Under the pieces are notes generated by a model. The model was given only the letters and a program-made list of their open reading frames with translations. It was not told the origin of the DNA and searched no databases. From a virus (Duplodnaviria; Caudoviricetes), in the IMG/VR virus record IMGVR_UViG_3300028887_000104, positions 1 to 64,000 of that record: a stretch of 64,000 nucleotides of DNA. One strand, written 5' to 3'. Below are positions 1-64,000 of the stretch, piece by piece (the first letter of the stretch is position 1; each line of letters starts with the position of its first letter). Made by a program: the position numbers and the translations under genes.

Positions 1-160
1 CTGATGGACATGCTGGATGCCAGGAATGGCGCACTGGGCCGTCGGTGGGTGCGCGGATACGGTGTGCGCAGCGTATGGTATGACGATGAATATGCATACG
101 TGAACATCTGGAACAGCTGCGATTAATTTTTTATGCTCTTCGATATTACGAAACGAGGTA

Positions 161-376
161 ATGATATTGGATATTCGGTTATATACTGGATTAATTATCC
201 GGAAAGACGGTGAGTATCTGGTCTGCCGGGATCCGTTCGGGCGTCTGAAGTGGAGCAACAGTCCATGGTCAGCATGGAGCACACGGATTATTGCAAACGC
301 ACGGTCTGTTGCTGAGAAGGTTGGCGGAGAAATTATGCTATTCAATCCGGTTGTTGGACAGGTGGCTGTGCTATGA
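161..376 (+). CDS. hypothetical phage protein
   Basis: 71-aa ORF whose stop overlaps the next ATG (ATGA). Confidence 0.6.
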   Translation: MILDIRLYTGLIIRKDGEYLVCRDPFGRLKWSNSPWSAWSTRIIANARSVAEKVGGEIMLFNPVVGQVAVL

Positions 377-573
377 GAAAGCTTACTCATCTGAGCTTAT
401 TCAGCGGTATAGGCGGACTAGATCTGGCAGCTGAAATGGCAGGCTTTGAAACAGTCGGTCAATGTGAATGGGCGGATTATCCAACCGCGATTCTTGAAAA
501 ACATTGGCCAGACGTTCCGCGTTGGCGGGATATCAGAGAACTTACAGCAGATACTTTTAAGGAGGCACAATAC

Positions 574-1041
574 ATGGCAGCGCATAGAAAAGATTATGAT
601 CAAGCCGTTGATATGTATAATGCCGGAATGTCTGTTGAAGAAATTGCTGACTACTATGGTGTAACAAGACAATCCATGTGGAAATGTTTACAGCGGCGAG
701 GAGTAAAATTCAGGGACAATAAAAAATACGGAGATCAAAATCATTTCTACAGAGGAACAAAAGCTGATGATCGTGCACAAAACATCCTTGAAGACGCAAT
801 TGAAAAAGGGATTATAAAAAGACAAGATACGTGTGAAATATGTGGCAAGTCATATAGATTCAGCAATGGCAGGACAGCAATACAAGCACATCATCCAGAT
901 TATAATCGGCCATTGGATGTAATGTGGCTGTGTCAAAAATGTCATCACGAATGGCACAAGAATAACAAGGCAAAGGAGGTGGTGCCAAATGAAGCAATGC
1001 CCTGGGCAACTGTCGATGTTCTCAGTGGAGGCTTCCCATGA
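574..1041 (+). CDS. HTH + HNH-type endonuclease nested in frame within the methyltransferase
   Basis: Own RBS AAGGAGG (559-565) and ATG 574; HTH-like VEEIADYYGVTRQSMW; CEIC and AHHPDY..WLCQKCHHEWH. Confidence 0.7.
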   Translation: MAAHRKDYDQAVDMYNAGMSVEEIADYYGVTRQSMWKCLQRRGVKFRDNKKYGDQNHFYRGTKADDRAQNILEDAIEKGIIKRQDTCEICGKSYRFSNGRTAIQAHHPDYNRPLDVMWLCQKCHHEWHKNNKAKEVVPNEAMPWATVDVLSGGFP

Positions 1042-1741
1042 CCGTGTCAGCCTTTCTCCGTTGCCGGGAAGCAAAGAGGCAAGGATGATGACCGTTACCT
1101 CTGGCCGGAAATGCTCAGAGTTATACGGGAACTCCGGCCCGCTTGGGTCATTGGTGAGAATGTGCTTGGAATCGTCAATCTGGCACTCGACACGGTGCTA
1201 TCTGACCTGGAAAACGAAGGATTTACCGCACAACCGTTTATTATTCCGGCTTGCGGTGTCGATGCCCCGCACAAGCGAGACCGAGTGTGCATTATGGCCC
1301 ACGCCAACGACAGGCGCACCATTTGTGGTTGGGAGCAGAACATACGAAGTGCTGAAACAGATGGAGCGCAAGGGCCTGATTACGGAAGAAGAGAGACGAT
1401 CGTTTGCAGCGGGAAACGGCGGGAAGACAAACCCGGAGTTCCTGGAATGGTTGATGGGTTATCAGAAAGCATTCACCGGATTGATTCCGACGCCGAGATC
1501 CAGCGAATGGAAGGGTGCGAAGCTGAACAGATTTATAGGGGGGGGGGTACTACCGACATCAGCTAATGGAACTGCTGGAATGCAGTCCCCGTGGGAGAAT
1601 TGGATGGACGAACCCGACATACCTCGAGTGGCTGACCGGGTACCCAATCGGGTGGACCGAATTAAATGCCTCGGAAATGCAGTCGTCCCGCAGCAGTTCT
1701 ACATCTTCTTTAAACTGATTCATGATATTGAAGGAGCATAA
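989..1741 (+). CDS. methyltransferase small (beta) subunit in an overlapping frame, M.EcoHK31I-like arrangement
   Basis: RBS AAGGAGG about 973; NPEFLEWLMGY motif IX-like; with G9 it would continue into NPTYLEWLTGYPIGWT. Confidence 0.7.
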   Translation: MKQCPGQLSMFSVEASHDRVSLSPLPGSKEARMMTVTSGRKCSELYGNSGPLGSLVRMCLESSIWHSTRCYLTWKTKDLPHNRLLFRLAVSMPRTSETECALWPTPTTGAPFVVGSRTYEVLKQMERKGLITEEERRSFAAGNGGKTNPEFLEWLMGYQKAFTGLIPTPRSSEWKGAKLNRFIGGGVLPTSANGTAGMQSPWENWMDEPDIPRVADRVPNRVDRIKCLGNAVVPQQFYIFFKLIHDIEGA

Positions 1742-1743
1742 TA

Positions 1744-2403
1744 ATGGCACAGAGGAGACCAGTATCGGTCGAACGATATACGAACAATGTTGATTTTATC
1801 CCTGAGTATGTCGAAGGTCCGTTTGACATTCCGTTTATCAAACCAGAACCATACGTAGAAGTTGATCAATGGCTCCCTTTTAACATGGCCGGCACAACAC
1901 AGTTTAAGCGTGAACGGCGCGGCGTGCATTTCTTTGTGCATGATTATTACTTCGAAAACATTTGGACGCGGAGAGAAAAGTACGGAGAAATGATGAAGCA
2001 ATATGGCGCTGTTCTGACTCCGGACTTCTCCCCGTTTACAGACTGGCCAGTCATGGTACAGAGATGGAATCATTACAGAAAACACGTTATCGGATCATGG
2101 TTGCAAAGCATCGGATGCCTGGTATATCCGACCGTTACATGGACAGACAAAAAGAGCTATGAGTGGTGCTTCGATGGTGAACCCTTCCGGTCTACTGTCG
2201 CTATCAGTAGCGTTGGCATGATGAAGGACAAAAAATATATCCGGATGTTCCGGGAAGGATATGACAAGATGATGGAAGTTCTGGAACCGGAGACGATTAT
2301 CCTGTACGGAAAGCTTCCGGATGGTCTGGAAGGGAACATTGTTCATGTAGAACCATTCTATAAACGATTCAAGGAGGCGAAAGATGACGATGACGATGTT
2401 TAA
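1744..2403 (+). CDS. DUF4417 family protein
   Basis: VHFFVHDY..VLTPDFS..WNHYR..PTVTW..WCFDG pattern. Confidence 0.8.
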   Translation: MAQRRPVSVERYTNNVDFIPEYVEGPFDIPFIKPEPYVEVDQWLPFNMAGTTQFKRERRGVHFFVHDYYFENIWTRREKYGEMMKQYGAVLTPDFSPFTDWPVMVQRWNHYRKHVIGSWLQSIGCLVYPTVTWTDKKSYEWCFDGEPFRSTVAISSVGMMKDKKYIRMFREGYDKMMEVLEPETIILYGKLPDGLEGNIVHVEPFYKRFKEAKDDDDDV

Positions 2404-2761
2404 TCTTCGGTTTTTCGCAAAGGGTGAGTCAGGCGGCGGTGGCGGCGGCGCAGGAGGCGGCGGAACACGCGCTGGAAGCCAGAAAACCACTAAGCAGGAA
2501 TATCACGGCAGCGCGGGTGGGTCAGGAAGTTCTACTGGAGGCTCCAGGCTTGGCAGCGGAACAAAAAGATCTGTTGGCGAAGCCGTTACTAGCGTAAGAA
2601 AGTCCGAAACATATGAGGTATACCGGATTGAAAACGGCAAAGAAGAGTATGTAAAAGACCGGGACGGCGGAACGATCCTAGAAAAGATGCGATACGACAA
2701 GAATCGTAATGCATGGATTAACAGCCAGGGCCGGAGATATGCGGTCAGGAAGAAGAAGTAA
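2384..2761 (+). CDS. Gly/Ser-rich basic protein with N-terminal FNLRFFA leader
   Basis: RBS AAGGAGG 2371; low-complexity Gly-rich N-terminus; directly follows DUF4417. Confidence 0.7.
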   Translation: MTMTMFNLRFFAKGESGGGGGGAGGGGTRAGSQKTTKQEYHGSAGGSGSSTGGSRLGSGTKRSVGEAVTSVRKSETYEVYRIENGKEEYVKDRDGGTILEKMRYDKNRNAWINSQGRRYAVRKKK

Positions 2762-3716
2762 TGCGTATCGGATTAATTGACGTAGACGCTGTAAACAACC
2801 ATGGTGCAAAGTTTCCGAACCTGGCGTTGATGCGAATATCTGCATGGCATAAGGCGAACGGAGACGAAGTCGAATGGTGGTGGACTGATTTGATTCACTA
2901 CGACATCGTGTACATGAGCAAAGTATTTTCCGATACATACAGTAAAGACATTCCGGAACCGATAAACGTTGACCAGGTTATCAAAGGTGGCACCGGGTAC
3001 GCAATTTCCACTAGGGGGGGGTAGAAGAATTCGACAAATCAAAGCATCGTGATCTTCCACATGAAATGGAAAAAATGTTTCCGGATTACAGCATTTATCC
3101 TGAATTCAGTTTTGCTATCAGTATGACCAGCAGAGGCTGTCCGCGAGGATGTTCATTCTGTCATGTGGCTGCAAAAGAAGGAAGGTGTAGTAAAAAGGTT
3201 GCTGACGTTTCAGACTTCTGGACTCCTGAAACAGGCAAAAAAGAAATTAAGATTCTGGACCCAAACATTACAGCATGCCGGGACAAACGTGACCTAATGC
3301 GGCAGTACAGAGAGACCGGATGCCTTCTGGATTTTACACAGGGACTTGATATTCGATGCCTGAATGATGACGATATTGACGACATTAATCATATGCGGAT
3401 CGGCACGCTGCATTTTGCCTGGGACAATCCGAAAGATCAGCTGGAAGAAAAATTCCGAAGGTTCGCTCAGTTGTTCAGACGAAAAAGTAATATTGGAACA
3501 GTTTATTGCCTGACGAATTATAACAGCACAATGGAAGAAAACTTGTACCGAATCTATACGCTTCGTGATATGGGATACGATCCGTACGTAATGATTTATA
3601 ACAAGCCTGCATCGCCTCAAGAGATATTGGACCTGCAACGGTGGTGCAATAACAAAATTGTGTTTAAAAAATGCAGAAGATTCGAAGATTATATACCGCA
3701 CAGGAAGGTAAAATGA
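2761..3716 (+). pseudogene. radical SAM protein, frameshifted at a G8 tract
   Basis: N-part (FPNLALMRISAWHK) ends at G8 3014-3021; G9 joins it to the part carrying CPRGCSFC (CxxxCxxC). Confidence 0.8.
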
Positions 3717-5258
3717 CGAAACAACTATACTCCGTCTGGCATGATACACCCGGAAATGATCTGCCGGTCGCAATTGACTGTCCAGCTCGCCAGTGTGCGG
3801 ACGCCATGGGCGTATCGTACAGTTATTTTAAGTTCATACAGTCAATGGCCGAGAAACGTCCGATTCCATGGGTTGTGATCAAGACGGATATGAGGAAGGT
3901 ACCGGAATGGTACGTGGAGGAAAAATGAAAATATACGTTGTTACATCCGGAGAGTATTCCTACTATCACATTGAAGCTGTTTTTACCGATTATCATCTGG
4001 CTACGCAATACGCAAACCTGGACTCGGACAGAGAAATTGAAGAGTATGAAGCTGATTCGATACAGATAAACGATCCGGAATTGTTTTACGGTATTGAGTA
4101 CGATTTCGAAAAAGACAAGATTGAAAGTCTTGGTCCCGGCCGTGCGAGAGACACAGAAATCTATGAGCATCAGCCGATCATGCGTTTCTATGTTCGGATG
4201 AATGACCGTCTGTTTGACGATATCCGTGAGCATGGGTGCCAGAGTGAACTGCTTCTGAAGATTTCCAGGGATAAACTGGCACAGGAACTTGAAAAGCTTC
4301 AGCTAAGCAAGAATGCGCTGATCGACAAAATATACGGATCACGCAATCATTACTTCAACCGATACTCGCTGGCCACGTCGTCCCTGGACACAAACACAAA
4401 CCCGTTTGAGAAGGTTGCGACACAAGAGGTTACTGACCAAATCAATGCGATGTACGAGAATGGCGAGCAGCTTCCGGACGCATTCACACTGATGAAGATG
4501 ATCCGGGAAAGTCGGCAGAAAATGGAGGAGAATAATGGCGGTTGAATACACACTGACACTGGACAGCACACAGGCTGCTGAATTGCTGAAGGCGATTGAT
4601 CTTTTTATGCGGCTGAAGATAAACCAGCCGGAAAATATCACATGGATGGTTATGCCTGATGATTACTTTGCCGAGAACGGAGCAGTCGATTCGAAACGAT
4701 TTGATGACTACATTAAACGGCGCGATAACGCAAATGTATATTTACGGGAAGCTTTTGCATTGATGTTTCCTCGTGGATCCACAAAGGATCAGGAATGGTA
4801 CCGGCTCTACAATCTGTACCAGGTGATCCGGTACGCACGGCATGAGGCTGAATTTCCGGACAGTACAGGAGTAGACAGTTATCCCCCGATGCAGTTCACC
4901 GATGAACCGATGCCGAAGTGTACGTGGAGAAAATGACGCAATAAATCAGATGGAGGATGCAAAAATGATGGATTACTGTGCAAGAGAAACTACAGCTTGT
5001 GAAGCTGTTGAATGTTGCGATAGACAGATGTCAACAAGAGAAGTCCTTGATGAAATCAGAAAAGAATTGACAGAAACAGTTTCCGTTCTGTCCAGTATAA
5101 GACTTTCGATAGAAGGCGTACAAGCACCGGATAGGAAGACAGAAGAACCAAAGTGCTTATACGATGATGTGCTTATGATTGAACACATGGCAGTTGATTG
5201 TATGGGGTTATCTCATGCAATCATGGCCAAGTTATTTGGAAACGCACAACTGCGCTAA
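3713..5258 (+). CDS. four hypothetical phage proteins (3713-3928, 3925-4545, 4535-4936, 4965-5258)
   Basis: Closely packed or overlapping ORFs, most with RBS-like motifs. Confidence 0.6.
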
Positions 5259-5332
5259 AGGCAACTGTGATGCAATAAATCAGATGATGAAGGTACTTTG
5301 CTATATGAAGCAGATCAGGAGGATTGTGGAAG

Positions 5333-7403
5333 ATGATGCCTGACAGGGAGAAGGTTATCAAGGACATTGAAGAATGCTTATCTGCATCATGCAGAGGATT
5401 CAGATCGTGCCCATACAATGATGACGAATGGGACATCGTGCGTGATGCCCTTGCCCTGCTGAAAGAGCAGGAAGCGGAATGGATTTACGGTGAAGATGAA
5501 ACAGGCGTAGATGGATGGCATTGTTCATATTGTGGATTCTTTGAACCGTGGTTCTACGAATTTACTGACGATATTGATTTTATAAGGTTCTACAGTTTCT
5601 GCCCATGTTGTGGAAGAAGAATGACATCGTATACAGGAAAGCCAACGCAGGAAGGTCGGTGAAGTGGGAATGAACACGAAAAAGAAAAACGCTTTATTTG
5701 GTCGGTATCCATCATGCGATATGCTAAACAATGCGCTTCGCTTCATTCACGAAGGGAAAATAGATTGTGCTTGTGAAGAAATCGTATTCGCCATTGAGAA
5801 GGCGGGTGGATATTTCCATGAAGATGTTGTCCCAATTGTTGAAAAGGTTAAAAGCTATTGGGTGAAAACACATTCGGAAGGTCGGTGAAGCATGATGCCT
5901 GACAGGGAGAAGGTTATCAAGGGGCTGGAGTGCCATGCTGAAGTGAATTGTGTTGAATGTCCATACAGGGACGGGTGGCGTACTTGCCCGTTTGGCGAAA
6001 CACTACTTGCTGATGCCCTTACCCTGCTGAAAGAGCAGGAAGCGGTTGTCAGGTGCAAAGATTGTAAGCACTATAGAATCAACACAGTTTATCCGGGTAC
6101 AAACATGATAATGACATATTGTGCGAAAACAGGAATTGCAGAGATAAAACCGGATTGGTTCTGTGCTGATGGGGGGGGGAACGATAATGACAAAGAAAGA
6201 GGCGTATCAGGCACTTGAGGAGCAGTTAAATGATTTTTTGCGGTACGGAAACAAAATCAAGATTTCAGCAGATTTCATCTATGAATTGCTTCCGATCCTG
6301 AGACAGCCTGATATCGTCAGGTGCAATCAATGCAAGCACATTGAAACGTGTTGCAGGAGAAGGACGAACGACCCCAACTGGTTCTGTGCTGACGGTGAGC
6401 TAAAATACTGATTCGACAAATAGAAGTATTGCGAAGCAAAGTAGGTGATGTAATGGACGATTGCCGTTTCTGTAAATCACTGGAATTTAAGAAAGAACTG
6501 AATGCAAGACGCACAGAATTAGACAAACAATTGTTCAAAGTGAAATATACTGTTGCGCTTGTAGACAGGACATTAGGTCCGTATGGGAAATGCGGAAGGA
6601 CAACGGATTATGGTTTCAGAGGATGTGGATATCCGCTGAAATATTGCCCAATGTGTGGGAAGAAGATAACTGGAAAGTCGGTGAAGTGAATGAATGCAGT
6701 AATTTACTTGGATGTACCTGGCTGGCAGATTGGACAGGACGTTACAGTTTATTTCCCAGACACAATGGTGAAACGTGGCAAGTGTGAACTGCTGCAAGAG
6801 CATGACGATTGCGAAAACTGTGCTATTGCTATTGAAGACAGGCAACCTGTTGTCCGGTGCAAGGATTGCAAACATGGGCAATACGAAGAATGGGATAACG
6901 GGGAGTGCATTGACAAGACTGTTTATTGTGATGGATATGGTATTCACAAACCGGATTGGTTCTGTGGTGACGGTGATCGCAAGGAAGGTCGGTGAAGTGA
7001 ATGATAAGGATAGAGATTGAAATGGACAAGCCAAAGGAATGTCATGAATGTCCGTTTCAGTTGAAATTCAAGGATGATACCGTTGATGATTGGTATATGC
7101 GTCGGTGCGTGATAATCAATCAGATAATAGAATATCCTTTACCAGATTGGTGCCCGATAAAAGCAATAAATCAGACTTAAAGTCAACTTTGAATAAGGAG
7201 CGTACTGCATGGATATACGGAAAGACGTGCCGGGTCTTTGGTGCGATGACATCACGTTTTGTCAGGAAACTTGTGAACGCATGGATTGTCCACGAAATAA
7301 ACATCATATTCGTGACAGGAGTGTGCCACATTCGTTTTCAATAGAAAGACCGTCAGATTGTCCAAAGGAAGTTGATGAAATAATTCGGGAGGAACAACAA
7401 TGA
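5333..7403 (+). CDS. array of small Cys-rich paralogous ORFs (5333-5662, 5664-5888, 5892-6218, 6196-6411, 6429-6689, 6690-6995, 7001-7180, 7209-7403)
   Basis: Shared modules MMPDREKVIK, DAL.LLKEQEA, VRC..CKH, P.WFC.DG; 7001-7180 read manually (59 aa). Confidence 0.6.
5650..7004 (+). repeat. gene-junction repeat GGAA(G/A)GTCGGTGAAG x4
   Basis: Copies at 5650, 5876, 6672, 6983, each spanning a stop and preceding the next start. Confidence 0.85.
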
Positions 7404-7609
7404 CAGAACAGATTGATTTCGGAACGTGGTTTAAGAACGAGCTGCGGAAACAGGGAATTACGCAATGGGATTTTGCTAACATGGTATATGTTGACCAGTC
7501 TGTTGTGAGCAAATGGTCCTGCGGTGCACGGATTCCTAAGTTTTCAGAGATGCAGAATATCCTGGGTGCATTGGGGTACCATATTGAATTTGTAAAAAAC
7601 GAGGCGTGA
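7400..7609 (+). CDS. XRE/Cro-family HTH regulator
   Basis: ITQWDFANMVYVDQSVVSKWSCGARIP helix-turn-helix. Confidence 0.85.
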   Translation: MTEQIDFGTWFKNELRKQGITQWDFANMVYVDQSVVSKWSCGARIPKFSEMQNILGALGYHIEFVKNEA

Positions 7610-7610
7610 T

Positions 7611-8096
7611 ATGTTAGAAATTAGACCTATTAAGCTTCGTGATGCAAACCGATACGTATATGAACATCACCGGCATAACATGCCTACGAACGGACATAAG
7701 TATTCCGTTGCCTGTTACGACACAGGGGGGGGCGAAGCTCAACTTGTCGGTGTCGCAATTGCCGGACAGCCTGTAGCACGGAACCTGGATGACGGTCTGA
7801 CTATAGAGATCCGACGTGTATGCACGGATGGCACATATAATGCATGTTCGATTTTGTATGGTGCCTGCTGCCGTGTTGCAAAAGCAATGGGGTACAAACG
7901 CGTTGTAACATATACGTTAAAAACTGAACCAGGAACCAGCCTGAAGGCTTCCGGATTCATTATGGACGGAGAAACAGCAGGTGATACATGGGACAGGCCT
8001 GGACGACCACGGGAAATCACACAGATGACGCTGTTCGGAGAAGAACAAAAGTATCCGACGGAAAAGAAAATCAGATGGATTAGGCTTTTTTCTTAG
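7611..8096 (+). CDS. XF1762-family (Mom-like GNAT) protein
   Basis: HHRHN..GHKYS..LVGVAIAGQPVAR.LDDG.TIEIRRVCTDGT.NACS.LYGA motif. Confidence 0.8.
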   Translation: MLEIRPIKLRDANRYVYEHHRHNMPTNGHKYSVACYDTGGGEAQLVGVAIAGQPVARNLDDGLTIEIRRVCTDGTYNACSILYGACCRVAKAMGYKRVVTYTLKTEPGTSLKASGFIMDGETAGDTWDRPGRPREITQMTLFGEEQKYPTEKKIRWIRLFS

Positions 8097-8125
8097 TTGC
8101 CAGTTACCACGATATGTGATATTAT
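8097..8125 (+). promoter_or_regulatory. sigmaA-type promoter for the replication gene
   Basis: TTGCCA-17-TATTAT with extended TG. Confidence 0.55.
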
Positions 8126-8261
8126 TATTTCAGTATTGAATTAGACCTTGTGTAAGGGGGAACTTATTTTATGTCGATAATTACACCGCTTATAACAGAT
8201 ACACATATTGTCATGTCCGTGTGACGTACATCAAATAATCTTCAGAAAGGAGATCGCATTT

Positions 8262-10187
8262 GTGGCTAACGATCAAAGCACGGACCTGATCATTCCGGAA
8301 TGGACGCTTCAGCAATTCGAAGACACGGATGAACCATGGGAATGGCTGATCCAGCAGAAGAAAGAACGTCCGCGCAGGTTTAAGCAGATCCTGAGTAAGG
8401 TTAAGCGCATTGCGGATAAAGTTAAATACACCACGTTCCTGTCCACCTGGCGAGACTGGGACAAGTTCGATGAAAGCGGAAACCGGGTTGATAATTCCGC
8501 TAATATTCTTTCATTCAACGGACACGATACAAAACTTCGCTGCGGAGAATACCTCTGCGACGAGTTTGGCGCTATCTACAGACAGTCGGAAGTGTACGGG
8601 AGGATTGATATTTGTGCGCATCCGATAATGCCTGTAAAACGTGTTGTAAGCGTTGATAACGGCAAGGCGAAGATCGAACTGGCCTTTTCCAGGGGAAAGG
8701 ATGGATGGAAAAATCTGATTGTTCCGAAGACATGCATTGCCAGCGCACAGAAGATCATTGAGCTTGCAGATCAAAACATCGCGGTTACATCTGAAAATGC
8801 GCGAGAACTGGTCAAGTATCTGTCAAGTATCGAGAGCATGAACTATGATGACCTTCCGACGCAACTGTCAACGTCACACCTTGGATGGCTTCCGAACGGC
8901 GAATTCGCACCATACGCGGAAGACATCGTATACGACGGCAACAACGAAGAATATCAGCGCATCTTTAACAATTTTATCCCGCATGGAGACGAAGAAAAAT
9001 GGATGGAGATCGCCCGGGAAGTGCGGTCCGGAAAAAGCGTTGCTGCCAGGATTGCTCTGGCTGCAAGCTTCGCGGCACCACTGGTTAAATTCTGCGGCGA
9101 TCTTCCTTTTATTATTCATCTTTGGGGTGCTACCGGATGCGGAAAGACCGTAGCTCTTCTGCTGGCCGCAAGCGTATGGTGCAAACCGGATCGTAACGGT
9201 GGGTACATCAAGACGCTTGGAGACACAAAGAACGCACAGGAGATATTTGCCGCGTTCTGTCAGAACACACCGGTTCTGTTCGATGAGCTTCAGCTTGTTG
9301 CTGAGTACAAGACATACGATGACATGATCTACAAGCTCTGCCAGGGCACCAGCAAGGGCCGTGCTACCCGGGACGGAAGCCTCCGCAGGCAGAACATGTG
9401 GAGCAACTGTTTCCTGACAACGGGAGAGACTCCGATCCTGCAAGCTTCATCCGGTGGCGGCGCATACAACCGGTGTATTGAGGTTAAGTATGGCGGTCAG
9501 CAATTATTCCAGACGCCGGAGCATGCATCCCAGGTCGCTGAGGTCGTGAAGGAAAATTACGGATTCGCCGGTCGGAAGTTTATCGAAGCTGTTCAGCAGC
9601 CGAAGATGATCGAAGCAATCAAAGTCAACTTTGAGAAGTTCAAGAACAAACTGCTTGCTGACCAAACCAAGGAACCGAAGCAGGCCATGGCTGCGGCAAC
9701 CATCCTGATTGCTGACCGGATCGCTGACGCTGTGCTGTTCCATGACGGCAAGTCTGTAACGGTAGATGAAATCAAGGAGTACCTGGTGAATTCATCCGAG
9801 ATCGATGCAAACCAGCGGTGTTATCAGTACCTGATCAACTGGGTCACAGAAAATCAGCAGCATTTTGAGGATGACGCGGAGGATCGCGGTGGAATCTGGG
9901 GCAAGTTCGACGGTGATTATATATGCATCAGCAAAAACAAGTTTGATGAAGCATTGCTGGCCGGTGGGTTCCGGTCCAGAGCTTTCCTGGAATGGTGCAA
10001 GCAGAAGAATCTCAGTGAATATGAGTATCACGGGCCAAACAGTAGCAACAACAGGCTGACAACACGCACCACGATAGGAAGAAATATGATCACATGCGCA
10101 AAGATCAAAATCAAGAACGTTCAGAAGACGGAAAAGGAGGCGTATCAGTATGCAGTTGTCGATGATCCGGAAGATATGCCGTTCTAA
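8262..10187 (+). CDS. DUF927 domain replication ATPase/helicase
   Basis: RBS AAGGAG + GTG; Walker A GATGCGKT, Walker B VLFDE, KGRATRDG. Confidence 0.85.
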   Translation: MANDQSTDLIIPEWTLQQFEDTDEPWEWLIQQKKERPRRFKQILSKVKRIADKVKYTTFLSTWRDWDKFDESGNRVDNSANILSFNGHDTKLRCGEYLCDEFGAIYRQSEVYGRIDICAHPIMPVKRVVSVDNGKAKIELAFSRGKDGWKNLIVPKTCIASAQKIIELADQNIAVTSENARELVKYLSSIESMNYDDLPTQLSTSHLGWLPNGEFAPYAEDIVYDGNNEEYQRIFNNFIPHGDEEKWMEIAREVRSGKSVAARIALAASFAAPLVKFCGDLPFIIHLWGATGCGKTVALLLAASVWCKPDRNGGYIKTLGDTKNAQEIFAAFCQNTPVLFDELQLVAEYKTYDDMIYKLCQGTSKGRATRDGSLRRQNMWSNCFLTTGETPILQASSGGGAYNRCIEVKYGGQQLFQTPEHASQVAEVVKENYGFAGRKFIEAVQQPKMIEAIKVNFEKFKNKLLADQTKEPKQAMAAATILIADRIADAVLFHDGKSVTVDEIKEYLVNSSEIDANQRCYQYLINWVTENQQHFEDDAEDRGGIWGKFDGDYICISKNKFDEALLAGGFRSRAFLEWCKQKNLSEYEYHGPNSSNNRLTTRTTIGRNMITCAKIKIKNVQKTEKEAYQYAVVDDPEDMPF

Positions 10188-10525
10188 ACGTACGGTTTCG
10201 TTCAGAAATATGTACGTTTTGGGGACGTATTTTTCAAAACGTACAGTAAATGCGGAGGCTGGAAGCGTTGATTTATAATGGATTGAAGATTTTACTGTAC
10301 GAATGTACGTTATGTACGTTCAAAAAATAAAAGATATATAGAGATATTTTTTATGATGAATATGGGAATGATAGAAAAATACCTCGCGCGTAGGAGAAAA
10401 AGTGAACGTACATAACGTACATAACGTACATAATCCTTATTTATCAACGGTTAGACGGTGTACGTTTTATAAAATAGAGAGTGCGAAAACGTACATAATT
10501 ATTTCATAACGTACATAAAACGAAC
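10186..10525. repeat. putative replication origin with inverted iterons
   Basis: TGTACGTT copies on the left, AACGTACATA x3 tandem (10405-10433) plus two more on the right, AT-rich core between. Confidence 0.7.
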
Positions 10526-10544
10526 GAATCGAGGTGAATTACAC

Positions 10545-11189
10545 TTGAAAACCCTGATTGCAATCCCGTGCATGGATAATGCGCACGTCGGATTTACACA
10601 ATCACTCATGCATTTGAAGAAGGGTGAAAATACATCCGCATCATTCAGAGCGAACAGCCTGGTCTACGATTCCAGGAACATACTCTCACTGACAGCAATC
10701 GAACAAGGCTATGATCGTGTAATGTGGATCGACTCTGACATGATGTTTACGCCGGATGCGATGGAGATACTCCAGAACTATATGACGCTATATGGATTTG
10801 ACATGATTACCGGATTGTATTTCAAGCGCAACGGTGAGTGCCTGCCAGTGATCTATGACGAACTGGAGATGCCTACCCAGGATGAAAACGGACTCCCGAT
10901 TAAGCATATCCACGAGTATATCCAATATCCACGGGACACAATATTCCCTGTAAAAGGATGCGGTTTCGGATTCGTACTCACCAGTACGGAATTACTGAAA
11001 GCAGTATGGGATAACTTCGGACCTGCATTCGCTCCGCTTCCGTGGGCCGGAGAAGACATTGCGTTCTGTCACCGGGTAAATCAGCTCGGAAGGAAAATAT
11101 ACTGTGACAGCAGCGTATCATGCGGACACATCGGGACCTATGTTTACACGGAAAAAGATTTTCTGGCAAGGCGAGGTGATAGACATTGA
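10545..11189 (+). CDS. GT-A fold glycosyltransferase (GT2-like)
   Basis: KTLIAIP N-terminal strand, WIDSD DxD motif, GCGFG..GED; paralogue of 28135-28779. Confidence 0.75.
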   Translation: MKTLIAIPCMDNAHVGFTQSLMHLKKGENTSASFRANSLVYDSRNILSLTAIEQGYDRVMWIDSDMMFTPDAMEILQNYMTLYGFDMITGLYFKRNGECLPVIYDELEMPTQDENGLPIKHIHEYIQYPRDTIFPVKGCGFGFVLTSTELLKAVWDNFGPAFAPLPWAGEDIAFCHRVNQLGRKIYCDSSVSCGHIGTYVYTEKDFLARRGDRH

Positions 11190-11723
11190 CAAAAGGACTC
11201 GGACAACGGACACCAACAGTAACACTTGTTCACAAACTGCGCCTGATGGCTGACGCAGGCGGAATGCTGACCCGGGACAGAATCCGCACCGTTATCGAAT
11301 CAGCTGACCGGCTGGAAGATCTGGATGAACGTGTTGCTATCATGATGGAAGGCAACAGGATCGGAGGCGATGCGAATGAAGAACATTGAGTGGTGGCGTT
11401 CAACGGCAACACATATGTGGCGCACATACTTCGCCATGGAACGCGACGGGTTCGTCTGGGATAAGCTTTCACTCCCAAACCAGCGCATATACGCAGTCTG
11501 CCACCATGTTTTCCTGTCCAGGTTTGTTAAAACGGATCAGGATATCTTGAAGTATTACTTCACCAGCAAGTGGGGCGATGATCTCTACGCTGTGGAAGAC
11601 TATTCCGCAAAGCACAATATTCCGGTCAAGGTGATCTGGATGGTCATCCGCCGAGCGAACCGGACTATTATCGAAGAGGTCGGACTTATTGAAAGAAAGG
11701 ATGATCCGGATGCCGAAGCTTGA
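11186..11723 (+). CDS. two hypothetical proteins (11186-11389, 11376-11723)
   Basis: Overlapping ORFs with RBS. Confidence 0.55.
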
Positions 11724-12702
11724 CATCATCGTCACCCACTATAACGAACCATGGCGGGACGGACAGAAGTTCTTCGACATGCTCGCATTACAGCGCGGCG
11801 TGAACATTGACGACTACCGTGTGATATTCATTCAGGATGGTACCGGATCGCCTTTTAAACCGATGGTCATGCTCCGGAAGTATCCGTTTACTAGCGTTTA
11901 TGAAGTAAGTCATGGCGGCGTCAGCATTGCAAGGAACATGGGCATGTGTATGTCCGAAGCAGACTGGGTTATGTTCTGTGACTTCGATGACATGCTGTAT
12001 TCCTGTGATTCGCTTCACAGGATCCTGACGAGCATCGACCAGGCGGGAGATAAAGCGGATCTTCTCTGGGCACCGTTCTGGATGGAACAGTACGACCGGA
12101 AAGGTGTATTCCACAAAACGCTGAAAAAATGGAACAGCATCTTTAATCATGGCAAGGTGTACCGGCTTCGGTTCCTGCTGGAAAATCACATTAGTTTCGA
12201 ACCATTTATCAGCTATTCCGAAGACGCGCTGTTCAACGCCACCGTCTGCATGTGCATCAGTCCGAAACGCATCGCCCGCATTCCTGAAACCACTTACATG
12301 TGGTGCCATCGTCAGGAATCACTCAGTTCCCGCGCTGACGGGCAAGCACAGCGAAACAATGATCTATACACAAAGCGCGTCCTGCTGTGCGAAGAATACC
12401 TGAAGCGCGGAAACGCGTATGAAGCTGACTGCGCAGCGGCCCGGGCAATCCTTGATTACTACCACGAGCTTGCCGGGACAGATCATCCGCCAGCCGGAGC
12501 GACCGCTCAGGAATGGAACAACCGTGTGCTCGACATCATGCACCGTTTCCCAGGATGGAACAAAATCTATCCGCATGATATGGTCCGCCTGATGTCCGTT
12601 GCAAAAGACGAAGCACAACACAAAGGCTTTACCATGCCAAACATGCTCGGTTTTGCTGAATGGCTGGATACTCTCACTAAGAAAGAAGGTAATACACAGT
12701 GA
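11710..12702 (+). CDS. glycosyltransferase family 2
   Basis: LDIIVTHYNE, HGGVSIARNMG, WVMFCDFDD, SEDALFN. Confidence 0.9.
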   Translation: MPKLDIIVTHYNEPWRDGQKFFDMLALQRGVNIDDYRVIFIQDGTGSPFKPMVMLRKYPFTSVYEVSHGGVSIARNMGMCMSEADWVMFCDFDDMLYSCDSLHRILTSIDQAGDKADLLWAPFWMEQYDRKGVFHKTLKKWNSIFNHGKVYRLRFLLENHISFEPFISYSEDALFNATVCMCISPKRIARIPETTYMWCHRQESLSSRADGQAQRNNDLYTKRVLLCEEYLKRGNAYEADCAAARAILDYYHELAGTDHPPAGATAQEWNNRVLDIMHRFPGWNKIYPHDMVRLMSVAKDEAQHKGFTMPNMLGFAEWLDTLTKKEGNTQ

Positions 12703-14120
12703 CACAAGTTATCCATACTCCCCATGATGGGCGCTTCGTCGTCTACCTATCCACCAGGAACCTGTATGACGTCCTTCCGGCAGCATACAACTCCCTACTG
12801 GCGCATACATCCGTGGACCACGTTTACATTCTCATTGAGGATGACAAGCTCCCCTTCCGCCTTCCTGACAATGTCTCATGCGTGAACGTCTCCGGACAGA
12901 CCTTCTTCCCGCCGGACGGAGCGAACACTTCAACCGCATTCACCTATATGGCCCTGATGAAAGCCGCACTCACAAAGATCTTTCCGGATTTGTCACGCAT
13001 TCTTGTTCTCGATGTTGATACTATCGTAAACGACGACATATCCGCTCTATGGAATGAAAGCATCTCTCCTGCATACTATGCCGCCGTCACAGAACCACAC
13101 ATGTCAAAACAGCGCGGATATCCATACGCTAACTTCGGCGTAGTCATGCTCAACCTCGACCTGCTCCGCTCTACCGGTATGGATAACAAGCTCATCCGCG
13201 AAATAAACACTCACTACCACGCATACCCTGAACAGGAAGCCTTCCACATGCTCTGCGGCGAACGCTTCGTCTCACTCCCATCAGACTATAACGACACCAC
13301 TACAGGCTTCCGCGTTACCGCAGCACCTCATCATTCACGCATATCACACTTCGCCGGACTGAAGTCGTGGGTGTCATTCAAGAACGTCCGCCACTGGGTC
13401 ACTCTCAACGCCCAGCATCCTTTCGCTGTGTGCTATATAGGTAACCGCCGCTACTATAAACACATGCTCACAGCAGCAAAATCCCTGCTCTTCCACTCTC
13501 CCGTGGACAAAATCTACTTCCTGACCGAGGACGACACGTTCCCGTACGACCTCCCGCCCTGCGTTCAGATCATTAACGTCTCGGATCAGCACATCTTTCG
13601 CCAGGACGGTCCGAACATTAACGGCTACTATTCCTACATGACACTGATGCGTGCCGCATTGACTAAAGTATTGCCAGACAACCTCGACCGCGTCCTCCTT
13701 CTGGATCCGGATACTATCGTTACCGACGATATCTCCCCTGTCTGGAACTACGACATCACGGACTACTACTTCGCAGCCGTTCGGGAAACACGTAATAATG
13801 ACCACCTGCCTCCGTACTGGAACGCCGGCGTCATGCTCATGAACCTCCGTAAACTCAGAGCGGATGGAATGGATGACCGCATTATCCGCGAAATCAATAC
13901 CCACTATCACAAACACTTAGAACAAGACGTGCTTAATTTCTTCTGCCATGACCTCATCCTCGACCTGCCATCTACCTATAACGCCTGCTTCGTTACGGAC
14001 CCGTGCAAGTATCCTCGAATCATGCACTACCTGTCCACGGCGAAAAAAGACCTGCCAAAGGCACAGCAACAGTACCAGGACCTCACTATCGATCAGCTCA
14101 ATTTCGGGAAGGAGGAATAA
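12699..14120 (+). CDS. tandem double glycosyltransferase family 8
   Basis: Two repeats of L(V/L)LDxDTIV..AAV..N(F/A)GV(V/M)(M/L)(L/M)NL..EQ(E/D). Confidence 0.9.
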   Translation: MTQVIHTPHDGRFVVYLSTRNLYDVLPAAYNSLLAHTSVDHVYILIEDDKLPFRLPDNVSCVNVSGQTFFPPDGANTSTAFTYMALMKAALTKIFPDLSRILVLDVDTIVNDDISALWNESISPAYYAAVTEPHMSKQRGYPYANFGVVMLNLDLLRSTGMDNKLIREINTHYHAYPEQEAFHMLCGERFVSLPSDYNDTTTGFRVTAAPHHSRISHFAGLKSWVSFKNVRHWVTLNAQHPFAVCYIGNRRYYKHMLTAAKSLLFHSPVDKIYFLTEDDTFPYDLPPCVQIINVSDQHIFRQDGPNINGYYSYMTLMRAALTKVLPDNLDRVLLLDPDTIVTDDISPVWNYDITDYYFAAVRETRNNDHLPPYWNAGVMLMNLRKLRADGMDDRIIREINTHYHKHLEQDVLNFFCHDLILDLPSTYNACFVTDPCKYPRIMHYLSTAKKDLPKAQQQYQDLTIDQLNFGKEE

Positions 14121-14122
14121 CA

Positions 14123-14683
14123 ATGACTGACGGAGCGAATCTGTCTGATGAACAGATCACAGAAGTGGTAAAAAAGAAACGCGGAGCGAAATGGACACAG
14201 GAGCTTTCCGCTGAAGGCGTCGGTATGGAACCGGGTGAAAACGCACGATATATCCGAAATGCTCTGGCATCATGGAATCTTCCACCGATTGATATTTCCG
14301 ACCCAAAACAGGTCCAGCAACGCATTACAGAATACTTCCAGCATTGCGTAGATAACGACAGAAGACCTCAGATCGTAGGCATGTGTAATTGGCTCGGAAT
14401 AAACAGGAATACGCTGAATGAGTGGAAAAATGGGGAAGTGCGGAGCGGAACACATGGCGACATTATAAAAAAAGCCTATAGCTTGATGGAAGAAATGTGG
14501 ACCGATTATATGACTAACGGAAAGATCTCGCCACCTACCGGAATATTCCTTGCAAAAAACTGGTATGGATATAAAGACGTAGCGGATGTAGTCGTAACAC
14601 CGAATAATCCGCTCCAGGATATGAACCCGGATGACGCCAGAAAACGACTGGTAGAAGCTATCCCGGAAGAAGATGACGAATAA
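14123..14683 (+). CDS. terS: terminase small subunit
   Basis: HTH WLGINRNTLNEW and GIFLAKNWYGYKD motif; RBS AAGGAGG. Confidence 0.75.
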   Translation: MTDGANLSDEQITEVVKKKRGAKWTQELSAEGVGMEPGENARYIRNALASWNLPPIDISDPKQVQQRITEYFQHCVDNDRRPQIVGMCNWLGINRNTLNEWKNGEVRSGTHGDIIKKAYSLMEEMWTDYMTNGKISPPTGIFLAKNWYGYKDVADVVVTPNNPLQDMNPDDARKRLVEAIPEEDDE

Positions 14684-15115
14684 CACAGCAAACAGGACCA
14701 GACGCGATTCTGGCCCTGTTTTTGATAGAAAGCAATGCAGGCGTGACGAGAAGGATAATATAATAATAAATGTACATTATGTACACTCATATCTATATTT
14801 ATATATCCCCAACGTAGCAGGTTGCTTTTGCTATTCCGGAGCGGACTGTACGTGCAGCGGATGGTTTGCTGATCCGGAAAGCAAGCCTGTTCTTCATTCT
14901 TCGGACCGGAGCGGATCCGGATGCCGCCAGGATGGGCAAAAATGTTCAACTATTCGTAAAAGTATAGTTTAGCGAATAGTTGATATACTATATGTAGTAG
15001 TGTATCGACACATGAGGCACTATAGAAACGATTTTGCATAAGTATGCAGTATATTTACACAATATACGCATAGAAAATATGCATTGATGACCGGCAATAT
15101 GCGTGAATATGCATA

Positions 15116-15160
15116 AAAAATGCCCGCTTCGGAATGCTCCGGAGCGGGTTGTTTTTTATT
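15116..15160. terminator. bidirectional intrinsic terminator
   Basis: A-run, CCCGCT..AGCGGG stem, T-run between convergent units. Confidence 0.75.
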
Positions 15161-15453
15161 TCCAATTAATCCAGTAGGTCAGTAGGTTTGTCTTTCGCGG
15201 TTGCAATTGATAGCGTTTGCGCTTGACTTGTGGCCTTGGTACTGTCTTGCGCGTTGGATCCGTGCTGGTCCAGGCGCTTTTGTTTGATCTTGTGCCGGAA
15301 TGGTAGGCGTGTTTGGATTTGTTCCCGGTCCAGCGTTAGAACTGGTTCATTATGTGGTGGAAAATCAATTACCACTGTTGGCACTTCCTTTGTCGGTTCG
15401 GATTGGCAGCAGGTGATACGGGATTGTCATATGGCGTGTTCTTTTTTTGCGAG

Positions 15454-15942
15454 TTATCCAATGATCAGATCGTCCGGAGCGATTTCTAAGTACCGGCGGA
15501 GGAACTCCAGGTCGCTACATGGGGCGAGTTCATTGCTGACGATTTCCCGGGTATCGTCGTCCATGAGGTTGACGATGATATCCCACGGCACGGACGCGAT
15601 TGCTTCTTCCGGATTACAGAATGAATGTCCGTTGTCGATGCTGATTTTCCTGATCTGATTGTTCATTTGTTTGTCCTCCTTTTGATTGTTGTTATTATAG
15701 CGGATTATGGGACGCGTTGCAATGGGTTATGCCGGGTACGCGGCGCATAGTTCGTTCCAGTACGCAGCACACTCACGGTACAGTGACGGGTCTGGAGAGT
15801 AATCATCCGTGTCTTTCATGCGGAGCGACTCTACCAGGTCGATTCGCATCTCTTCCGGTGTCATCGTCTGGCCCCAGCAGTCGGAACAGTGGTACAGGTC
15901 AGCTATCCACTGTTTGTATTCGGTATCCTTCATTGTTATCAC
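15454..15942 (-). CDS. two small hypothetical proteins (15454-15666, 15727-15942)
   Basis: ORFs with RBS; 15666 start preceded by AAAGGAGG. Confidence 0.6.
15694..15722 (-). promoter_or_regulatory. internal sigmaA promoter
   Basis: TTGCAA-17-TATAAT on the minus strand. Confidence 0.75.
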
Positions 15943-15948
15943 TTCCTT

Positions 15949-16701
15949 TCACGATGCAATGCAGGCGGAGGTTGTCCACCAGTTGAGCAGGGACGGCAGG
16001 ACGTTGTCGGAATACTTGTAGATGAATTCCTTGTGCAGGTTGGCACCGTCGCGAATCCATGCATAGCTTTTGTGCTCTGTGGTCGGGTCCGGGAGCAGTT
16101 CACATCCGGGAGCGTCAATCAGGTACATGGACTGACGGCGGGAAGCGGTCCGGAGGCCGACAACGGTCGGGAAATTGCATTTTAGAACGGTTGGGATGGT
16201 TACGGCCAGGACGTTCTGGGTGCATGCTATCATGTGGACGCGGGCAGCTCGTCCGACCTGAGCGATCCTTTGCAGGAGCGGAAGCACAGCGTTTTTCTGT
16301 GTCGTCATCAGGTCTGCAAGCTCGTCAATGATGACGTACATGTCGGAACCGTCGTAGCTTTTGACGTGTTGCGCCTGCATGACGTGGAAACGGCGGTCCA
16401 TCTCTTCTACGGTCCACTCCAGGGCGCGGATCATGTCATCAGGTTCCGACGCATAGCGGACCGTGTGTGGGAGCGGAGCGAAGTCCAGAAGCTCAACGCG
16501 CTTCGGGTCCAGTAGGACGAATTTGCAGGATGACGGCGAGCGCTGCATCAGGAGCGTGGTAATAATGCCGTTTACCAGTACGGACTTTCCGGAACCAGTG
16601 GCGCCAGCTACCAGGAGATGAGGACGGGCGGCAAGGTCTAGAAACGGAGCGTAATATTCACCACCCGGGAAACGATATGCTTTCGGAACGGAGCGGATCA
16701 T
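15949..16701 (-). CDS. stand-alone FtsK/SpoIIIE ATPase domain
   Basis: PHLLVAGATGSGKS, LLDPKRVEL, VIIDELADLM, GRAARVHMIACTQ. Confidence 0.9.
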   Translation of the reverse strand: MIRSVPKAYRFPGGEYYAPFLDLAARPHLLVAGATGSGKSVLVNGIITTLLMQRSPSSCKFVLLDPKRVELLDFAPLPHTVRYASEPDDMIRALEWTVEEMDRRFHVMQAQHVKSYDGSDMYVIIDELADLMTTQKNAVLPLLQRIAQVGRAARVHMIACTQNVLAVTIPTVLKCNFPTVVGLRTASRRQSMYLIDAPGCELLPDPTTEHKSYAWIRDGANLHKEFIYKYSDNVLPSLLNWWTTSACIAS

Positions 16702-16704
16702 TTT

Positions 16705-17742
16705 TCATACCTCCTTCAAGCACACGATATCATTTTCGACGGTGACGTCATAGAAGCCAACAGATACATCGTCATCGTGGTTTTCTTTCCGAAGCGAACG
16801 CGCGAAGCGGAGCGCAGCGCGTTTGTTGGAAAACTCTTTAGCGCCAGCAGAGTGAAACACGATATATGCAAACTTGCACACGACGATTTCGCATACAGAA
16901 ACGTCGTCCAGGTCCGGAACGCTATGGGCGAAGCGTAGCGCGTCCGTTTTCCTGGTAAACGGAGCGGGATTTACGCCATCCCGCGACGGACTGATTTCGA
17001 CGGAGTATCGGCGAATTGTTGCACAACTTCCCGGATTGTAATCGTTAATTGTTGCGTACATTCTTCTCACATCCTTTCAAGTGCTTTGGAGGTCAAAACT
17101 GCGAAACCGGAGCGGATGATATAATGGCCAGCGGAGCGGAGCGGGACGCGGTCCGGTAAACCCTTACGACGCCGGAGCGGACCGGGATCCGGATGTGTGT
17201 ATATCCGCCTTCCGTACTGAATCTATAGTGGATCCGGTGACGGCGGAGCGACTCCGTGACATCTTTTTCAGTTCTGGCGTTTGATAATACGGAGCGGATA
17301 CGGTCCGCGGTTAGTAAGATTTTCATGTGATTATGTCCTTTCGTTTTCCTGTAAGCGGAGAATGTATTGGGGCGTTTTTTGTTCAGGCCAGATGCCAGAT
17401 CAAACCCCGGAGCCTGGGAGCGGATCACCGCTCCCATACTCCGCCGGAGTGTTATGCGCTCTTTTTCCCTGCGCTTGCTTTTTCTTTCGCGGTTATGACG
17501 TTGTATTCCGTAATGGTCCCATATGCGTCTTTGATATCCGGAAAGTCCTTGTATAGCGCTTTCGTGTCGATTCCGGTCCGCGTTCGCTTATCAATGACGA
17601 CGTTGTAGGCGTCTGTTTGGAAAAAGTCCGCGCCTTTCGCATGCTCAAGTATAAGTGATGCAAGCTTTTCTTTTTCCTTCTTTGCTTCCGTTTCGCGGTT
17701 TTTTGCGTCGATGTACGCGGAAATAATTGCATTAATGTCCAT
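16705..17742 (-). CDS. three hypothetical proteins (16705-17061, 17093-17326, 17452-17742)
   Basis: Co-oriented ORFs with RBS. Confidence 0.55.
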
Positions 17743-17760
17743 CTTTTTTTCCTCCCGTTT

Positions 17761-18456
17761 TCAATGTTTAGTGAAGTAGGAATCACGTCCCATCTTTGAA
17801 AGAAACCAACAAGCTTTACAGTGATTACAATCTCCCGGACAATGGATTGCGTTTTCCGGGATCCTTGTTTCTGCCCCGTCATCACACCACGCAACGCGAT
17901 AATGTTTCCGTAAATCTTCCGGGATTGTTATTCCAGTCCATCCGGAAAGAACAAGTTCAAAGTTTTCCGTTTGGTAGAATCTTACATGCCGGACAATGTC
18001 AAATTGTTTGGTGAAAGCAAGGAAACGCGTTTCCGGATGTTTCTTTGCTAACCGTTTCCACATCCGCGCATATTCTATAGAAAAGAAGTCACCGGAAGAA
18101 TGTACGCGGAATAATGCGGGGTGATATTTTTCCAGCCACGCGTCAAGAAGTTTTTCAAGCTTCCGGAGGTGCTTCCGTGAAAGCACTGTATTTTCAGTCC
18201 ATGCGCGTAAACAGTTATTTTTTTCCATGTCGTATCCATGACATAATGCATTTTTCACCGCATAACATCCATTAATACCACATGTCCGGCGCGCTTCCGG
18301 GGAACATGTGCACATGGGAAGTAAATTCCATGCAGGGATACCATTCAATTTACTGTTATCCCGTGGCGCGTGAAATGTCGCGTTGTCCATTTCCAACGCG
18401 TCTTTTTCGATGTGAAAAAGCTTACTCACATCGTATCCTTTCCTTGTGTTACCCAT
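17761..18456 (-). CDS. GP88-like phage protein
   Basis: NSKL..IPAWNLLP..TC....C...CYA and FRVHSSGDFFS..FLAFTK. Confidence 0.7.
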   Translation of the reverse strand: MGNTRKGYDVSKLFHIEKDALEMDNATFHAPRDNSKLNGIPAWNLLPMCTCSPEARRTCGINGCYAVKNALCHGYDMEKNNCLRAWTENTVLSRKHLRKLEKLLDAWLEKYHPALFRVHSSGDFFSIEYARMWKRLAKKHPETRFLAFTKQFDIVRHVRFYQTENFELVLSGWTGITIPEDLRKHYRVAWCDDGAETRIPENAIHCPGDCNHCKACWFLSKMGRDSYFTKH

Positions 18457-18564
18457 GTTTCTTTCCTTCTTTCCTTTTATTTTTCGCGGTTTTCCCGCGT
18501 ATACAGGAAACGCACTTTCATTTCCTGTATACGCGGGACGGGATCGGGATCCCGTCCGCTTTAC

Positions 18565-18919
18565 TTACTTGTGGAAACGTTCCGCGCTTCCGACGATTTC
18601 GTATCCGTCCATATCCAGCGCTTGCATTCCGACGATAATCCCGCTTTGTGTTACTTTCCGGATTACTATCACCGGGATATCCGCGTTTCCATAGTACGGG
18701 GAAAACATCATGGTTTCGTTTGCTTCGATAATGTCGAACATTGTTTTTCCCCCTTTATGCGATTTCTACAACGATCGTTTCGTCGTATGGATAAATCCGG
18801 AGGACGTCCGCGTTTCTGTATTCTTCCGGGATATCCATTACAGAAAACCCATGGAAAATACATATGTTGTTTCTGTAAACCTTGAAAAAACCATCAAAAG
18901 GAATGTAACCCAGTTTCAT
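18565..18919 (-). CDS. two short ORFs below the track cutoff (18755-18919, 54 aa; 18565-18741, 58 aa)
   Basis: Read manually; purine-rich RBS before each ATG. Confidence 0.5.
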
Positions 18920-19005
18920 CTTTCCCACCCTTTCCGCGCTGTCAGATCAAGCGCTTCGTAACATTTTCGTAACATTTTGCCAACCACCCTCCCGGGTTCA
19001 TAAGT

Positions 19006-19057
19006 ATTCTATCAAATATTTTTGATAATTGCAAGTACTTTTGATAAATTTTATCAA
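19006..19057 (-). promoter_or_regulatory. leftward promoter overlapped by TATCAAA/TTTGATA palindromic operators
   Basis: TTGCAA-17-TAGAAT; palindromes at 19010-19027 and 19039-19057. Confidence 0.75.
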
Positions 19058-19118
19058 ATTTATTTTATAGATATTATCTATATTTGATATAGGTGGATCC
19101 TATGGCCGCGTCGAACGT

Positions 19119-19173
19119 GGGACAAATTTGTCCCGCGTCTGGCCTGACGGAATCCGGGACAAATTTGTCCCGG
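19119..19173. repeat. two copies of the perfect palindrome GGGACAAATTTGTCCC
   Basis: 19119-19134 and 19156-19171. Confidence 0.9.
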
Positions 19174-19281
19174 CTTTTCCAGGCTGACCTGGCTGGCGGG
19201 ATCCCACCCCTTGGGGGTAACCCAGCCGGCAGCCAGGGTGGCTCGTCACCCCCTTCCGTACCCAAAGCGATAAAAAAGTCG

Positions 19282-19310
19282 TTGACAAATTCAAAAATAG
19301 CTGATAATAT
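19282..19310 (+). promoter_or_regulatory. rightward promoter of the HTH gene
   Basis: TTGACA-17-TAATAT with extended TG. Confidence 0.7.
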
Positions 19311-19341
19311 CATTACAGAATAAAACGGAGGTTGATAAAAA

Positions 19342-19665
19342 ATGAAAGTTTCAGAAGCGATTAAGATGGCGATGAAGAAGAAAAAAATCACGCAAACGGA
19401 GATGGCAAATCAGCTTGGAACTGGACAGAGCAATTTAAGCATGTGGATGCGCAGTGAGAGCGGAATGCGTGTAGAGAATGTTATCCGGATGGCGAACGCG
19501 TGCGGATATGATCTTGTGCTTGTTGACAGAAGTGACGTGAAAAATGCTTTCGTGATTGGCGAACGTGATGAAATCCAGTTGGAAAGCTGCGACGATGGGT
19601 TTGACGAACGCGTTAGGAAGATTATAGAAGAAGAGTTTGCAAAAAAGTCGAAGCAGGAAGAATGA
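19342..19665 (+). CDS. XRE-family HTH repressor candidate
   Basis: ITQTEMANQLGTGQSNLSMW helix-turn-helix; first gene of the divergent unit. Confidence 0.8.
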   Translation: MKVSEAIKMAMKKKKITQTEMANQLGTGQSNLSMWMRSESGMRVENVIRMANACGYDLVLVDRSDVKNAFVIGERDEIQLESCDDGFDERVRKIIEEEFAKKSKQEE

Positions 19666-19680
19666 TTTGGAGGGATTCAA

Positions 19681-21018
19681 ATGGCAGGGAAAAATACAAG
19701 GCTGATAATTGAACTGAACGACGGCATTGGAGTGATTGACGGACTGGAAGCAATTCTGAACGCGATGAAGGACCTGGACACGCATGGTGAGATGGCCGGT
19801 GGCAATGTGATTGAGTGGGATCTGTCGAAGAATGTACCCGGGTTCAACATTAAAATGCGTGACGAATGCGTTGGCGTTCCTATGAAATATATAGTTTGGA
19901 AAGCAAAGCGTACACGCAAGTCCCCCACCCCGGTCAGTGAAGTGCAGTGATTTTCGGAAAATGCGGTTTTGAAAAATCCAGAAAAAACAAAAAAGGAGGG
20001 TTCTGTATGAAACGGTTGGTAAGTATCCTGTTGGCGGTGGTGCTGGTTTTCGGAATGGCAAGTTCCGCGATGGCGAGTGATGAAAAAGATCTGGCTGAAA
20101 ATATCCTTAATTACAGTGTAGGGATGTTGAAGATGTATAAGATGATGTACGAAACATTTGGCGATATGATGGGTGATACGTACATACGGAACGCTTACGC
20201 GTATTTAATGATGGCATATGGCGCTTATGCTGTGAAAACTGCTGAACTCGCTGACGCGTTGAAAGCGAGTGCCATTAAAGTAAATGAGGAAACCTACAAG
20301 CTTTGTGGAGACACGGACATATTGATTATAGCGATGCATGATGTTGTATCGCGTGCGGACCAGGCGTATGCGGATTACTATGGCGGGAAGATCACGAGGG
20401 AGGAGTTTCTGAAGACGCTGATGGAGCGGGTTGACCGTGTTATCAGCATGATCGACAGCGCGAACCAATACATGGAAGAGTACAAGAACGGAGGGAACTG
20501 ATGTTTACGATTCTGGTGATCCTGCTGGCGGCGTTCCTGATCTACGTCGGCGGCGGTAACGGTGAGTTGGGTGTTGTCGCGGTAGCTGTGGTTCTCGGAT
20601 TGCTGTTGCTGGGGTTGATTTCAGGTGCGAAGCAGGAGAACAGAGCTTATGGGAACTTTGTAGACTACTGGGCGAAGGGCGGACCGGAGAGTAACCGACG
20701 GCACCAGAGTAACCGGAGACGGTAAGGAACGGATTTAAGACGCAATATTGCGGGAATGAGGCTGTTTAAGCGGCCTTGTTCCCGTTTTTTGTTTGGGAGG
20801 AATGTGATATGGCCAGGATGATTGAGGATGCAAAGGTTGAAGTGACATGGGGAGATGGAAGAAAGGTGCAGATTGGAACGATTCATATTGAAAGCGAATC
20901 GAAGGACACGGTCCGGATCAGGACGAATGTGTCACGGTTGCGGATCGGGTGGAGTTTTGTGCGATTAGGGCTGAGTATTATGAAGCGTGGCACCTGCCGG
21001 ATGAAGGACGGTGTGTGA
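19681..21018 (+). CDS. hypothetical (19681-19950), secreted protein (20007-20501), membrane protein (20501-20725), hypothetical (20809-21018)
   Basis: Signal peptide MKRLVSILLAVVLVFGMASSAMA; two hydrophobic helices in 20501-20725. Confidence 0.6.
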
Positions 21019-22660
21019 TTCTGTGAACGAGCTTGAACTGATCCGGAAGAGCATAGAGCGCAGGCCGAACGACCCTGGCATATACCGGGATGCTGTGGCG
21101 ATCATATATGATGAGATTCAGCGGAACGGAAGCCTGGAAGCAAAGTGCTTGAATCGTGTGGTCCGGAACAGGATCCAGAAGGCGATCCGGGCGTGCACGG
21201 ATGTACGCGTGGCGGAGTCGCTGAATGATACGTATTATAAAAGCTTGCTGATGGACGCCAGGGTGGATTTCGACGCGTATTGCCAATACATGGAAAAGAA
21301 CCGGGACCCGAGGAAGCGGTTCTACCTGCCAAGGCGGAAGCAGCTGTTGCCGGTGGTGAAAAGTTTACAGAAACTGATGGATGATGAGCTTGATCTGCTT
21401 GGGATTAGTCTCCCGCCCGGAGTCGGGAAAACGACGCTGGCGATATTTTTGCTGACGTGGGTAGCGGGACGGTGGCCTGAAGAGCCGAATTTGACCGGAA
21501 GCCACAGCAACGCGTTTGTAAGGGGCGTGTATGATGAATGTCTGCGGGTGTTTGATAAGAACGGGGAATATCTGTGGCATGACGTGTTTCCGGAAGTGAG
21601 TGTATCGAACACGAACGCGAAGGATTACCGGATTGACGTAGGCAAACGGAAACGTTTTGAAACACTGGAGTTTACGTCAATTGGCAGCGGGAATGCCGGT
21701 CTGTACCGGGCCGGGAGGCTTCTGTACTGTGATGATCTGATCAGCGGACTGGAGATCGCGCTGAGTAAGGATCGGTTGGATAAGCTGTGGGAGACGTATA
21801 CAACAGACCTGCGACAGCGGAAGATCGGCGATCACTGTAAGGAATTACATATAGCAACAAGGTGGTCTGTGAATGATGTAATCGGAAGGCTTGAGCGTCA
21901 GTATGAAGGCTCGGATCGGGCGGAGTTTATTGCGGTTCCGGCGCTAAATGCGGAAGATGAAAGCAATTTTGACTACATGTACGGTGTTGGTTTCAGCACG
22001 GCGTTCTATCATGAGCAGCGGGAAGTCATGGACGATGCCAGCTGGAAAGCACTGTATATGAATCAACCGATTGAAAGAGAAGGATTGCTGTATGATGCAA
22101 AAGAATTGAGAAGGTATTTTGAATTGCCGGATACGGAGCCTGACGCAATTATTTGTGCATGTGATACAAAAGACCGTGGTACAGACTATTGCGTTATGCC
22201 GATAGCGTATCAGTACGGGAAGGATTACTATATTGAGGATGTTGTATGCGATAATAGCAATCCGGAGATTGTAGAGCCTCGCCTGGCACAGAAATGCGTA
22301 AAGCACAAAGTACACTTTGGTCGGTTCGAATCAAACAGCGCTGGTGGAAGAGTTGCACAGGCGGTGCAGGAGATGATCAAAGCGCAAGGTGGGAGAACAA
22401 AACTAACGACAAAGTTTACTACACAACAAAAAGAGACGAAGATCATTATGGCGAGTCCGTTTGTGAAAGAACACTTCATATTTAAAGACGACAGCGTAAT
22501 TAAGGATAAAGAATACCGAAAATTCCTAAACTTCCTTTGTTCGTATACAATGGCAGGCCGTAACAAATTCGATGACGTTCCGGACAGCATAAGTATGTTA
22601 GCAGATTATGCGCAGACATTCATATCTGGACAGGTTCAGGTTTTCGCAAGACCGTTTTAA
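21011..22660 (+). CDS. terL: terminase large subunit
   Basis: Walker A LPPGVGKT, YCDD, nuclease CDTKD..D and FDDVPDS. Confidence 0.95.
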   Translation: MCDSVNELELIRKSIERRPNDPGIYRDAVAIIYDEIQRNGSLEAKCLNRVVRNRIQKAIRACTDVRVAESLNDTYYKSLLMDARVDFDAYCQYMEKNRDPRKRFYLPRRKQLLPVVKSLQKLMDDELDLLGISLPPGVGKTTLAIFLLTWVAGRWPEEPNLTGSHSNAFVRGVYDECLRVFDKNGEYLWHDVFPEVSVSNTNAKDYRIDVGKRKRFETLEFTSIGSGNAGLYRAGRLLYCDDLISGLEIALSKDRLDKLWETYTTDLRQRKIGDHCKELHIATRWSVNDVIGRLERQYEGSDRAEFIAVPALNAEDESNFDYMYGVGFSTAFYHEQREVMDDASWKALYMNQPIEREGLLYDAKELRRYFELPDTEPDAIICACDTKDRGTDYCVMPIAYQYGKDYYIEDVVCDNSNPEIVEPRLAQKCVKHKVHFGRFESNSAGGRVAQAVQEMIKAQGGRTKLTTKFTTQQKETKIIMASPFVKEHFIFKDDSVIKDKEYRKFLNFLCSYTMAGRNKFDDVPDSISMLADYAQTFISGQVQVFARPF

Positions 22661-22672
22661 AGGAGAAAAAGC

Positions 22673-23272
22673 ATGAGCGATAACAGGCATCGTACCGCAT
22701 GGAATAAAAGACATGGCGAAAGTCATACACCACTTCATAATATCTGGTGCGGAATGAATAACAGGTGCAATCCAAAGCATAAAAACTCAGAAGAATACGG
22801 AAAAAGAGGAATAATTGTTTGCGATGAATGGAAATCATACGAGATGTTTGCAAAGTGGGCCAAAGAAAATGGATATGAACCAGGTCTAACGATTGAGAGA
22901 ATCGATGTGAACGGGAATTACTGTCCGGAAAACTGCACATGGATTCCGTTATCAAAGCAGGCGCGGAACAGAAGAACAACAGCATGGGTGACATATAATG
23001 GAAGACAAATGTCACTTGCGGAAGCCAGCGAGATTGCCGGATTGCCTTACAAACAGGTATGGTTCAGGATTCATGTGTCTGGATGGACGTTTGAAAAAGC
23101 AATATCAACTCCGCTTGGGGCAGATTTGGGTCAAAGAGAATCGTCGCATGTGTGTGTTATATGTGGGAAAGAGTTTGTGTCACATAGTTGCAGAAGTAAA
23201 TATTGCTCTTTGACTTGTTATAGAGAGTACAAAAATGCAATGCGCAGAAAATCTTCTTTAATTTTGTCATAA
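22673..23272 (+). CDS. HNH homing endonuclease
   Basis: IW.GM..RC..RGI.VCDEW..LTIERIDVNGNYCPENC.W..QARN; C-terminal Cys ribbon. Confidence 0.85.
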   Translation: MSDNRHRTAWNKRHGESHTPLHNIWCGMNNRCNPKHKNSEEYGKRGIIVCDEWKSYEMFAKWAKENGYEPGLTIERIDVNGNYCPENCTWIPLSKQARNRRTTAWVTYNGRQMSLAEASEIAGLPYKQVWFRIHVSGWTFEKAISTPLGADLGQRESSHVCVICGKEFVSHSCRSKYCSLTCYREYKNAMRRKSSLILS

Positions 23273-23308
23273 TTATTACTATTTGTTATGATGTTACCAC
23301 GAAAAGCA

Positions 23309-23337
23309 TTGACAAGACGCAATATGTTTGATATATT
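23309..23337 (+). promoter_or_regulatory. promoter of the head operon
   Basis: TTGACA-17-TATATT with extended TG. Confidence 0.7.
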
Positions 23338-23493
23338 TTAGTCAGGAATCCATGTCCGTTTATTTTCGTGACCATAAAATTTTTATCGGTCGCGGGGTAT
23401 TGTCACAGCGGGCATGAACCGAAAAGACGCTGAACGGCGAGAAATCGTGTGTTCAGCGTCTTTTCATAAGGCGCAGCGGAAAGGAGGATCCGG

Positions 23494-25239
23494 ATGGGAG
23501 TCAGTCTTGAAAAGTACGATGTGACTACGGTTGACGGATATGATCCGGCGTTCTCCAAGACGCTGCATGGCCGGCGCGTGATTTATTCCGGTGAGAAGGA
23601 AATCACCCGGGATAACGTGATTGACGTGCTCCAGAAAGCGCTTGCGACGCACGAGATCAACCGGCGAGAGATTATTTATCTCCGGAAGTACGAGCGCGGA
23701 ATCATGCCAATTCTGGAGCGGAACAAAGTTTATCACACCGAGATCAACAACAAGGTCGTCATTAATATCCCCAACCAGATCGTGACGTTCAAAAGCGCCG
23801 AGTTTGCCGGGGAACCGATTCAGTACATCAGCCGTCGCGGTAATAAGTCTGTTGAGGACGAGAACAAGGAAATTCCGAAGAAGGTTTCCCAGATCAATGA
23901 CATGATGATCTCGGAAGGCAAGCGCGCGATTGACTATACGATGGCGTACCAGATGTTTACGTGCGGTATGGCGTACCGGCTGACGTATCACGACGAAAAG
24001 TCAGCGAGTGAGTATCTGGATGAGGCACCGTTTGAGATCGCGAATCCCGACCCGGAGAATACGTTCATCGTGTATCGGAACGACGTGCGGAAGAGCGTGC
24101 TGATGGGCGTGACCTATGTGTATAAGGATCCGCCCATGAACCAGGTGGAGTACACGGTGTACACGCCGAACGTGACGTACACGATTGAAGGATTGCCGCT
24201 GCTGAACGGTACCGGCGGACTGGAGATCACGAACGAGGTTCATCATAACTTCGGAATGGTCAGTTTGATTGAGTATCCGTGTAATCCGGACCGGATCGGC
24301 GCGTTTGAAGTGGTTATCGACCTGATCGATTCCATGTGCCTTGCGTTAAGCAACCAGATGGACGGCCTGGAACAGTTCATTCAGGCGCTGATGGTGTTTG
24401 ACGGCGTGGATATCAGCCGGGAAGACTTCCTGGAACTGAAGGACCTCGGCGCGATCAAACTCCCCGCCTCCCCCGCCGGAAGCACAAGTGGGAAAAAGCT
24501 GTACTACCTGAATGAGCAGCTCGACCAGACGCAGACGAACAGCCTTGTGGACAGCATGAAACAGATGATCCTGGAGATTGTCGGCATGCCTGGGCAGGGC
24601 AACGCGAGCACGGGCGACAGCAGTAATAACGGCGCTGTGATTCTCCGGAACGGCTGGTGGCATGCGGAGAGCCGCTCGCTTCAGACGCAGGCGATGTGGG
24701 AAAAGGCCGAAATGGAGTTTCTGAAGGTCATCCTGAAGATCTGCGCGGACACGAACACGCTGACCGGATTGAAAGTAAGCGATCTGGAGCCTCGGTTCCT
24801 GCGGCAGAGTTATGAAGACCTGCTGGTGAAGACACAGAGCTTTACGACACTGCGGACGGCTGGTATGCCGGCAATCCAGGCGTTCAAGTTCAGCCATCTG
24901 AGCACTGATCCTGAAAGCGACGCCATTATTTATGACGATTATCAGGAGATGCTTGCACAGGAACTGGATCGGCTGAACGGTGTCGCGGAGACACTGGCAC
25001 AGGCGAAAGCGGCGGCTGAAGAGGTTCCGCTGAAGGATGATGAGACGCTGAACCCGACTGAACCGGATAATATTCAGGCTCAGGCAAAAGCGCAGGGAAG
25101 CGGAAACAGCGGGAAAGGCTCGTACGCGATCTGCCCGGTGTGCGGAAAGCGGTTCGTGAAGAAGGAAGCGAATCAGGTGTATGACAGCCTGTCCTGCGCG
25201 AACCGTGGACGGCGGAGCACGCCGAGATACGGAGTGTAA
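23494..25239 (+). CDS. portal protein (SPP1 gp6-like)
   Basis: Position after terL; NKVVINIPNQIVTF and RIGAFEVVIDLID segments. Confidence 0.85.
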   Translation: MGVSLEKYDVTTVDGYDPAFSKTLHGRRVIYSGEKEITRDNVIDVLQKALATHEINRREIIYLRKYERGIMPILERNKVYHTEINNKVVINIPNQIVTFKSAEFAGEPIQYISRRGNKSVEDENKEIPKKVSQINDMMISEGKRAIDYTMAYQMFTCGMAYRLTYHDEKSASEYLDEAPFEIANPDPENTFIVYRNDVRKSVLMGVTYVYKDPPMNQVEYTVYTPNVTYTIEGLPLLNGTGGLEITNEVHHNFGMVSLIEYPCNPDRIGAFEVVIDLIDSMCLALSNQMDGLEQFIQALMVFDGVDISREDFLELKDLGAIKLPASPAGSTSGKKLYYLNEQLDQTQTNSLVDSMKQMILEIVGMPGQGNASTGDSSNNGAVILRNGWWHAESRSLQTQAMWEKAEMEFLKVILKICADTNTLTGLKVSDLEPRFLRQSYEDLLVKTQSFTTLRTAGMPAIQAFKFSHLSTDPESDAIIYDDYQEMLAQELDRLNGVAETLAQAKAAAEEVPLKDDETLNPTEPDNIQAQAKAQGSGNSGKGSYAICPVCGKRFVKKEANQVYDSLSCANRGRRSTPRYGV

Positions 25240-25242
25240 GCC

Positions 25243-25914
25243 ATGGATGTGAGGAAGGTTGACTACTACGGAGCATGCGACAATGCCATCAAATCCATGA
25301 ACCGCAGCAACCTGGAAGCATTCGGGCGGCTGAAGATGGCAAAGTGGGACGAGATTAACGTCATCCAGACTGTAAAGCGGGTATATCAAAAGAGCGAAAA
25401 AGAGGCCCGCAGACGGTACTACGAGGTGTCATTTGAAGCGTACCTGATGATGTTGGCCCTGTGCGACATCGACCCCCGCAAGGCCCATCAGATGGCCGAA
25501 GAGACCATTACGGAGGCATGGGTCGCAGACGTACTGAAGCAGACGGACTTCGTTACACTGTATCGGTTCGATACGGAAACGGAGCGCAAGGCGTACCGGC
25601 TGGCAGAAGCACTGGAAGCAACGGACGACCGGGATACGGAGATCAATAAAGCGCTCCGGTTCTGGAGTCAGCAGCTTGGGCAGTACGCGATCAACATGAC
25701 GGACTACGCAATGCTGGCGGCGATGGATGATGCGGGGATCGAGTTCGCCGAGTGGGTCACGATGGAAGACGAAAAGGTTTGCCATGAGTGCCGGATCCTT
25801 GACGGGCAGGTGTTCCGGGTGGATGAGTTTCCGAGCAAACCGCATTGGGGATGCAGGTGCAGAATGCGCCCGGTCTTTCGGAACAGCAAAGATCAGGAAG
25901 CTGAGACGGCTTAG
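25243..25914 (+). CDS. minor head protein (Mu F / SPP1 gp7-like)
   Basis: WVTMEDEKVCHEC..HWGCRC. Confidence 0.85.
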   Translation: MDVRKVDYYGACDNAIKSMNRSNLEAFGRLKMAKWDEINVIQTVKRVYQKSEKEARRRYYEVSFEAYLMMLALCDIDPRKAHQMAEETITEAWVADVLKQTDFVTLYRFDTETERKAYRLAEALEATDDRDTEINKALRFWSQQLGQYAINMTDYAMLAAMDDAGIEFAEWVTMEDEKVCHECRILDGQVFRVDEFPSKPHWGCRCRMRPVFRNSKDQEAETA

Positions 25915-26057
25915 GCCCAGGAGAGGTATTAGATGGTGAAAGCCATTTGATATAAGTCGGAGAGAAACGACGCTAAATACTCGCAAACGCTGAGAGAACA
26001 GCGTTAACAAACGCACAATAAACGGAGAGAACCGTTCAAACGCAAAGGAGAAGCATC

Positions 26058-26735
26058 ATGATCAGAAACCGAAACGGATATTGGATGAGTCCGAAATTCT
26101 TCTTCTCGCCTAACGATGGTGGCGGAGAGAGTGGAAACGGTGCGGACAGCGGTACTGGCGGTGAGAATACACCTGTTGACGACAATAAACAGAACGGTAC
26201 CGAAAAAGTGTCGGAAGATCCGAAGGAACTTATGGCTCAGATTGAGCAGCTGAAGGCCGACATAGCAAAGCAGAAGCTTGCTTTGGACTCCGCAACAAGC
26301 GAAGCCGGAAAATACCGGAAGGAGCTTCGGGCCAAGCAGACTCAGGAAGAAATCGACGCGGCAAACAAGAAGGAAGCCGAAGAAAAGGCTGCCAAGGAAC
26401 TGGAAGAACTTCGGAAGGAAGTCGCCCGGGCGAAGTCCACGAAGAGCGTGATGAGTAAGCTCAGCGTAGATGAAGACGCTGCCGGAAAGATTGCGGAATG
26501 CATGGCCGGATGCGACGACATCGAGAATGCACTGCTGCTGATCAGGCAGGCGTGGGAAGCCAGGGAAAAGGCGCTTCGGCTTGAGTTCGGAAAGATTCCG
26601 GGACCCGGGACCGGCGGAAGCAGTGAAGAGGACGCCGAGGAAAAGGCGGCGCTTGAGATTGCGAGACGGCTTGGAAAGAACCGCGCCGACGCAGACAAAT
26701 CCGTTGTGGACGGTCTGAAAGGGTACATCCGGTAA
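26058..26735 (+). CDS. capsid scaffolding protein
   Basis: Acidic/Gly N-terminus, coiled coil, position. Confidence 0.75.
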   Translation: MIRNRNGYWMSPKFFFSPNDGGGESGNGADSGTGGENTPVDDNKQNGTEKVSEDPKELMAQIEQLKADIAKQKLALDSATSEAGKYRKELRAKQTQEEIDAANKKEAEEKAAKELEELRKEVARAKSTKSVMSKLSVDEDAAGKIAECMAGCDDIENALLLIRQAWEAREKALRLEFGKIPGPGTGGSSEEDAEEKAALEIARRLGKNRADADKSVVDGLKGYIR

Positions 26736-26807
26736 AGCTGGAAGGTTCAGCCTGAAGGCTTGAACCGATGGACAATATTAAACTCTTTTGAAAGGAGAGA
26801 AACCCAC

Positions 26808-27176
26808 ATGAAGTATAGTCAGACGACTGTTGGCGGCGGTGTTGAAATCCTCGCCAGCAAGGACTACCAGGCGATTCCCGTGAATGTGGCCGGGTCCACC
26901 AAGCTGAAGGCTGGTACCCCGATCACGGCTGCCGGCGAAAGCACCACCGGTTCCGGCGCTATCGGCATCCTGCTGTATGACGTGGATCCCACCGAGAATC
27001 CGAACGGCGCGGCTGTGGTGCAGGGCATCATCAACGCGACCGTGGCGCAGGCCCACAGCGAAGTCTCTTACGTGGATGCGCTGTATTCCGCGCTGCCCGG
27101 GATCATCTTCCGGACCAACATCGGTGTGAACGGCGCTACCGGCGCTACCGGCGCTACCGGAAGCACGGGTGCCTGA
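26808..27176 (+). CDS. head decoration protein with C-terminal (GAT)3GSTGA tail
   Basis: AIGILLYDVD..AAVVQG.IN pattern; GGCGCTACC x3 at 27132-27158. Confidence 0.75.
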   Translation: MKYSQTTVGGGVEILASKDYQAIPVNVAGSTKLKAGTPITAAGESTTGSGAIGILLYDVDPTENPNGAAVVQGIINATVAQAHSEVSYVDALYSALPGIIFRTNIGVNGATGATGATGSTGA

Positions 27177-28120
27177 TGAACAAAGTACTGTTTGCCAGTA
27201 CGAAGCCGTTTGACCGGGCGGAAAACATCCGAACGGTATACGAAGCGTACGACGGTCCGAAAGATTTCGCGCAGGTGAACGGATGCAGAAGGCATCCGGC
27301 GATCCGTTCCGGAGCGTATGACCTGATGGTGATTGACGAGTTTCCGACGGAAACGCCCGGGAAGTGCATCATGATCTGGCATGCGATTCAGGGCGGAAAG
27401 ACCATCGGACTGGATCAGCCGCATCCGTACTACGCGGAATGGCAGGCTCCGCTGATGACATTCATCATCACAAGCGGAACCGAGGCTGTCCGAATGTTCG
27501 CACAGTGCAGCGGGCTTCCAAAGGAACGCGTGCTGCCTCTGGGAATGCCGAGGACAGATACGTACATCGGGAAAAAGAAGGGCGACGGGCAAACAGGCTT
27601 TGCATCAAAGCGCATGTGGCTGTATGCGCCAACATTCCGGAGCAGAGAAGAAACGCCGTTTCCGGAGATCGACTGGGAATGGCTTGACAGCCGGATGAAT
27701 GATGACGAACTGATCGTCGTAAAGGCCCATACCATGACGGACGGACGATTCCTGAACGGAACGTACCGGCACATTGTGGAAGTGGACGCGTACGAACCGA
27801 CAGCGCCGTACCTGTACGACTGCGATGCGGTGATTACGGACTACAGTTCAGTGATCTTCGACGGATATCTGCTCGGAAAGCCTGCGGTACTGTTTGAGAA
27901 ACGCAAAGGGTACCTGGAGACGCGGGGCATGTACCTGGATTATCCGTGGCAGTACTGTTCGCGGTACTGTGCGGATGAGGAAGGCCTCCTGTATCACCTG
28001 CGTCAGGCGAACGGACTGCGGGAAACAGAAATGGAGTGCCTCCGTCTGGTGGCTGACGCCTGCGACGGACACGCCACGGAACGAACATGTTCCCTGATCA
28101 GGCAACTGGCAGGGCATTAA
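27176..28120 (+). CDS. CDP-glycerol glycerophosphotransferase (TagB/TagF-like)
   Basis: LGMPRTD, WLYAPTFR, DAVITDYSSVIFDGYLLGKPAVLF; translationally coupled (TGATG). Confidence 0.85.
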   Translation: MNKVLFASTKPFDRAENIRTVYEAYDGPKDFAQVNGCRRHPAIRSGAYDLMVIDEFPTETPGKCIMIWHAIQGGKTIGLDQPHPYYAEWQAPLMTFIITSGTEAVRMFAQCSGLPKERVLPLGMPRTDTYIGKKKGDGQTGFASKRMWLYAPTFRSREETPFPEIDWEWLDSRMNDDELIVVKAHTMTDGRFLNGTYRHIVEVDAYEPTAPYLYDCDAVITDYSSVIFDGYLLGKPAVLFEKRKGYLETRGMYLDYPWQYCSRYCADEEGLLYHLRQANGLRETEMECLRLVADACDGHATERTCSLIRQLAGH

Positions 28121-28134
28121 GATGGAGGAAGTCC

Positions 28135-28779
28135 ATGAAAATACTGATTGCCGTCCCTACATTTGAGACGATTTATCCGGACACGTACAAGTCGATCTGG
28201 GACCTGGACAAATGCGGGCATGAAGTGCTGTTCGAAAGCGTTCGCGGCTATGATGTCGCCACAGCGAGAAACCGGATTGCACAGATTGCGCTGGACCTGA
28301 ACACGGACTACGTATTGTCGGTTGACAACGATGTTACGCTGCCGAAGGACGCGCTGAAACTGCTGCTGGAAGATCCGAAGGATATCTGCATGGGGTTTTA
28401 CGCCCACCGGGATTCTGACAACATCTATCGCGGCAGAACGTGCGCGTGCAAGCTCAAGGATGAGAACGGCAAGGAGTACTACAACTATCCGCTGGAAAGC
28501 GAATACACGGCGGCTGAAATGAAAGCCATGGCGAACGCAGGGGTCACCAAGATTCCGGTTCACGGCGGCGGAATGGGATGCGCTCTGGTAAAGACAGACG
28601 TGTATCGGAAAGTGCCGTATCCATGGTACGACTGGGTAAACTACGGAGACGCAAACCGGGGAATGCTGAGTGAGGACCTTTACTTCTGCGTTCTGTGCCG
28701 GAACAGCGGATACACAATTTACACGGACGTTCGGGTCGGGTGCGCACACCTGATGCGGCATAATCAGTGGCCGGTTTAA
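28135..28779 (+). CDS. GT-A fold glycosyltransferase (GT2-like)
   Basis: KILIAVP, ARNRIA, SVDND, GMGCALV, SEDLYFC. Confidence 0.8.
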   Translation: MKILIAVPTFETIYPDTYKSIWDLDKCGHEVLFESVRGYDVATARNRIAQIALDLNTDYVLSVDNDVTLPKDALKLLLEDPKDICMGFYAHRDSDNIYRGRTCACKLKDENGKEYYNYPLESEYTAAEMKAMANAGVTKIPVHGGGMGCALVKTDVYRKVPYPWYDWVNYGDANRGMLSEDLYFCVLCRNSGYTIYTDVRVGCAHLMRHNQWPV

Positions 28780-28813
28780 CCGATGAAATAAAACACGAAA
28801 GGAGTCAAAACCT

Positions 28814-29887
28814 ATGAATCTTACTGAGTTTCGTAAGCTGGTAACCCCCAAGGTTATCGCTGCCAACTGGACCGAGGCGGTCAGTAACCGGATTCCGTAT
28901 CTGGGCGAAACCCTGTTCCCTTCCAAACAGAAGGCCGGTCTGGACCTGAAGTGGATTAAGGGAAGCAAAGGTCTGCCTGTATCCCTGATGCCCAGCGCGT
29001 TTGATGCCAAGGCCACGTTCCGTGGGCGGGAAGGCATCAAGATGCTGGAGACTGAGATGCCTTTCTTCCGGGAAGGTTTCAAGCTCAAGGAAAAGGATCG
29101 CCAGGAAATCCTGCGGATCCGCGAAAAGAATGATCCCTATCTGAACGACGCCCTGAACCGGGTGTTCGATGACGCCAGTAACCTGCTGGAAGGCGCGCTG
29201 GTCGTTGCGGAACGCGAGATCATGCAGCTGCTGTTCCCGGAGGACGGCGATGTGGGCATCACCATCGAAGCCAATGGTGTGAAGTACCTCTATGACTACG
29301 ATCCCGGCGATGCGTGGAAGACCACGAACTACTTCCCGGTTCCAAGCGATTACACCTGGGACAAGCCGAACGCAGCTGACCCGCTGACTGATATCCGGAC
29401 CGCGCAGGACGCGATTCAGGAAAAGGGCGGCAAAGGCGAACTGCTGGTCATGAACAATGCGACCTTCAAGCTGTTCCGCAGCATCAAGGCCATCAAGGAC
29501 CTGTTCCTGACCACGAACGGTCTGGCGGTTGGCTATCTGACCGACGCGCAGATCATCACCGTGCTGAAGGACGCTCTGGGCCTGGCCGGCATCGTCGTGT
29601 ACGACAAGAAGTACAAGGACGAGAGCGGCGAAACCCACAAGTTCGTTCCGGACAACTACGTGGCTGTCCTGCCGAACGGCGTTCTGGGCAACACCTGGCG
29701 CGGCACCACGCCTGAAGAAGCTGACCTGATGGGCAGCGGCAAGGCGGATGTGGCGGTCGTGAATAACGGTATCGCCCTGACCCAGATTCTGGATGAACAT
29801 CCTGTGAATCTGAACACCTTCGCGTCCGAGATCGTCCTGCCGAGCTTTGAGCGGATGGACGAGTTCGCCCTGATCAAGGTGAAGTAA
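28814..29887 (+). CDS. major capsid protein (phage capsid E-like)
   Basis: 357 aa after scaffold/decoration; LGETLFPS..GLPVSL..FDAKA pattern; strong codon bias. Confidence 0.85.
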   Translation: MNLTEFRKLVTPKVIAANWTEAVSNRIPYLGETLFPSKQKAGLDLKWIKGSKGLPVSLMPSAFDAKATFRGREGIKMLETEMPFFREGFKLKEKDRQEILRIREKNDPYLNDALNRVFDDASNLLEGALVVAEREIMQLLFPEDGDVGITIEANGVKYLYDYDPGDAWKTTNYFPVPSDYTWDKPNAADPLTDIRTAQDAIQEKGGKGELLVMNNATFKLFRSIKAIKDLFLTTNGLAVGYLTDAQIITVLKDALGLAGIVVYDKKYKDESGETHKFVPDNYVAVLPNGVLGNTWRGTTPEEADLMGSGKADVAVVNNGIALTQILDEHPVNLNTFASEIVLPSFERMDEFALIKVK

Positions 29888-29957
29888 TTTGATGCGGTTC
29901 CGGAGGATGTAATATTCATCCTCCGGGCCACAATCTCCCATGAAGGAGGAACAGACC

Positions 29958-31846
29958 ATGCTGGTGAAAGCCAAATGGAATGTGAGAGACGCAGAAGGCT
30001 GGCACAGTGCCGGAGAAGTATGGGACGCGAAAGGCGATCTCGGCGATGCGGTCGAGGTTCTGGAAGCGCCCAAAGCAAAACCGGCAGCGGAACCGGTAAC
30101 GGAATCCAAATCGGATGAACCGAAGACGGAACCGAAACCGAGGACCAGTCGGCGGAAAGTCAGCAAGTGAGAAAGGAGGCCGGGAGGATGACCAAGGAAC
30201 AGAAAATCATCATGCTGGAGCAGATGACGGATGACGGGACGCCTCCCAACATCCTGGAGGTTTATCTGGAGCTTGCGGCACAGAAGGTGCTGAACCGGAT
30301 GTATCCGTATAAGGAGGATTTCGAAGGGATTGAAGTCCCGGCGAAGTATGATTCCATTCAGCTCAAGATAGCCAACTACATGCTGAACAAGCGCGGGGCA
30401 GAAGGGCAGATTCAGCATATCGAGAACGGAATTCACCGGAACTACGGATCGGCAGATATTCCGGACGGTATGCTTCAGGAGATTGTTCCCTACTGTCAGG
30501 CGATCCGGTAAGGAGGCGGCGATATGCAGCTTCTGAAACGGAATGGTACGGAACTGGAATACCTGCCGTACACGGGACTGAGCGACGATCAGATCGTTTA
30601 TGAAAGCGATGATAAGAACGAGGAACCGGTCGGCGTGCACACAGGAGAGTTTCACCGGACATACGGCGATCCCGTACAGATTAAGGGAAGCATCTCCGCA
30701 CCGAGCGGGCGTCTGAATGAGACGTTCTACGGGCAGGATATCCGGTATACGCACACGCTGGTTGTGAAGGATGAAGATATCCGGGAAGGCGGACTGATCC
30801 GCTACAAAGGCGAACTGTATGACATCCAGGCGGTACGGCCCACGCTGAACTTCACGAGCGTCGCACTGAAGAAGCAGACCACGGACGGTGAGTCCGATGA
30901 GTAAGCTTCTGAAAAGTATCGACATTGAACTGACAGCATCATCCATTAACGCGGCGATCCGCGAGATCAACATGATGGCAAAGCAGCTGGAAGAACAGAT
31001 GCTCGACCTGGTCCGAATGCTGACGGAAGAAGGCATTGAGATCGCCAAGATGCAGATCATTTCCATGGATGCACTGTTTACCGGAGACCTGGAGCAGAGC
31101 ATCAAGGGCGTGTTTTTTAAGGAAGAAGGATGCGGCGTTATCTTCTCCGATGTACCACAGGCTATGTATGTGGAATACGGAACTGGATACGAAGGCGCTT
31201 CAGAACCATACGTGGGTGATCTGAAAGGCTGGGAGTATGACACGAACCAACACGGGATGTCTGGATGGTGGTATCCGGCACCGTGGGGATGGTGGATTCC
31301 GAAGGAGGGTGTCCATGCCGGGGAACCAATGGCATGGACCAGAGGTATGCCGTCCAGGCCGTTCCTGCTGAATACGCTGAGATGGCTTGAAGAAGCAGCG
31401 CCGGAACGGGCCAGCGGTATGTTTAACCAGATGTAAGGAGATGACAGCGGATGATTGACTACGAAGTGCAGGTGTTTAACCGTGCATACGCCAAAGCAGC
31501 TCCGCTGTGCGCCAGCAAACGGTTTGTCAGCACCGTGATCACAGAGGCACCGACCGCATTCCCGGCGGCAAGCCTGATCGAGGTCAGCAACACTACCGTA
31601 CGCAGGCTTCAGACATCTACACCGGTTGAAAACTTCGCTGTAATCACCTATCAGCTGGATGTATACGCAACCAGCAAGAGCGGATGCAAGAACGTGCTGA
31701 GCGCCGTGGATGAAGCCATGATTGCTATGAACTTCACCCGGATCAGCGGCACGTACATCGGCAACGCGACGAACACAAAAGTGTTCCGCTATACGGCACG
31801 TTATGAGGCGATGATTGACCAGGACGGCAACATCTACCGCAGGTAA
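29958..31846 (+). CDS. head-tail joining and neck genes (29958-30170, 30188-30511, 30524-30904, 30897-31436, 31451-31846)
   Basis: Canonical order; gp15-like KRGAEGQ..H.ENG; HK97 gp10-like YVEYGTG..GMPSRPFL. Confidence 0.75.
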
Positions 31847-31950
31847 CGGACCGTCACAACTGAATCACAGGAAGGCGCATGAATTGCGAGTATGGGTTAG
31901 GCCCACGCATTCATGCGTTTTTATTAATCAATGAAAGGAGAAAACCGATT

Positions 31951-32397
31951 ATGTCTACTGCTGTAAAGGGGATTTCCACGTATCAGACTTATCTGATGTA
32001 TCGGACGACCACGAGCGGCGAATATGCCAAGCTGATCGATATCTCCTCCTTCCCGGACCTGGTTCCGGCCAAGGAACGTATCGACATTACCTCCCTGTCC
32101 GATTATATGCGCGTGTACATCAATGGTATTGGTGACACGTCCGAGTTTGAGTTCGCTGCGTTCTATACGCCGGACAACTACTCCAAGGTGAAAGCGCTGG
32201 AAAATCATCAGTATGACTACGCTGTGTGGTTCGGCGCATCCGGTTCCGAAGGATCCGAAGTGCCGGATGGCCACATGGGCAAGTTCAGCTGGACCGGCGA
32301 CGTCTCTGCGGGTATCAGCGGCGGCGGCGTGAATGAGGCTGTTGGTATGACCATCAACTGCACGCCCGCTACGGTTATCGTGTACTCCACCACCTGA
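31951..32397 (+). CDS. major tail protein
   Basis: FPDL...ERIDITSLSD..YINGIGD pattern; RBS GAAAGGAG. Confidence 0.8.
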   Translation: MSTAVKGISTYQTYLMYRTTTSGEYAKLIDISSFPDLVPAKERIDITSLSDYMRVYINGIGDTSEFEFAAFYTPDNYSKVKALENHQYDYAVWFGASGSEGSEVPDGHMGKFSWTGDVSAGISGGGVNEAVGMTINCTPATVIVYSTT

Positions 32398-32473
32398 TGG
32401 TGAGTACGGCCGGAGCGGGCAGTGGACATGATGTCCGCTCCGGCCAATATTTCAATAACAGGGGGCCATAGAT

Positions 32474-33327
32474 ATGGCGAAAAAGATTGTGCCGATGGAC
32501 TCGGCGAGAAAGGAAGGCAAGCCAATGGCTGCGAATGAAAAGGAATTCACCAAGGTAATCATTACCGACAAGCATGGAAGCAAGTACACCCTGGAGTTCA
32601 ACGCCCGTGTTGTGAAGAACATGGAGCGGAGCGGTTTCAAGATCGACGCGGATTATCCCAACACGATGATTGAGAAGCTGTTTACCGGCGCATTCCAGAT
32701 GCATCATAAAGGCATGATGACCGAGCGCATCATGAGCATCTGGGACGAACAGAACAAGAAGGACGAACTGCTCGGCATCCTGACAAAGCTGTACATGAAG
32801 CCGCTGGAAGACCTGATGAAGGACAGCGGGAATGAAGAAGACACCCCTACGTGGGAGACCGTCTGACGGAGGAACCACCACCGCAGACGGACACCCCGTA
32901 TGGCGATATATTTGACCAACTGTTTCCCCAGTTTCTGGTGATGGGCATGAGTCCGGAAGAATACTGGGACGGGGAGAGTTCTCTGAAAGCCGCTTACAAG
33001 AAAGCATACGAGATTCGTATGGAAACAGAACAGCGGCTGGCGGACCGGAATAACTGGTACATGGCGCAGTACATCATTAACGTACTGCAATGTGTACCGC
33101 TGCTGGTAGGCGGACTGAACGTAAAGAGCACGACCAAGCTGCCACAGTTCCCGGACAAGCCGTACTTCGAAAAATTCGAAGCGCAAAAAAAAGAAGAGGC
33201 TCGGAAGAAACAGGAACAAGACCAGATGATGCTTGCCATGGCGTTTTTCCACGCCGGCGTCGAGAAGTTCAACAGGAACATCGAAGCGCGGCTTGAGAAA
33301 GAGAAGGCAGCATTGTCCGGGCAGTAA
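32474..33327 (+). CDS. tail assembly chaperone pair (32474-32866, 32851-33327)
   Basis: Overlapping ORFs between the tail tube and tape measure genes. Confidence 0.7.
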
Positions 33328-33362
33328 GAATACGGGGCGCGGAAGCGAGGAGGAAATGACTT

Positions 33363-36300
33363 ATGGCAGATGTTGGTGTATTAAATTTACAAATCAAAGC
33401 AAATGCATCACAGGCAGCACAGAGTCTGAGGTCCCTTGCTTCCGCGCTTTCGCGTGTCAAGGATGCCATCGGAAAAGGCCTGACGCTTGGAAGCACAGGA
33501 ACAACGCTGAAGAGGCTTAAAGAACTTCTTGGCGGCGACTGGAGCGGAAGTGATCAGTTTAAGATCGCTATGGGCAACCTGCGGGACGGAGCGAACATGC
33601 TGTCCAAAAGCGGTACGGCGGCGAAACTGGAAGGCGCAGCCAAGGCCATGAAGACCATTTCCGATGCGTATCAGAAGTATATTCAGTCTTTCGCACAGAG
33701 TAATAACGAGGCCAGCAAAGCGACGGCAACCGTTAAGGAGGCTGTCGGCGATTGGCGTGGAAAAATGGCCGGAGCGAATAGCAAAGGAACGAACCTGCAA
33801 TTCTTTGCATCGTCGCCAAAGGGCGAGAAAATGAATGCCATGAACTGGGCAAACGGCGCTGTCGAAGCCATGCATAAAGTCAATGAGGCAGCAGGCGGTG
33901 TCGATGCAGGAACGGTTAATAATATTACAAACCTTACAAATGCGCTGAACGGACTAAAAGGCGTATCCGGAATCGGCGGTCAGTTAAAAACGCTGGCTGA
34001 AGGACTGACCGCAATCCTTCGGTTCGACGGTGATCATAAAGGATCCAGCGGAACAATCGAGAGAATCGGAACATCTCTGAAACACTTCAAAGAAAAAACA
34101 TCCGGATTCAAGTCTCCGAATTTTAGTGGCATTATCAAACTTACCGATGCATTACAGAGAGGCTTTTTTGCGTCCGTTGAAATTGAGAATATTGCCAAAG
34201 CACTGGAGCATCTGAGTAAAGTCGGCGAAAGCTTTACGATGCCGAATTTGTCCGGATTGAAAAAGCTTACGTCCGCTATATCAGGAACACAGACAGCGGA
34301 CGCCAAAGCAACATCCAGCATGAAAAAGGTCAGCGACGTTGTTGATGAGGCTGCCGGCAAAATGCAGACTGTTGCACCAGGCGTTGAAGCAAACGTTGGA
34401 ACTGCGGCAGAAGAGGCGGCGCAGAAAGTAGAACAGATCAGCGATGCTGCAAATCATGTTGCCGCCGGGATGAAAAACGTTGAATCCGGAATTGAAAGCG
34501 TCGGGAAACGAGTTGAGATCGTTGCTCAAAGAATCGCTGACCAAATGAGTAATATTCTTCCGGATAATATGAGTTGGAATGTTGGCGAAAAAATGGTCTC
34601 TGTTGATGGGAAAATGCAAACAAGTGTTGATGATGTTAAAGCTGTTGCTGATGCGGTTGAAAGCGGTTATAGCCGGATGGAAAAAATTACAGACAACGGT
34701 CCGGTTCATATGGAGTTTGTTAAAGTTGATCCTGACGCAGATGAACAAAGGATTAGAGAAGGTACAGAAAGGGTAGCAGCAACTGCTCAGCGGCGCCTTG
34801 ATAAGCTGAGAGAAATGTTTAAAAATTCTTCCCCAGTTCGTCAGGAAGATATTGCAAAAGACTTCGGCATGACACGAGAGCAGATGTTCCCGGATCCTGT
34901 GGAAGCACAGGCATCCGCGCAGGGACTGAAAACAGTAACGGAAGCTATGGAGAATTATATCAGCGTAGAAGCAGAAATGCCGAAGACTGATATATCCGCT
35001 CCAGGTTCTATGTCCAGTACATTGATGGATATCATGAACCAGCCAACAAGCCCTGCATTTGATAATCTGAAGGAAAGCGAGCAACAGACATCGCAACAGA
35101 CAGAGCAACTCACCGGAGACCTGAAAGACCTCGACCGGGAAATGAAGCAGAAAAAGCCTGACGCAGAACAGGCTGCCAGCGCCATGGACCGGTTCAAGGC
35201 GTCAATGAAAGACCTTGGAAGCGGCGTGAAAACGCTGTTTAAGCCGCTGACAAACCTGGCGAAGCAGTTCTGGCGTATCGCAAAGCGGATGGCGATCCGG
35301 GCGATCATCAAGCAGGTTACCAGCGCGTTCCGGGAAGGCACGGAAAATGTGTACCGGTACAGCGAAGCCATCGGAAGCAGTTTTTCTTCGGAGATGGACA
35401 GCGCTGCCACATCTTTGAACCAGATGAAGAACAGTATCGGTGCGGCGGTCGCTCCGGCAATTCAGATGCTGCTTCCGATTCTTCAGAGCGTTGTGTCCTG
35501 GCTGACTACGGCGATCAACTACGTGAACCAGTTCCTGTCTCTGCTCAGCGGAAAGAGCACATGGACACGGGCACTCCCTGTCGCAACAAAAGCGTTTGAT
35601 GAACAAAAGAAAGCCGCGAAGAGCGCCAGCGATACGGTTAAAGATATGCTGGCGGACTTTGATGAACTGAACATTATTCAGCAGAATGGTAACGGCGGAA
35701 GCGGAAGCGGAAGCAGTGATACTGCTACTGACTATACGACGATGTTCGAAGAAGTCAGTGAATTCGACAGCAAGATTAAAGATATGGTCCAGTGGATTGA
35801 GGACCATATGGATTCCATTAAAACCATGGCGATTGCAATCGGAACAGCCATTCTTGGATGGAAAATCAGCAGTGCATTTAACGGTGTGCTTGGAACGCTT
35901 GGCAGTATTATTGCAGGCGGCGCGCTTGTTGTTCTCGGCTTGGAAATTGGCAAAATCAGCGGGTATGATGTTGGATTAAACGGAGCAAATGCGACAAACG
36001 TAACGGCTTCTATTGTTGGCGCTGTTGCAACAGCTATCGGTGGGTACTTAATTGCCGGATGGGGCGGTCTGGCTGTTGGACTGACAGTTTATACAGGTAT
36101 ATGGCTTGAAGAATATTTTGCCGGGAAAAAGAAAGCCGCATATATTGCAACATTCGGGAGTATTGTGCTTGATGCAGATCAAATGAAAAAATGGGTACAA
36201 TCCATGTTTGTATTCCCGATTGATGTATATATTGAACTCATGAATACTTCCATTGCAAATTATCAGGAAGCGAAAGAGGCTCTTAAAGTTAAAATTAATG

Positions 36301-38183
36301 CATTCAATATGAGTCTCAATAAAATCAGGCTTCGTGTTGATACATCAAATGAAGCACTCGATCAGCTGTTAACAGATGCAAACAATACGCTAACAGCGTT
36401 TAAAGAAAAAAACCAGGCAGCACTTCAAATGATCACTGTTGGAGTTCAGCTTGGAACACTTACAGATGGGAATAATCAGCCGCTTCATATAACGTCTCTT
36501 GATCAGATTGGAATGGATTTGACAGGGCTTGAAGAGGCAGCGAATTATGCAGGAAAGCAATTGTCTTACTGGGTGTCACAGGGAATGAGCGATGGTTTGG
36601 ATGAAACAACTCAAGCGATGATTGCAAAATATTCTTCGTATTTGATGAGAATTACATCAGCCGGACAAACCGGACAGATCGAAGGTCAATTTGAAACAAC
36701 AATGGCTATTGCTGTTGGCGATTTGTCTCATGGTTCTCTTATGGAAGGAATCAAGAAAATGACAACCGCCGTTGATGATTACGCAAATGCAATTAATGAA
36801 TTAAACATTAACAACGCAACACAGTTCAGCGAAATGGCAGCATCATTCCGAGAAGTGGAAAGAATGTATACAGAAGAAGCAAATGCTGCACAAGATCAGG
36901 CAACGGCAGAACATTTCCGCGAAGAAGCTGAAAAAGCAAGGTTAAAAGCGGTACAATATGAAGAAGAAGCACAAAAGATAAGAGAAAACCTGAACGTATC
37001 CAAGCAGAATGCACGGTTAAAAGCCCTAGAAAGAGTGCAGGAAGAGTTTAGAAAGATTTTTAAAGACGACGTCAATTTGTTTCAGGGCGGCCAGGGCCAA
37101 CTAGAAAACGTTGAAAATATGTGGTCGAAAAGCTATGGCGATTTCGGATCATTTGAAGACAGATTTAAAGAATATATCAATGGAAACAATACATGGGATT
37201 TAACGGCAAGCCAAATTGGAGGACTTTTATCGAGTAATGTTTATTCTGTGCTTGGAAAACTTGATAAAGAAACAGAAAAGATAGTTCAGGGTCTTGGATT
37301 AAGCGGATGGGAAATTCTTCCTAAAAGTGCAAGAAAACAATTATATCAGTATATTAAAGACGCATCGCCCAGCACATTAGCTGCAACAGAATTTATGCGT
37401 GATGCATTCAATGTCGATATAAGCCAAATGATCGAGATATCCGGATGGGAGAATCTGAGCGAAGACGCCAAGGCCAGATACATGAGAATCTGGGAAGAAG
37501 TATTTGGAGAAGATTCACTTAAAGCGGCATTAAAACAAACAGACTTTGGACAAAATGCAGAAGTGTTTGCCAACTTTATTGGTGAAAACTTCGGGAATAT
37601 GGGTCTTGAACCACGCGCATATCTGCTTAGAAGAATGACAGACATGTTTGGTGAAGACTCTGTCCGCGAATTGCTGAACAGCAGATATTCTTCTGATATT
37701 GCAGATCAGTACATGAATGAAATGCAAATTATCAGATCAATTGTAGAATACGGAGTAAATGAAAGTGACCTTCGTGCACAATACGCCGATATTATTAGCC
37801 AGTATGAATACATCATTACTGAATTGCAAAACAGACTTGATCAAAATGGAAACACCAGAGGAGCAAATTACGATCCGACAAGGTTGCGTGCATCTGCAAT
37901 GCCTGGGATGCCGTTAGGAACTGCACCTATTCGAAGCAGGACTTCTGTTGACATAGAAGGTCCAGAATATGAAACGGACACGCGCACTGCGGAAGCTACA
38001 GAGGCTACCAGTCAAAGCATGACAGACCAAAATACAAAGATTGACGTACTAACCGGACTGCTTCGGGCTGTTTTGGCACGGCTGAATGCAGGCCTGAATG
38101 TGAACATGGGTCAGACGTCCACGGCGGGACGGGTTGTAGGCGGAGCGTTGGCGGCGTTTGCCAGAGTGACCGGGGATAACTGA
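33363..38183 (+). CDS. tape measure protein
   Basis: 1606 aa, Ala-rich helical, hydrophobic central segment, position. Confidence 0.9.
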   Translation: MADVGVLNLQIKANASQAAQSLRSLASALSRVKDAIGKGLTLGSTGTTLKRLKELLGGDWSGSDQFKIAMGNLRDGANMLSKSGTAAKLEGAAKAMKTISDAYQKYIQSFAQSNNEASKATATVKEAVGDWRGKMAGANSKGTNLQFFASSPKGEKMNAMNWANGAVEAMHKVNEAAGGVDAGTVNNITNLTNALNGLKGVSGIGGQLKTLAEGLTAILRFDGDHKGSSGTIERIGTSLKHFKEKTSGFKSPNFSGIIKLTDALQRGFFASVEIENIAKALEHLSKVGESFTMPNLSGLKKLTSAISGTQTADAKATSSMKKVSDVVDEAAGKMQTVAPGVEANVGTAAEEAAQKVEQISDAANHVAAGMKNVESGIESVGKRVEIVAQRIADQMSNILPDNMSWNVGEKMVSVDGKMQTSVDDVKAVADAVESGYSRMEKITDNGPVHMEFVKVDPDADEQRIREGTERVAATAQRRLDKLREMFKNSSPVRQEDIAKDFGMTREQMFPDPVEAQASAQGLKTVTEAMENYISVEAEMPKTDISAPGSMSSTLMDIMNQPTSPAFDNLKESEQQTSQQTEQLTGDLKDLDREMKQKKPDAEQAASAMDRFKASMKDLGSGVKTLFKPLTNLAKQFWRIAKRMAIRAIIKQVTSAFREGTENVYRYSEAIGSSFSSEMDSAATSLNQMKNSIGAAVAPAIQMLLPILQSVVSWLTTAINYVNQFLSLLSGKSTWTRALPVATKAFDEQKKAAKSASDTVKDMLADFDELNIIQQNGNGGSGSGSSDTATDYTTMFEEVSEFDSKIKDMVQWIEDHMDSIKTMAIAIGTAILGWKISSAFNGVLGTLGSIIAGGALVVLGLEIGKISGYDVGLNGANATNVTASIVGAVATAIGGYLIAGWGGLAVGLTVYTGIWLEEYFAGKKKAAYIATFGSIVLDADQMKKWVQSMFVFPIDVYIELMNTSIANYQEAKEALKVKINAFNMSLNKIRLRVDTSNEALDQLLTDANNTLTAFKEKNQAALQMITVGVQLGTLTDGNNQPLHITSLDQIGMDLTGLEEAANYAGKQLSYWVSQGMSDGLDETTQAMIAKYSSYLMRITSAGQTGQIEGQFETTMAIAVGDLSHGSLMEGIKKMTTAVDDYANAINELNINNATQFSEMAASFREVERMYTEEANAAQDQATAEHFREEAEKARLKAVQYEEEAQKIRENLNVSKQNARLKALERVQEEFRKIFKDDVNLFQGGQGQLENVENMWSKSYGDFGSFEDRFKEYINGNNTWDLTASQIGGLLSSNVYSVLGKLDKETEKIVQGLGLSGWEILPKSARKQLYQYIKDASPSTLAATEFMRDAFNVDISQMIEISGWENLSEDAKARYMRIWEEVFGEDSLKAALKQTDFGQNAEVFANFIGENFGNMGLEPRAYLLRRMTDMFGEDSVRELLNSRYSSDIADQYMNEMQIIRSIVEYGVNESDLRAQYADIISQYEYIITELQNRLDQNGNTRGANYDPTRLRASAMPGMPLGTAPIRSRTSVDIEGPEYETDTRTAEATEATSQSMTDQNTKIDVLTGLLRAVLARLNAGLNVNMGQTSTAGRVVGGALAAFARVTGDN

Positions 38184-38194
38184 GGTGATAGCAG

Positions 38195-39768
38195 ATGAGA
38201 AAATATAAGTATTCCATGGGAATCAAGGTAAACGGAACGAGCATTCCGGATCCGACCAGCTGGACGTATCAGGTGAGCGACCTGGATACGGAAGGCGGGC
38301 GGGACGCCACCGGACTGCTTCACCGGGCGTATGTGGCGACGAAAGTTAATTACGACTTTGTATGGAACGCACTTGACTGGGAAATGCTCCAGCGGATCGT
38401 CGCCGCAATCCAGACGCCGTCGTTCACCCTGCTGGCACCGGACCCGAGAACGTTTAACACTATGTATACCGGCACATATTACTGCGGAGACCGGAGCGGA
38501 AGCTGCCACTACTATCTGATTGAGAATCAGGAGATTGCGCAGTTTGAACTGAAAGTGAATTTTATTGAGTACTGATTTTTTTCTTCCATGATACTACTAT
38601 ATGTGGTATGATTATCACGAAAGGAGGATACATCGTGTATAATGCAAGCAGCGCATTCCATACAGCCTGCCAGGGAAACGCGCCACAGATTGCCTTGCTG
38701 ATATTCGAAGACGCGATCTTCAGCAATTCGGACATCAACGTGCAGAACGGACTGGAATTCCACGACTACTTCAACACAGAAGAGGACATTTCCATCGGGC
38801 AGGCGCTGAGCAACGAGACCCGGTTCACGCTGTTCAATGATGCGCGGCTGCTGAACGATTACGGTTTCGGCGAGTTCCAGGCAACGCTTGGTGTCCGGAT
38901 CAGCACGGGAACGTACTCGGACAATTCCAACGTGATTGCGTATGACGGTAACGTGATCTGGCGCGGACGGAGTTCTTCTCCGTACCTGACGCGGAACGGG
39001 ACGGCAGTATCCTCCCAGCCAAGCTTTCCGGTATGGTCTATTGCAATCTACGGAACGAAGGTGTACGCATTCGGGAGCAACGGTCAGTGCAAGATCTACA
39101 CGAACGGCGGGTCTGCCGTCAGCGGCGGAATCAACGCGTTCATGCAGAACAAGGTAAAGAAGTGGAAGGGCCTCGGATTCAACCTGAACACAAGCACGCG
39201 AATCCTGAAAGTGTACGGCGACGGGAAGACGGAGACGTACGAGTTTGTGCCGCTGGGAATGTTCATTGCGGAACGGCCCGACAGTCCGGACAAGATCAGC
39301 ATTGATCTCAGCTGCCATGACCGGATGGAGAAGTTTGACAAGGACATGCCGGACACAGCGGCGCTTGGGATCACCTACCCAACGACCATCGGGACGCTGT
39401 TCACGAAGCTGTGCACGTATGCGGGTGTCCCCTACCGGACCGCGACGTTTATGAACAGCACGGCAACGGTCAGCAAGATGCCGGAGCAGTTCAAGAACGC
39501 GAACATGCGGACTGTGATCGGATGGATTGCGGAGGCCGCCGGAAGCAACGCCGGGTTCGACCGGGACGGATACCTGGTCCTGAAGTGGCTGACGAGCACG
39601 GGCCAGACGTTTGACGAGAACGGATACTCCTCGTGCGTACCGAAGTACTACACGACGCCGACGGTGACGAAACTGTACAAGCGGAATACGAGCGGCGGAA
39701 ACGACGTGACCGTCGGAAGCGGAAATAGCGGATACCTGATCCAGGATAACCCGCTGATGAATGGATAA
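38195..39768 (+). CDS. distal tail / baseplate proteins (38195-38575, 38635-39768)
   Basis: Position after the tape measure gene; IPDPTSW..SDLD..GRDATG. Confidence 0.65.
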
Positions 39769-39786
39769 GGAAAGGAGGAATGCGAC

Positions 39787-42540
39787 ATGGCTGCGGCCAG
39801 CATGCAACCGATTTATGACCGGCTGAACGCGGTGGCCGGATATAATCCGCTGACGGCGGAAACGTTTGGCGACTGGGCCATGGAAGCCGGGGACATCGTT
39901 CGTGTCATACGCGGAGAAGACGCATACGACGTACCGGTACATTCCTCCACGCTGATCTGGCGCGGCCAGCAGCGGATGAACATCGACGCGACCGGCAAAA
40001 AGGAACGGGACAGCATCGCCAAAGCCAGCGCGCAGAAGTACGGACGCGGCGGGGCGGCAGTTCGCGGATCGCAGAGCATGTACCAGTACTTTGAGAGCGA
40101 AAATCAAAGCCTGCGGTCTGAGTTCGAAATGAGCTATGAAAGCCTGCGTGTTACGTTCGAAAATGAACTGGACAGCACGCGGTCAGAATTCCAGATGACA
40201 GCTGAGTCACTGCGGATTCAGTTTGAGAACGAGATCGCGAGCACCCGGTCTGAGTTTGAAATGACGAGCGAGTCGCTCCGGATCGAGTTTGAAAACGAGA
40301 TTGCGAGCACGCGGTCGGAATTCAACATGACGGCTGAATCGTTACGGATTCAGTTCGAAAATGAACTGAGCAGTACACGGTCCGAGTTTGAAGCCACGAG
40401 CGAAAGCCTGCGGATTACGTTTGAAAGCGAGATCAGCAGTACACGTTCAGATATTCAGGTACAGGCGAACCGGATCGGACTGGTGGTGTCCGGTACGGGG
40501 TCGAACGCGAGGATCAAGGCAGCGGAGATTGCGGTTGCCATTAACGATGATAACAGTGAAGCATTCATCAATGCTGATCATGTATACATCAGCGGAACCA
40601 CAAAACTGAGCGGTCAGCTGACTGTCCAGGATGGATCTCTTCTTGTTAAGACGGCACTGCTTGTCAGCGGTTCGACAGGCGGAAACGTTACGATTAATAA
40701 CGGGAAGATTACCGCAAAAGAGTACCAGGTGAATTCCGGAGGCGAGATTGTTTTTGTCGGAGCCGGGACCGGAGAACATTACGATCTCAGCGCGAGTACG
40801 CTACAGGGAATGATCAAAAGCTTTTCTGTTACCGGAAACGTACTGACATTGACGCCGTTTTACGGAGACCCGGTGGATTTTAGCAAAGCCGTTTCACTGT
40901 CCGGAACGTGGAGCGGCGGCGTACTTACGGTGAGCGCATCACCTTCCGGAGTTGGTGAACCCTGGGTGCGGTCTCTGCACCAGACAGAAACATCATGGAA
41001 CGGATACGATGCTATCATTCCAGTAAATGTGTTCCGGACGTCCGGAGCGAGCGAATACGATGAAGGCACGATTATCAATGTTTCCGCTTCTGTTCCAAGC
41101 GATAAAAGATACACAACCGGATGGTCTGAAGCGTATGAAAAAGTCGTTATCCCAGGGACAAATACGTCAACGAATTCGGCGACGTTTAAAACGCCAAACG
41201 CTACGGCGTCGAGCAATCCTGTACAGAATTCTCATGTGCTTTCCATGGGAAATGACGGGAATAACGCTGTTGTTCTTTACAGGGCAACGGATAGCGGAAG
41301 CGCTGTTACGATTGCGAAGTTTACGCACAACAAATACGATTCCGGGAAAACACAGGGATGGTCAGACGCGTATGCAAAGGTCGCTATTCCCGGAAGCAAT
41401 ACATCGACGAATTCGGCCACGTTCAAAACTCCGAACTCAGCCGCAACGAGCAACCCTGCACAGAACTCTCATGCACTGAGTATGGGGAATGACGGAAACA
41501 ATGCTGTTGTTCTTTACCGGGCAACAGACAGCGGCAATGCTGTTACGATTGCAAAGTTTACCCATAATAAATATGATTCTGGGAAAACCCAAGGATGGAC
41601 AGACGCATACAACAAGGTGTCTATTCCTGGAAGCAATACAAGCACAAACTCAGCGACATTTAAAACTCCGAATTCAGCTGCAACAAGTAACCCAGTACAG
41701 AATTCTCATGTTCTGTCAATGGGCAACGACGGGAACAATGCGGTTGTTCTTTACAGGGCAACAGACAGTGGGAACGCTGTCACAATAGCGAAGTTTACGC
41801 ATGATAAATATACAAGCGGCCAGAATGCTGTTACGTTGAACGATGCGAGCTGGAATTCGATTTCAACGCTTACATCCAGCAGGACAGTAACAGTCAGCAC
41901 AAGCGGAAGACCTACACAGCTCAGCAAGAGCAAGACCGTTTATCTCACCGCCGGAACATGGTCAAACGGAAGCATGCCGACCTATATCCGGGACGGAAGC
42001 ACAAGCGGAACGATTATTGCACAAAGCAGCGTAAGCGCTCCGAGTGCCACCATGGATGTTGGTTCATGGTCCAGTGGGAGTATAACCGTAACCGCAAAAA
42101 ACGGAACGGCTTCCATGGGATCGGCTACTGTTACATTGCCTGATATATCCGCATTTGATACAACAGCTCCGAATGGAGAGTCTATAACGGTTGGAACGAC
42201 AACGTATACGAACAATTCCAGCGGTTATGATCTGAACGGTTCCGGAAGCTCCGCGACATGTATTATGGTCGTTAAGTCCACATGGACGCAGGGCGGCAAA
42301 AGTATGAGCGGAAAAAGTTATCTTCAATCCGCTCCAACCGCATTATACAGAAAAGGATATTCAGATGGGTACAGCGTAACAAAGAGCCAAATTACCGGGT
42401 CTCGCGGGAATAAACAGACATCACAGCCGACATATGATACGAAGATTTCAGATATTTCAGGATCGTCAGGTGTTGGCTGGTATGTCATTACAGTAACAGT
42501 TCACGGCACGAGTAAAACATTCGGACTTCACATAACATAA
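39787..42540 (+). CDS. minor tail protein with 22-aa and 79-aa repeats
   Basis: (ESLRIxFENEIxSTRSEFxMT)n at about 40100-40450; three 237-bp units starting 41119, 41356, 41593. Confidence 0.75.
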   Translation: MAAASMQPIYDRLNAVAGYNPLTAETFGDWAMEAGDIVRVIRGEDAYDVPVHSSTLIWRGQQRMNIDATGKKERDSIAKASAQKYGRGGAAVRGSQSMYQYFESENQSLRSEFEMSYESLRVTFENELDSTRSEFQMTAESLRIQFENEIASTRSEFEMTSESLRIEFENEIASTRSEFNMTAESLRIQFENELSSTRSEFEATSESLRITFESEISSTRSDIQVQANRIGLVVSGTGSNARIKAAEIAVAINDDNSEAFINADHVYISGTTKLSGQLTVQDGSLLVKTALLVSGSTGGNVTINNGKITAKEYQVNSGGEIVFVGAGTGEHYDLSASTLQGMIKSFSVTGNVLTLTPFYGDPVDFSKAVSLSGTWSGGVLTVSASPSGVGEPWVRSLHQTETSWNGYDAIIPVNVFRTSGASEYDEGTIINVSASVPSDKRYTTGWSEAYEKVVIPGTNTSTNSATFKTPNATASSNPVQNSHVLSMGNDGNNAVVLYRATDSGSAVTIAKFTHNKYDSGKTQGWSDAYAKVAIPGSNTSTNSATFKTPNSAATSNPAQNSHALSMGNDGNNAVVLYRATDSGNAVTIAKFTHNKYDSGKTQGWTDAYNKVSIPGSNTSTNSATFKTPNSAATSNPVQNSHVLSMGNDGNNAVVLYRATDSGNAVTIAKFTHDKYTSGQNAVTLNDASWNSISTLTSSRTVTVSTSGRPTQLSKSKTVYLTAGTWSNGSMPTYIRDGSTSGTIIAQSSVSAPSATMDVGSWSSGSITVTAKNGTASMGSATVTLPDISAFDTTAPNGESITVGTTTYTNNSSGYDLNGSGSSATCIMVVKSTWTQGGKSMSGKSYLQSAPTALYRKGYSDGYSVTKSQITGSRGNKQTSQPTYDTKISDISGSSGVGWYVITVTVHGTSKTFGLHIT

Positions 42541-42558
42541 CGGAAAGGATTGAAACAA

Positions 42559-42774
42559 ATGGAACAGCGCGTCATGACCGCAGAGGAAGTTGTAAAAATT
42601 ACGATTAACGATCTCAGCAGGATTCAGGTTCCGGCGGCCCTGATTCAGCAGATCGGAATTCCGATTGCTGACGCGATTAACAAACTGAACCTGTGCGTTG
42701 AAAGCTGGGAAAGAACCCGGCATGAAGAAGAATCGAAACAGGCCGATAAACCCGGCGAGGCAGAGAGCGAATAA
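42559..42774 (+). CDS. small tail-associated protein
   Basis: ORF between tail genes. Confidence 0.55.
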   Translation: MEQRVMTAEEVVKITINDLSRIQVPAALIQQIGIPIADAINKLNLCVESWERTRHEEESKQADKPGEAESE

Positions 42775-42805
42775 CGACAGAATACAGCAATCGAGGTGAT
42801 GCAAA

Positions 42806-46162
<3,357 letters not shown>

Positions 46163-46167
46163 GAATT

Positions 46168-46188
46168 GGCAGGGGCTTGTCCCCTGCC
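46168..46188. other. GC-rich hairpin after the tail-fibre stop
   Basis: GGCAGGGG-CTTGT-CCCCTGCC. Confidence 0.8.
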
Positions 46189-46203
46189 CCAAGAGGTGAA
46201 AGT

Positions 46204-46361
46204 ATGAAGTGACAAACGAAGGAAAACGGAACCAAAGCCGGGTAGAGTTCGACAATACGTACTTCGCCGTTGATGACGATATCGAAAACCTGATAACAAC
46301 CAACTTCGGATTAAAAGGCGAAAAGCTTGGATACCGAGGCTTGGGAGACATAAATCGCTGA
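46204..46361 (+). pseudogene. truncated, frameshifted ORF resembling a DGR accessory (Avd-like) N-terminus
   Basis: RBS GAGGTG + ATG; one frame over reads VTNEGKRNQSRVEFDNTYF; family call from memory only. Confidence 0.4.
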
Positions 46362-46388
46362 AGAATGGCAATCAATAGGCGTAGTCAT

Positions 46389-46415
46389 GTGAGGTGCAAA
46401 TCCTTGCCCCGTGAT
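46389..46415 (+). ncRNA. 3' half of a tRNA-like RNA (T arm + acceptor strand)
   Basis: GTGAGG-TGCAAAT-CCTTGC-CCCGTGAT, same 3' end as 48516-48542; 5' half absent. Confidence 0.6.
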
Positions 46416-46432
46416 TTGGCCCAATATGGTCA

Positions 46433-46560
46433 GATGAACGAAAAGTAAGTAGCAGACAACCGAACCGGTGGCAAAGGGTGAAAGCATACCCGGAAATCGA
46501 AAGTTGTCTGTGTGATAGAGGATACGGGAACGGGAATCGGCTCGTTCCCAACCTCGTTCA
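46433..46560 (+). ncRNA. structured non-coding cassette
   Basis: Nested stems TGAACGA/TCGTTCA, CAGACAAC/GTTGTCTG, GGGT/ACCC, GGGAACG/CGTTCCC; no ORF. Confidence 0.5.
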
Positions 46561-46660
46561 GTACCCAATATGGTCAGACATTGGTCCCTTGAAAAAAAAC
46601 AGTTTAAAATGGCTAACCAAATGCCATATGTAAAATTCAGATATGAAAGGATGATTTACA

Positions 46661-46960
46661 ATGAAAAGAGAAGCTTACGAAGTACACATGAGCGTAGTCG
46701 ATGCGAACGGAACGCTGACAATCGACCCGACAGGTTACCCGAAGTCCGTTGACAGCCGGAGCTATGACAACGACCTGGAGAAGACATTCAATCGCGCACT
46801 GGGTCTGCTCGGCGCGGCGGAAAGCGCGATGAGTACGCAGGACACACGGCAGGTGCAGTACGGGTACATTATCCGGGTGAGCGACGGAATGCAGGTTGAA
46901 CGTCGCAGGTTTGGAAAGCTCGCGGAGTTGCCGGATCCGGAACCGAACGAGGGGGAATGA
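46661..46960 (+). CDS. hypothetical protein
   Basis: 99 aa, RBS GAAAGGA inside the 104-bp repeat. Confidence 0.7.
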   Translation: MKREAYEVHMSVVDANGTLTIDPTGYPKSVDSRSYDNDLEKTFNRALGLLGAAESAMSTQDTRQVQYGYIIRVSDGMQVERRRFGKLAELPDPEPNEGE

Positions 46961-46963
46961 TGA

Positions 46964-47284
46964 ATGGCTGATACATCATTTAGCATAGGAAATATCGAAG
47001 GTCAGGTCAAGGCTTTGTCTGACCACATTGCGAGCAATGAAGCAAATATTCTAATAGGGCCCCGTTTTGCTGTAGAAGTAGATATTTCTTCTAACGGAGA
47101 TAAGTTTGTAGATATTACATATCCAACAACGCCAACCGGATATCAGAGAGTTGGAGGTATCGCCTTTTCAACAACGTACAGGGCATATGTCAAAGGCATC
47201 GGCGGTGACAGATTGTATTATTATGTTGTAAATGCATCAGCAACTTCCACATTTCATGTATATCCTGTTTATTACAAATCATAA
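46964..47284 (+). CDS. small protein with a tail-fibre-tip-like beta-rich C-terminus after an in-frame site
   Basis: LSDHIA junction matches LYDHIE in the tail fibre. Confidence 0.65.
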   Translation: MADTSFSIGNIEGQVKALSDHIASNEANILIGPRFAVEVDISSNGDKFVDITYPTTPTGYQRVGGIAFSTTYRAYVKGIGGDRLYYYVVNASATSTFHVYPVYYKS

Positions 47285-47342
47285 CAATTATGGAGTGCCA
47301 AATATTCTCATGTCCAAATATGGTCAGAAGAGAGGGATTTGA

Positions 47343-47495
47343 ATGGCAGAAAACTTTGAATATAATTGTTCAAATTGCAGATATTTTAACAAAGAAGCTG
47401 GTTTGTGTTGCATTGAACCTGTAGAACACATAGAAAATCCAACAAGAGAATCATGTGGCCTTTGGGTGTCGGAACACGCAGTAATGATATTGTAA
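47343..47495 (+). CDS. 50-aa Cys-rich cassette ORF
   Basis: Read manually: MAENFEYNCSNCRYF...; lies between sites 47311 and 47501. Confidence 0.55.
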   Translation: MAENFEYNCSNCRYFNKEAGLCCIEPVEHIENPTRESCGLWVSEHAVMIL

Positions 47496-47515
47496 TGACA
47501 GTTCGCTAAATGGTC

Positions 47516-47666
47516 ATATCACATGTGGCGGAATAGGTAGACGCTATAGTGACCTGTAGGACTTGCCTATTATGTCGATGGCTGTAAGTTATAAACTCGC
47601 TCATAGACCTTGCGAAAGCATGATGGAAGTAGTCTGTGTAAGGTGCAAATCCTTACCATGTGATAT
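47516..47666 (+). ncRNA. tRNA-like RNA without a canonical anticodon arm
   Basis: 10-bp terminal stem, D arm TGGCGGAATAGGTAGACGC, T arm GTAAGG-TGCAAAT-CCTTAC. Confidence 0.8.
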
Positions 47667-47696
47667 GACGTTAAATGGTCAGGCGAAAGGGTTCAT

Positions 47697-47993
47697 ATGA
47701 GAAAAAAAGTTGTTCTTGCCGAGAAACTAAAATGCATTCGTGATAAATACTGTGCATGGGGTGAAATAACTATTATGAATGAAGCAATAGACACCATTTT
47801 GCCAAAGAATCAAAGTCCGATAATGTTGAATGATTTAATTAAATTGCTTCAGGAATTACAGAAGAACTCCGATAAGGATACTGTTGTTTATTTTACAGAT
47901 GATGACTCTGATGATGGAGATTTGGAACTTATACCTCTGCATATAAATGATTGTTTCAAATCGAAGTTTGGGAACTATATCGTGTTCCGCTAA
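47697..47993 (+). CDS. cassette ORF, hypothetical
   Basis: Its TAA stop is the start of the TAAA spacer of site 47985. Confidence 0.7.
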   Translation: MRKKVVLAEKLKCIRDKYCAWGEITIMNEAIDTILPKNQSPIMLNDLIKLLQELQKNSDKDTVVYFTDDDSDDGDLELIPLHINDCFKSKFGNYIVFR

Positions 47994-48036
47994 ATGGTCG
48001 TTCAGGGTGCTAAATGGTCAGATGAAAGGAAACGCA

Positions 48037-48381
48037 ATGGATTCAGAGAAACTGCTTGAAGAATGGCAGAATAGGCTTGGCTTGTCTGATTGGAGAGTTA
48101 AGTTATCTACAAATTGCGAACCACAAGAAATGGAATTAAAAGATTCGTGCGGTTGCACAGCATGGCAGGAAACAACAAAAACAGCTCATATCTATGTTAT
48201 AGATGAAAAATACTATGGAGAACGAGTTGTACCATTCGATTTTGAGGAAATTCTTGTCCATGAATTATTGCATCTGAAAACTTGCTTTTTATCAGACACA
48301 GGGAATGATTTGCAGGACAGAATTGCACATCAGTTAATTGACGATTTGGCAAGGGCGTTCGTAGATGCAAAAAGGGACTAA
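48037..48381 (+). CDS. cassette ORF, zincin-like (HELLH) protein
   Basis: EEILVHELLHL HExxH; stop lies in the spacer of site 48373. Confidence 0.7.
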   Translation: MDSEKLLEEWQNRLGLSDWRVKLSTNCEPQEMELKDSCGCTAWQETTKTAHIYVIDEKYYGERVVPFDFEEILVHELLHLKTCFLSDTGNDLQDRIAHQLIDDLARAFVDAKRD

Positions 48382-48389
48382 ATGGTCAC

Positions 48390-48542
48390 ATCACGGGTGG
48401 TGGAATAGGTAGACACACTTTGGAGGTAGACAACACTCGTCAGCAGATAAGCGTAATGCGGAGAGAAGTGCTTCGGCATGAACCTACCAACTATTCATCG
48501 TTGAATTGTTGTCATGTAAGGTGCAAATCCTTACCCCGTGAT
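48390..48542 (+). ncRNA. tRNA-like RNA without a canonical anticodon arm
   Basis: ATCACGGG/CCCGTGAT stem, D arm GTG/CAC covarying with the 47516 copy, identical T arm. Confidence 0.8.
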
Positions 48543-48643
48543 ATTACCCAATATGGTCAGACATTGGTCCCTTGAAAAAAATCAGTTTAAAATGGCTAAT
48601 CAAATGCCATATGTAAAATTCAGATATGAAAGGATGATTCACA

Positions 48644-48991
48644 ATGAAATTAACAGAACTGATTGACTCAATCAATTTAGCATTACAGGTTGAAAAACAT
48701 CCAGAAAATATTGAAGTCGTTATATCAACACAATTGCCGTATGCAACGTTGGGACAGCGTCCTTGTACTGGTGTGAAGTATGTCGGAATGGGATTCGATT
48801 GGGAGTCCGGACAATTCAGAATCGCACCGGAAGAAAAGCTGATGTGCGTAAAGCATGATACGCCACAAACAGTTAAGGAATGGCGTGGGAATTATCACTG
48901 TCCGAAGTGTGAATACATGATTTCTAAAGGAAGAAAAGCAGATGCTATACGGTTTTGCTGTAAATGCGGACAGGAGGTAAAGTGGGAATGA
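48644..48991 (+). CDS. cassette ORF with C-terminal zinc ribbon
   Basis: HCPKC..FCCKCGQEVKWE. Confidence 0.7.
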   Translation: MKLTELIDSINLALQVEKHPENIEVVISTQLPYATLGQRPCTGVKYVGMGFDWESGQFRIAPEEKLMCVKHDTPQTVKEWRGNYHCPKCEYMISKGRKADAIRFCCKCGQEVKWE

Positions 48992-49069
48992 ATCTTTAAT
49001 CTCACGACCATAAATGGTCAAATACTCTCAAGGTGCTAAATGGTCAGATAATGGTCCTGAGAACCACAC

Positions 49070-49110
49070 AAAAAAACACCCCCGTCCGGAGTTAGACGGG
49101 GGTGTTTTGC
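49070..49110. terminator. bidirectional terminator
   Basis: AAAACACCCCCGTC..GACGGGGGTGTTTT. Confidence 0.85.
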
Positions 49111-49115
49111 ATCTG

Positions 49116-50117
49116 TCAGGACGCGTATTTTTTGTGACTGTTCTTGACGTCATCATCGAAGACTTTGACGTAGCGCATGGTGGTTTTGATTGACGCATGG
49201 CCCAGGAATTTCTGGACATGCTCAATGGGCATTCCGGATGCGGACGCCAGGGTTCCGGCTGTATGCCGGTATATATGCGGCGTGATTTTGTGTGTCAATC
49301 CGGACCGCAGCCAGATATTCCCTATCTCCCGCTGCAACGCCTTCTCTTTGACACCGTGTTTCTCGTGGACGCGCTTGGAGACAAACACGAATTCGCAGTC
49401 ATCATCGCGTGAATCCAGATACTTTCGAAGCGACACGAGCGCACGGGAGTTCAGATAGGTTATGCGACGCTTATCCCCTTTTCCATGACGGACAAGAACC
49501 GTACGCTTATCCCAGTCAATATCAGACAAAACCAGCGCGGCAACCTCCGCAATCCGGCATCCTGTTGAGTACAGCAGATCTACCAGCGCTACCTCACGAT
49601 CATCCCGGCAGGCCGCACGCATGATTTCCAGTTCGTCCCGGTCCATCGGTTCCCGGGCGCTCTCGTTATGCTTGATCGGATCCACATGAGCACATGGATT
49701 GGAACGGATCAGTCCCTCTCCGTGAATCCATTCGAAAAAGCTGTGCAGGATCACGCGCTTGTTGTCCAGCGTCGAGTCCACAACGCCGCTTTCCATTTTG
49801 TACCGGCCTAGGAAGCCACGGATGTCCGTCGCCGTGATCTCATCCGGACGTTTCCGGACTGTCATGAAAAACCGGCGAATAAATGAAAAGTAGTTTTTCA
49901 GCGTATCCGGATTTACATTCTGGATTGCTTTCGACGAGATATAGTACTTCAGTTCATCCGGAATTGCATTATGGACAATCAAGTCGGTTGACTGTAACTG
50001 AATCTGGTACTTTGTGGCGATTGTATCCGTGATGCCGATGATCTTCCGGACATCGTCCATATCATAGATCCGCATCAGGCCATCCGCCAGGTCAGAACGA
50101 AAAACCTCATAAGACAT
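49116..50117 (-). CDS. tyrosine recombinase (XerC/D-like)
   Basis: Catalytic set R (TGCRIAE), K (HGKGDK), HIYRH, LGH, Y (TTMRY); N-terminal core-binding domain. Confidence 0.95.
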   Translation of the reverse strand: MSYEVFRSDLADGLMRIYDMDDVRKIIGITDTIATKYQIQLQSTDLIVHNAIPDELKYYISSKAIQNVNPDTLKNYFSFIRRFFMTVRKRPDEITATDIRGFLGRYKMESGVVDSTLDNKRVILHSFFEWIHGEGLIRSNPCAHVDPIKHNESAREPMDRDELEIMRAACRDDREVALVDLLYSTGCRIAEVAALVLSDIDWDKRTVLVRHGKGDKRRITYLNSRALVSLRKYLDSRDDDCEFVFVSKRVHEKHGVKEKALQREIGNIWLRSGLTHKITPHIYRHTAGTLASASGMPIEHVQKFLGHASIKTTMRYVKVFDDDVKNSHKKYAS

Positions 50118-50233
50118 ATTCTATTCTCCTCCAATGTTGTACATCGACCGGAGATGTGATAGAATGTATGTGTTATCAGGGCGATACACTCTATTCCATC
50201 GTCCGGAATGACCGCGTGCCTGCTACACGACGG

Positions 50234-50419
50234 TCATTTTCTTTTGTGCATTTCGTCCCGGATCAGCTGCTTGATATACTCAGTAAAGTTTTTCTTCCTT
50301 TCCGACCATTCAAGCAATTTCATGTCTTCCGGGGACTTTCTGGAAAAACTGATCTTCTTCTGGATAATTACATCCCGCTGGTAGTCAGACTGGTATTTCC
50401 GGCGGTCTTTATCAGCCAT
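50234..50419 (-). CDS. small basic DNA-binding protein
   Basis: 61 aa; promoter TTGACT-17-TATGAT at 50472-50444. Confidence 0.65.
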   Translation of the reverse strand: MADKDRRKYQSDYQRDVIIQKKISFSRKSPEDMKLLEWSERKKNFTEYIKQLIRDEMHKRK

Positions 50420-50542
50420 CTATTCACCTCCTCTCTGTACGTTATCATATACCTGTTTAGTACTAAAGTCAATAGGAAAATTACAATTCGTAATAATGAT
50501 CTGAAACTGAACTGAAAATGACACGTTTGTGAACTCGCAAAC

Positions 50543-53159
50543 GTGTTTTTTATTTGCGAAAATACAGGCAAGAAGGGGGTCGAAGATATGGACGAAGCAA
50601 CGAAATACCCCAGGCATTGCAGGAGAAATATCCGGATGCTGATGAGCAGGCTGTGCACAGACGCGCAGACCGCGTACGCAATGATACTGATGACGGCGGC
50701 GCTGATGGACCTGAGTCCGGACGATGACAGGGTGGCAGAGACGGTACTGATGGACTGCGGTATTGAGTCCCCAATGTATGCCTGATGTGGCGGTATGCGA
50801 ATCCGAACCCGTGCAGGCAGGAGGAACCGGACTGCGTTGTGCGCGCAATCTGTATTGCGATGGGAGAAAAATGGCACATGGTTCACAGCGATCTGTGCAG
50901 GCTTAGTTCGGAAAGATGCACAATTCCAAGCGCAAACTGGCTATGGGGACTGTATCTTAAACGGAAAGGGTTTAAGCGGTTCGTTCCGGACTGCCCGGAA
51001 TGCACAACGGTGCGCGAGTTCTGCCGGAAATATCCAGACGGAACATACATTATCGGAACCGGAACGCATGCAATATGCGTGATTAATGGAGACTGGTATG
51101 ACACATGGGATTCCGGGGACGAAATTCCAGGTTACTACTGGCGACGAGAATAAGGAGTGATTGAAAATGGCTTACAATCCGGCAATCTACAATCCATATG
51201 CAGGCGGATACGGGCAGGTTCAGCAGCCTATGCAACCCGTGCAGAGTTATGCCGCTCCCGCGCAGGCAAAAGGCGTGATTGAGTGGGTAGACGGAGAAGT
51301 CGGCGCAAGGGCGGTTCAGCTTCCCATTGGCATGACTACACCGATTGCACTGTGGGATACGAACGAACCTGTGATCTACGTCCGGAGCATGAACCAGATG
51401 GGCATGCCGAATCCGATCAAACGTATCCGGTACGTTGTGGAGGAAGACACGCCACGGCAAAGCGGCGACATGGCAAAGCTTACAGGAGGCGAATCCAGAC
51501 ACGACATGAGCGAATATGTCCGTAAAGACGAGTTTGCTGCCATGAAAGATGAACTGCTCCGGTCTATTAAAGAGATCGGTACCGGGTCCGCAAAGCACGC
51601 AAGGAGCGATGACGAATGAATCCTCTCTTCAATGCGCTATTTGGGCAAAAACACGGGGCAGGACAAGCCTCACAGGATCAGACGCAAAATCCCACGGGTC
51701 AGAACTGGAACGCATTAATGGGGCAATTACAGGCGAATCCTGCGGAGATGATTCAGAAAGCCGGGTACAGCGTTCCGCAGGAGATCAGCGGGAACCCGCA
51801 GGCAACAGTAATGCATCTGATTCGGACCGGACAGATCGGCGGACCGATGATGCAGCGGATCCAGCCGATGCTTCAGATGATGGGAATAAGGTGAACGAAA
51901 TTCTATGATTTCGTATCAGTATAAATACATGAAATTGGTTCTTTTCGGTGAGTGCGCATAACCGATTAAAGGATAAATAAATCGAAAGGAATCAAAAAAC
52001 TATGACAGACTCAACGAACATGTACATGCCGGTGGCACCCGCGTACGGCGGTGGCAACGGCGGGTTCGGTGGATTCGGAGACGGGAACGGCTGGTGGGTC
52101 ATTCTTCTGATTCTGCTGTGCGGCGGTGCCTGGGGCGGCGGTTTCGGCGGATTTGGCGGCGGAAACGGCATGTTCCCGTGGATGATGGCCGGACAGGGAA
52201 ACACGAACAACGACATTCAGCGCGGTTTTGACCAGAGCGCCATGATGACCGGGATTACCGGCGTAAGCAACGCGGTGACATCCGGATTCGGCGACATTCA
52301 GACGGCCCTGTGCGGCGGATTTGCAGGCGTTAACGCTGGCATCGCCAACGGATTTGCCCAGAGCGAGATCGCGGCGAACAGCAGGCAGATGGCAAACATG
52401 AACCAGAACTTCGCACTTCAGACCGGTGTGCTGAACGGATTTAACACACTCGGATCCCAGCTGAGTTCCTGCTGCTGTGAGAACCGGCTGGCTACTGCCA
52501 ATCAGACTGCCGCGCTTCTGGCTGAGCATTGCGCTGACAGGCAGGCCATGAGCGACGGCATCCGTGATGTATTGGCGAACCAGAACAACGGCATCCAGAA
52601 GATTCTGGACAAGATGTGCGAACAGGAGATCGAAAACCTGAAAGCGGCGAACAGCAGCCTTCAGACTCAGGTACTGATGCGCGACCTGGCTGCGTCCCAG
52701 ACGGCGCAAACGGCTGCACTGGTAGCGGATAATACCGCACAGACACAGTACATCGTCAACCGGGTTGCTCCGTATCCGATTCCGGCTTATACGGTGCCGA
52801 ACCCTTTGGGGACCGGAACCGCTACGGCGGCATAAGGAGGTATCCTTATGAGTCACTACGAGAATCTGGAAAAGGCGATGTGCCGGGAACTGGAGAAGCT
52901 GGACAAGAAGTACGGCGGCGAGACGGGAGAGATGAGCACGCAGGACGCGGAGAAGGCGGACATGCTCTACCATGCCCTGAAGAGTGCGGCGACGTACCAC
53001 GCCATGAAGGACGCGGACGGATGGGAAGAAAAGGACGTATCCGGACGATCCTATTATCGCGGACGTGACGCGATGGGACGGTATATCAGCAGAGATATGG
53101 ACGGATACTCCGGACATTATCCGATGTATCCGGACGGCGGTCGCGGCTGGAGATACTGA
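50543..53159 (+). CDS. uncharacterised gene cluster (50543-50785, 50785-51153, 51167-51619, 51616-51894, 52002-52835, 52848-53159)
   Basis: Coupled ORFs, most with RBS; 52002 has a Gly-rich/TM N-terminus and CCCENR. Confidence 0.7.
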
Positions 53160-53341
53160 AAAACGGAGAGGACCCGCCGTGCGCGGATCCTCTTTGTTTA
53201 ATACGCAATGCATTTTATTTACTACAATGGGTTGTATTTCGAAAGGAAATCGGATACAATAAATTGAAAATAAATAACAGAAGGCACCGTGCGGTGAGTA
53301 AAAACCGTACGGTGCCATTTGTTTAAAAAGGAAGTGATGAA

Positions 53342-54250
53342 ATGAACACGGCAGAATATGTGGACAAACTGATTGCTGACCGGAAAGCGGAAGGCGTTGC
53401 GAAAGATCTGATCGCATGGGAAGCGGCGAACGCATGCGTCAGCTGGGGATATGTTTTTGCGCAGAAGGGACAGTACTGCGATCCTGAAAACCGGCGGAAG
53501 CGAGTCAGCGACGAGCATCCGACCGTCAAGCGCGACTGCCAGGTACTGAACGGCAGCAAAGGATCATGCAATGGATGCAAGTGGTTCCCTGACGGAAAAA
53601 GAACACGAAATTTTGACTGCCGTGGATTTACATACTGGATTCTCAAAGCGGTATACGGATGGGTGCTTTACGGCGAAACGACCGTTACGCAATGGGGAAA
53701 AGCGGATAACTGGAAGATTAAAGGCACCATTGACCAGATGCCGAAAGACACGCTGTGCTGCCTGTTCCAGTACGATTCCGGTAAGAAAAAGATGGTTCAT
53801 ACCGGGTTTGGATACAACAACCAGACCGTGGAATGCCAAAAAGGCGTGCAGTATTTTGCAACGCGAAATAAAAAATGGAGCCACTATGCGGTTCCGAAAT
53901 GTGTGGAAGGAGATATACCCGTGCCAGAACCAACTGACAAACCCACTCTGCGGCGCGGAGATTCCGGACCGTATGTCACACTGATGCAGACAGACCTGGT
54001 TAAGCGCGGATATGACATCGGCAAGACCGGAGCTGACGGCAAATTCGGCAAACAGACCGAGGCCGCGCTGAAAGCATTCCAGAGAGACGCCGGCCTCGTA
54101 GCGGACGGCGTATGCGGACCGCTCACCTGGGCCGCACTGGATGACGCACCGACCACCCTGTATACGGTTACTATTCCGCATCTGACATCCAGTCAGGCGG
54201 ATGCACTCGTTAACCAGTATGCCGGTGCATACAAGACCGCAGAAGAGTGA
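53342..54250 (+). CDS. endolysin (NlpC/P60-like + peptidoglycan-binding domain)
   Basis: FDCRGF..HTGFG catalytic Cys/His; PTLRRGDSG..ADGKFG..ALKAFQ..DGVCGPLTW. Confidence 0.9.
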   Translation: MNTAEYVDKLIADRKAEGVAKDLIAWEAANACVSWGYVFAQKGQYCDPENRRKRVSDEHPTVKRDCQVLNGSKGSCNGCKWFPDGKRTRNFDCRGFTYWILKAVYGWVLYGETTVTQWGKADNWKIKGTIDQMPKDTLCCLFQYDSGKKKMVHTGFGYNNQTVECQKGVQYFATRNKKWSHYAVPKCVEGDIPVPEPTDKPTLRRGDSGPYVTLMQTDLVKRGYDIGKTGADGKFGKQTEAALKAFQRDAGLVADGVCGPLTWAALDDAPTTLYTVTIPHLTSSQADALVNQYAGAYKTAEE

Positions 54251-54261
54251 GGTGACTAAAG

Positions 54262-54732
54262 ATGGAAGCGCCAAAGATCGAGGGCATAACACCGGATATG
54301 CTCTGGACGACCCTGGTCGTTATCGTCGGACTGGCAGCCCTGTTTGTTCTGGGCGTCAAGGTGTACGACGGGGTCAAAAAACTTCGAAAAGACAGACGGG
54401 AGTCAAGGCAGTTGGAAGGACAGGACATTACCGACCGGATCGCCGCCAAAGTGATGGAACAACTGACGCCGAAGCTGGATGAAAAATTCGCGGAGATTGA
54501 CCGGAAGCTTGCGGCGGACAAAGAGACCTTGGAACTGCACACGGGCCAGCTGAACGCGACCAACGCCAGAGTAGACCGGCTGGACAGTGACAATAAAGCG
54601 TTACTCCACGGAATGTCTGCTCTGCTGAGCCACGAGGTTAACGGCAACAGCATTGACCGGCTGCAACGTACCAACGCGGCAATGAACAACTATCTGATCG
54701 ACCGGGTGTATAAGGAGGAAGACTGGGCATGA
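54262..54732 (+). CDS. membrane-anchored coiled-coil lysis-region protein
   Basis: One TM helix followed by a coiled coil. Confidence 0.6.
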   Translation: MEAPKIEGITPDMLWTTLVVIVGLAALFVLGVKVYDGVKKLRKDRRESRQLEGQDITDRIAAKVMEQLTPKLDEKFAEIDRKLAADKETLELHTGQLNATNARVDRLDSDNKALLHGMSALLSHEVNGNSIDRLQRTNAAMNNYLIDRVYKEEDWA

Positions 54733-54947
54733 AAAAATGGAAAGAGTGGGCAAAGGCGGCTCTAATTCGGGCAATCCGGACTTTTGCGGAGTCCGTCCTG
54801 GCATACGTCGGGACGGGTGCGGTTGTGCTGGGCGACGTGAACTGGCTGGCAGCGTTGTCTGCCGGTGGATTCGGCTTCGTTCTCGCTATCCTGCTGGCGC
54901 TTACCGGACTGCCGGAGGTTGACGATGACGGCGCGCTTGAAAAATAA
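54729..54947 (+). CDS. holin (Dp-1-like)
   Basis: AALIRAIRTFAE..DVNW..LTGLPEV. Confidence 0.85.
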   Translation: MKKWKEWAKAALIRAIRTFAESVLAYVGTGAVVLGDVNWLAALSAGGFGFVLAILLALTGLPEVDDDGALEK

Positions 54948-55066
54948 TGATGACCAATCGTTTTATGTCTGCGGTGCCGAGAGGTTAAATGGACCCGACC
55001 ACCTCCTAACAGGATTCATACCATCTGGTAGCAGCCGCAGACGGTCAACGATTACCGGAGGATTAT

Positions 55067-55535
55067 ATGGCAGAAGATTGCAAAACATGCTCTGAAAAGC
55101 AGGTCTGTGTTCCCTATTTCGCTCATGAGAGTACCGTAACCCACATGGCAACGGCGAACCGGCGGCTGCTTGTCGCACTGATCGTATCGCTGACGGTGAT
55201 GATGATCGGGTTTGTTATCCTTGGATACATGTTCCTTACATCTTACAACGACCGGGAAAAAGGCTGGCAGGATATTATCCAGCAGCGGACCACGGAGGTG
55301 ACCGATGGGACACAGCAGCAGACACCCCCGTGACGTCAGCCGGACGGAGTTTGAAGTCGCTATCAATGAATGGATCGTCGGCAAAAACGCGGAACGCAAC
55401 AGGCTCCTGATTCATAGGAGGCTGATTGACGGCGTCTGCTTTGAACCGCTGGCGGAAGAATTTGACCTGTCCGTTTCTCAGGTAAAGCGGATTGTACAGA
55501 AAAGCATGGAAATTATTTCCCGGCATATCAAATAA
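55067..55535 (+). CDS. membrane protein (55067-55333) and sigma-region-4-like HTH protein (55305-55535)
   Basis: TM helix; RRLIDGVCFEPLAEEFDLSVSQVKRI. Confidence 0.65.
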
Positions 55536-55571
55536 AAAGACCCGTTCCGTTATGGAGCGGGTTTTTGCTTT
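55533..55571. terminator. terminator between the convergent arms
   Basis: AAAAAGACCCGTTCC..GGAGCGGGTTTTT. Confidence 0.75.
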
Positions 55572-56119
55572 ACGCAATCGTACCAGGCATCCTCTGCCAT
55601 TTGCCGGACTGTCGGAAGCAATTCAACGGCCTGACAGAACGGCGGCGTCCAGGATTCATCCGGGGTCTTTGGCGTGTTCTCATCGCGCTGGATTTCCAGA
55701 CGACGGAGCAGTTCGAAGGTATCCAGCGCGTTACTGAATTTGATCTCTTCTTCCCATCTTCTGAATGCTTCTTTCGCATCATGCTCTCTTTGCCGCTTTT
55801 TGGCGGCTTCCAGCGCCTCCGGAGACAAAGGTGAGTCAATGTTCAGGTTGAGATGGAAGGCGGCGTTTAACCACGCTACGGCGTCTTTAAACGGCATATC
55901 GTAGTAATGTTGAACTAATGAAATAACGTCCCCGCCGGATTTGCATACGTGACAGTAGTATCCGCGATTCCCCGGATAAAGAACACAATTGAAGTCTGTT
56001 CCTCCATGGATCGGGCACTGACAGCGGCTGTGGCGAATCTCCAGGCCGAGCATTCTTCCGACATCCTGCGCAGATACCGTGCTTTTGATCGTCTGTGCTG
56101 CGAGAGTTAGCTGGTTCAT
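55550..56119 (-). CDS. CHC2 zinc-finger (primase N-terminal-like) protein
   Basis: CPIHGG..YYCHVCKSGGDVI. Confidence 0.85.
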   Translation of the reverse strand: MNQLTLAAQTIKSTVSAQDVGRMLGLEIRHSRCQCPIHGGTDFNCVLYPGNRGYYCHVCKSGGDVISLVQHYYDMPFKDAVAWLNAAFHLNLNIDSPLSPEALEAAKKRQREHDAKEAFRRWEEEIKFSNALDTFELLRRLEIQRDENTPKTPDESWTPPFCQAVELLPTVRQMAEDAWYDCVKQKPAP

Positions 56120-57504
56120 CGGATGATCACCGCACCCATCTTCCGATAACTCGTGCAGCGTTTTTTGTAAGCGCCCTGGCAGAAACCGATATCATCCACG
56201 AAATCATACACGACTGGCGGTTCCTTACCCGGGAACGTGCGCTGGACGCGACCGACCGCCTGCGTGATGATCGCGCTGTACTTGCACGGGGATGCAAGGA
56301 AGAGACGATCCAGGCAGGGGACATCGAGACCTTCTTTTGCCAGACTGTAGGATGCAAACAAGTATTTTTTCTTCCCGGTGCGCATGTCCTCAATCGCCTG
56401 TTTGCGCGCGGCCTTTGCCTTTTTGCTTTGCATCTGGCCGTTGATATACGCGGCATTTTCCTTCATGTCATTGGGCAGCCATGCGATGATCGATTCCAGC
56501 TGCTCCAGACGGTCGGACAGGATCAGACAGCTATGGTCCCAGTTCTGAACGATTGTTTCCGCGATTATCCGGTTCCTTCGTTCATCCGTTGTCAGGTATC
56601 CGATGAGCTTGACGTAGTTTATAGTACCGTCATCATTCAGGCATTCATCTGCGATCTCGGTTCCGGTATCAATCCGGCGGATTGTCGCCTGCATGGTGCG
56701 GTCCGCAACGGCAGAGTCCGGAACTGTATAGACCACATCGCCGAGCAGTGCGAACGTGGTGCGGATCAGTCCGTCGGACCTTTCCGGAGTGGCCGTGATT
56801 CCCCACTTATGACGGGCGGACAAGTGATTCAGAACCTTCTCATAGCGGGTAAAGGATTTAGCGGAACTGCTGACACGGTGGCATTCATCCACGATAACGA
56901 CATCCCAGTAATCCCGGTACTGCTGAAGCTCCAGGTTTGCCATGGTCTGAACAGTCGCGAACGTAACGCCGACGCCGATATTGGTTTTCCCTTCCGTAAT
57001 CGTTCCGATCAGAGATTCATCCATGTATCGGAGTGCACGTTCCCGGGACTGGTTTAACAGGTCCGCCGTATGGCACAGCCAGAGTGCACGGCGACGTGTT
57101 GCTTTAATCAGCGCAATTCCCATCTGCGTCTTTCCGGAACCTGGTTTACTCTTCAGGATGCCATACTTCGCTTCCATCATTTTCATTACGGCTGTTTTCT
57201 GATCGTCGTACAGTCCCATGCTTTTGCTGCCGTAATCGATAATATTATCCTGGCGGAAGTCGCATGTGACCAGCGTATCCCGCAGAAGCGGCATAATTTC
57301 CCGGATAACGCCGAAAGGCATGATCAACGTGTTCCCGTTCCACTCATACAAGCGAAGTTCGCGCGGGGTCCGGCCCAGCCAAAACCCCATGCGCTGCTTC
57401 TTTTCATATTCCGGATTGGCGAAACACAGGTTTGTCTTTGCCCAGGAGATAACGTCATTGGACGGATCCTCAATAAAGATACGGTTGGCGATCTTCGTAT
57501 TCAC
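56116..57504 (-). CDS. SF2 DEAD/DEAH-box helicase
   Basis: PGSGKT, VDECH, TATPER, EGLDVP, QAVGRVQR. Confidence 0.95.
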   Translation of the reverse strand: MNTKIANRIFIEDPSNDVISWAKTNLCFANPEYEKKQRMGFWLGRTPRELRLYEWNGNTLIMPFGVIREIMPLLRDTLVTCDFRQDNIIDYGSKSMGLYDDQKTAVMKMMEAKYGILKSKPGSGKTQMGIALIKATRRRALWLCHTADLLNQSRERALRYMDESLIGTITEGKTNIGVGVTFATVQTMANLELQQYRDYWDVVIVDECHRVSSSAKSFTRYEKVLNHLSARHKWGITATPERSDGLIRTTFALLGDVVYTVPDSAVADRTMQATIRRIDTGTEIADECLNDDGTINYVKLIGYLTTDERRNRIIAETIVQNWDHSCLILSDRLEQLESIIAWLPNDMKENAAYINGQMQSKKAKAARKQAIEDMRTGKKKYLFASYSLAKEGLDVPCLDRLFLASPCKYSAIITQAVGRVQRTFPGKEPPVVYDFVDDIGFCQGAYKKRCTSYRKMGAVIIR

Positions 57505-57935
57505 ATATCATCCCCCCACGTTTCACTGGCCTTTAGCCATTTCTCCAGCGGCCACGCCTGCGTGCGAATATCGTTATCCGTCATGCGTTTTCTGTTACGG
57601 TTTTTCATGGTTTCCATGCGTTCCAGAGATATCATCCACATTGTCCCATCCGGAAGGCGAAACGCAAAATAACAGAGTTCAAATGCTTTCTTATGAAACA
57701 TCTTCATGGCTGATCTCTGGTTGTCCTCAATTCGTTCGAACGGAAACCCTTTGTCATCACTGATCACCTTGCAGTCGATCAGCGTATGATAGTGCCCACG
57801 GATGGCGATAATGTCCGCAGGCTGGCCGGATTTGTTCTGCTGGAGAACATGCACCCAGAATCCGGCGTCCGCCATGATATGGGACAATTCCTGTTCGAAC
57901 CGGCCGCCGACGGTACGGTTATCGGTTTTCTGCAT
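57501..57935 (-). CDS. PD-(D/E)xK nuclease / Holliday junction resolvase
   Basis: FEQE..PADIIA..LIDCK. Confidence 0.7.
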   Translation of the reverse strand: MQKTDNRTVGGRFEQELSHIMADAGFWVHVLQQNKSGQPADIIAIRGHYHTLIDCKVISDDKGFPFERIEDNQRSAMKMFHKKAFELCYFAFRLPDGTMWMISLERMETMKNRNRKRMTDNDIRTQAWPLEKWLKASETWGDDM

Positions 57936-58215
57936 CCTCCTCGTCCTCCTCAAAGATGGCCTCTGCGAATTTCTCGTATTCAACCTTGCCGGTGACGTAT
58001 TTCAGTTTTCCAGGCTGCGTTCCGAACAGGCTGCACATCATTTCCTGATCTGCGGTAAAAGAGTCGCAGCAGCAGACGCCAAGCTGATCATTCCCACGGG
58101 ACGTATCACAGACGATTTTGTCCCCAGCTTCCAGCAAAATTGATTTGGGGACTTTGAACAGGTATTTTCCATTGTCTTGCAGATGCTTTATAATCACAAA
58201 CTTTTTCAGAATCAT
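57919..58215 (-). CDS. hypothetical protein
   Basis: ORF with RBS GAGGAG. Confidence 0.6.
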   Translation of the reverse strand: MILKKFVIIKHLQDNGKYLFKVPKSILLEAGDKIVCDTSRGNDQLGVCCCDSFTADQEMMCSLFGTQPGKLKYVTGKVEYEKFAEAIFEEDEEDAENR

Positions 58216-58285
58216 ATTTATTCTCCTCTAAAAATAGTCTCCGGATGCCGATCTCTGTCGGTGCTTAATCCGGAGGAATAATATT

Positions 58286-58400
58286 GCAATGCGGGTGAGG
58301 ATTTGCACCTCACATGGATTTTTCGCTATTTAGCCACGCGCAGCGTCAAGCAGCATGTCTCCGTGCTATTTGCGTCTACCTATTCCAGCCACCGCATCGC
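58286..58400 (-). ncRNA. tRNA-like RNA without a canonical anticodon arm
   Basis: GCGATGCGG/CCGCATTGC stem, GGAATAGGTAGACGC, GTGAGG-TGCAAAT-CCTCAC. Confidence 0.75.
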
Positions 58401-58585
58401 ACAGTCAGCGCCTATCCCTCGTCATCGCTGTTGCCGCGCAAACCCATACCTACACATACGCGGTCCCCACAACTGTATTGCCGTTGTGCCGTCTCCCCAC
58501 CAATCAGGCACAAGTCCCGCCGATCCAACCGCCCCGGGTGCACGTCCTTGGAGTTGGAAAGGACTACTCCGAATTGAGAACATGT

Positions 58586-58987
58586 TTAGAATGGCAATTC
58601 ACCTTCTGGCAATTCCACAGGCGTCATGTTCGGCTGCACGGGAGCTTCTGCGGCCTGGGCCTGTTCAGACTGTCCGACCGGAGACAGGAACTCGACGTCC
58701 TCCGCAAAGACTTCAAGCGTCGCAGACGGCTGATTATCCCGGTTCGTAAACGCATGGACCGATACGGCACCGACAACGACGACCTTCTTGCCTTTGACCA
58801 GATATTTCTGGCAGTTTTCGCCAAGCTTGCCCCAGGCGGATACGCGGAAGAAATCCGCTTCCGGCTGACCTTCTGTCCTCCTGCGGCGGTTGACAGCAAC
58901 GGTGAAATTGCAGACGGACTTGCCGTCCTGAGTGTTTCTGGATTCCGGATCCCTTGTGAGATTCCCGATGATAGTAAGTCGATTCAT
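58586..58987 (-). CDS. ssb: single-stranded DNA-binding protein
   Basis: IIGNLTRDPE..FTVAVNR..acidic LPF tail. Confidence 0.95.
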   Translation of the reverse strand: MNRLTIIGNLTRDPESRNTQDGKSVCNFTVAVNRRRRTEGQPEADFFRVSAWGKLGENCQKYLVKGKKVVVVGAVSVHAFTNRDNQPSATLEVFAEDVEFLSPVGQSEQAQAAEAPVQPNMTPVELPEGELPF

Positions 58988-59187
58988 GTCTGCTTCTCCT
59001 CTTCTGTATTATTGATTGCCTGTTCCTTCAGGTATTTCATCAGGTTGATGCATCTGTTTTTGTAATTGCACATAATTGTTGTGTTGTGGATTTCTTCACC
59101 GTTTATAAGATATAATGTTTCCCTGTCTACAACCGCGTCAAACCGATCACAATTCTGACAGTAATCCTGAACTTGCAGTTCAATCAT
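58984..59187 (-). CDS. hypothetical Cys-rich protein
   Basis: Overlapping ORF. Confidence 0.55.
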   Translation of the reverse strand: MIELQVQDYCQNCDRFDAVVDRETLYLINGEEIHNTTIMCNYKNRCINLMKYLKEQAINNTEEEKQT

Positions 59188-60113
59188 TCTCCCGCCTCCG
59201 CCATGAGCTGCGCGGCGAGATCGTTAGCCTGGGCATTCACAGCTTTCACGACATCTTCCGCTTTCACGGCGTTCTGTGTGGCTGCATCCATTGCCGTTTT
59301 GGCTTTCTGACCGCAGTTTACGCACAGCGGCCTGCCATACTTTTCCTTGCCCATTTTGGCAATGGTTTCCGCAGTGAAATCCTTCACGCCGATGATTTCC
59401 GAACCGCAGTCAGCGCACTTCGGAACAGTCTTTTTCTTCGCTTTTTCCGGCTTTTTTTCCGGTTCCGGAGCAGGTTCTTCCGACAGGATTGCATTGCTCA
59501 GATTCTGAGCAGACGGAACCGGCATGACCGGACTGGCATCGTAGATCTCTTCTGCCGTCTGGAGACCCATCATGGCCTCCGGGCAGAACATCCTGGCGAA
59601 AAAGCTTGCCGCACGGTATCCAAGCATCTGCTCCGGCATGTTCTTCCACTTGCTGTTGCTCATCCATCCTTCGCTTTTCGCCATCTGGATGGTGACCTCG
59701 GTTCCACGCAGGACTTCGCCGTCTGAAATGCGCGTAGCTTCCACGTAGCATCCGCGATTATCCGTTCCGCGTTCGCCGGTATAAACGTGTTTCACATTGC
59801 GGAACTTACCGCAGGCGGAAATCATCGCCATGCAGGCCTGACCGGCCCAGCTGGGTTTGCCTTTCACAACATAGAGGTTCTGCATGATAAAGATCGGACT
59901 TGTGTTCATCCGTGCCGCCATTTCCACGGCGATGAAACAATCTTCCGGTTTGCCACGGTAGGTCTCCGGGACAATCGTGCTCTTGCTGAGCATGTTCGCG
60001 ACCCGGGCAACCTGGTCAAAGGCCTCCTTGTTCTGCCATACGTTCATGGCAGCCTGCGTCGGGATCTGAATCCCTGTGTTCTGTTCCTGCTGAATGATTC
60101 CTGTCTCGCTCAT
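59184..60113 (-). CDS. phage single-strand annealing recombinase (RecT/Bet-like) with zinc ribbon
   Basis: GKPEDC..MQNLYVVKGKPSW..WKNMPEQML.YRAASFFAR; adjacent to RecE-like nuclease and ssb. Confidence 0.75.
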   Translation of the reverse strand: MSETGIIQQEQNTGIQIPTQAAMNVWQNKEAFDQVARVANMLSKSTIVPETYRGKPEDCFIAVEMAARMNTSPIFIMQNLYVVKGKPSWAGQACMAMISACGKFRNVKHVYTGERGTDNRGCYVEATRISDGEVLRGTEVTIQMAKSEGWMSNSKWKNMPEQMLGYRAASFFARMFCPEAMMGLQTAEEIYDASPVMPVPSAQNLSNAILSEEPAPEPEKKPEKAKKKTVPKCADCGSEIIGVKDFTAETIAKMGKEKYGRPLCVNCGQKAKTAMDAATQNAVKAEDVVKAVNAQANDLAAQLMAEAGE

Positions 60114-60253
60114 CGTACGTTCCTCCATTCGTAGTTTTTGCTACCTTTTCCCAGTGATTTTTTGTCCATTGTTTTCGCTTTTCTTTGTTCTTTTGATAGT
60201 ATTGCCTATAATATTCTCGTCTTGCATTAATGGCTTCTTCGGATAATTTTTTC

Positions 60254-60709
60254 TCACAATCCATAATGCTCTTCTCCGTATTCTTTAATAATCTCTGCGA
60301 CAACAATGTATTCAGGGATTGAATGCGTGTTGTGTTTTTCACAAAGCTCTATTTTCTTACTATGTATCGTTTTTCTTATTGTTTCAGTTCGTGGGATTTT
60401 AATCGTATTAGCAATCCTTTGGGGTGATGAATGTTCTTTATAGTATTGCAAGAACTCTTCTCTTCTTTTGGCAAGATCCATAATGTAACTGTGTCCTTCT
60501 TTGCTTGTAATGCCATTGTTAAATATAACTATATCGTTTGGATACAGTTCTTTCACTGCCAAAGACGTTTTCATCCCCCAATTGCGTCCTGAAATTGAAT
60601 TGCCATTCTCTTTCGCATACTTTGTAAGAAAATCGATAAGCTGTTTCTTATCATAAAGATCAACATTCAAACATGAAAGTTGATTTTTAGCACGCAATAA
60701 ATGATCCAT
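60254..60709 (-). CDS. AT-rich hypothetical protein
   Basis: 151-aa ORF, visibly more AT-rich than its neighbours. Confidence 0.55.
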   Translation of the reverse strand: MDHLLRAKNQLSCLNVDLYDKKQLIDFLTKYAKENGNSISGRNWGMKTSLAVKELYPNDIVIFNNGITSKEGHSYIMDLAKRREEFLQYYKEHSSPQRIANTIKIPRTETIRKTIHSKKIELCEKHNTHSIPEYIVVAEIIKEYGEEHYGL

Positions 60710-61518
60710 TAATCGTCATCCTTCAGCCATTTCGGCAGGTGAATCTGCGCGATCTGATTATCAAAGCCTTCGTATCCGGGCCACGTCCGTTCCGTGCGGC
60801 ACTTGTGATACAGCGCCAGCAGACTGCGATACCCTGGAACCTTGCCGGTCTTATCGCCATTCATGCCCAGGCGGATCTCGTCCTCGCCGCACTGAAGGAC
60901 GTTCACCGCGTACGGAGGATCCTTCTCGACTGCTACGAAGACAAACACGCTGTCTTTGCCGGTATGACATTTTACACCATCGGAGTACATTGCCGCCTGC
61001 ATGAAGTATCCGTATTTGACGGCATCCCGGACAAACTCTTCCGTTTCCGCGCTGGCGCAGGTCTTCAGGTCCACAATGTAGTGTACGTCGTTGATATCCG
61101 TCTCACAGTCGGTCTTGCACTTGCAGCGTTCGCCGGTTTCCGGATCGTTCCAGAAGTGGGCTGTCTCATGCTTCCCGGTCAGCAGGCGCTTCGCAAACGG
61201 ATTTGCTTTGATCGCTGCGGCAATACTGTCGATTTGTTCACTCTGATCTTTGGTCAGCAGGATCTTCCCGGCATCCAGGGCCTGCTGCTTCAGCGCTTTG
61301 CCTTCCTTGGTGCGGGCGTCAAAGTCAGCTACCATGTACGTCTTTTTAAACTGCCTGGGTTCCAGGACTGCGCAGTGAACCGCGCTTCCAAAGGCCATCG
61401 CCGCATTCTGCTCTGCGGGATGATCCACCGCATAACGGAAATGCGCAGGACTCCTTTTCAGTTTCCACAGGTCGCTCCGGCGGATCCCTTTCCGCCTGTT
61501 ATAGGTTTCCTCAGTCAT
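60709..61518 (-). CDS. RecE / exonuclease VIII-like PD-(D/E)xK nuclease
   Basis: SPAHF..FGSAVH..CKCKTD..VDLKT..YFMQAAMY. Confidence 0.85.
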   Translation of the reverse strand: MTEETYNRRKGIRRSDLWKLKRSPAHFRYAVDHPAEQNAAMAFGSAVHCAVLEPRQFKKTYMVADFDARTKEGKALKQQALDAGKILLTKDQSEQIDSIAAAIKANPFAKRLLTGKHETAHFWNDPETGERCKCKTDCETDINDVHYIVDLKTCASAETEEFVRDAVKYGYFMQAAMYSDGVKCHTGKDSVFVFVAVEKDPPYAVNVLQCGEDEIRLGMNGDKTGKVPGYRSLLALYHKCRTERTWPGYEGFDNQIAQIHLPKWLKDDD

Positions 61519-63173
61519 GATTTTCCTCCTCAATCATCTTTCCAAGCTCACGTAACTTTTTCTCTGCCATCCATTTGGACAGCAGGCAGATATTCACCAC
61601 GCCGGTTACCCATCCGCCAGCGAACATCAGCAGACCACCCTGCTGGTATGCGATGACGGCGGCGACCCCGGCAATGATTCCGCTTAAAAAGGTCAACCAC
61701 ACTACGTTTTTCACACTCCTTTACCACGTTTCGTAATATTAGTGGGGATTTAAAAACGGCTGTCCCCAACCGGCGGCTAACTGTCCTTTCCATTATCCAC
61801 CCGGGAAAAACGGTCAAAGAAGACGAGTGGTTTTTGAGGACAATGCGCGACAGGAGGTCTCCGCTCTGGATCAAGTCCATTGCCTAAAGTATTATTCATA
61901 CGGAGTGTAGTCTCTCCGACGATACTTTCTGTTCTTGCGATCCTTTATGATCAGTCTGATAAAGCTTTCGCTCATTGTGTTCTGGCTTTCTCTGTACTCG
62001 CGCTCTTTCTTGCGCATTTCGTCCAGTTTTTTCCTCCATGCTTTGTAGCGTTCGCATTTGCCATGGCATCCGATCTCCCTGTCTTTGCATCCCTTGCACA
62101 CGCATCCGCCCGGGCCTGGGAACCGACTGTTGGGATTCTTCAATTCCCCCACTCCCTTCCGTTGTACGGACAGAGATATGTACCTTCGTACGTATCCATC
62201 GGGAGATGGGTCTTCAGCAGTTTGCACAGATTGCACTTCGCGCTTTCTTCGAACGTGTCCGTGCAGTCCATGCACTTGATCTGGGCCGCGTCGATCAGTG
62301 TCCTCAGTTCTTCCTTTTGCAGGACGACACTGGTTTTTGACGGTGTCGCTTTCGGAACGAGACGCATCTCATAATCCGTAGCTGTTGCCATCAGGTTGGC
62401 GCGCTGCTTTTCCGGGATCGTCTGGCGGATTTCGTTCAGGATTCTGATGCTGTCATCCGCGAGGAAGGCCATGCGCTCCGTACCGTTTTCCACCATTTTC
62501 AGGCGCTTTGCAAGATCCGTTTTCGAATCAATCAGGGTTGATACGGTATTCATGAGGAACAGCAGGCAAGTCTTCTCCCGGCGGTTCAGATCAACGGCGT
62601 CTTCTCTGGTAGGATATACAAAGTTCATCATTCTCCTCCAAACTCCAGGTATTCGGATCGCACATACCCACGATTCGTGACAGACCATTCCGGCGTCCAG
62701 TAATAGACCGTAACAACGGTCATCGGTTTCAGCCAGCGCGTCCGTCTTCCATTGACGTATTTCCTGGCGGCGAGACGCTTATTTGCGATTACGGTATACC
62801 GTTCGTTCTTGTATTCCGGCCTGTCGTATACAACGAACCCGGAATGGATCCAACCTTCCGATTGTTCGAAGCTCAGATCAACGCAATGCAGATATCCGTT
62901 CTGTTCATCGCCGTCCAGTTTGACTACGTCTCCGGGTTCCAGGATTCCGATACTGTTGCTGTTTTTGTTCGGACTGTTCCGGACGTTGACGTAATCATCC
63001 GGCATGCAGATCACATAGCCGTCATAGGTCCATACTTCGTCCGCGAATGCATCCGCAAAGCCGAGGTTTTTGTACAGCCAGACTACGCTGTAGATGAACG
63101 CGGCGATCAGCGCGATCTCCAGCAACAGGATCAGGATTTTGCAGGTGTCCGTATCCCGGAAACGTTTCTTCAT
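61511..63173 (-). CDS. membrane protein (61511-61714), hypotheticals (61892-62143, 62140-62631), SH3-domain protein (62628-63173)
   Basis: YVNVRNSP..IGILEPGDVV..GWIHSGFV SH3b-like in the last gene. Confidence 0.65.
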
Positions 63174-63628
63174 TCTGTTTGATCTCCTATCACTTCATTA
63201 ATTGCGTGGATTACTCCGGCAAGCTCAGCCAGGGTCTGATACTTTGCTTTGAAAGATGTTAGTTCGCGCTTTGCGATATTGAGTAAACGCTCTTTCTTTG
63301 ACTCATCGCTCATGATCACTTCCGTAGGAATGTACTCATGCGATGTGCGCTCAATGTTGAAATAGGCACGGACTGGTGGCGATTGTTCTTCATCATCCAC
63401 CGTTACGGAGATGCTGGCGATCATGACGCGCCCGGTTTGTTCCCGCCACTTTTCAGCGGCAATGGAATCGTCCCATTCAAACTCGTTATGCAGCGGCGAA
63501 TCATCCGGCCTGCTCACTTCCACGAGTTCCGCAGGACTTAGCCTGCCTTTACTTGCGAGCTGATCCATTACGCTCTTTGCAACTTCTGCCGATACTTTAA
63601 ACCGGCTCCCTTTTACCCATGAGATCAA
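63170..63628 (-). CDS. conserved hypothetical phage protein directly downstream of the pentamer array
   Basis: SRPDDSPLHNEFEWDD.IAAEKWR..R.MI motif. Confidence 0.7.
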   Translation of the reverse strand: MISWVKGSRFKVSAEVAKSVMDQLASKGRLSPAELVEVSRPDDSPLHNEFEWDDSIAAEKWREQTGRVMIASISVTVDDEEQSPPVRAYFNIERTSHEYIPTEVIMSDESKKERLLNIAKRELTSFKAKYQTLAELAGVIHAINEVIGDQTE

Positions 63629-63650
63629 GTGTAATCACTCCTTCTTTTTT

Positions 63651-64000
63651 GCCTGCCGCAGGCTTGCCTTACCGTACCGCGCCTTTCCTTTCCAGGGCGC
63701 ACCATGCATTGCCAGAACGCACCTTGCCTCGCCTGCCGAACCGAACCTTGCATTTCCATAACAGAACAAACCCTATCGAACCAAACCACACATCGCCATG
63801 CCTGCCATACCATTCCTCACGCCTGCCAAACCATGCCGGACCGCGCCAGACACGGCCTTGACATAACTTGCCTGCCATACCTTACAAAACGTTGTCTTGA
63901 CATATCGAACACCGACTCAACATGCATCAACATGCCTTGCCTGCCTTGCCTTGACGCGCCAAGACTAAACGCAACATGCCGTATCCCAACTCGCCTCGCC
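63651..64000 (-). repeat. 5-nt-periodic (G/T)(G/T)Y-NN array punctuated by GGCAGGC
   Basis: Delimiters at 63651, 63731, 63800, 63821, 63870, 63939; array runs off the window edge. Confidence 0.9.

Follow-up and report, generated by a model that had tools for sequence, protein, structure and literature searches.

An In-Frame Stop Codon in the Catalytic Motif of a Phage Methyltransferase Gene

How can a cytosine methyltransferase gene persist in phages when a stop codon lies one codon before its catalytic cysteine? We addressed this question at a locus of the IMG/VR record IMGVR_UViG_3300028887_000104 (Duplodnaviria; Caudoviricetes), of which positions 1 to 64,000 were analyzed; this whole stretch of 64,000 nucleotides is called the window below, and the coordinates of its features are collected in table 1. 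The original prediction for this locus, made from the letters alone, had read the catalytic motif as GGF-P-stop-P-CQPF and had proposed that a peptidyl-tRNA-Pro hops from CCA over UGA to CCG, with a plain inactivating duplication as an equal possibility. Direct reading of 1030-1056 confirmed the motif: the codons are GGC TTC CCA TGA CCG TGT CAG CCT TTC (G F P stop P C Q P F) in frame 1, which is also the frame of the C5-methyltransferase ORF 373..1041, and the catalytic Cys codon occupies 1045-1047. The degenerate pattern GGNTTYCCNTRRYYNTGYCARCCNTT matched the window once, compared with 0.00 matches expected from 100 shuffles. It had further been claimed that no start codon lies between the stop and the catalytic Cys, and this held, as the earliest in-frame ATG, GTG, or TTG 3' of the TGA is the ATG at 1111, downstream of the Cys codon. 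Frame 1 is open from 1042 to 1566, and this open stretch gave the second PF00145 (DNA_methylase) match of table 1.

Motifs I, IV (PCQ), VI (ENV), VIII (RxR), and X (GNAV) of C5 cytosine methyltransferases are all present in the gene of the window, and they are split between two frames: motifs I-VIII are encoded in frame 1, interrupted by the stop, and motifs IX-X in frame 2, past a G10 tract. The 5' part of this catalytic (alpha) frame also matched phrog_363 DNA methyltransferase (E 1.4e-23). The nested beta frame stays open over the six extra nucleotides, as had been predicted, since the frame-2 ORF 989..1741 spans the site; as assembled, this ORF continues into the alpha tail (motifs IX-X). 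An annotated "internal gene" of Paenibacillus phage Diva is a homologue of the beta ORF. At the site of the G10 tract, the relatives L014 and L017 have G8. The G10 tract truncates alpha in the window even if the hop occurs, and it leaves unsettled whether the gene of the window alone is a pseudogene.

By its sequence features, the host gene was classified as a putative nested alpha/beta (M.EcoHK31I-like) phage C5 cytosine methyltransferase, a family for which there are no biochemical data. The likeness to M.EcoHK31I (PMC2836561), which concerns the host gene and not the insert, is that alpha has a further ORF (beta) nested within it in a different frame and itself carries the catalytic motifs; the window differs in that its beta begins upstream of motif IV. 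An open beta frame of 450 nt or more was present in 60 of 62 loci with the insert. In the overlap with motifs IV-VI, the conservation of beta was 57%, compared with 55% for the third frame; thus, beta was no better conserved.

Table 1. Features of the interrupted methyltransferase gene and its HNH cassette in the window
Feature	Position	Strand	Evidence or remark
5' part of C5 cytosine methyltransferase alpha frame, motif I FSGIGG to about motif III	373..573	+	PF00145 residues 5-64, E 3.8e-08
Mobile HNH cassette (putative)	about 534..1041	+	About 508 nt in place of about 73 nt of the uninterrupted relative
Shine-Dalgarno AAGGAGG of the nested HNH ORF	559..565	+	Read from the sequence; 8 nt 5' of ATG 574
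HTH and putative HNH endonuclease ORF, in frame with the methyltransferase, stopping at the TGA of the insert	574..1041	+	HTH_7 E 9.3e-08
Nested +1-frame (beta) ORF, with its own Shine-Dalgarno GGAGG at 975-979	989..1741	+	phrog_1008, E 8.9e-26
First half of motif IV (A T V D V L S G G F P) as supplied by the cassette in place of the original	1006..1038	+	Without blastn homology to canonical L190, yet encoding the canonical residues
Proposed take-off codon CCA (Pro)	1036..1038	+	CCN in all 100 distinct insert-bearing contexts
Six-base coding gap: stop TGA and proposed landing codon CCG	1039..1044	+	Always stop + YYN in methyltransferase context
Alpha motifs IV (catalytic Cys 1045-1047) to VIII	1045..1311	+	PF00145 profile 70-169, E 5.9e-22
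G10 tract	1538..1547	+	Puts the tails of alpha and of beta into the wrong frame; a G9 tract would correct both
C-terminal end of alpha with motifs IX-X (RIKCLGNAVVP), in frame 2 here	1548..1741	+	Residues 192-248 of the frame-2 ORF matched by phrog_363 and phrog_32758

The Six-Base Insert Is Recurrent and Constrained

Scans of viral, genome, and metagenome contigs, in which the genome and metagenome collections were searched with CCN landing codons only, recovered 136 loci, representing 100 distinct contexts, in which motif IV has exactly six additional bases between its Pro and Cys codons. In methyltransferase context, the first inserted codon was always a stop (TGA, TAG, or TAA); when any triplet (NNN) was allowed at this position, sense codons appeared only in chance matches in unrelated non-methylase DNA. 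The second inserted codon was always YYN, namely CCN, CTR, TCR, or TTA, the non-CCN codons being all YYR. A 3-nt version consisting of the stop alone (GFP-stop-CQPF) gave just three chance matches. The stop followed immediately on the proposed take-off codon, as CCA TGA in the window and as CCN plus stop throughout the distinct contexts, and the sole methyltransferase exception to a CCN take-off was L306, with CAT (GFH-stop-PCQPF). Moreover, the +1-slippery take-off codon CCC was rare in insert-bearing loci (3/96), compared with 45/109 (41%) in canonical ones.

The residue preceding the catalytic Cys was Pro in all 114 canonical contigs, whereas the codon in this place was non-Pro (Leu CTR/TTA or Ser TCR) in 32 of the 54 stop-bearing viral contigs. 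Matched codons flanking the stop, which the original prediction had stressed, are thus present in the window (CCA and CCG) but are not required, as relatives have CTR, TCR, or TTA at the landing position. The stop itself differed among near kin (TGA in the window and TAA in L014; TAA in L113 and TGA in L155). On the tree of the cassette side, the stop type changed at least 22 times and never to a sense codon; these counts were taken from the cassette side and the downstream-gene tree was set aside for them, because the cassette moves between backgrounds. The class of the landing codon changed at least 15 times on the tree, with no change of the transversion type. Landing codons of the form YYN are pairable with an xGG anticodon by Watson-Crick or G.U pairing, and the beta frame cannot explain the C/T-only pattern, since position 2 of the landing codon is a four-fold degenerate third position in beta. 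The YYN rule is suggestive but no proof, as mutations are most commonly C-to-T transitions.

The Insert Marks the Edge of an HNH Cassette

A search for the P-stop-P pattern in HNH-containing homologues, proposed with the original prediction as a check, was positive on a large scale: an HNH gene was found inside or just upstream of the methyltransferase gene in 41 of 56 insert-bearing loci, compared with 1 of 68 canonical relatives. A nuclease was undetectable in 15 of the 56, and a Pfam search upstream of the HNH-less insert-bearing loci found no other nuclease families. Four HNH types were distinguished among these loci, with an HTH module common to types A and B. In the window, the HNH ORF matched phrog_2340 endonuclease (2.7e-19) and phrog_8446 HNH endonuclease (3.7e-15) and contains a CxxC..HH..N..CxxCH motif, with no match to Pfam HNH models; the HNH-B of relatives matched PF13392 at 1.8e-16. 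The TGA of the insert terminates this nested ORF, as was also predicted, and in HNH-A loci such as this one the motif-IV stop thus doubles as the stop of the HNH ORF. The nuclease of HNH-B loci terminates at a separate stop about 240 nt upstream, and the motif-IV stop is conserved nonetheless.

To locate the borders of the cassette, homology to uninterrupted relatives was traced. Blastn of the window against canonical L190 detected homology at -625..-496 and +12..+690 relative to 1030 and none between, and the HNH-less relatives L003 and L190 have GGFPCQPFS. Two other relatives, L159 and L252, were 96% identical from -12 to +767, with a break of homology upstream. In both comparisons (window vs. 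L190, break 534-1041, and L159 vs. L252) the breakpoints are sharp at the insert, which forms the 3' boundary of a mobile HNH cassette, a connection that the original prediction had not made. At least 29 changes between the insert-bearing and the canonical state on the downstream-gene tree indicated that the cassette moves between gene backgrounds. No cultured phage with the insert was found by tblastn of cassette parts against 50,697 phage records, in which the matches were confined to canonical genes of a Porphyromonas phage and free HNH genes of Vibrio phages.

Purifying Selection Downstream of the Stop

If the stop simply inactivated the gene, the sequence behind it should decay, and we examined the alpha frame from this point of view. 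Alpha was open from the Cys to motif X in 56 of 65 insert-bearing loci, compared with 69 of 72 canonical ones; a few insert-bearing loci were decayed or truncated (L136, L013, L016, and L173). In 19 non-overlapping pairs of close insert-bearing relatives, we counted 92 synonymous versus 32 non-synonymous codon differences, and 67% of the differences lay at alpha third positions. As alpha third positions are beta second positions, the constraint is therefore on alpha and not on beta. Over the 44 codons past the Cys, the differences were distributed over codon positions 1/2/3 as 27/18/55% in insert-bearing and 29/18/52% in canonical genes. In insert-bearing relatives, purifying selection was shown to act on the alpha frame 3' of the stop, and the relaxed constraint of a pseudogene was not seen downstream of the insert across them. 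Part of the diversity 3' of the stop is older than each invasion, the cassette being mobile between backgrounds. The plain inactivating duplication thus fits poorly, both with this selection and with repeated changes of stop type that never produced a sense codon.

Alternative Explanations

Several simple readings of the site were rejected. An intein would need a Cys/Ser start and a His-Asn end, which are lacking; a -1 frameshift at TTC CCN stop leads into a short dead end, and a +1 frameshift there would need CCC, the depleted codon. Entry into alpha from the beta start was discarded, as the stop and the Cys codon lie too close together for it. Alternative genetic codes (codes 4, 15, and 25) were excluded because TGA ends 31 of the 61 ORFs of at least 150 aa in the window (TAA 28, TAG 2) and because close relatives between them use each of the three stops at the site. 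No group I/II intron, ribozyme, or other RNA family of Rfam was matched in 1-3000 at E up to 1, and no tRNA gene, hence no suppressor tRNA, was found in the window.

Among the explanations that do without a hop, we regard as unlikely, and still as a serious possibility, a selfish disruption without rescue, in which the 6-nt insert shields the cassette from the nuclease that it encodes and merely abolishes the alpha chain. Selection would then keep the stop as the end of the HNH or N-fragment ORF, or to avoid a full-length enzyme that is toxic and has a deformed catalytic loop, and the downstream frame would only look intact because of recent invasions and the beta overlap. The stop does serve the HNH ORF in HNH-A loci such as the window, but in HNH-B loci, where the nuclease has already ended, it is conserved all the same. 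Similarly, the alpha of the window is broken by the G10 tract as well and some other loci are decayed or truncated, as a dead gene would allow, yet alpha extends to motif X in most loci, and the excess of synonymous differences at alpha third positions points to constraint on alpha. Horizontal movement of the cassette, evident from the mosaics and from the state changes on the downstream-gene tree, agrees with this explanation; the depletion of CCC at take-off and the limitation of the next codon to YYN do not, as a dead gene would bring about neither. An assembly artefact, or a stop that is a sense codon in the phage or its host, is hardly credible. The sequence was assembled from a metagenome and has several poly-G tracts that are out of frame, but there is no homopolymer at the insert, and the same insert was found in more than 100 independent assemblies; furthermore, close relatives bear different stops, TGA and TAA are normal stops of the window's own genes, and a suppressor tRNA gene is absent from the window.

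Two further explanations would yield an active enzyme without a hop. Readthrough by a near-cognate tRNA would give an enzyme carrying two additional residues (GFP-X-P/L/S-CQPF), made in deliberately small amounts. Termination is leaky at a stop that has Pro before it and C after it, and the exceptional L306 retains Pro-Cys only if its stop is read through. Even with a proline effect of this kind documented (PMC3985003), we hold readthrough to be very improbable: Leu or Ser would precede the catalytic Cys in most stop-bearing viral contigs, in the place where canonical enzymes have only Pro; the stop was never swapped for a sense codon, though the yield would rise; the three stops, all used, would insert different residues; and the 3-nt, stop-only version is nonexistent. 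Another route past the stop, by re-initiation without a canonical start, as a two-chain enzyme cut in motif IV, or through an unknown RNA-level removal, has precedents in the homing-endonuclease insertions of T4-type phages, which often split genes into two assembling chains (bioRxiv 10.1101/2022.08.31.505936), and in split C5 methyltransferases, which can function (PMC2836561). It nevertheless appears improbable, as no ATG, GTG, or TTG separates the stop from the Cys in the window, the stop is followed family-wide by CCN, CTR, TCR, or TTA, and intron and ribozyme families are unmatched in 1-3000.

A Proposed Stop-Hop and Self-Immunity Mechanism

The explanation that we favor, with slightly better than even confidence, is a homing-endonuclease self-immunity insert that is decoded by a +6 hop of peptidyl-tRNA-Pro; both the hop and the nuclease target are inferred, and the support is comparative only. 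For the fuller proposal, a natural and selected stop-hop onto any YYN that restores Pro-Cys, at a site that is the self-immunity half of HNH cassettes spread through many phage methylase lineages, we consider the chances to be even. A conserved element, a selected stop, a constrained downstream frame, and a bounded HNH-linked cassette were observed, and from these the hop is inferred. The hop from CCA over UGA to CCG, as originally predicted, thus gained support from the recurrence of the insert, the conservation of the stop, and the selection behind it, but hopping itself has not been demonstrated.

In the proposed sequence of events, an HNH cassette (about 534-1041) would have invaded a phage C5 cytosine methyltransferase gene, supplying its own gene segment up to G-G-F-P and then a stop directly before the Pro-Cys codons of the recipient, so that six extra bases (stop + YYN) would come to lie within the most conserved DNA of the gene. 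These bases would destroy the target of the cassette's own nuclease and make the carrier allele immune, comparable to the 50-nt insert for MobA in T4 gene 60. During translation, a ribosome at CCA would have peptidyl-tRNA-Pro in the P site, while its A site would contain the stop with a C next to it; each of these is a poor context for termination. A fraction of the ribosomes would slide 6 nt, the tRNA would re-pair with the cognate or pairable landing codon (CCG here, YYN family-wide), and decoding would restart at the next codon, that of the catalytic Cys, giving canonical GGFPCQPFS. Ribosomes that do not hop would terminate, which in the window would also be the end of the HNH protein. A hop would give a tryptic junction peptide ending SGGFPCQPFSVAGK, and two extra residues in it would mean readthrough.

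Synthetic stop-hops in E. coli occur at about the per-cent level, and a hop at that level may be too low for a protective methylase. A hop-specific SD-like stimulator was absent, the upstream GGAGG being as frequent in insert-bearing (45/99) as in canonical genes (34/75; 45% in both), and no consensus RNA structure was found around the site (RNAalifold, energy -0.1). A Pro before the stop makes termination inefficient (PMC3985003), and tRNA-Pro(UGG) is reported to be frameshift-prone (PMC4519876).

Relation to Known Systems and Significance

For bacteria and their phages, T4 gene 60 was long, to our knowledge, the sole well-studied case of a utilised bypass. Together with the MobA HNH homing-endonuclease element, it provides a precedent for the cassette (bioRxiv 10.1101/2022.08.31.505936), and its insert protects against the nuclease of the element, as Bonocora et al. 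2011 are summarized in that preprint. In both systems, a conserved phage gene has an HNH endonuclease gene within or next to it, a highly conserved stretch has received replacement coding sequence along with a short non-coding insert from the cassette, and a stop directly follows the take-off codon. The differences are that the gap is 6 nt here and 50 nt there, that a take-off stem-loop was undetected here, that the tRNA is Pro here and Gly there, with a landing codon that may here be a G.U near-match, and that the host gene is a C5 methyltransferase, associated with several unrelated HNH types and not split into two ORFs with separate starts. By this analogy, if the self-immunity and hop interpretation holds, the insert would be a miniature of the gene 60/MobA cassette.

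In-frame stop-hopping of this geometry has been constructed artificially: synthetic stop-hops function in E. coli, and, as far as PMC5009743 relates the work of Weiss et al. 1987, matched codons flank a single stop and nine nucleotides are decoded as one amino acid. No natural case was known as of that 2016 review (PMC5009743). The present sites differ from the synthetic ones in being natural, conserved in about 100 distinct genes, and located within a catalytic motif.

If no hop occurs, the data still document an HNH cassette that is widespread and has a scar of 6 nt under striking constraint. If a natural 6-nt hop does occur, the roughly 100 variants would constitute a ready mutational series for the take-off codon, for pairing at the landing codon, G.U pairs at its positions 1 and 2 included, and for competition with the release factor. 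It would also follow that gene callers wrongly split or discard such methylase genes, that homing endonucleases can colonise catalytic-motif DNA without a protein cost, and that termination efficiency could tune phage methylation, and hence the evasion of restriction.

Organization of the methyltransferase locus

The window covers the leftmost 64,000 nt of a 77.7-kb IMG/VR phage record. Its C5 cytosine methyltransferase frame (alpha, frame 1) remains stop-free from ~534 onward through an HTH and putative HNH endonuclease, resumes methyltransferase sequence after the HNH part (A T V D V L S G G F P) and then meets a TGA at 1039-1041 (see table). The original prediction had read this motif IV, canonically GGFPCQPFS, as GGF-P-stop-P-CQPF, and GFP, the TGA and P C Q P F indeed follow one another in the same frame. 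Its statement that no start codon precedes the catalytic Cys also held: between the TGA and the Cys codon (1045-1047) there is no ATG, GTG or TTG, the first being ATG 1111. As it had further claimed, the nested +1-frame ORF (beta) is open across the site, and the TGA closes the HNH frame begun at ATG 574. Among ORFs of 150 aa or more in the window, ordinary stops comprise 31 TGA, 28 TAA and 2 TAG, and no tRNA gene was found in it.

Features of the methyltransferase locus and of related loci
Feature	Position	Details
Alpha 5' part, C5 cytosine methyltransferase	frame 1, from ATG 373	motif I FSGIGG; PF00145, E 3.8e-08
HTH + putative HNH endonuclease ORF	from ATG 574	Shine-Dalgarno AAGGAGG 559-565; HTH_7, 9.3e-08; PHROG HNH-endonuclease families, 1e-15 to 1e-19; CxxC..HH..N..CxxCH motif; no match to Pfam HNH models
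Alpha motifs IV to VIII	same frame, past the TGA	P C Q P F S V A G K ...; PF00145 profile 70-169, E 5.9e-22
Beta ORF	989..1741, +1 frame	Shine-Dalgarno GGAGG 975-979; overlaps HNH 3' end, proposed hop site and alpha
G10 tract	1538-1547	displaces tails of both alpha and beta from frame
Further poly-G tracts within ~6 kb of G10	3014-3021 (G8), 6171-6179 (G9), 7725-7732 (G8)	
Recipient remnant, L159	-1248..-1125	relative to motif IV Gly codon
Recipient remnant, L005	-1217..-689	relative to motif IV Gly codon

The nested beta gene is of a kind known from M.EcoHK31I (PMC2836561), and its counterpart in Paenibacillus phage Diva is annotated as an 'internal gene'. In the motif IV-VI overlap, amino acid identity between relatives was 57% for beta, 55% for the unused +2 frame and 79% for alpha. 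Beta's N-terminal portion may amount to hardly more than a run-up to its WPTP/EWLMGFP region.

A G9 in place of the G10 tract would link alpha to motifs IX-X (RIKCLGNAVVP, presently in frame 2) and beta to its own C-terminus, the NPTYLEWLTGYPIGWTEL end (presently in frame 3). At this site the tract is G8 in the two nearest relatives, L014 and L017, and also in L097 and L152, so that the in-frame G9 lies between the two lengths, one step from each; in L185, a G7 tract stands in another context. As assembled, the enzyme of the window would be truncated even if the hop occurs. In the absence of read data, the G10 may stem from phase variation, slippage during expression or homopolymer error, and the three further tracts could be due to homopolymer error of a systematic kind or to slippage as a biological mechanism.

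Recurrence and codon rules of the six-nucleotide insert

Viral contigs were first scanned with a degenerate DNA pattern for G-F-P-stop/Trp-P-C-Q-P-F, which matched 22 contigs, with a stop in 22/22 and TGG in none; opening the stop position to NNN returned the same 22. In species-representative genomes and metagenomes, where the NNN pattern also catches chance matches in unrelated DNA, every match in a methyltransferase context had a stop (78 distinct contexts; TGA 34, TAG 30, TAA 14). Leaving the codon after the stop free added 31 viral contigs in methyltransferase context, carrying Leu (CTA, CTG, TTA) or Ser (TCA, TCG) there; when the codon before the stop was left open, a single methyltransferase, L306, was gained. 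The combination of NNN at the stop with YYR next gave only two new matches, both due to chance, as were all three matches to a 3-nt version of the insert (GFP-stop-CQPF). In total, 136 loci in 100 distinct contexts share the design CCN, stop, YYN, Cys codon; the insert is nevertheless rare, since 76 of the 78 close relatives retrieved by protein similarity are canonical, that is, without it.

L306 (IMGVR_UViG_3300032294_001820), in which motif IV reads G F H stop P C Q P F (CAT TAA CCA), is the sole exception to a Pro take-off codon in methyltransferase context; in L090, a close relative, the corresponding codons are CCT TAG CCA. L306 could represent a dead allele, an error, or an allele functioning by readthrough.

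On a cassette-side tree built from the 80 residues upstream of the stop, the stop type changed at least 22 times and a sense codon was never seen, not even TGG, which is equally acceptable to the overlapping beta frame. As far as sequence comparison can tell, the stop in the motif IV insert is under selection. The codon preceding Cys was non-Pro in 32/54 stop-bearing viral contigs, as opposed to Pro in 114/114 sampled canonical contigs, and the amino acid constraint at this codon is inferred to be lost in hop alleles. The landing codons (CCN 79, CTR 15, TCR 5, TTA 1) are all YYN, with A or G always as the third base of the non-CCN ones, and the set is precisely that to which an xGG anticodon can pair, allowing Watson-Crick and G.U pairs. 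The class of landing codon changed at least 15 times on the tree, each time C/T. In the beta frame, the middle base of this codon falls on a four-fold degenerate third position, and thus A or G there is not barred by beta. Because C-to-T is also the commonest mutation, the YYN restriction is suggestive rather than proof of tRNA pairing. At the take-off position, CCC occurred in 3/96 hop contexts compared with 45/109 canonical ones; CCC preceding a U-starting stop is a classic +1-slippery site for tRNA-Pro.

Association with a mobile HNH cassette

Profiles from four HNH types at these loci were searched against all six-frame ORFs. An HNH gene lay within the methyltransferase 5' part or <=1.5 kb upstream in 41/56 hop loci compared with 1/68 canonical relatives (Fisher p ~5e-19; the samples are not phylogenetically independent). 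The P-stop-P pattern that the original prediction had suggested seeking in HNH-containing homologues was thus found. Type A, the window's kind, is an in-frame insertion between motifs III and IV, and type B is a free gene immediately upstream, followed by a replacement 5' exon (PF13392 HNH_3, 1.8e-16). At the N-terminus, the two types carry homologous HTH modules (38% identity, 79 residues, E 2e-12; window 574-720 and L021 4996-5140), which suggests a common DNA target. Their nuclease domains are unrelated, and the arrangement looks like an exchanged nuclease module on a common DNA-binding module.

Comparison of hop and canonical alleles located the cassette boundaries. The hop-bearing L159 and canonical L252 share 96% identity over a stretch that begins 12 nt ahead of the Gly-Phe codons and runs to the gene end, and ~1.1 kb upstream of this, containing HNH-B and the replacement exon, is unrelated; what is left of the recipient's motif I is found still further upstream in L159. 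Homology between the window and canonical L190 extends to ~534 and restarts exactly at 1042, the landing codon, and both L190 and L003 (MT838482) lack the HNH gene as well as the six bases. From these breakpoints, we concluded that the cassette supplies the take-off Pro codon together with the stop, and that the landing codon is the Pro codon originally present in the recipient. In HNH-B type cassettes, a remnant of the start of the recipient methyltransferase (MTHASLFSGIGG...) persists upstream of the nuclease gene, and motif I is therefore represented twice at such loci; L005 has no HNH gene, and its remnant is joined to sequence of other origin.

The tree of the downstream part required at least 29 hop/canonical interchanges, as would be expected for a cassette moving between backgrounds. 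No nuclease could be recognised at 15 of the hop loci, and L074 (Ga0131853_10036947), an HNH-less member of the window's gene family, retains CCA TGA CCA in motif IV and may be an 'orphan' immune allele; its methyltransferase lies directly 3' of a Dam-like methylase gene. In L076 (-803..+916 relative to motif IV), an HNH-like ORF stays open across the stop in another frame for ~900 nt further, and appears to be fused to the beta frame, not alpha.

Constraint on alpha downstream of the stop and alternative explanations

Alpha is open to motif X in 56/65 hop loci (median 243 codons past the stop) and 69/72 canonical ones. Over the 44 codons after Cys, differences fell on codon positions 1/2/3 at 27/18/55% in hop alleles and 29/18/52% in canonical ones. 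Among 19 non-overlapping pairs of close hop-bearing relatives, 92 synonymous and 32 non-synonymous codon differences were counted, with 67% of differences at third positions; because alpha third positions are beta second positions, the constraint lies on alpha. The alpha frame past the stop is, on this evidence, inferred to remain under selection. In L013, L016 and L173, as in canonical L217, L230 and L257, alpha ends soon after motif VIII, which looks like motifs IX-X on a second chain rather than decay.

A selfish disruption in which alpha is never rescued would be consistent with the horizontal spread; we consider it unlikely, since it is at odds with the synonymous-biased divergence among hop-bearing relatives, gives no account of why HNH-B loci, whose nuclease gene ends at a separate stop, keep this one, and leaves the take-off and landing codon rules unexplained. 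The downstream alpha stretch has no start codon of its own, and therefore ribosomes must enter across the stop; with no start codon present, re-initiation or a two-chain enzyme is improbable. Entry by readthrough would place Leu or Ser before the catalytic Cys, which is never so in canonical enzymes, and does not account for a stop that never turns into a sense codon, so that we give it very little credence. An artefact or another genetic code can be set aside almost entirely, as independent assemblies repeat the insert and close relatives carry different stops.

A proposed stop-hop and its precedents

We infer instead that peptidyl-tRNA-Pro would hop +6 over the stop, restoring GGFPCQPFS; in the window, terminating ribosomes would also end the HNH protein. 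The hop itself is unproven, and its efficiency was not determined. The weakest termination context in E. coli is a C following the stop. Such a C follows the TGA here, and the context of the site favours termination escape. Final-residue Pro impairs release (PMC3985003), and tRNA-Pro(UGG) is noted for slipping (PMC4519876). As for an extra stimulator, an upstream GGAGG was equally frequent in canonical genes, and no consensus RNA structure was found at the site.

Full-text literature searches returned no stop within motif IV of C5 methyltransferases and no natural stop-hop, for which 'no occurrences are known' according to a 2016 review (PMC5009743); the synthetic 'stop-hops' of Weiss et al. 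have the same geometry as the six-base gap. The closest precedent is T4 gene 60, in which an insert brought into conserved topoisomerase DNA by the HNH element MobA prevents nicking by MobA and is bypassed by ribosomes whose take-off codon has a stop after it (bioRxiv 10.1101/2022.08.31.505936); the gap is 50 nt there, compared with six bases here. Provided that the still unproven hop takes place, the element would be a known combination, a bypass insert with a homing endonuclease, in a new form.
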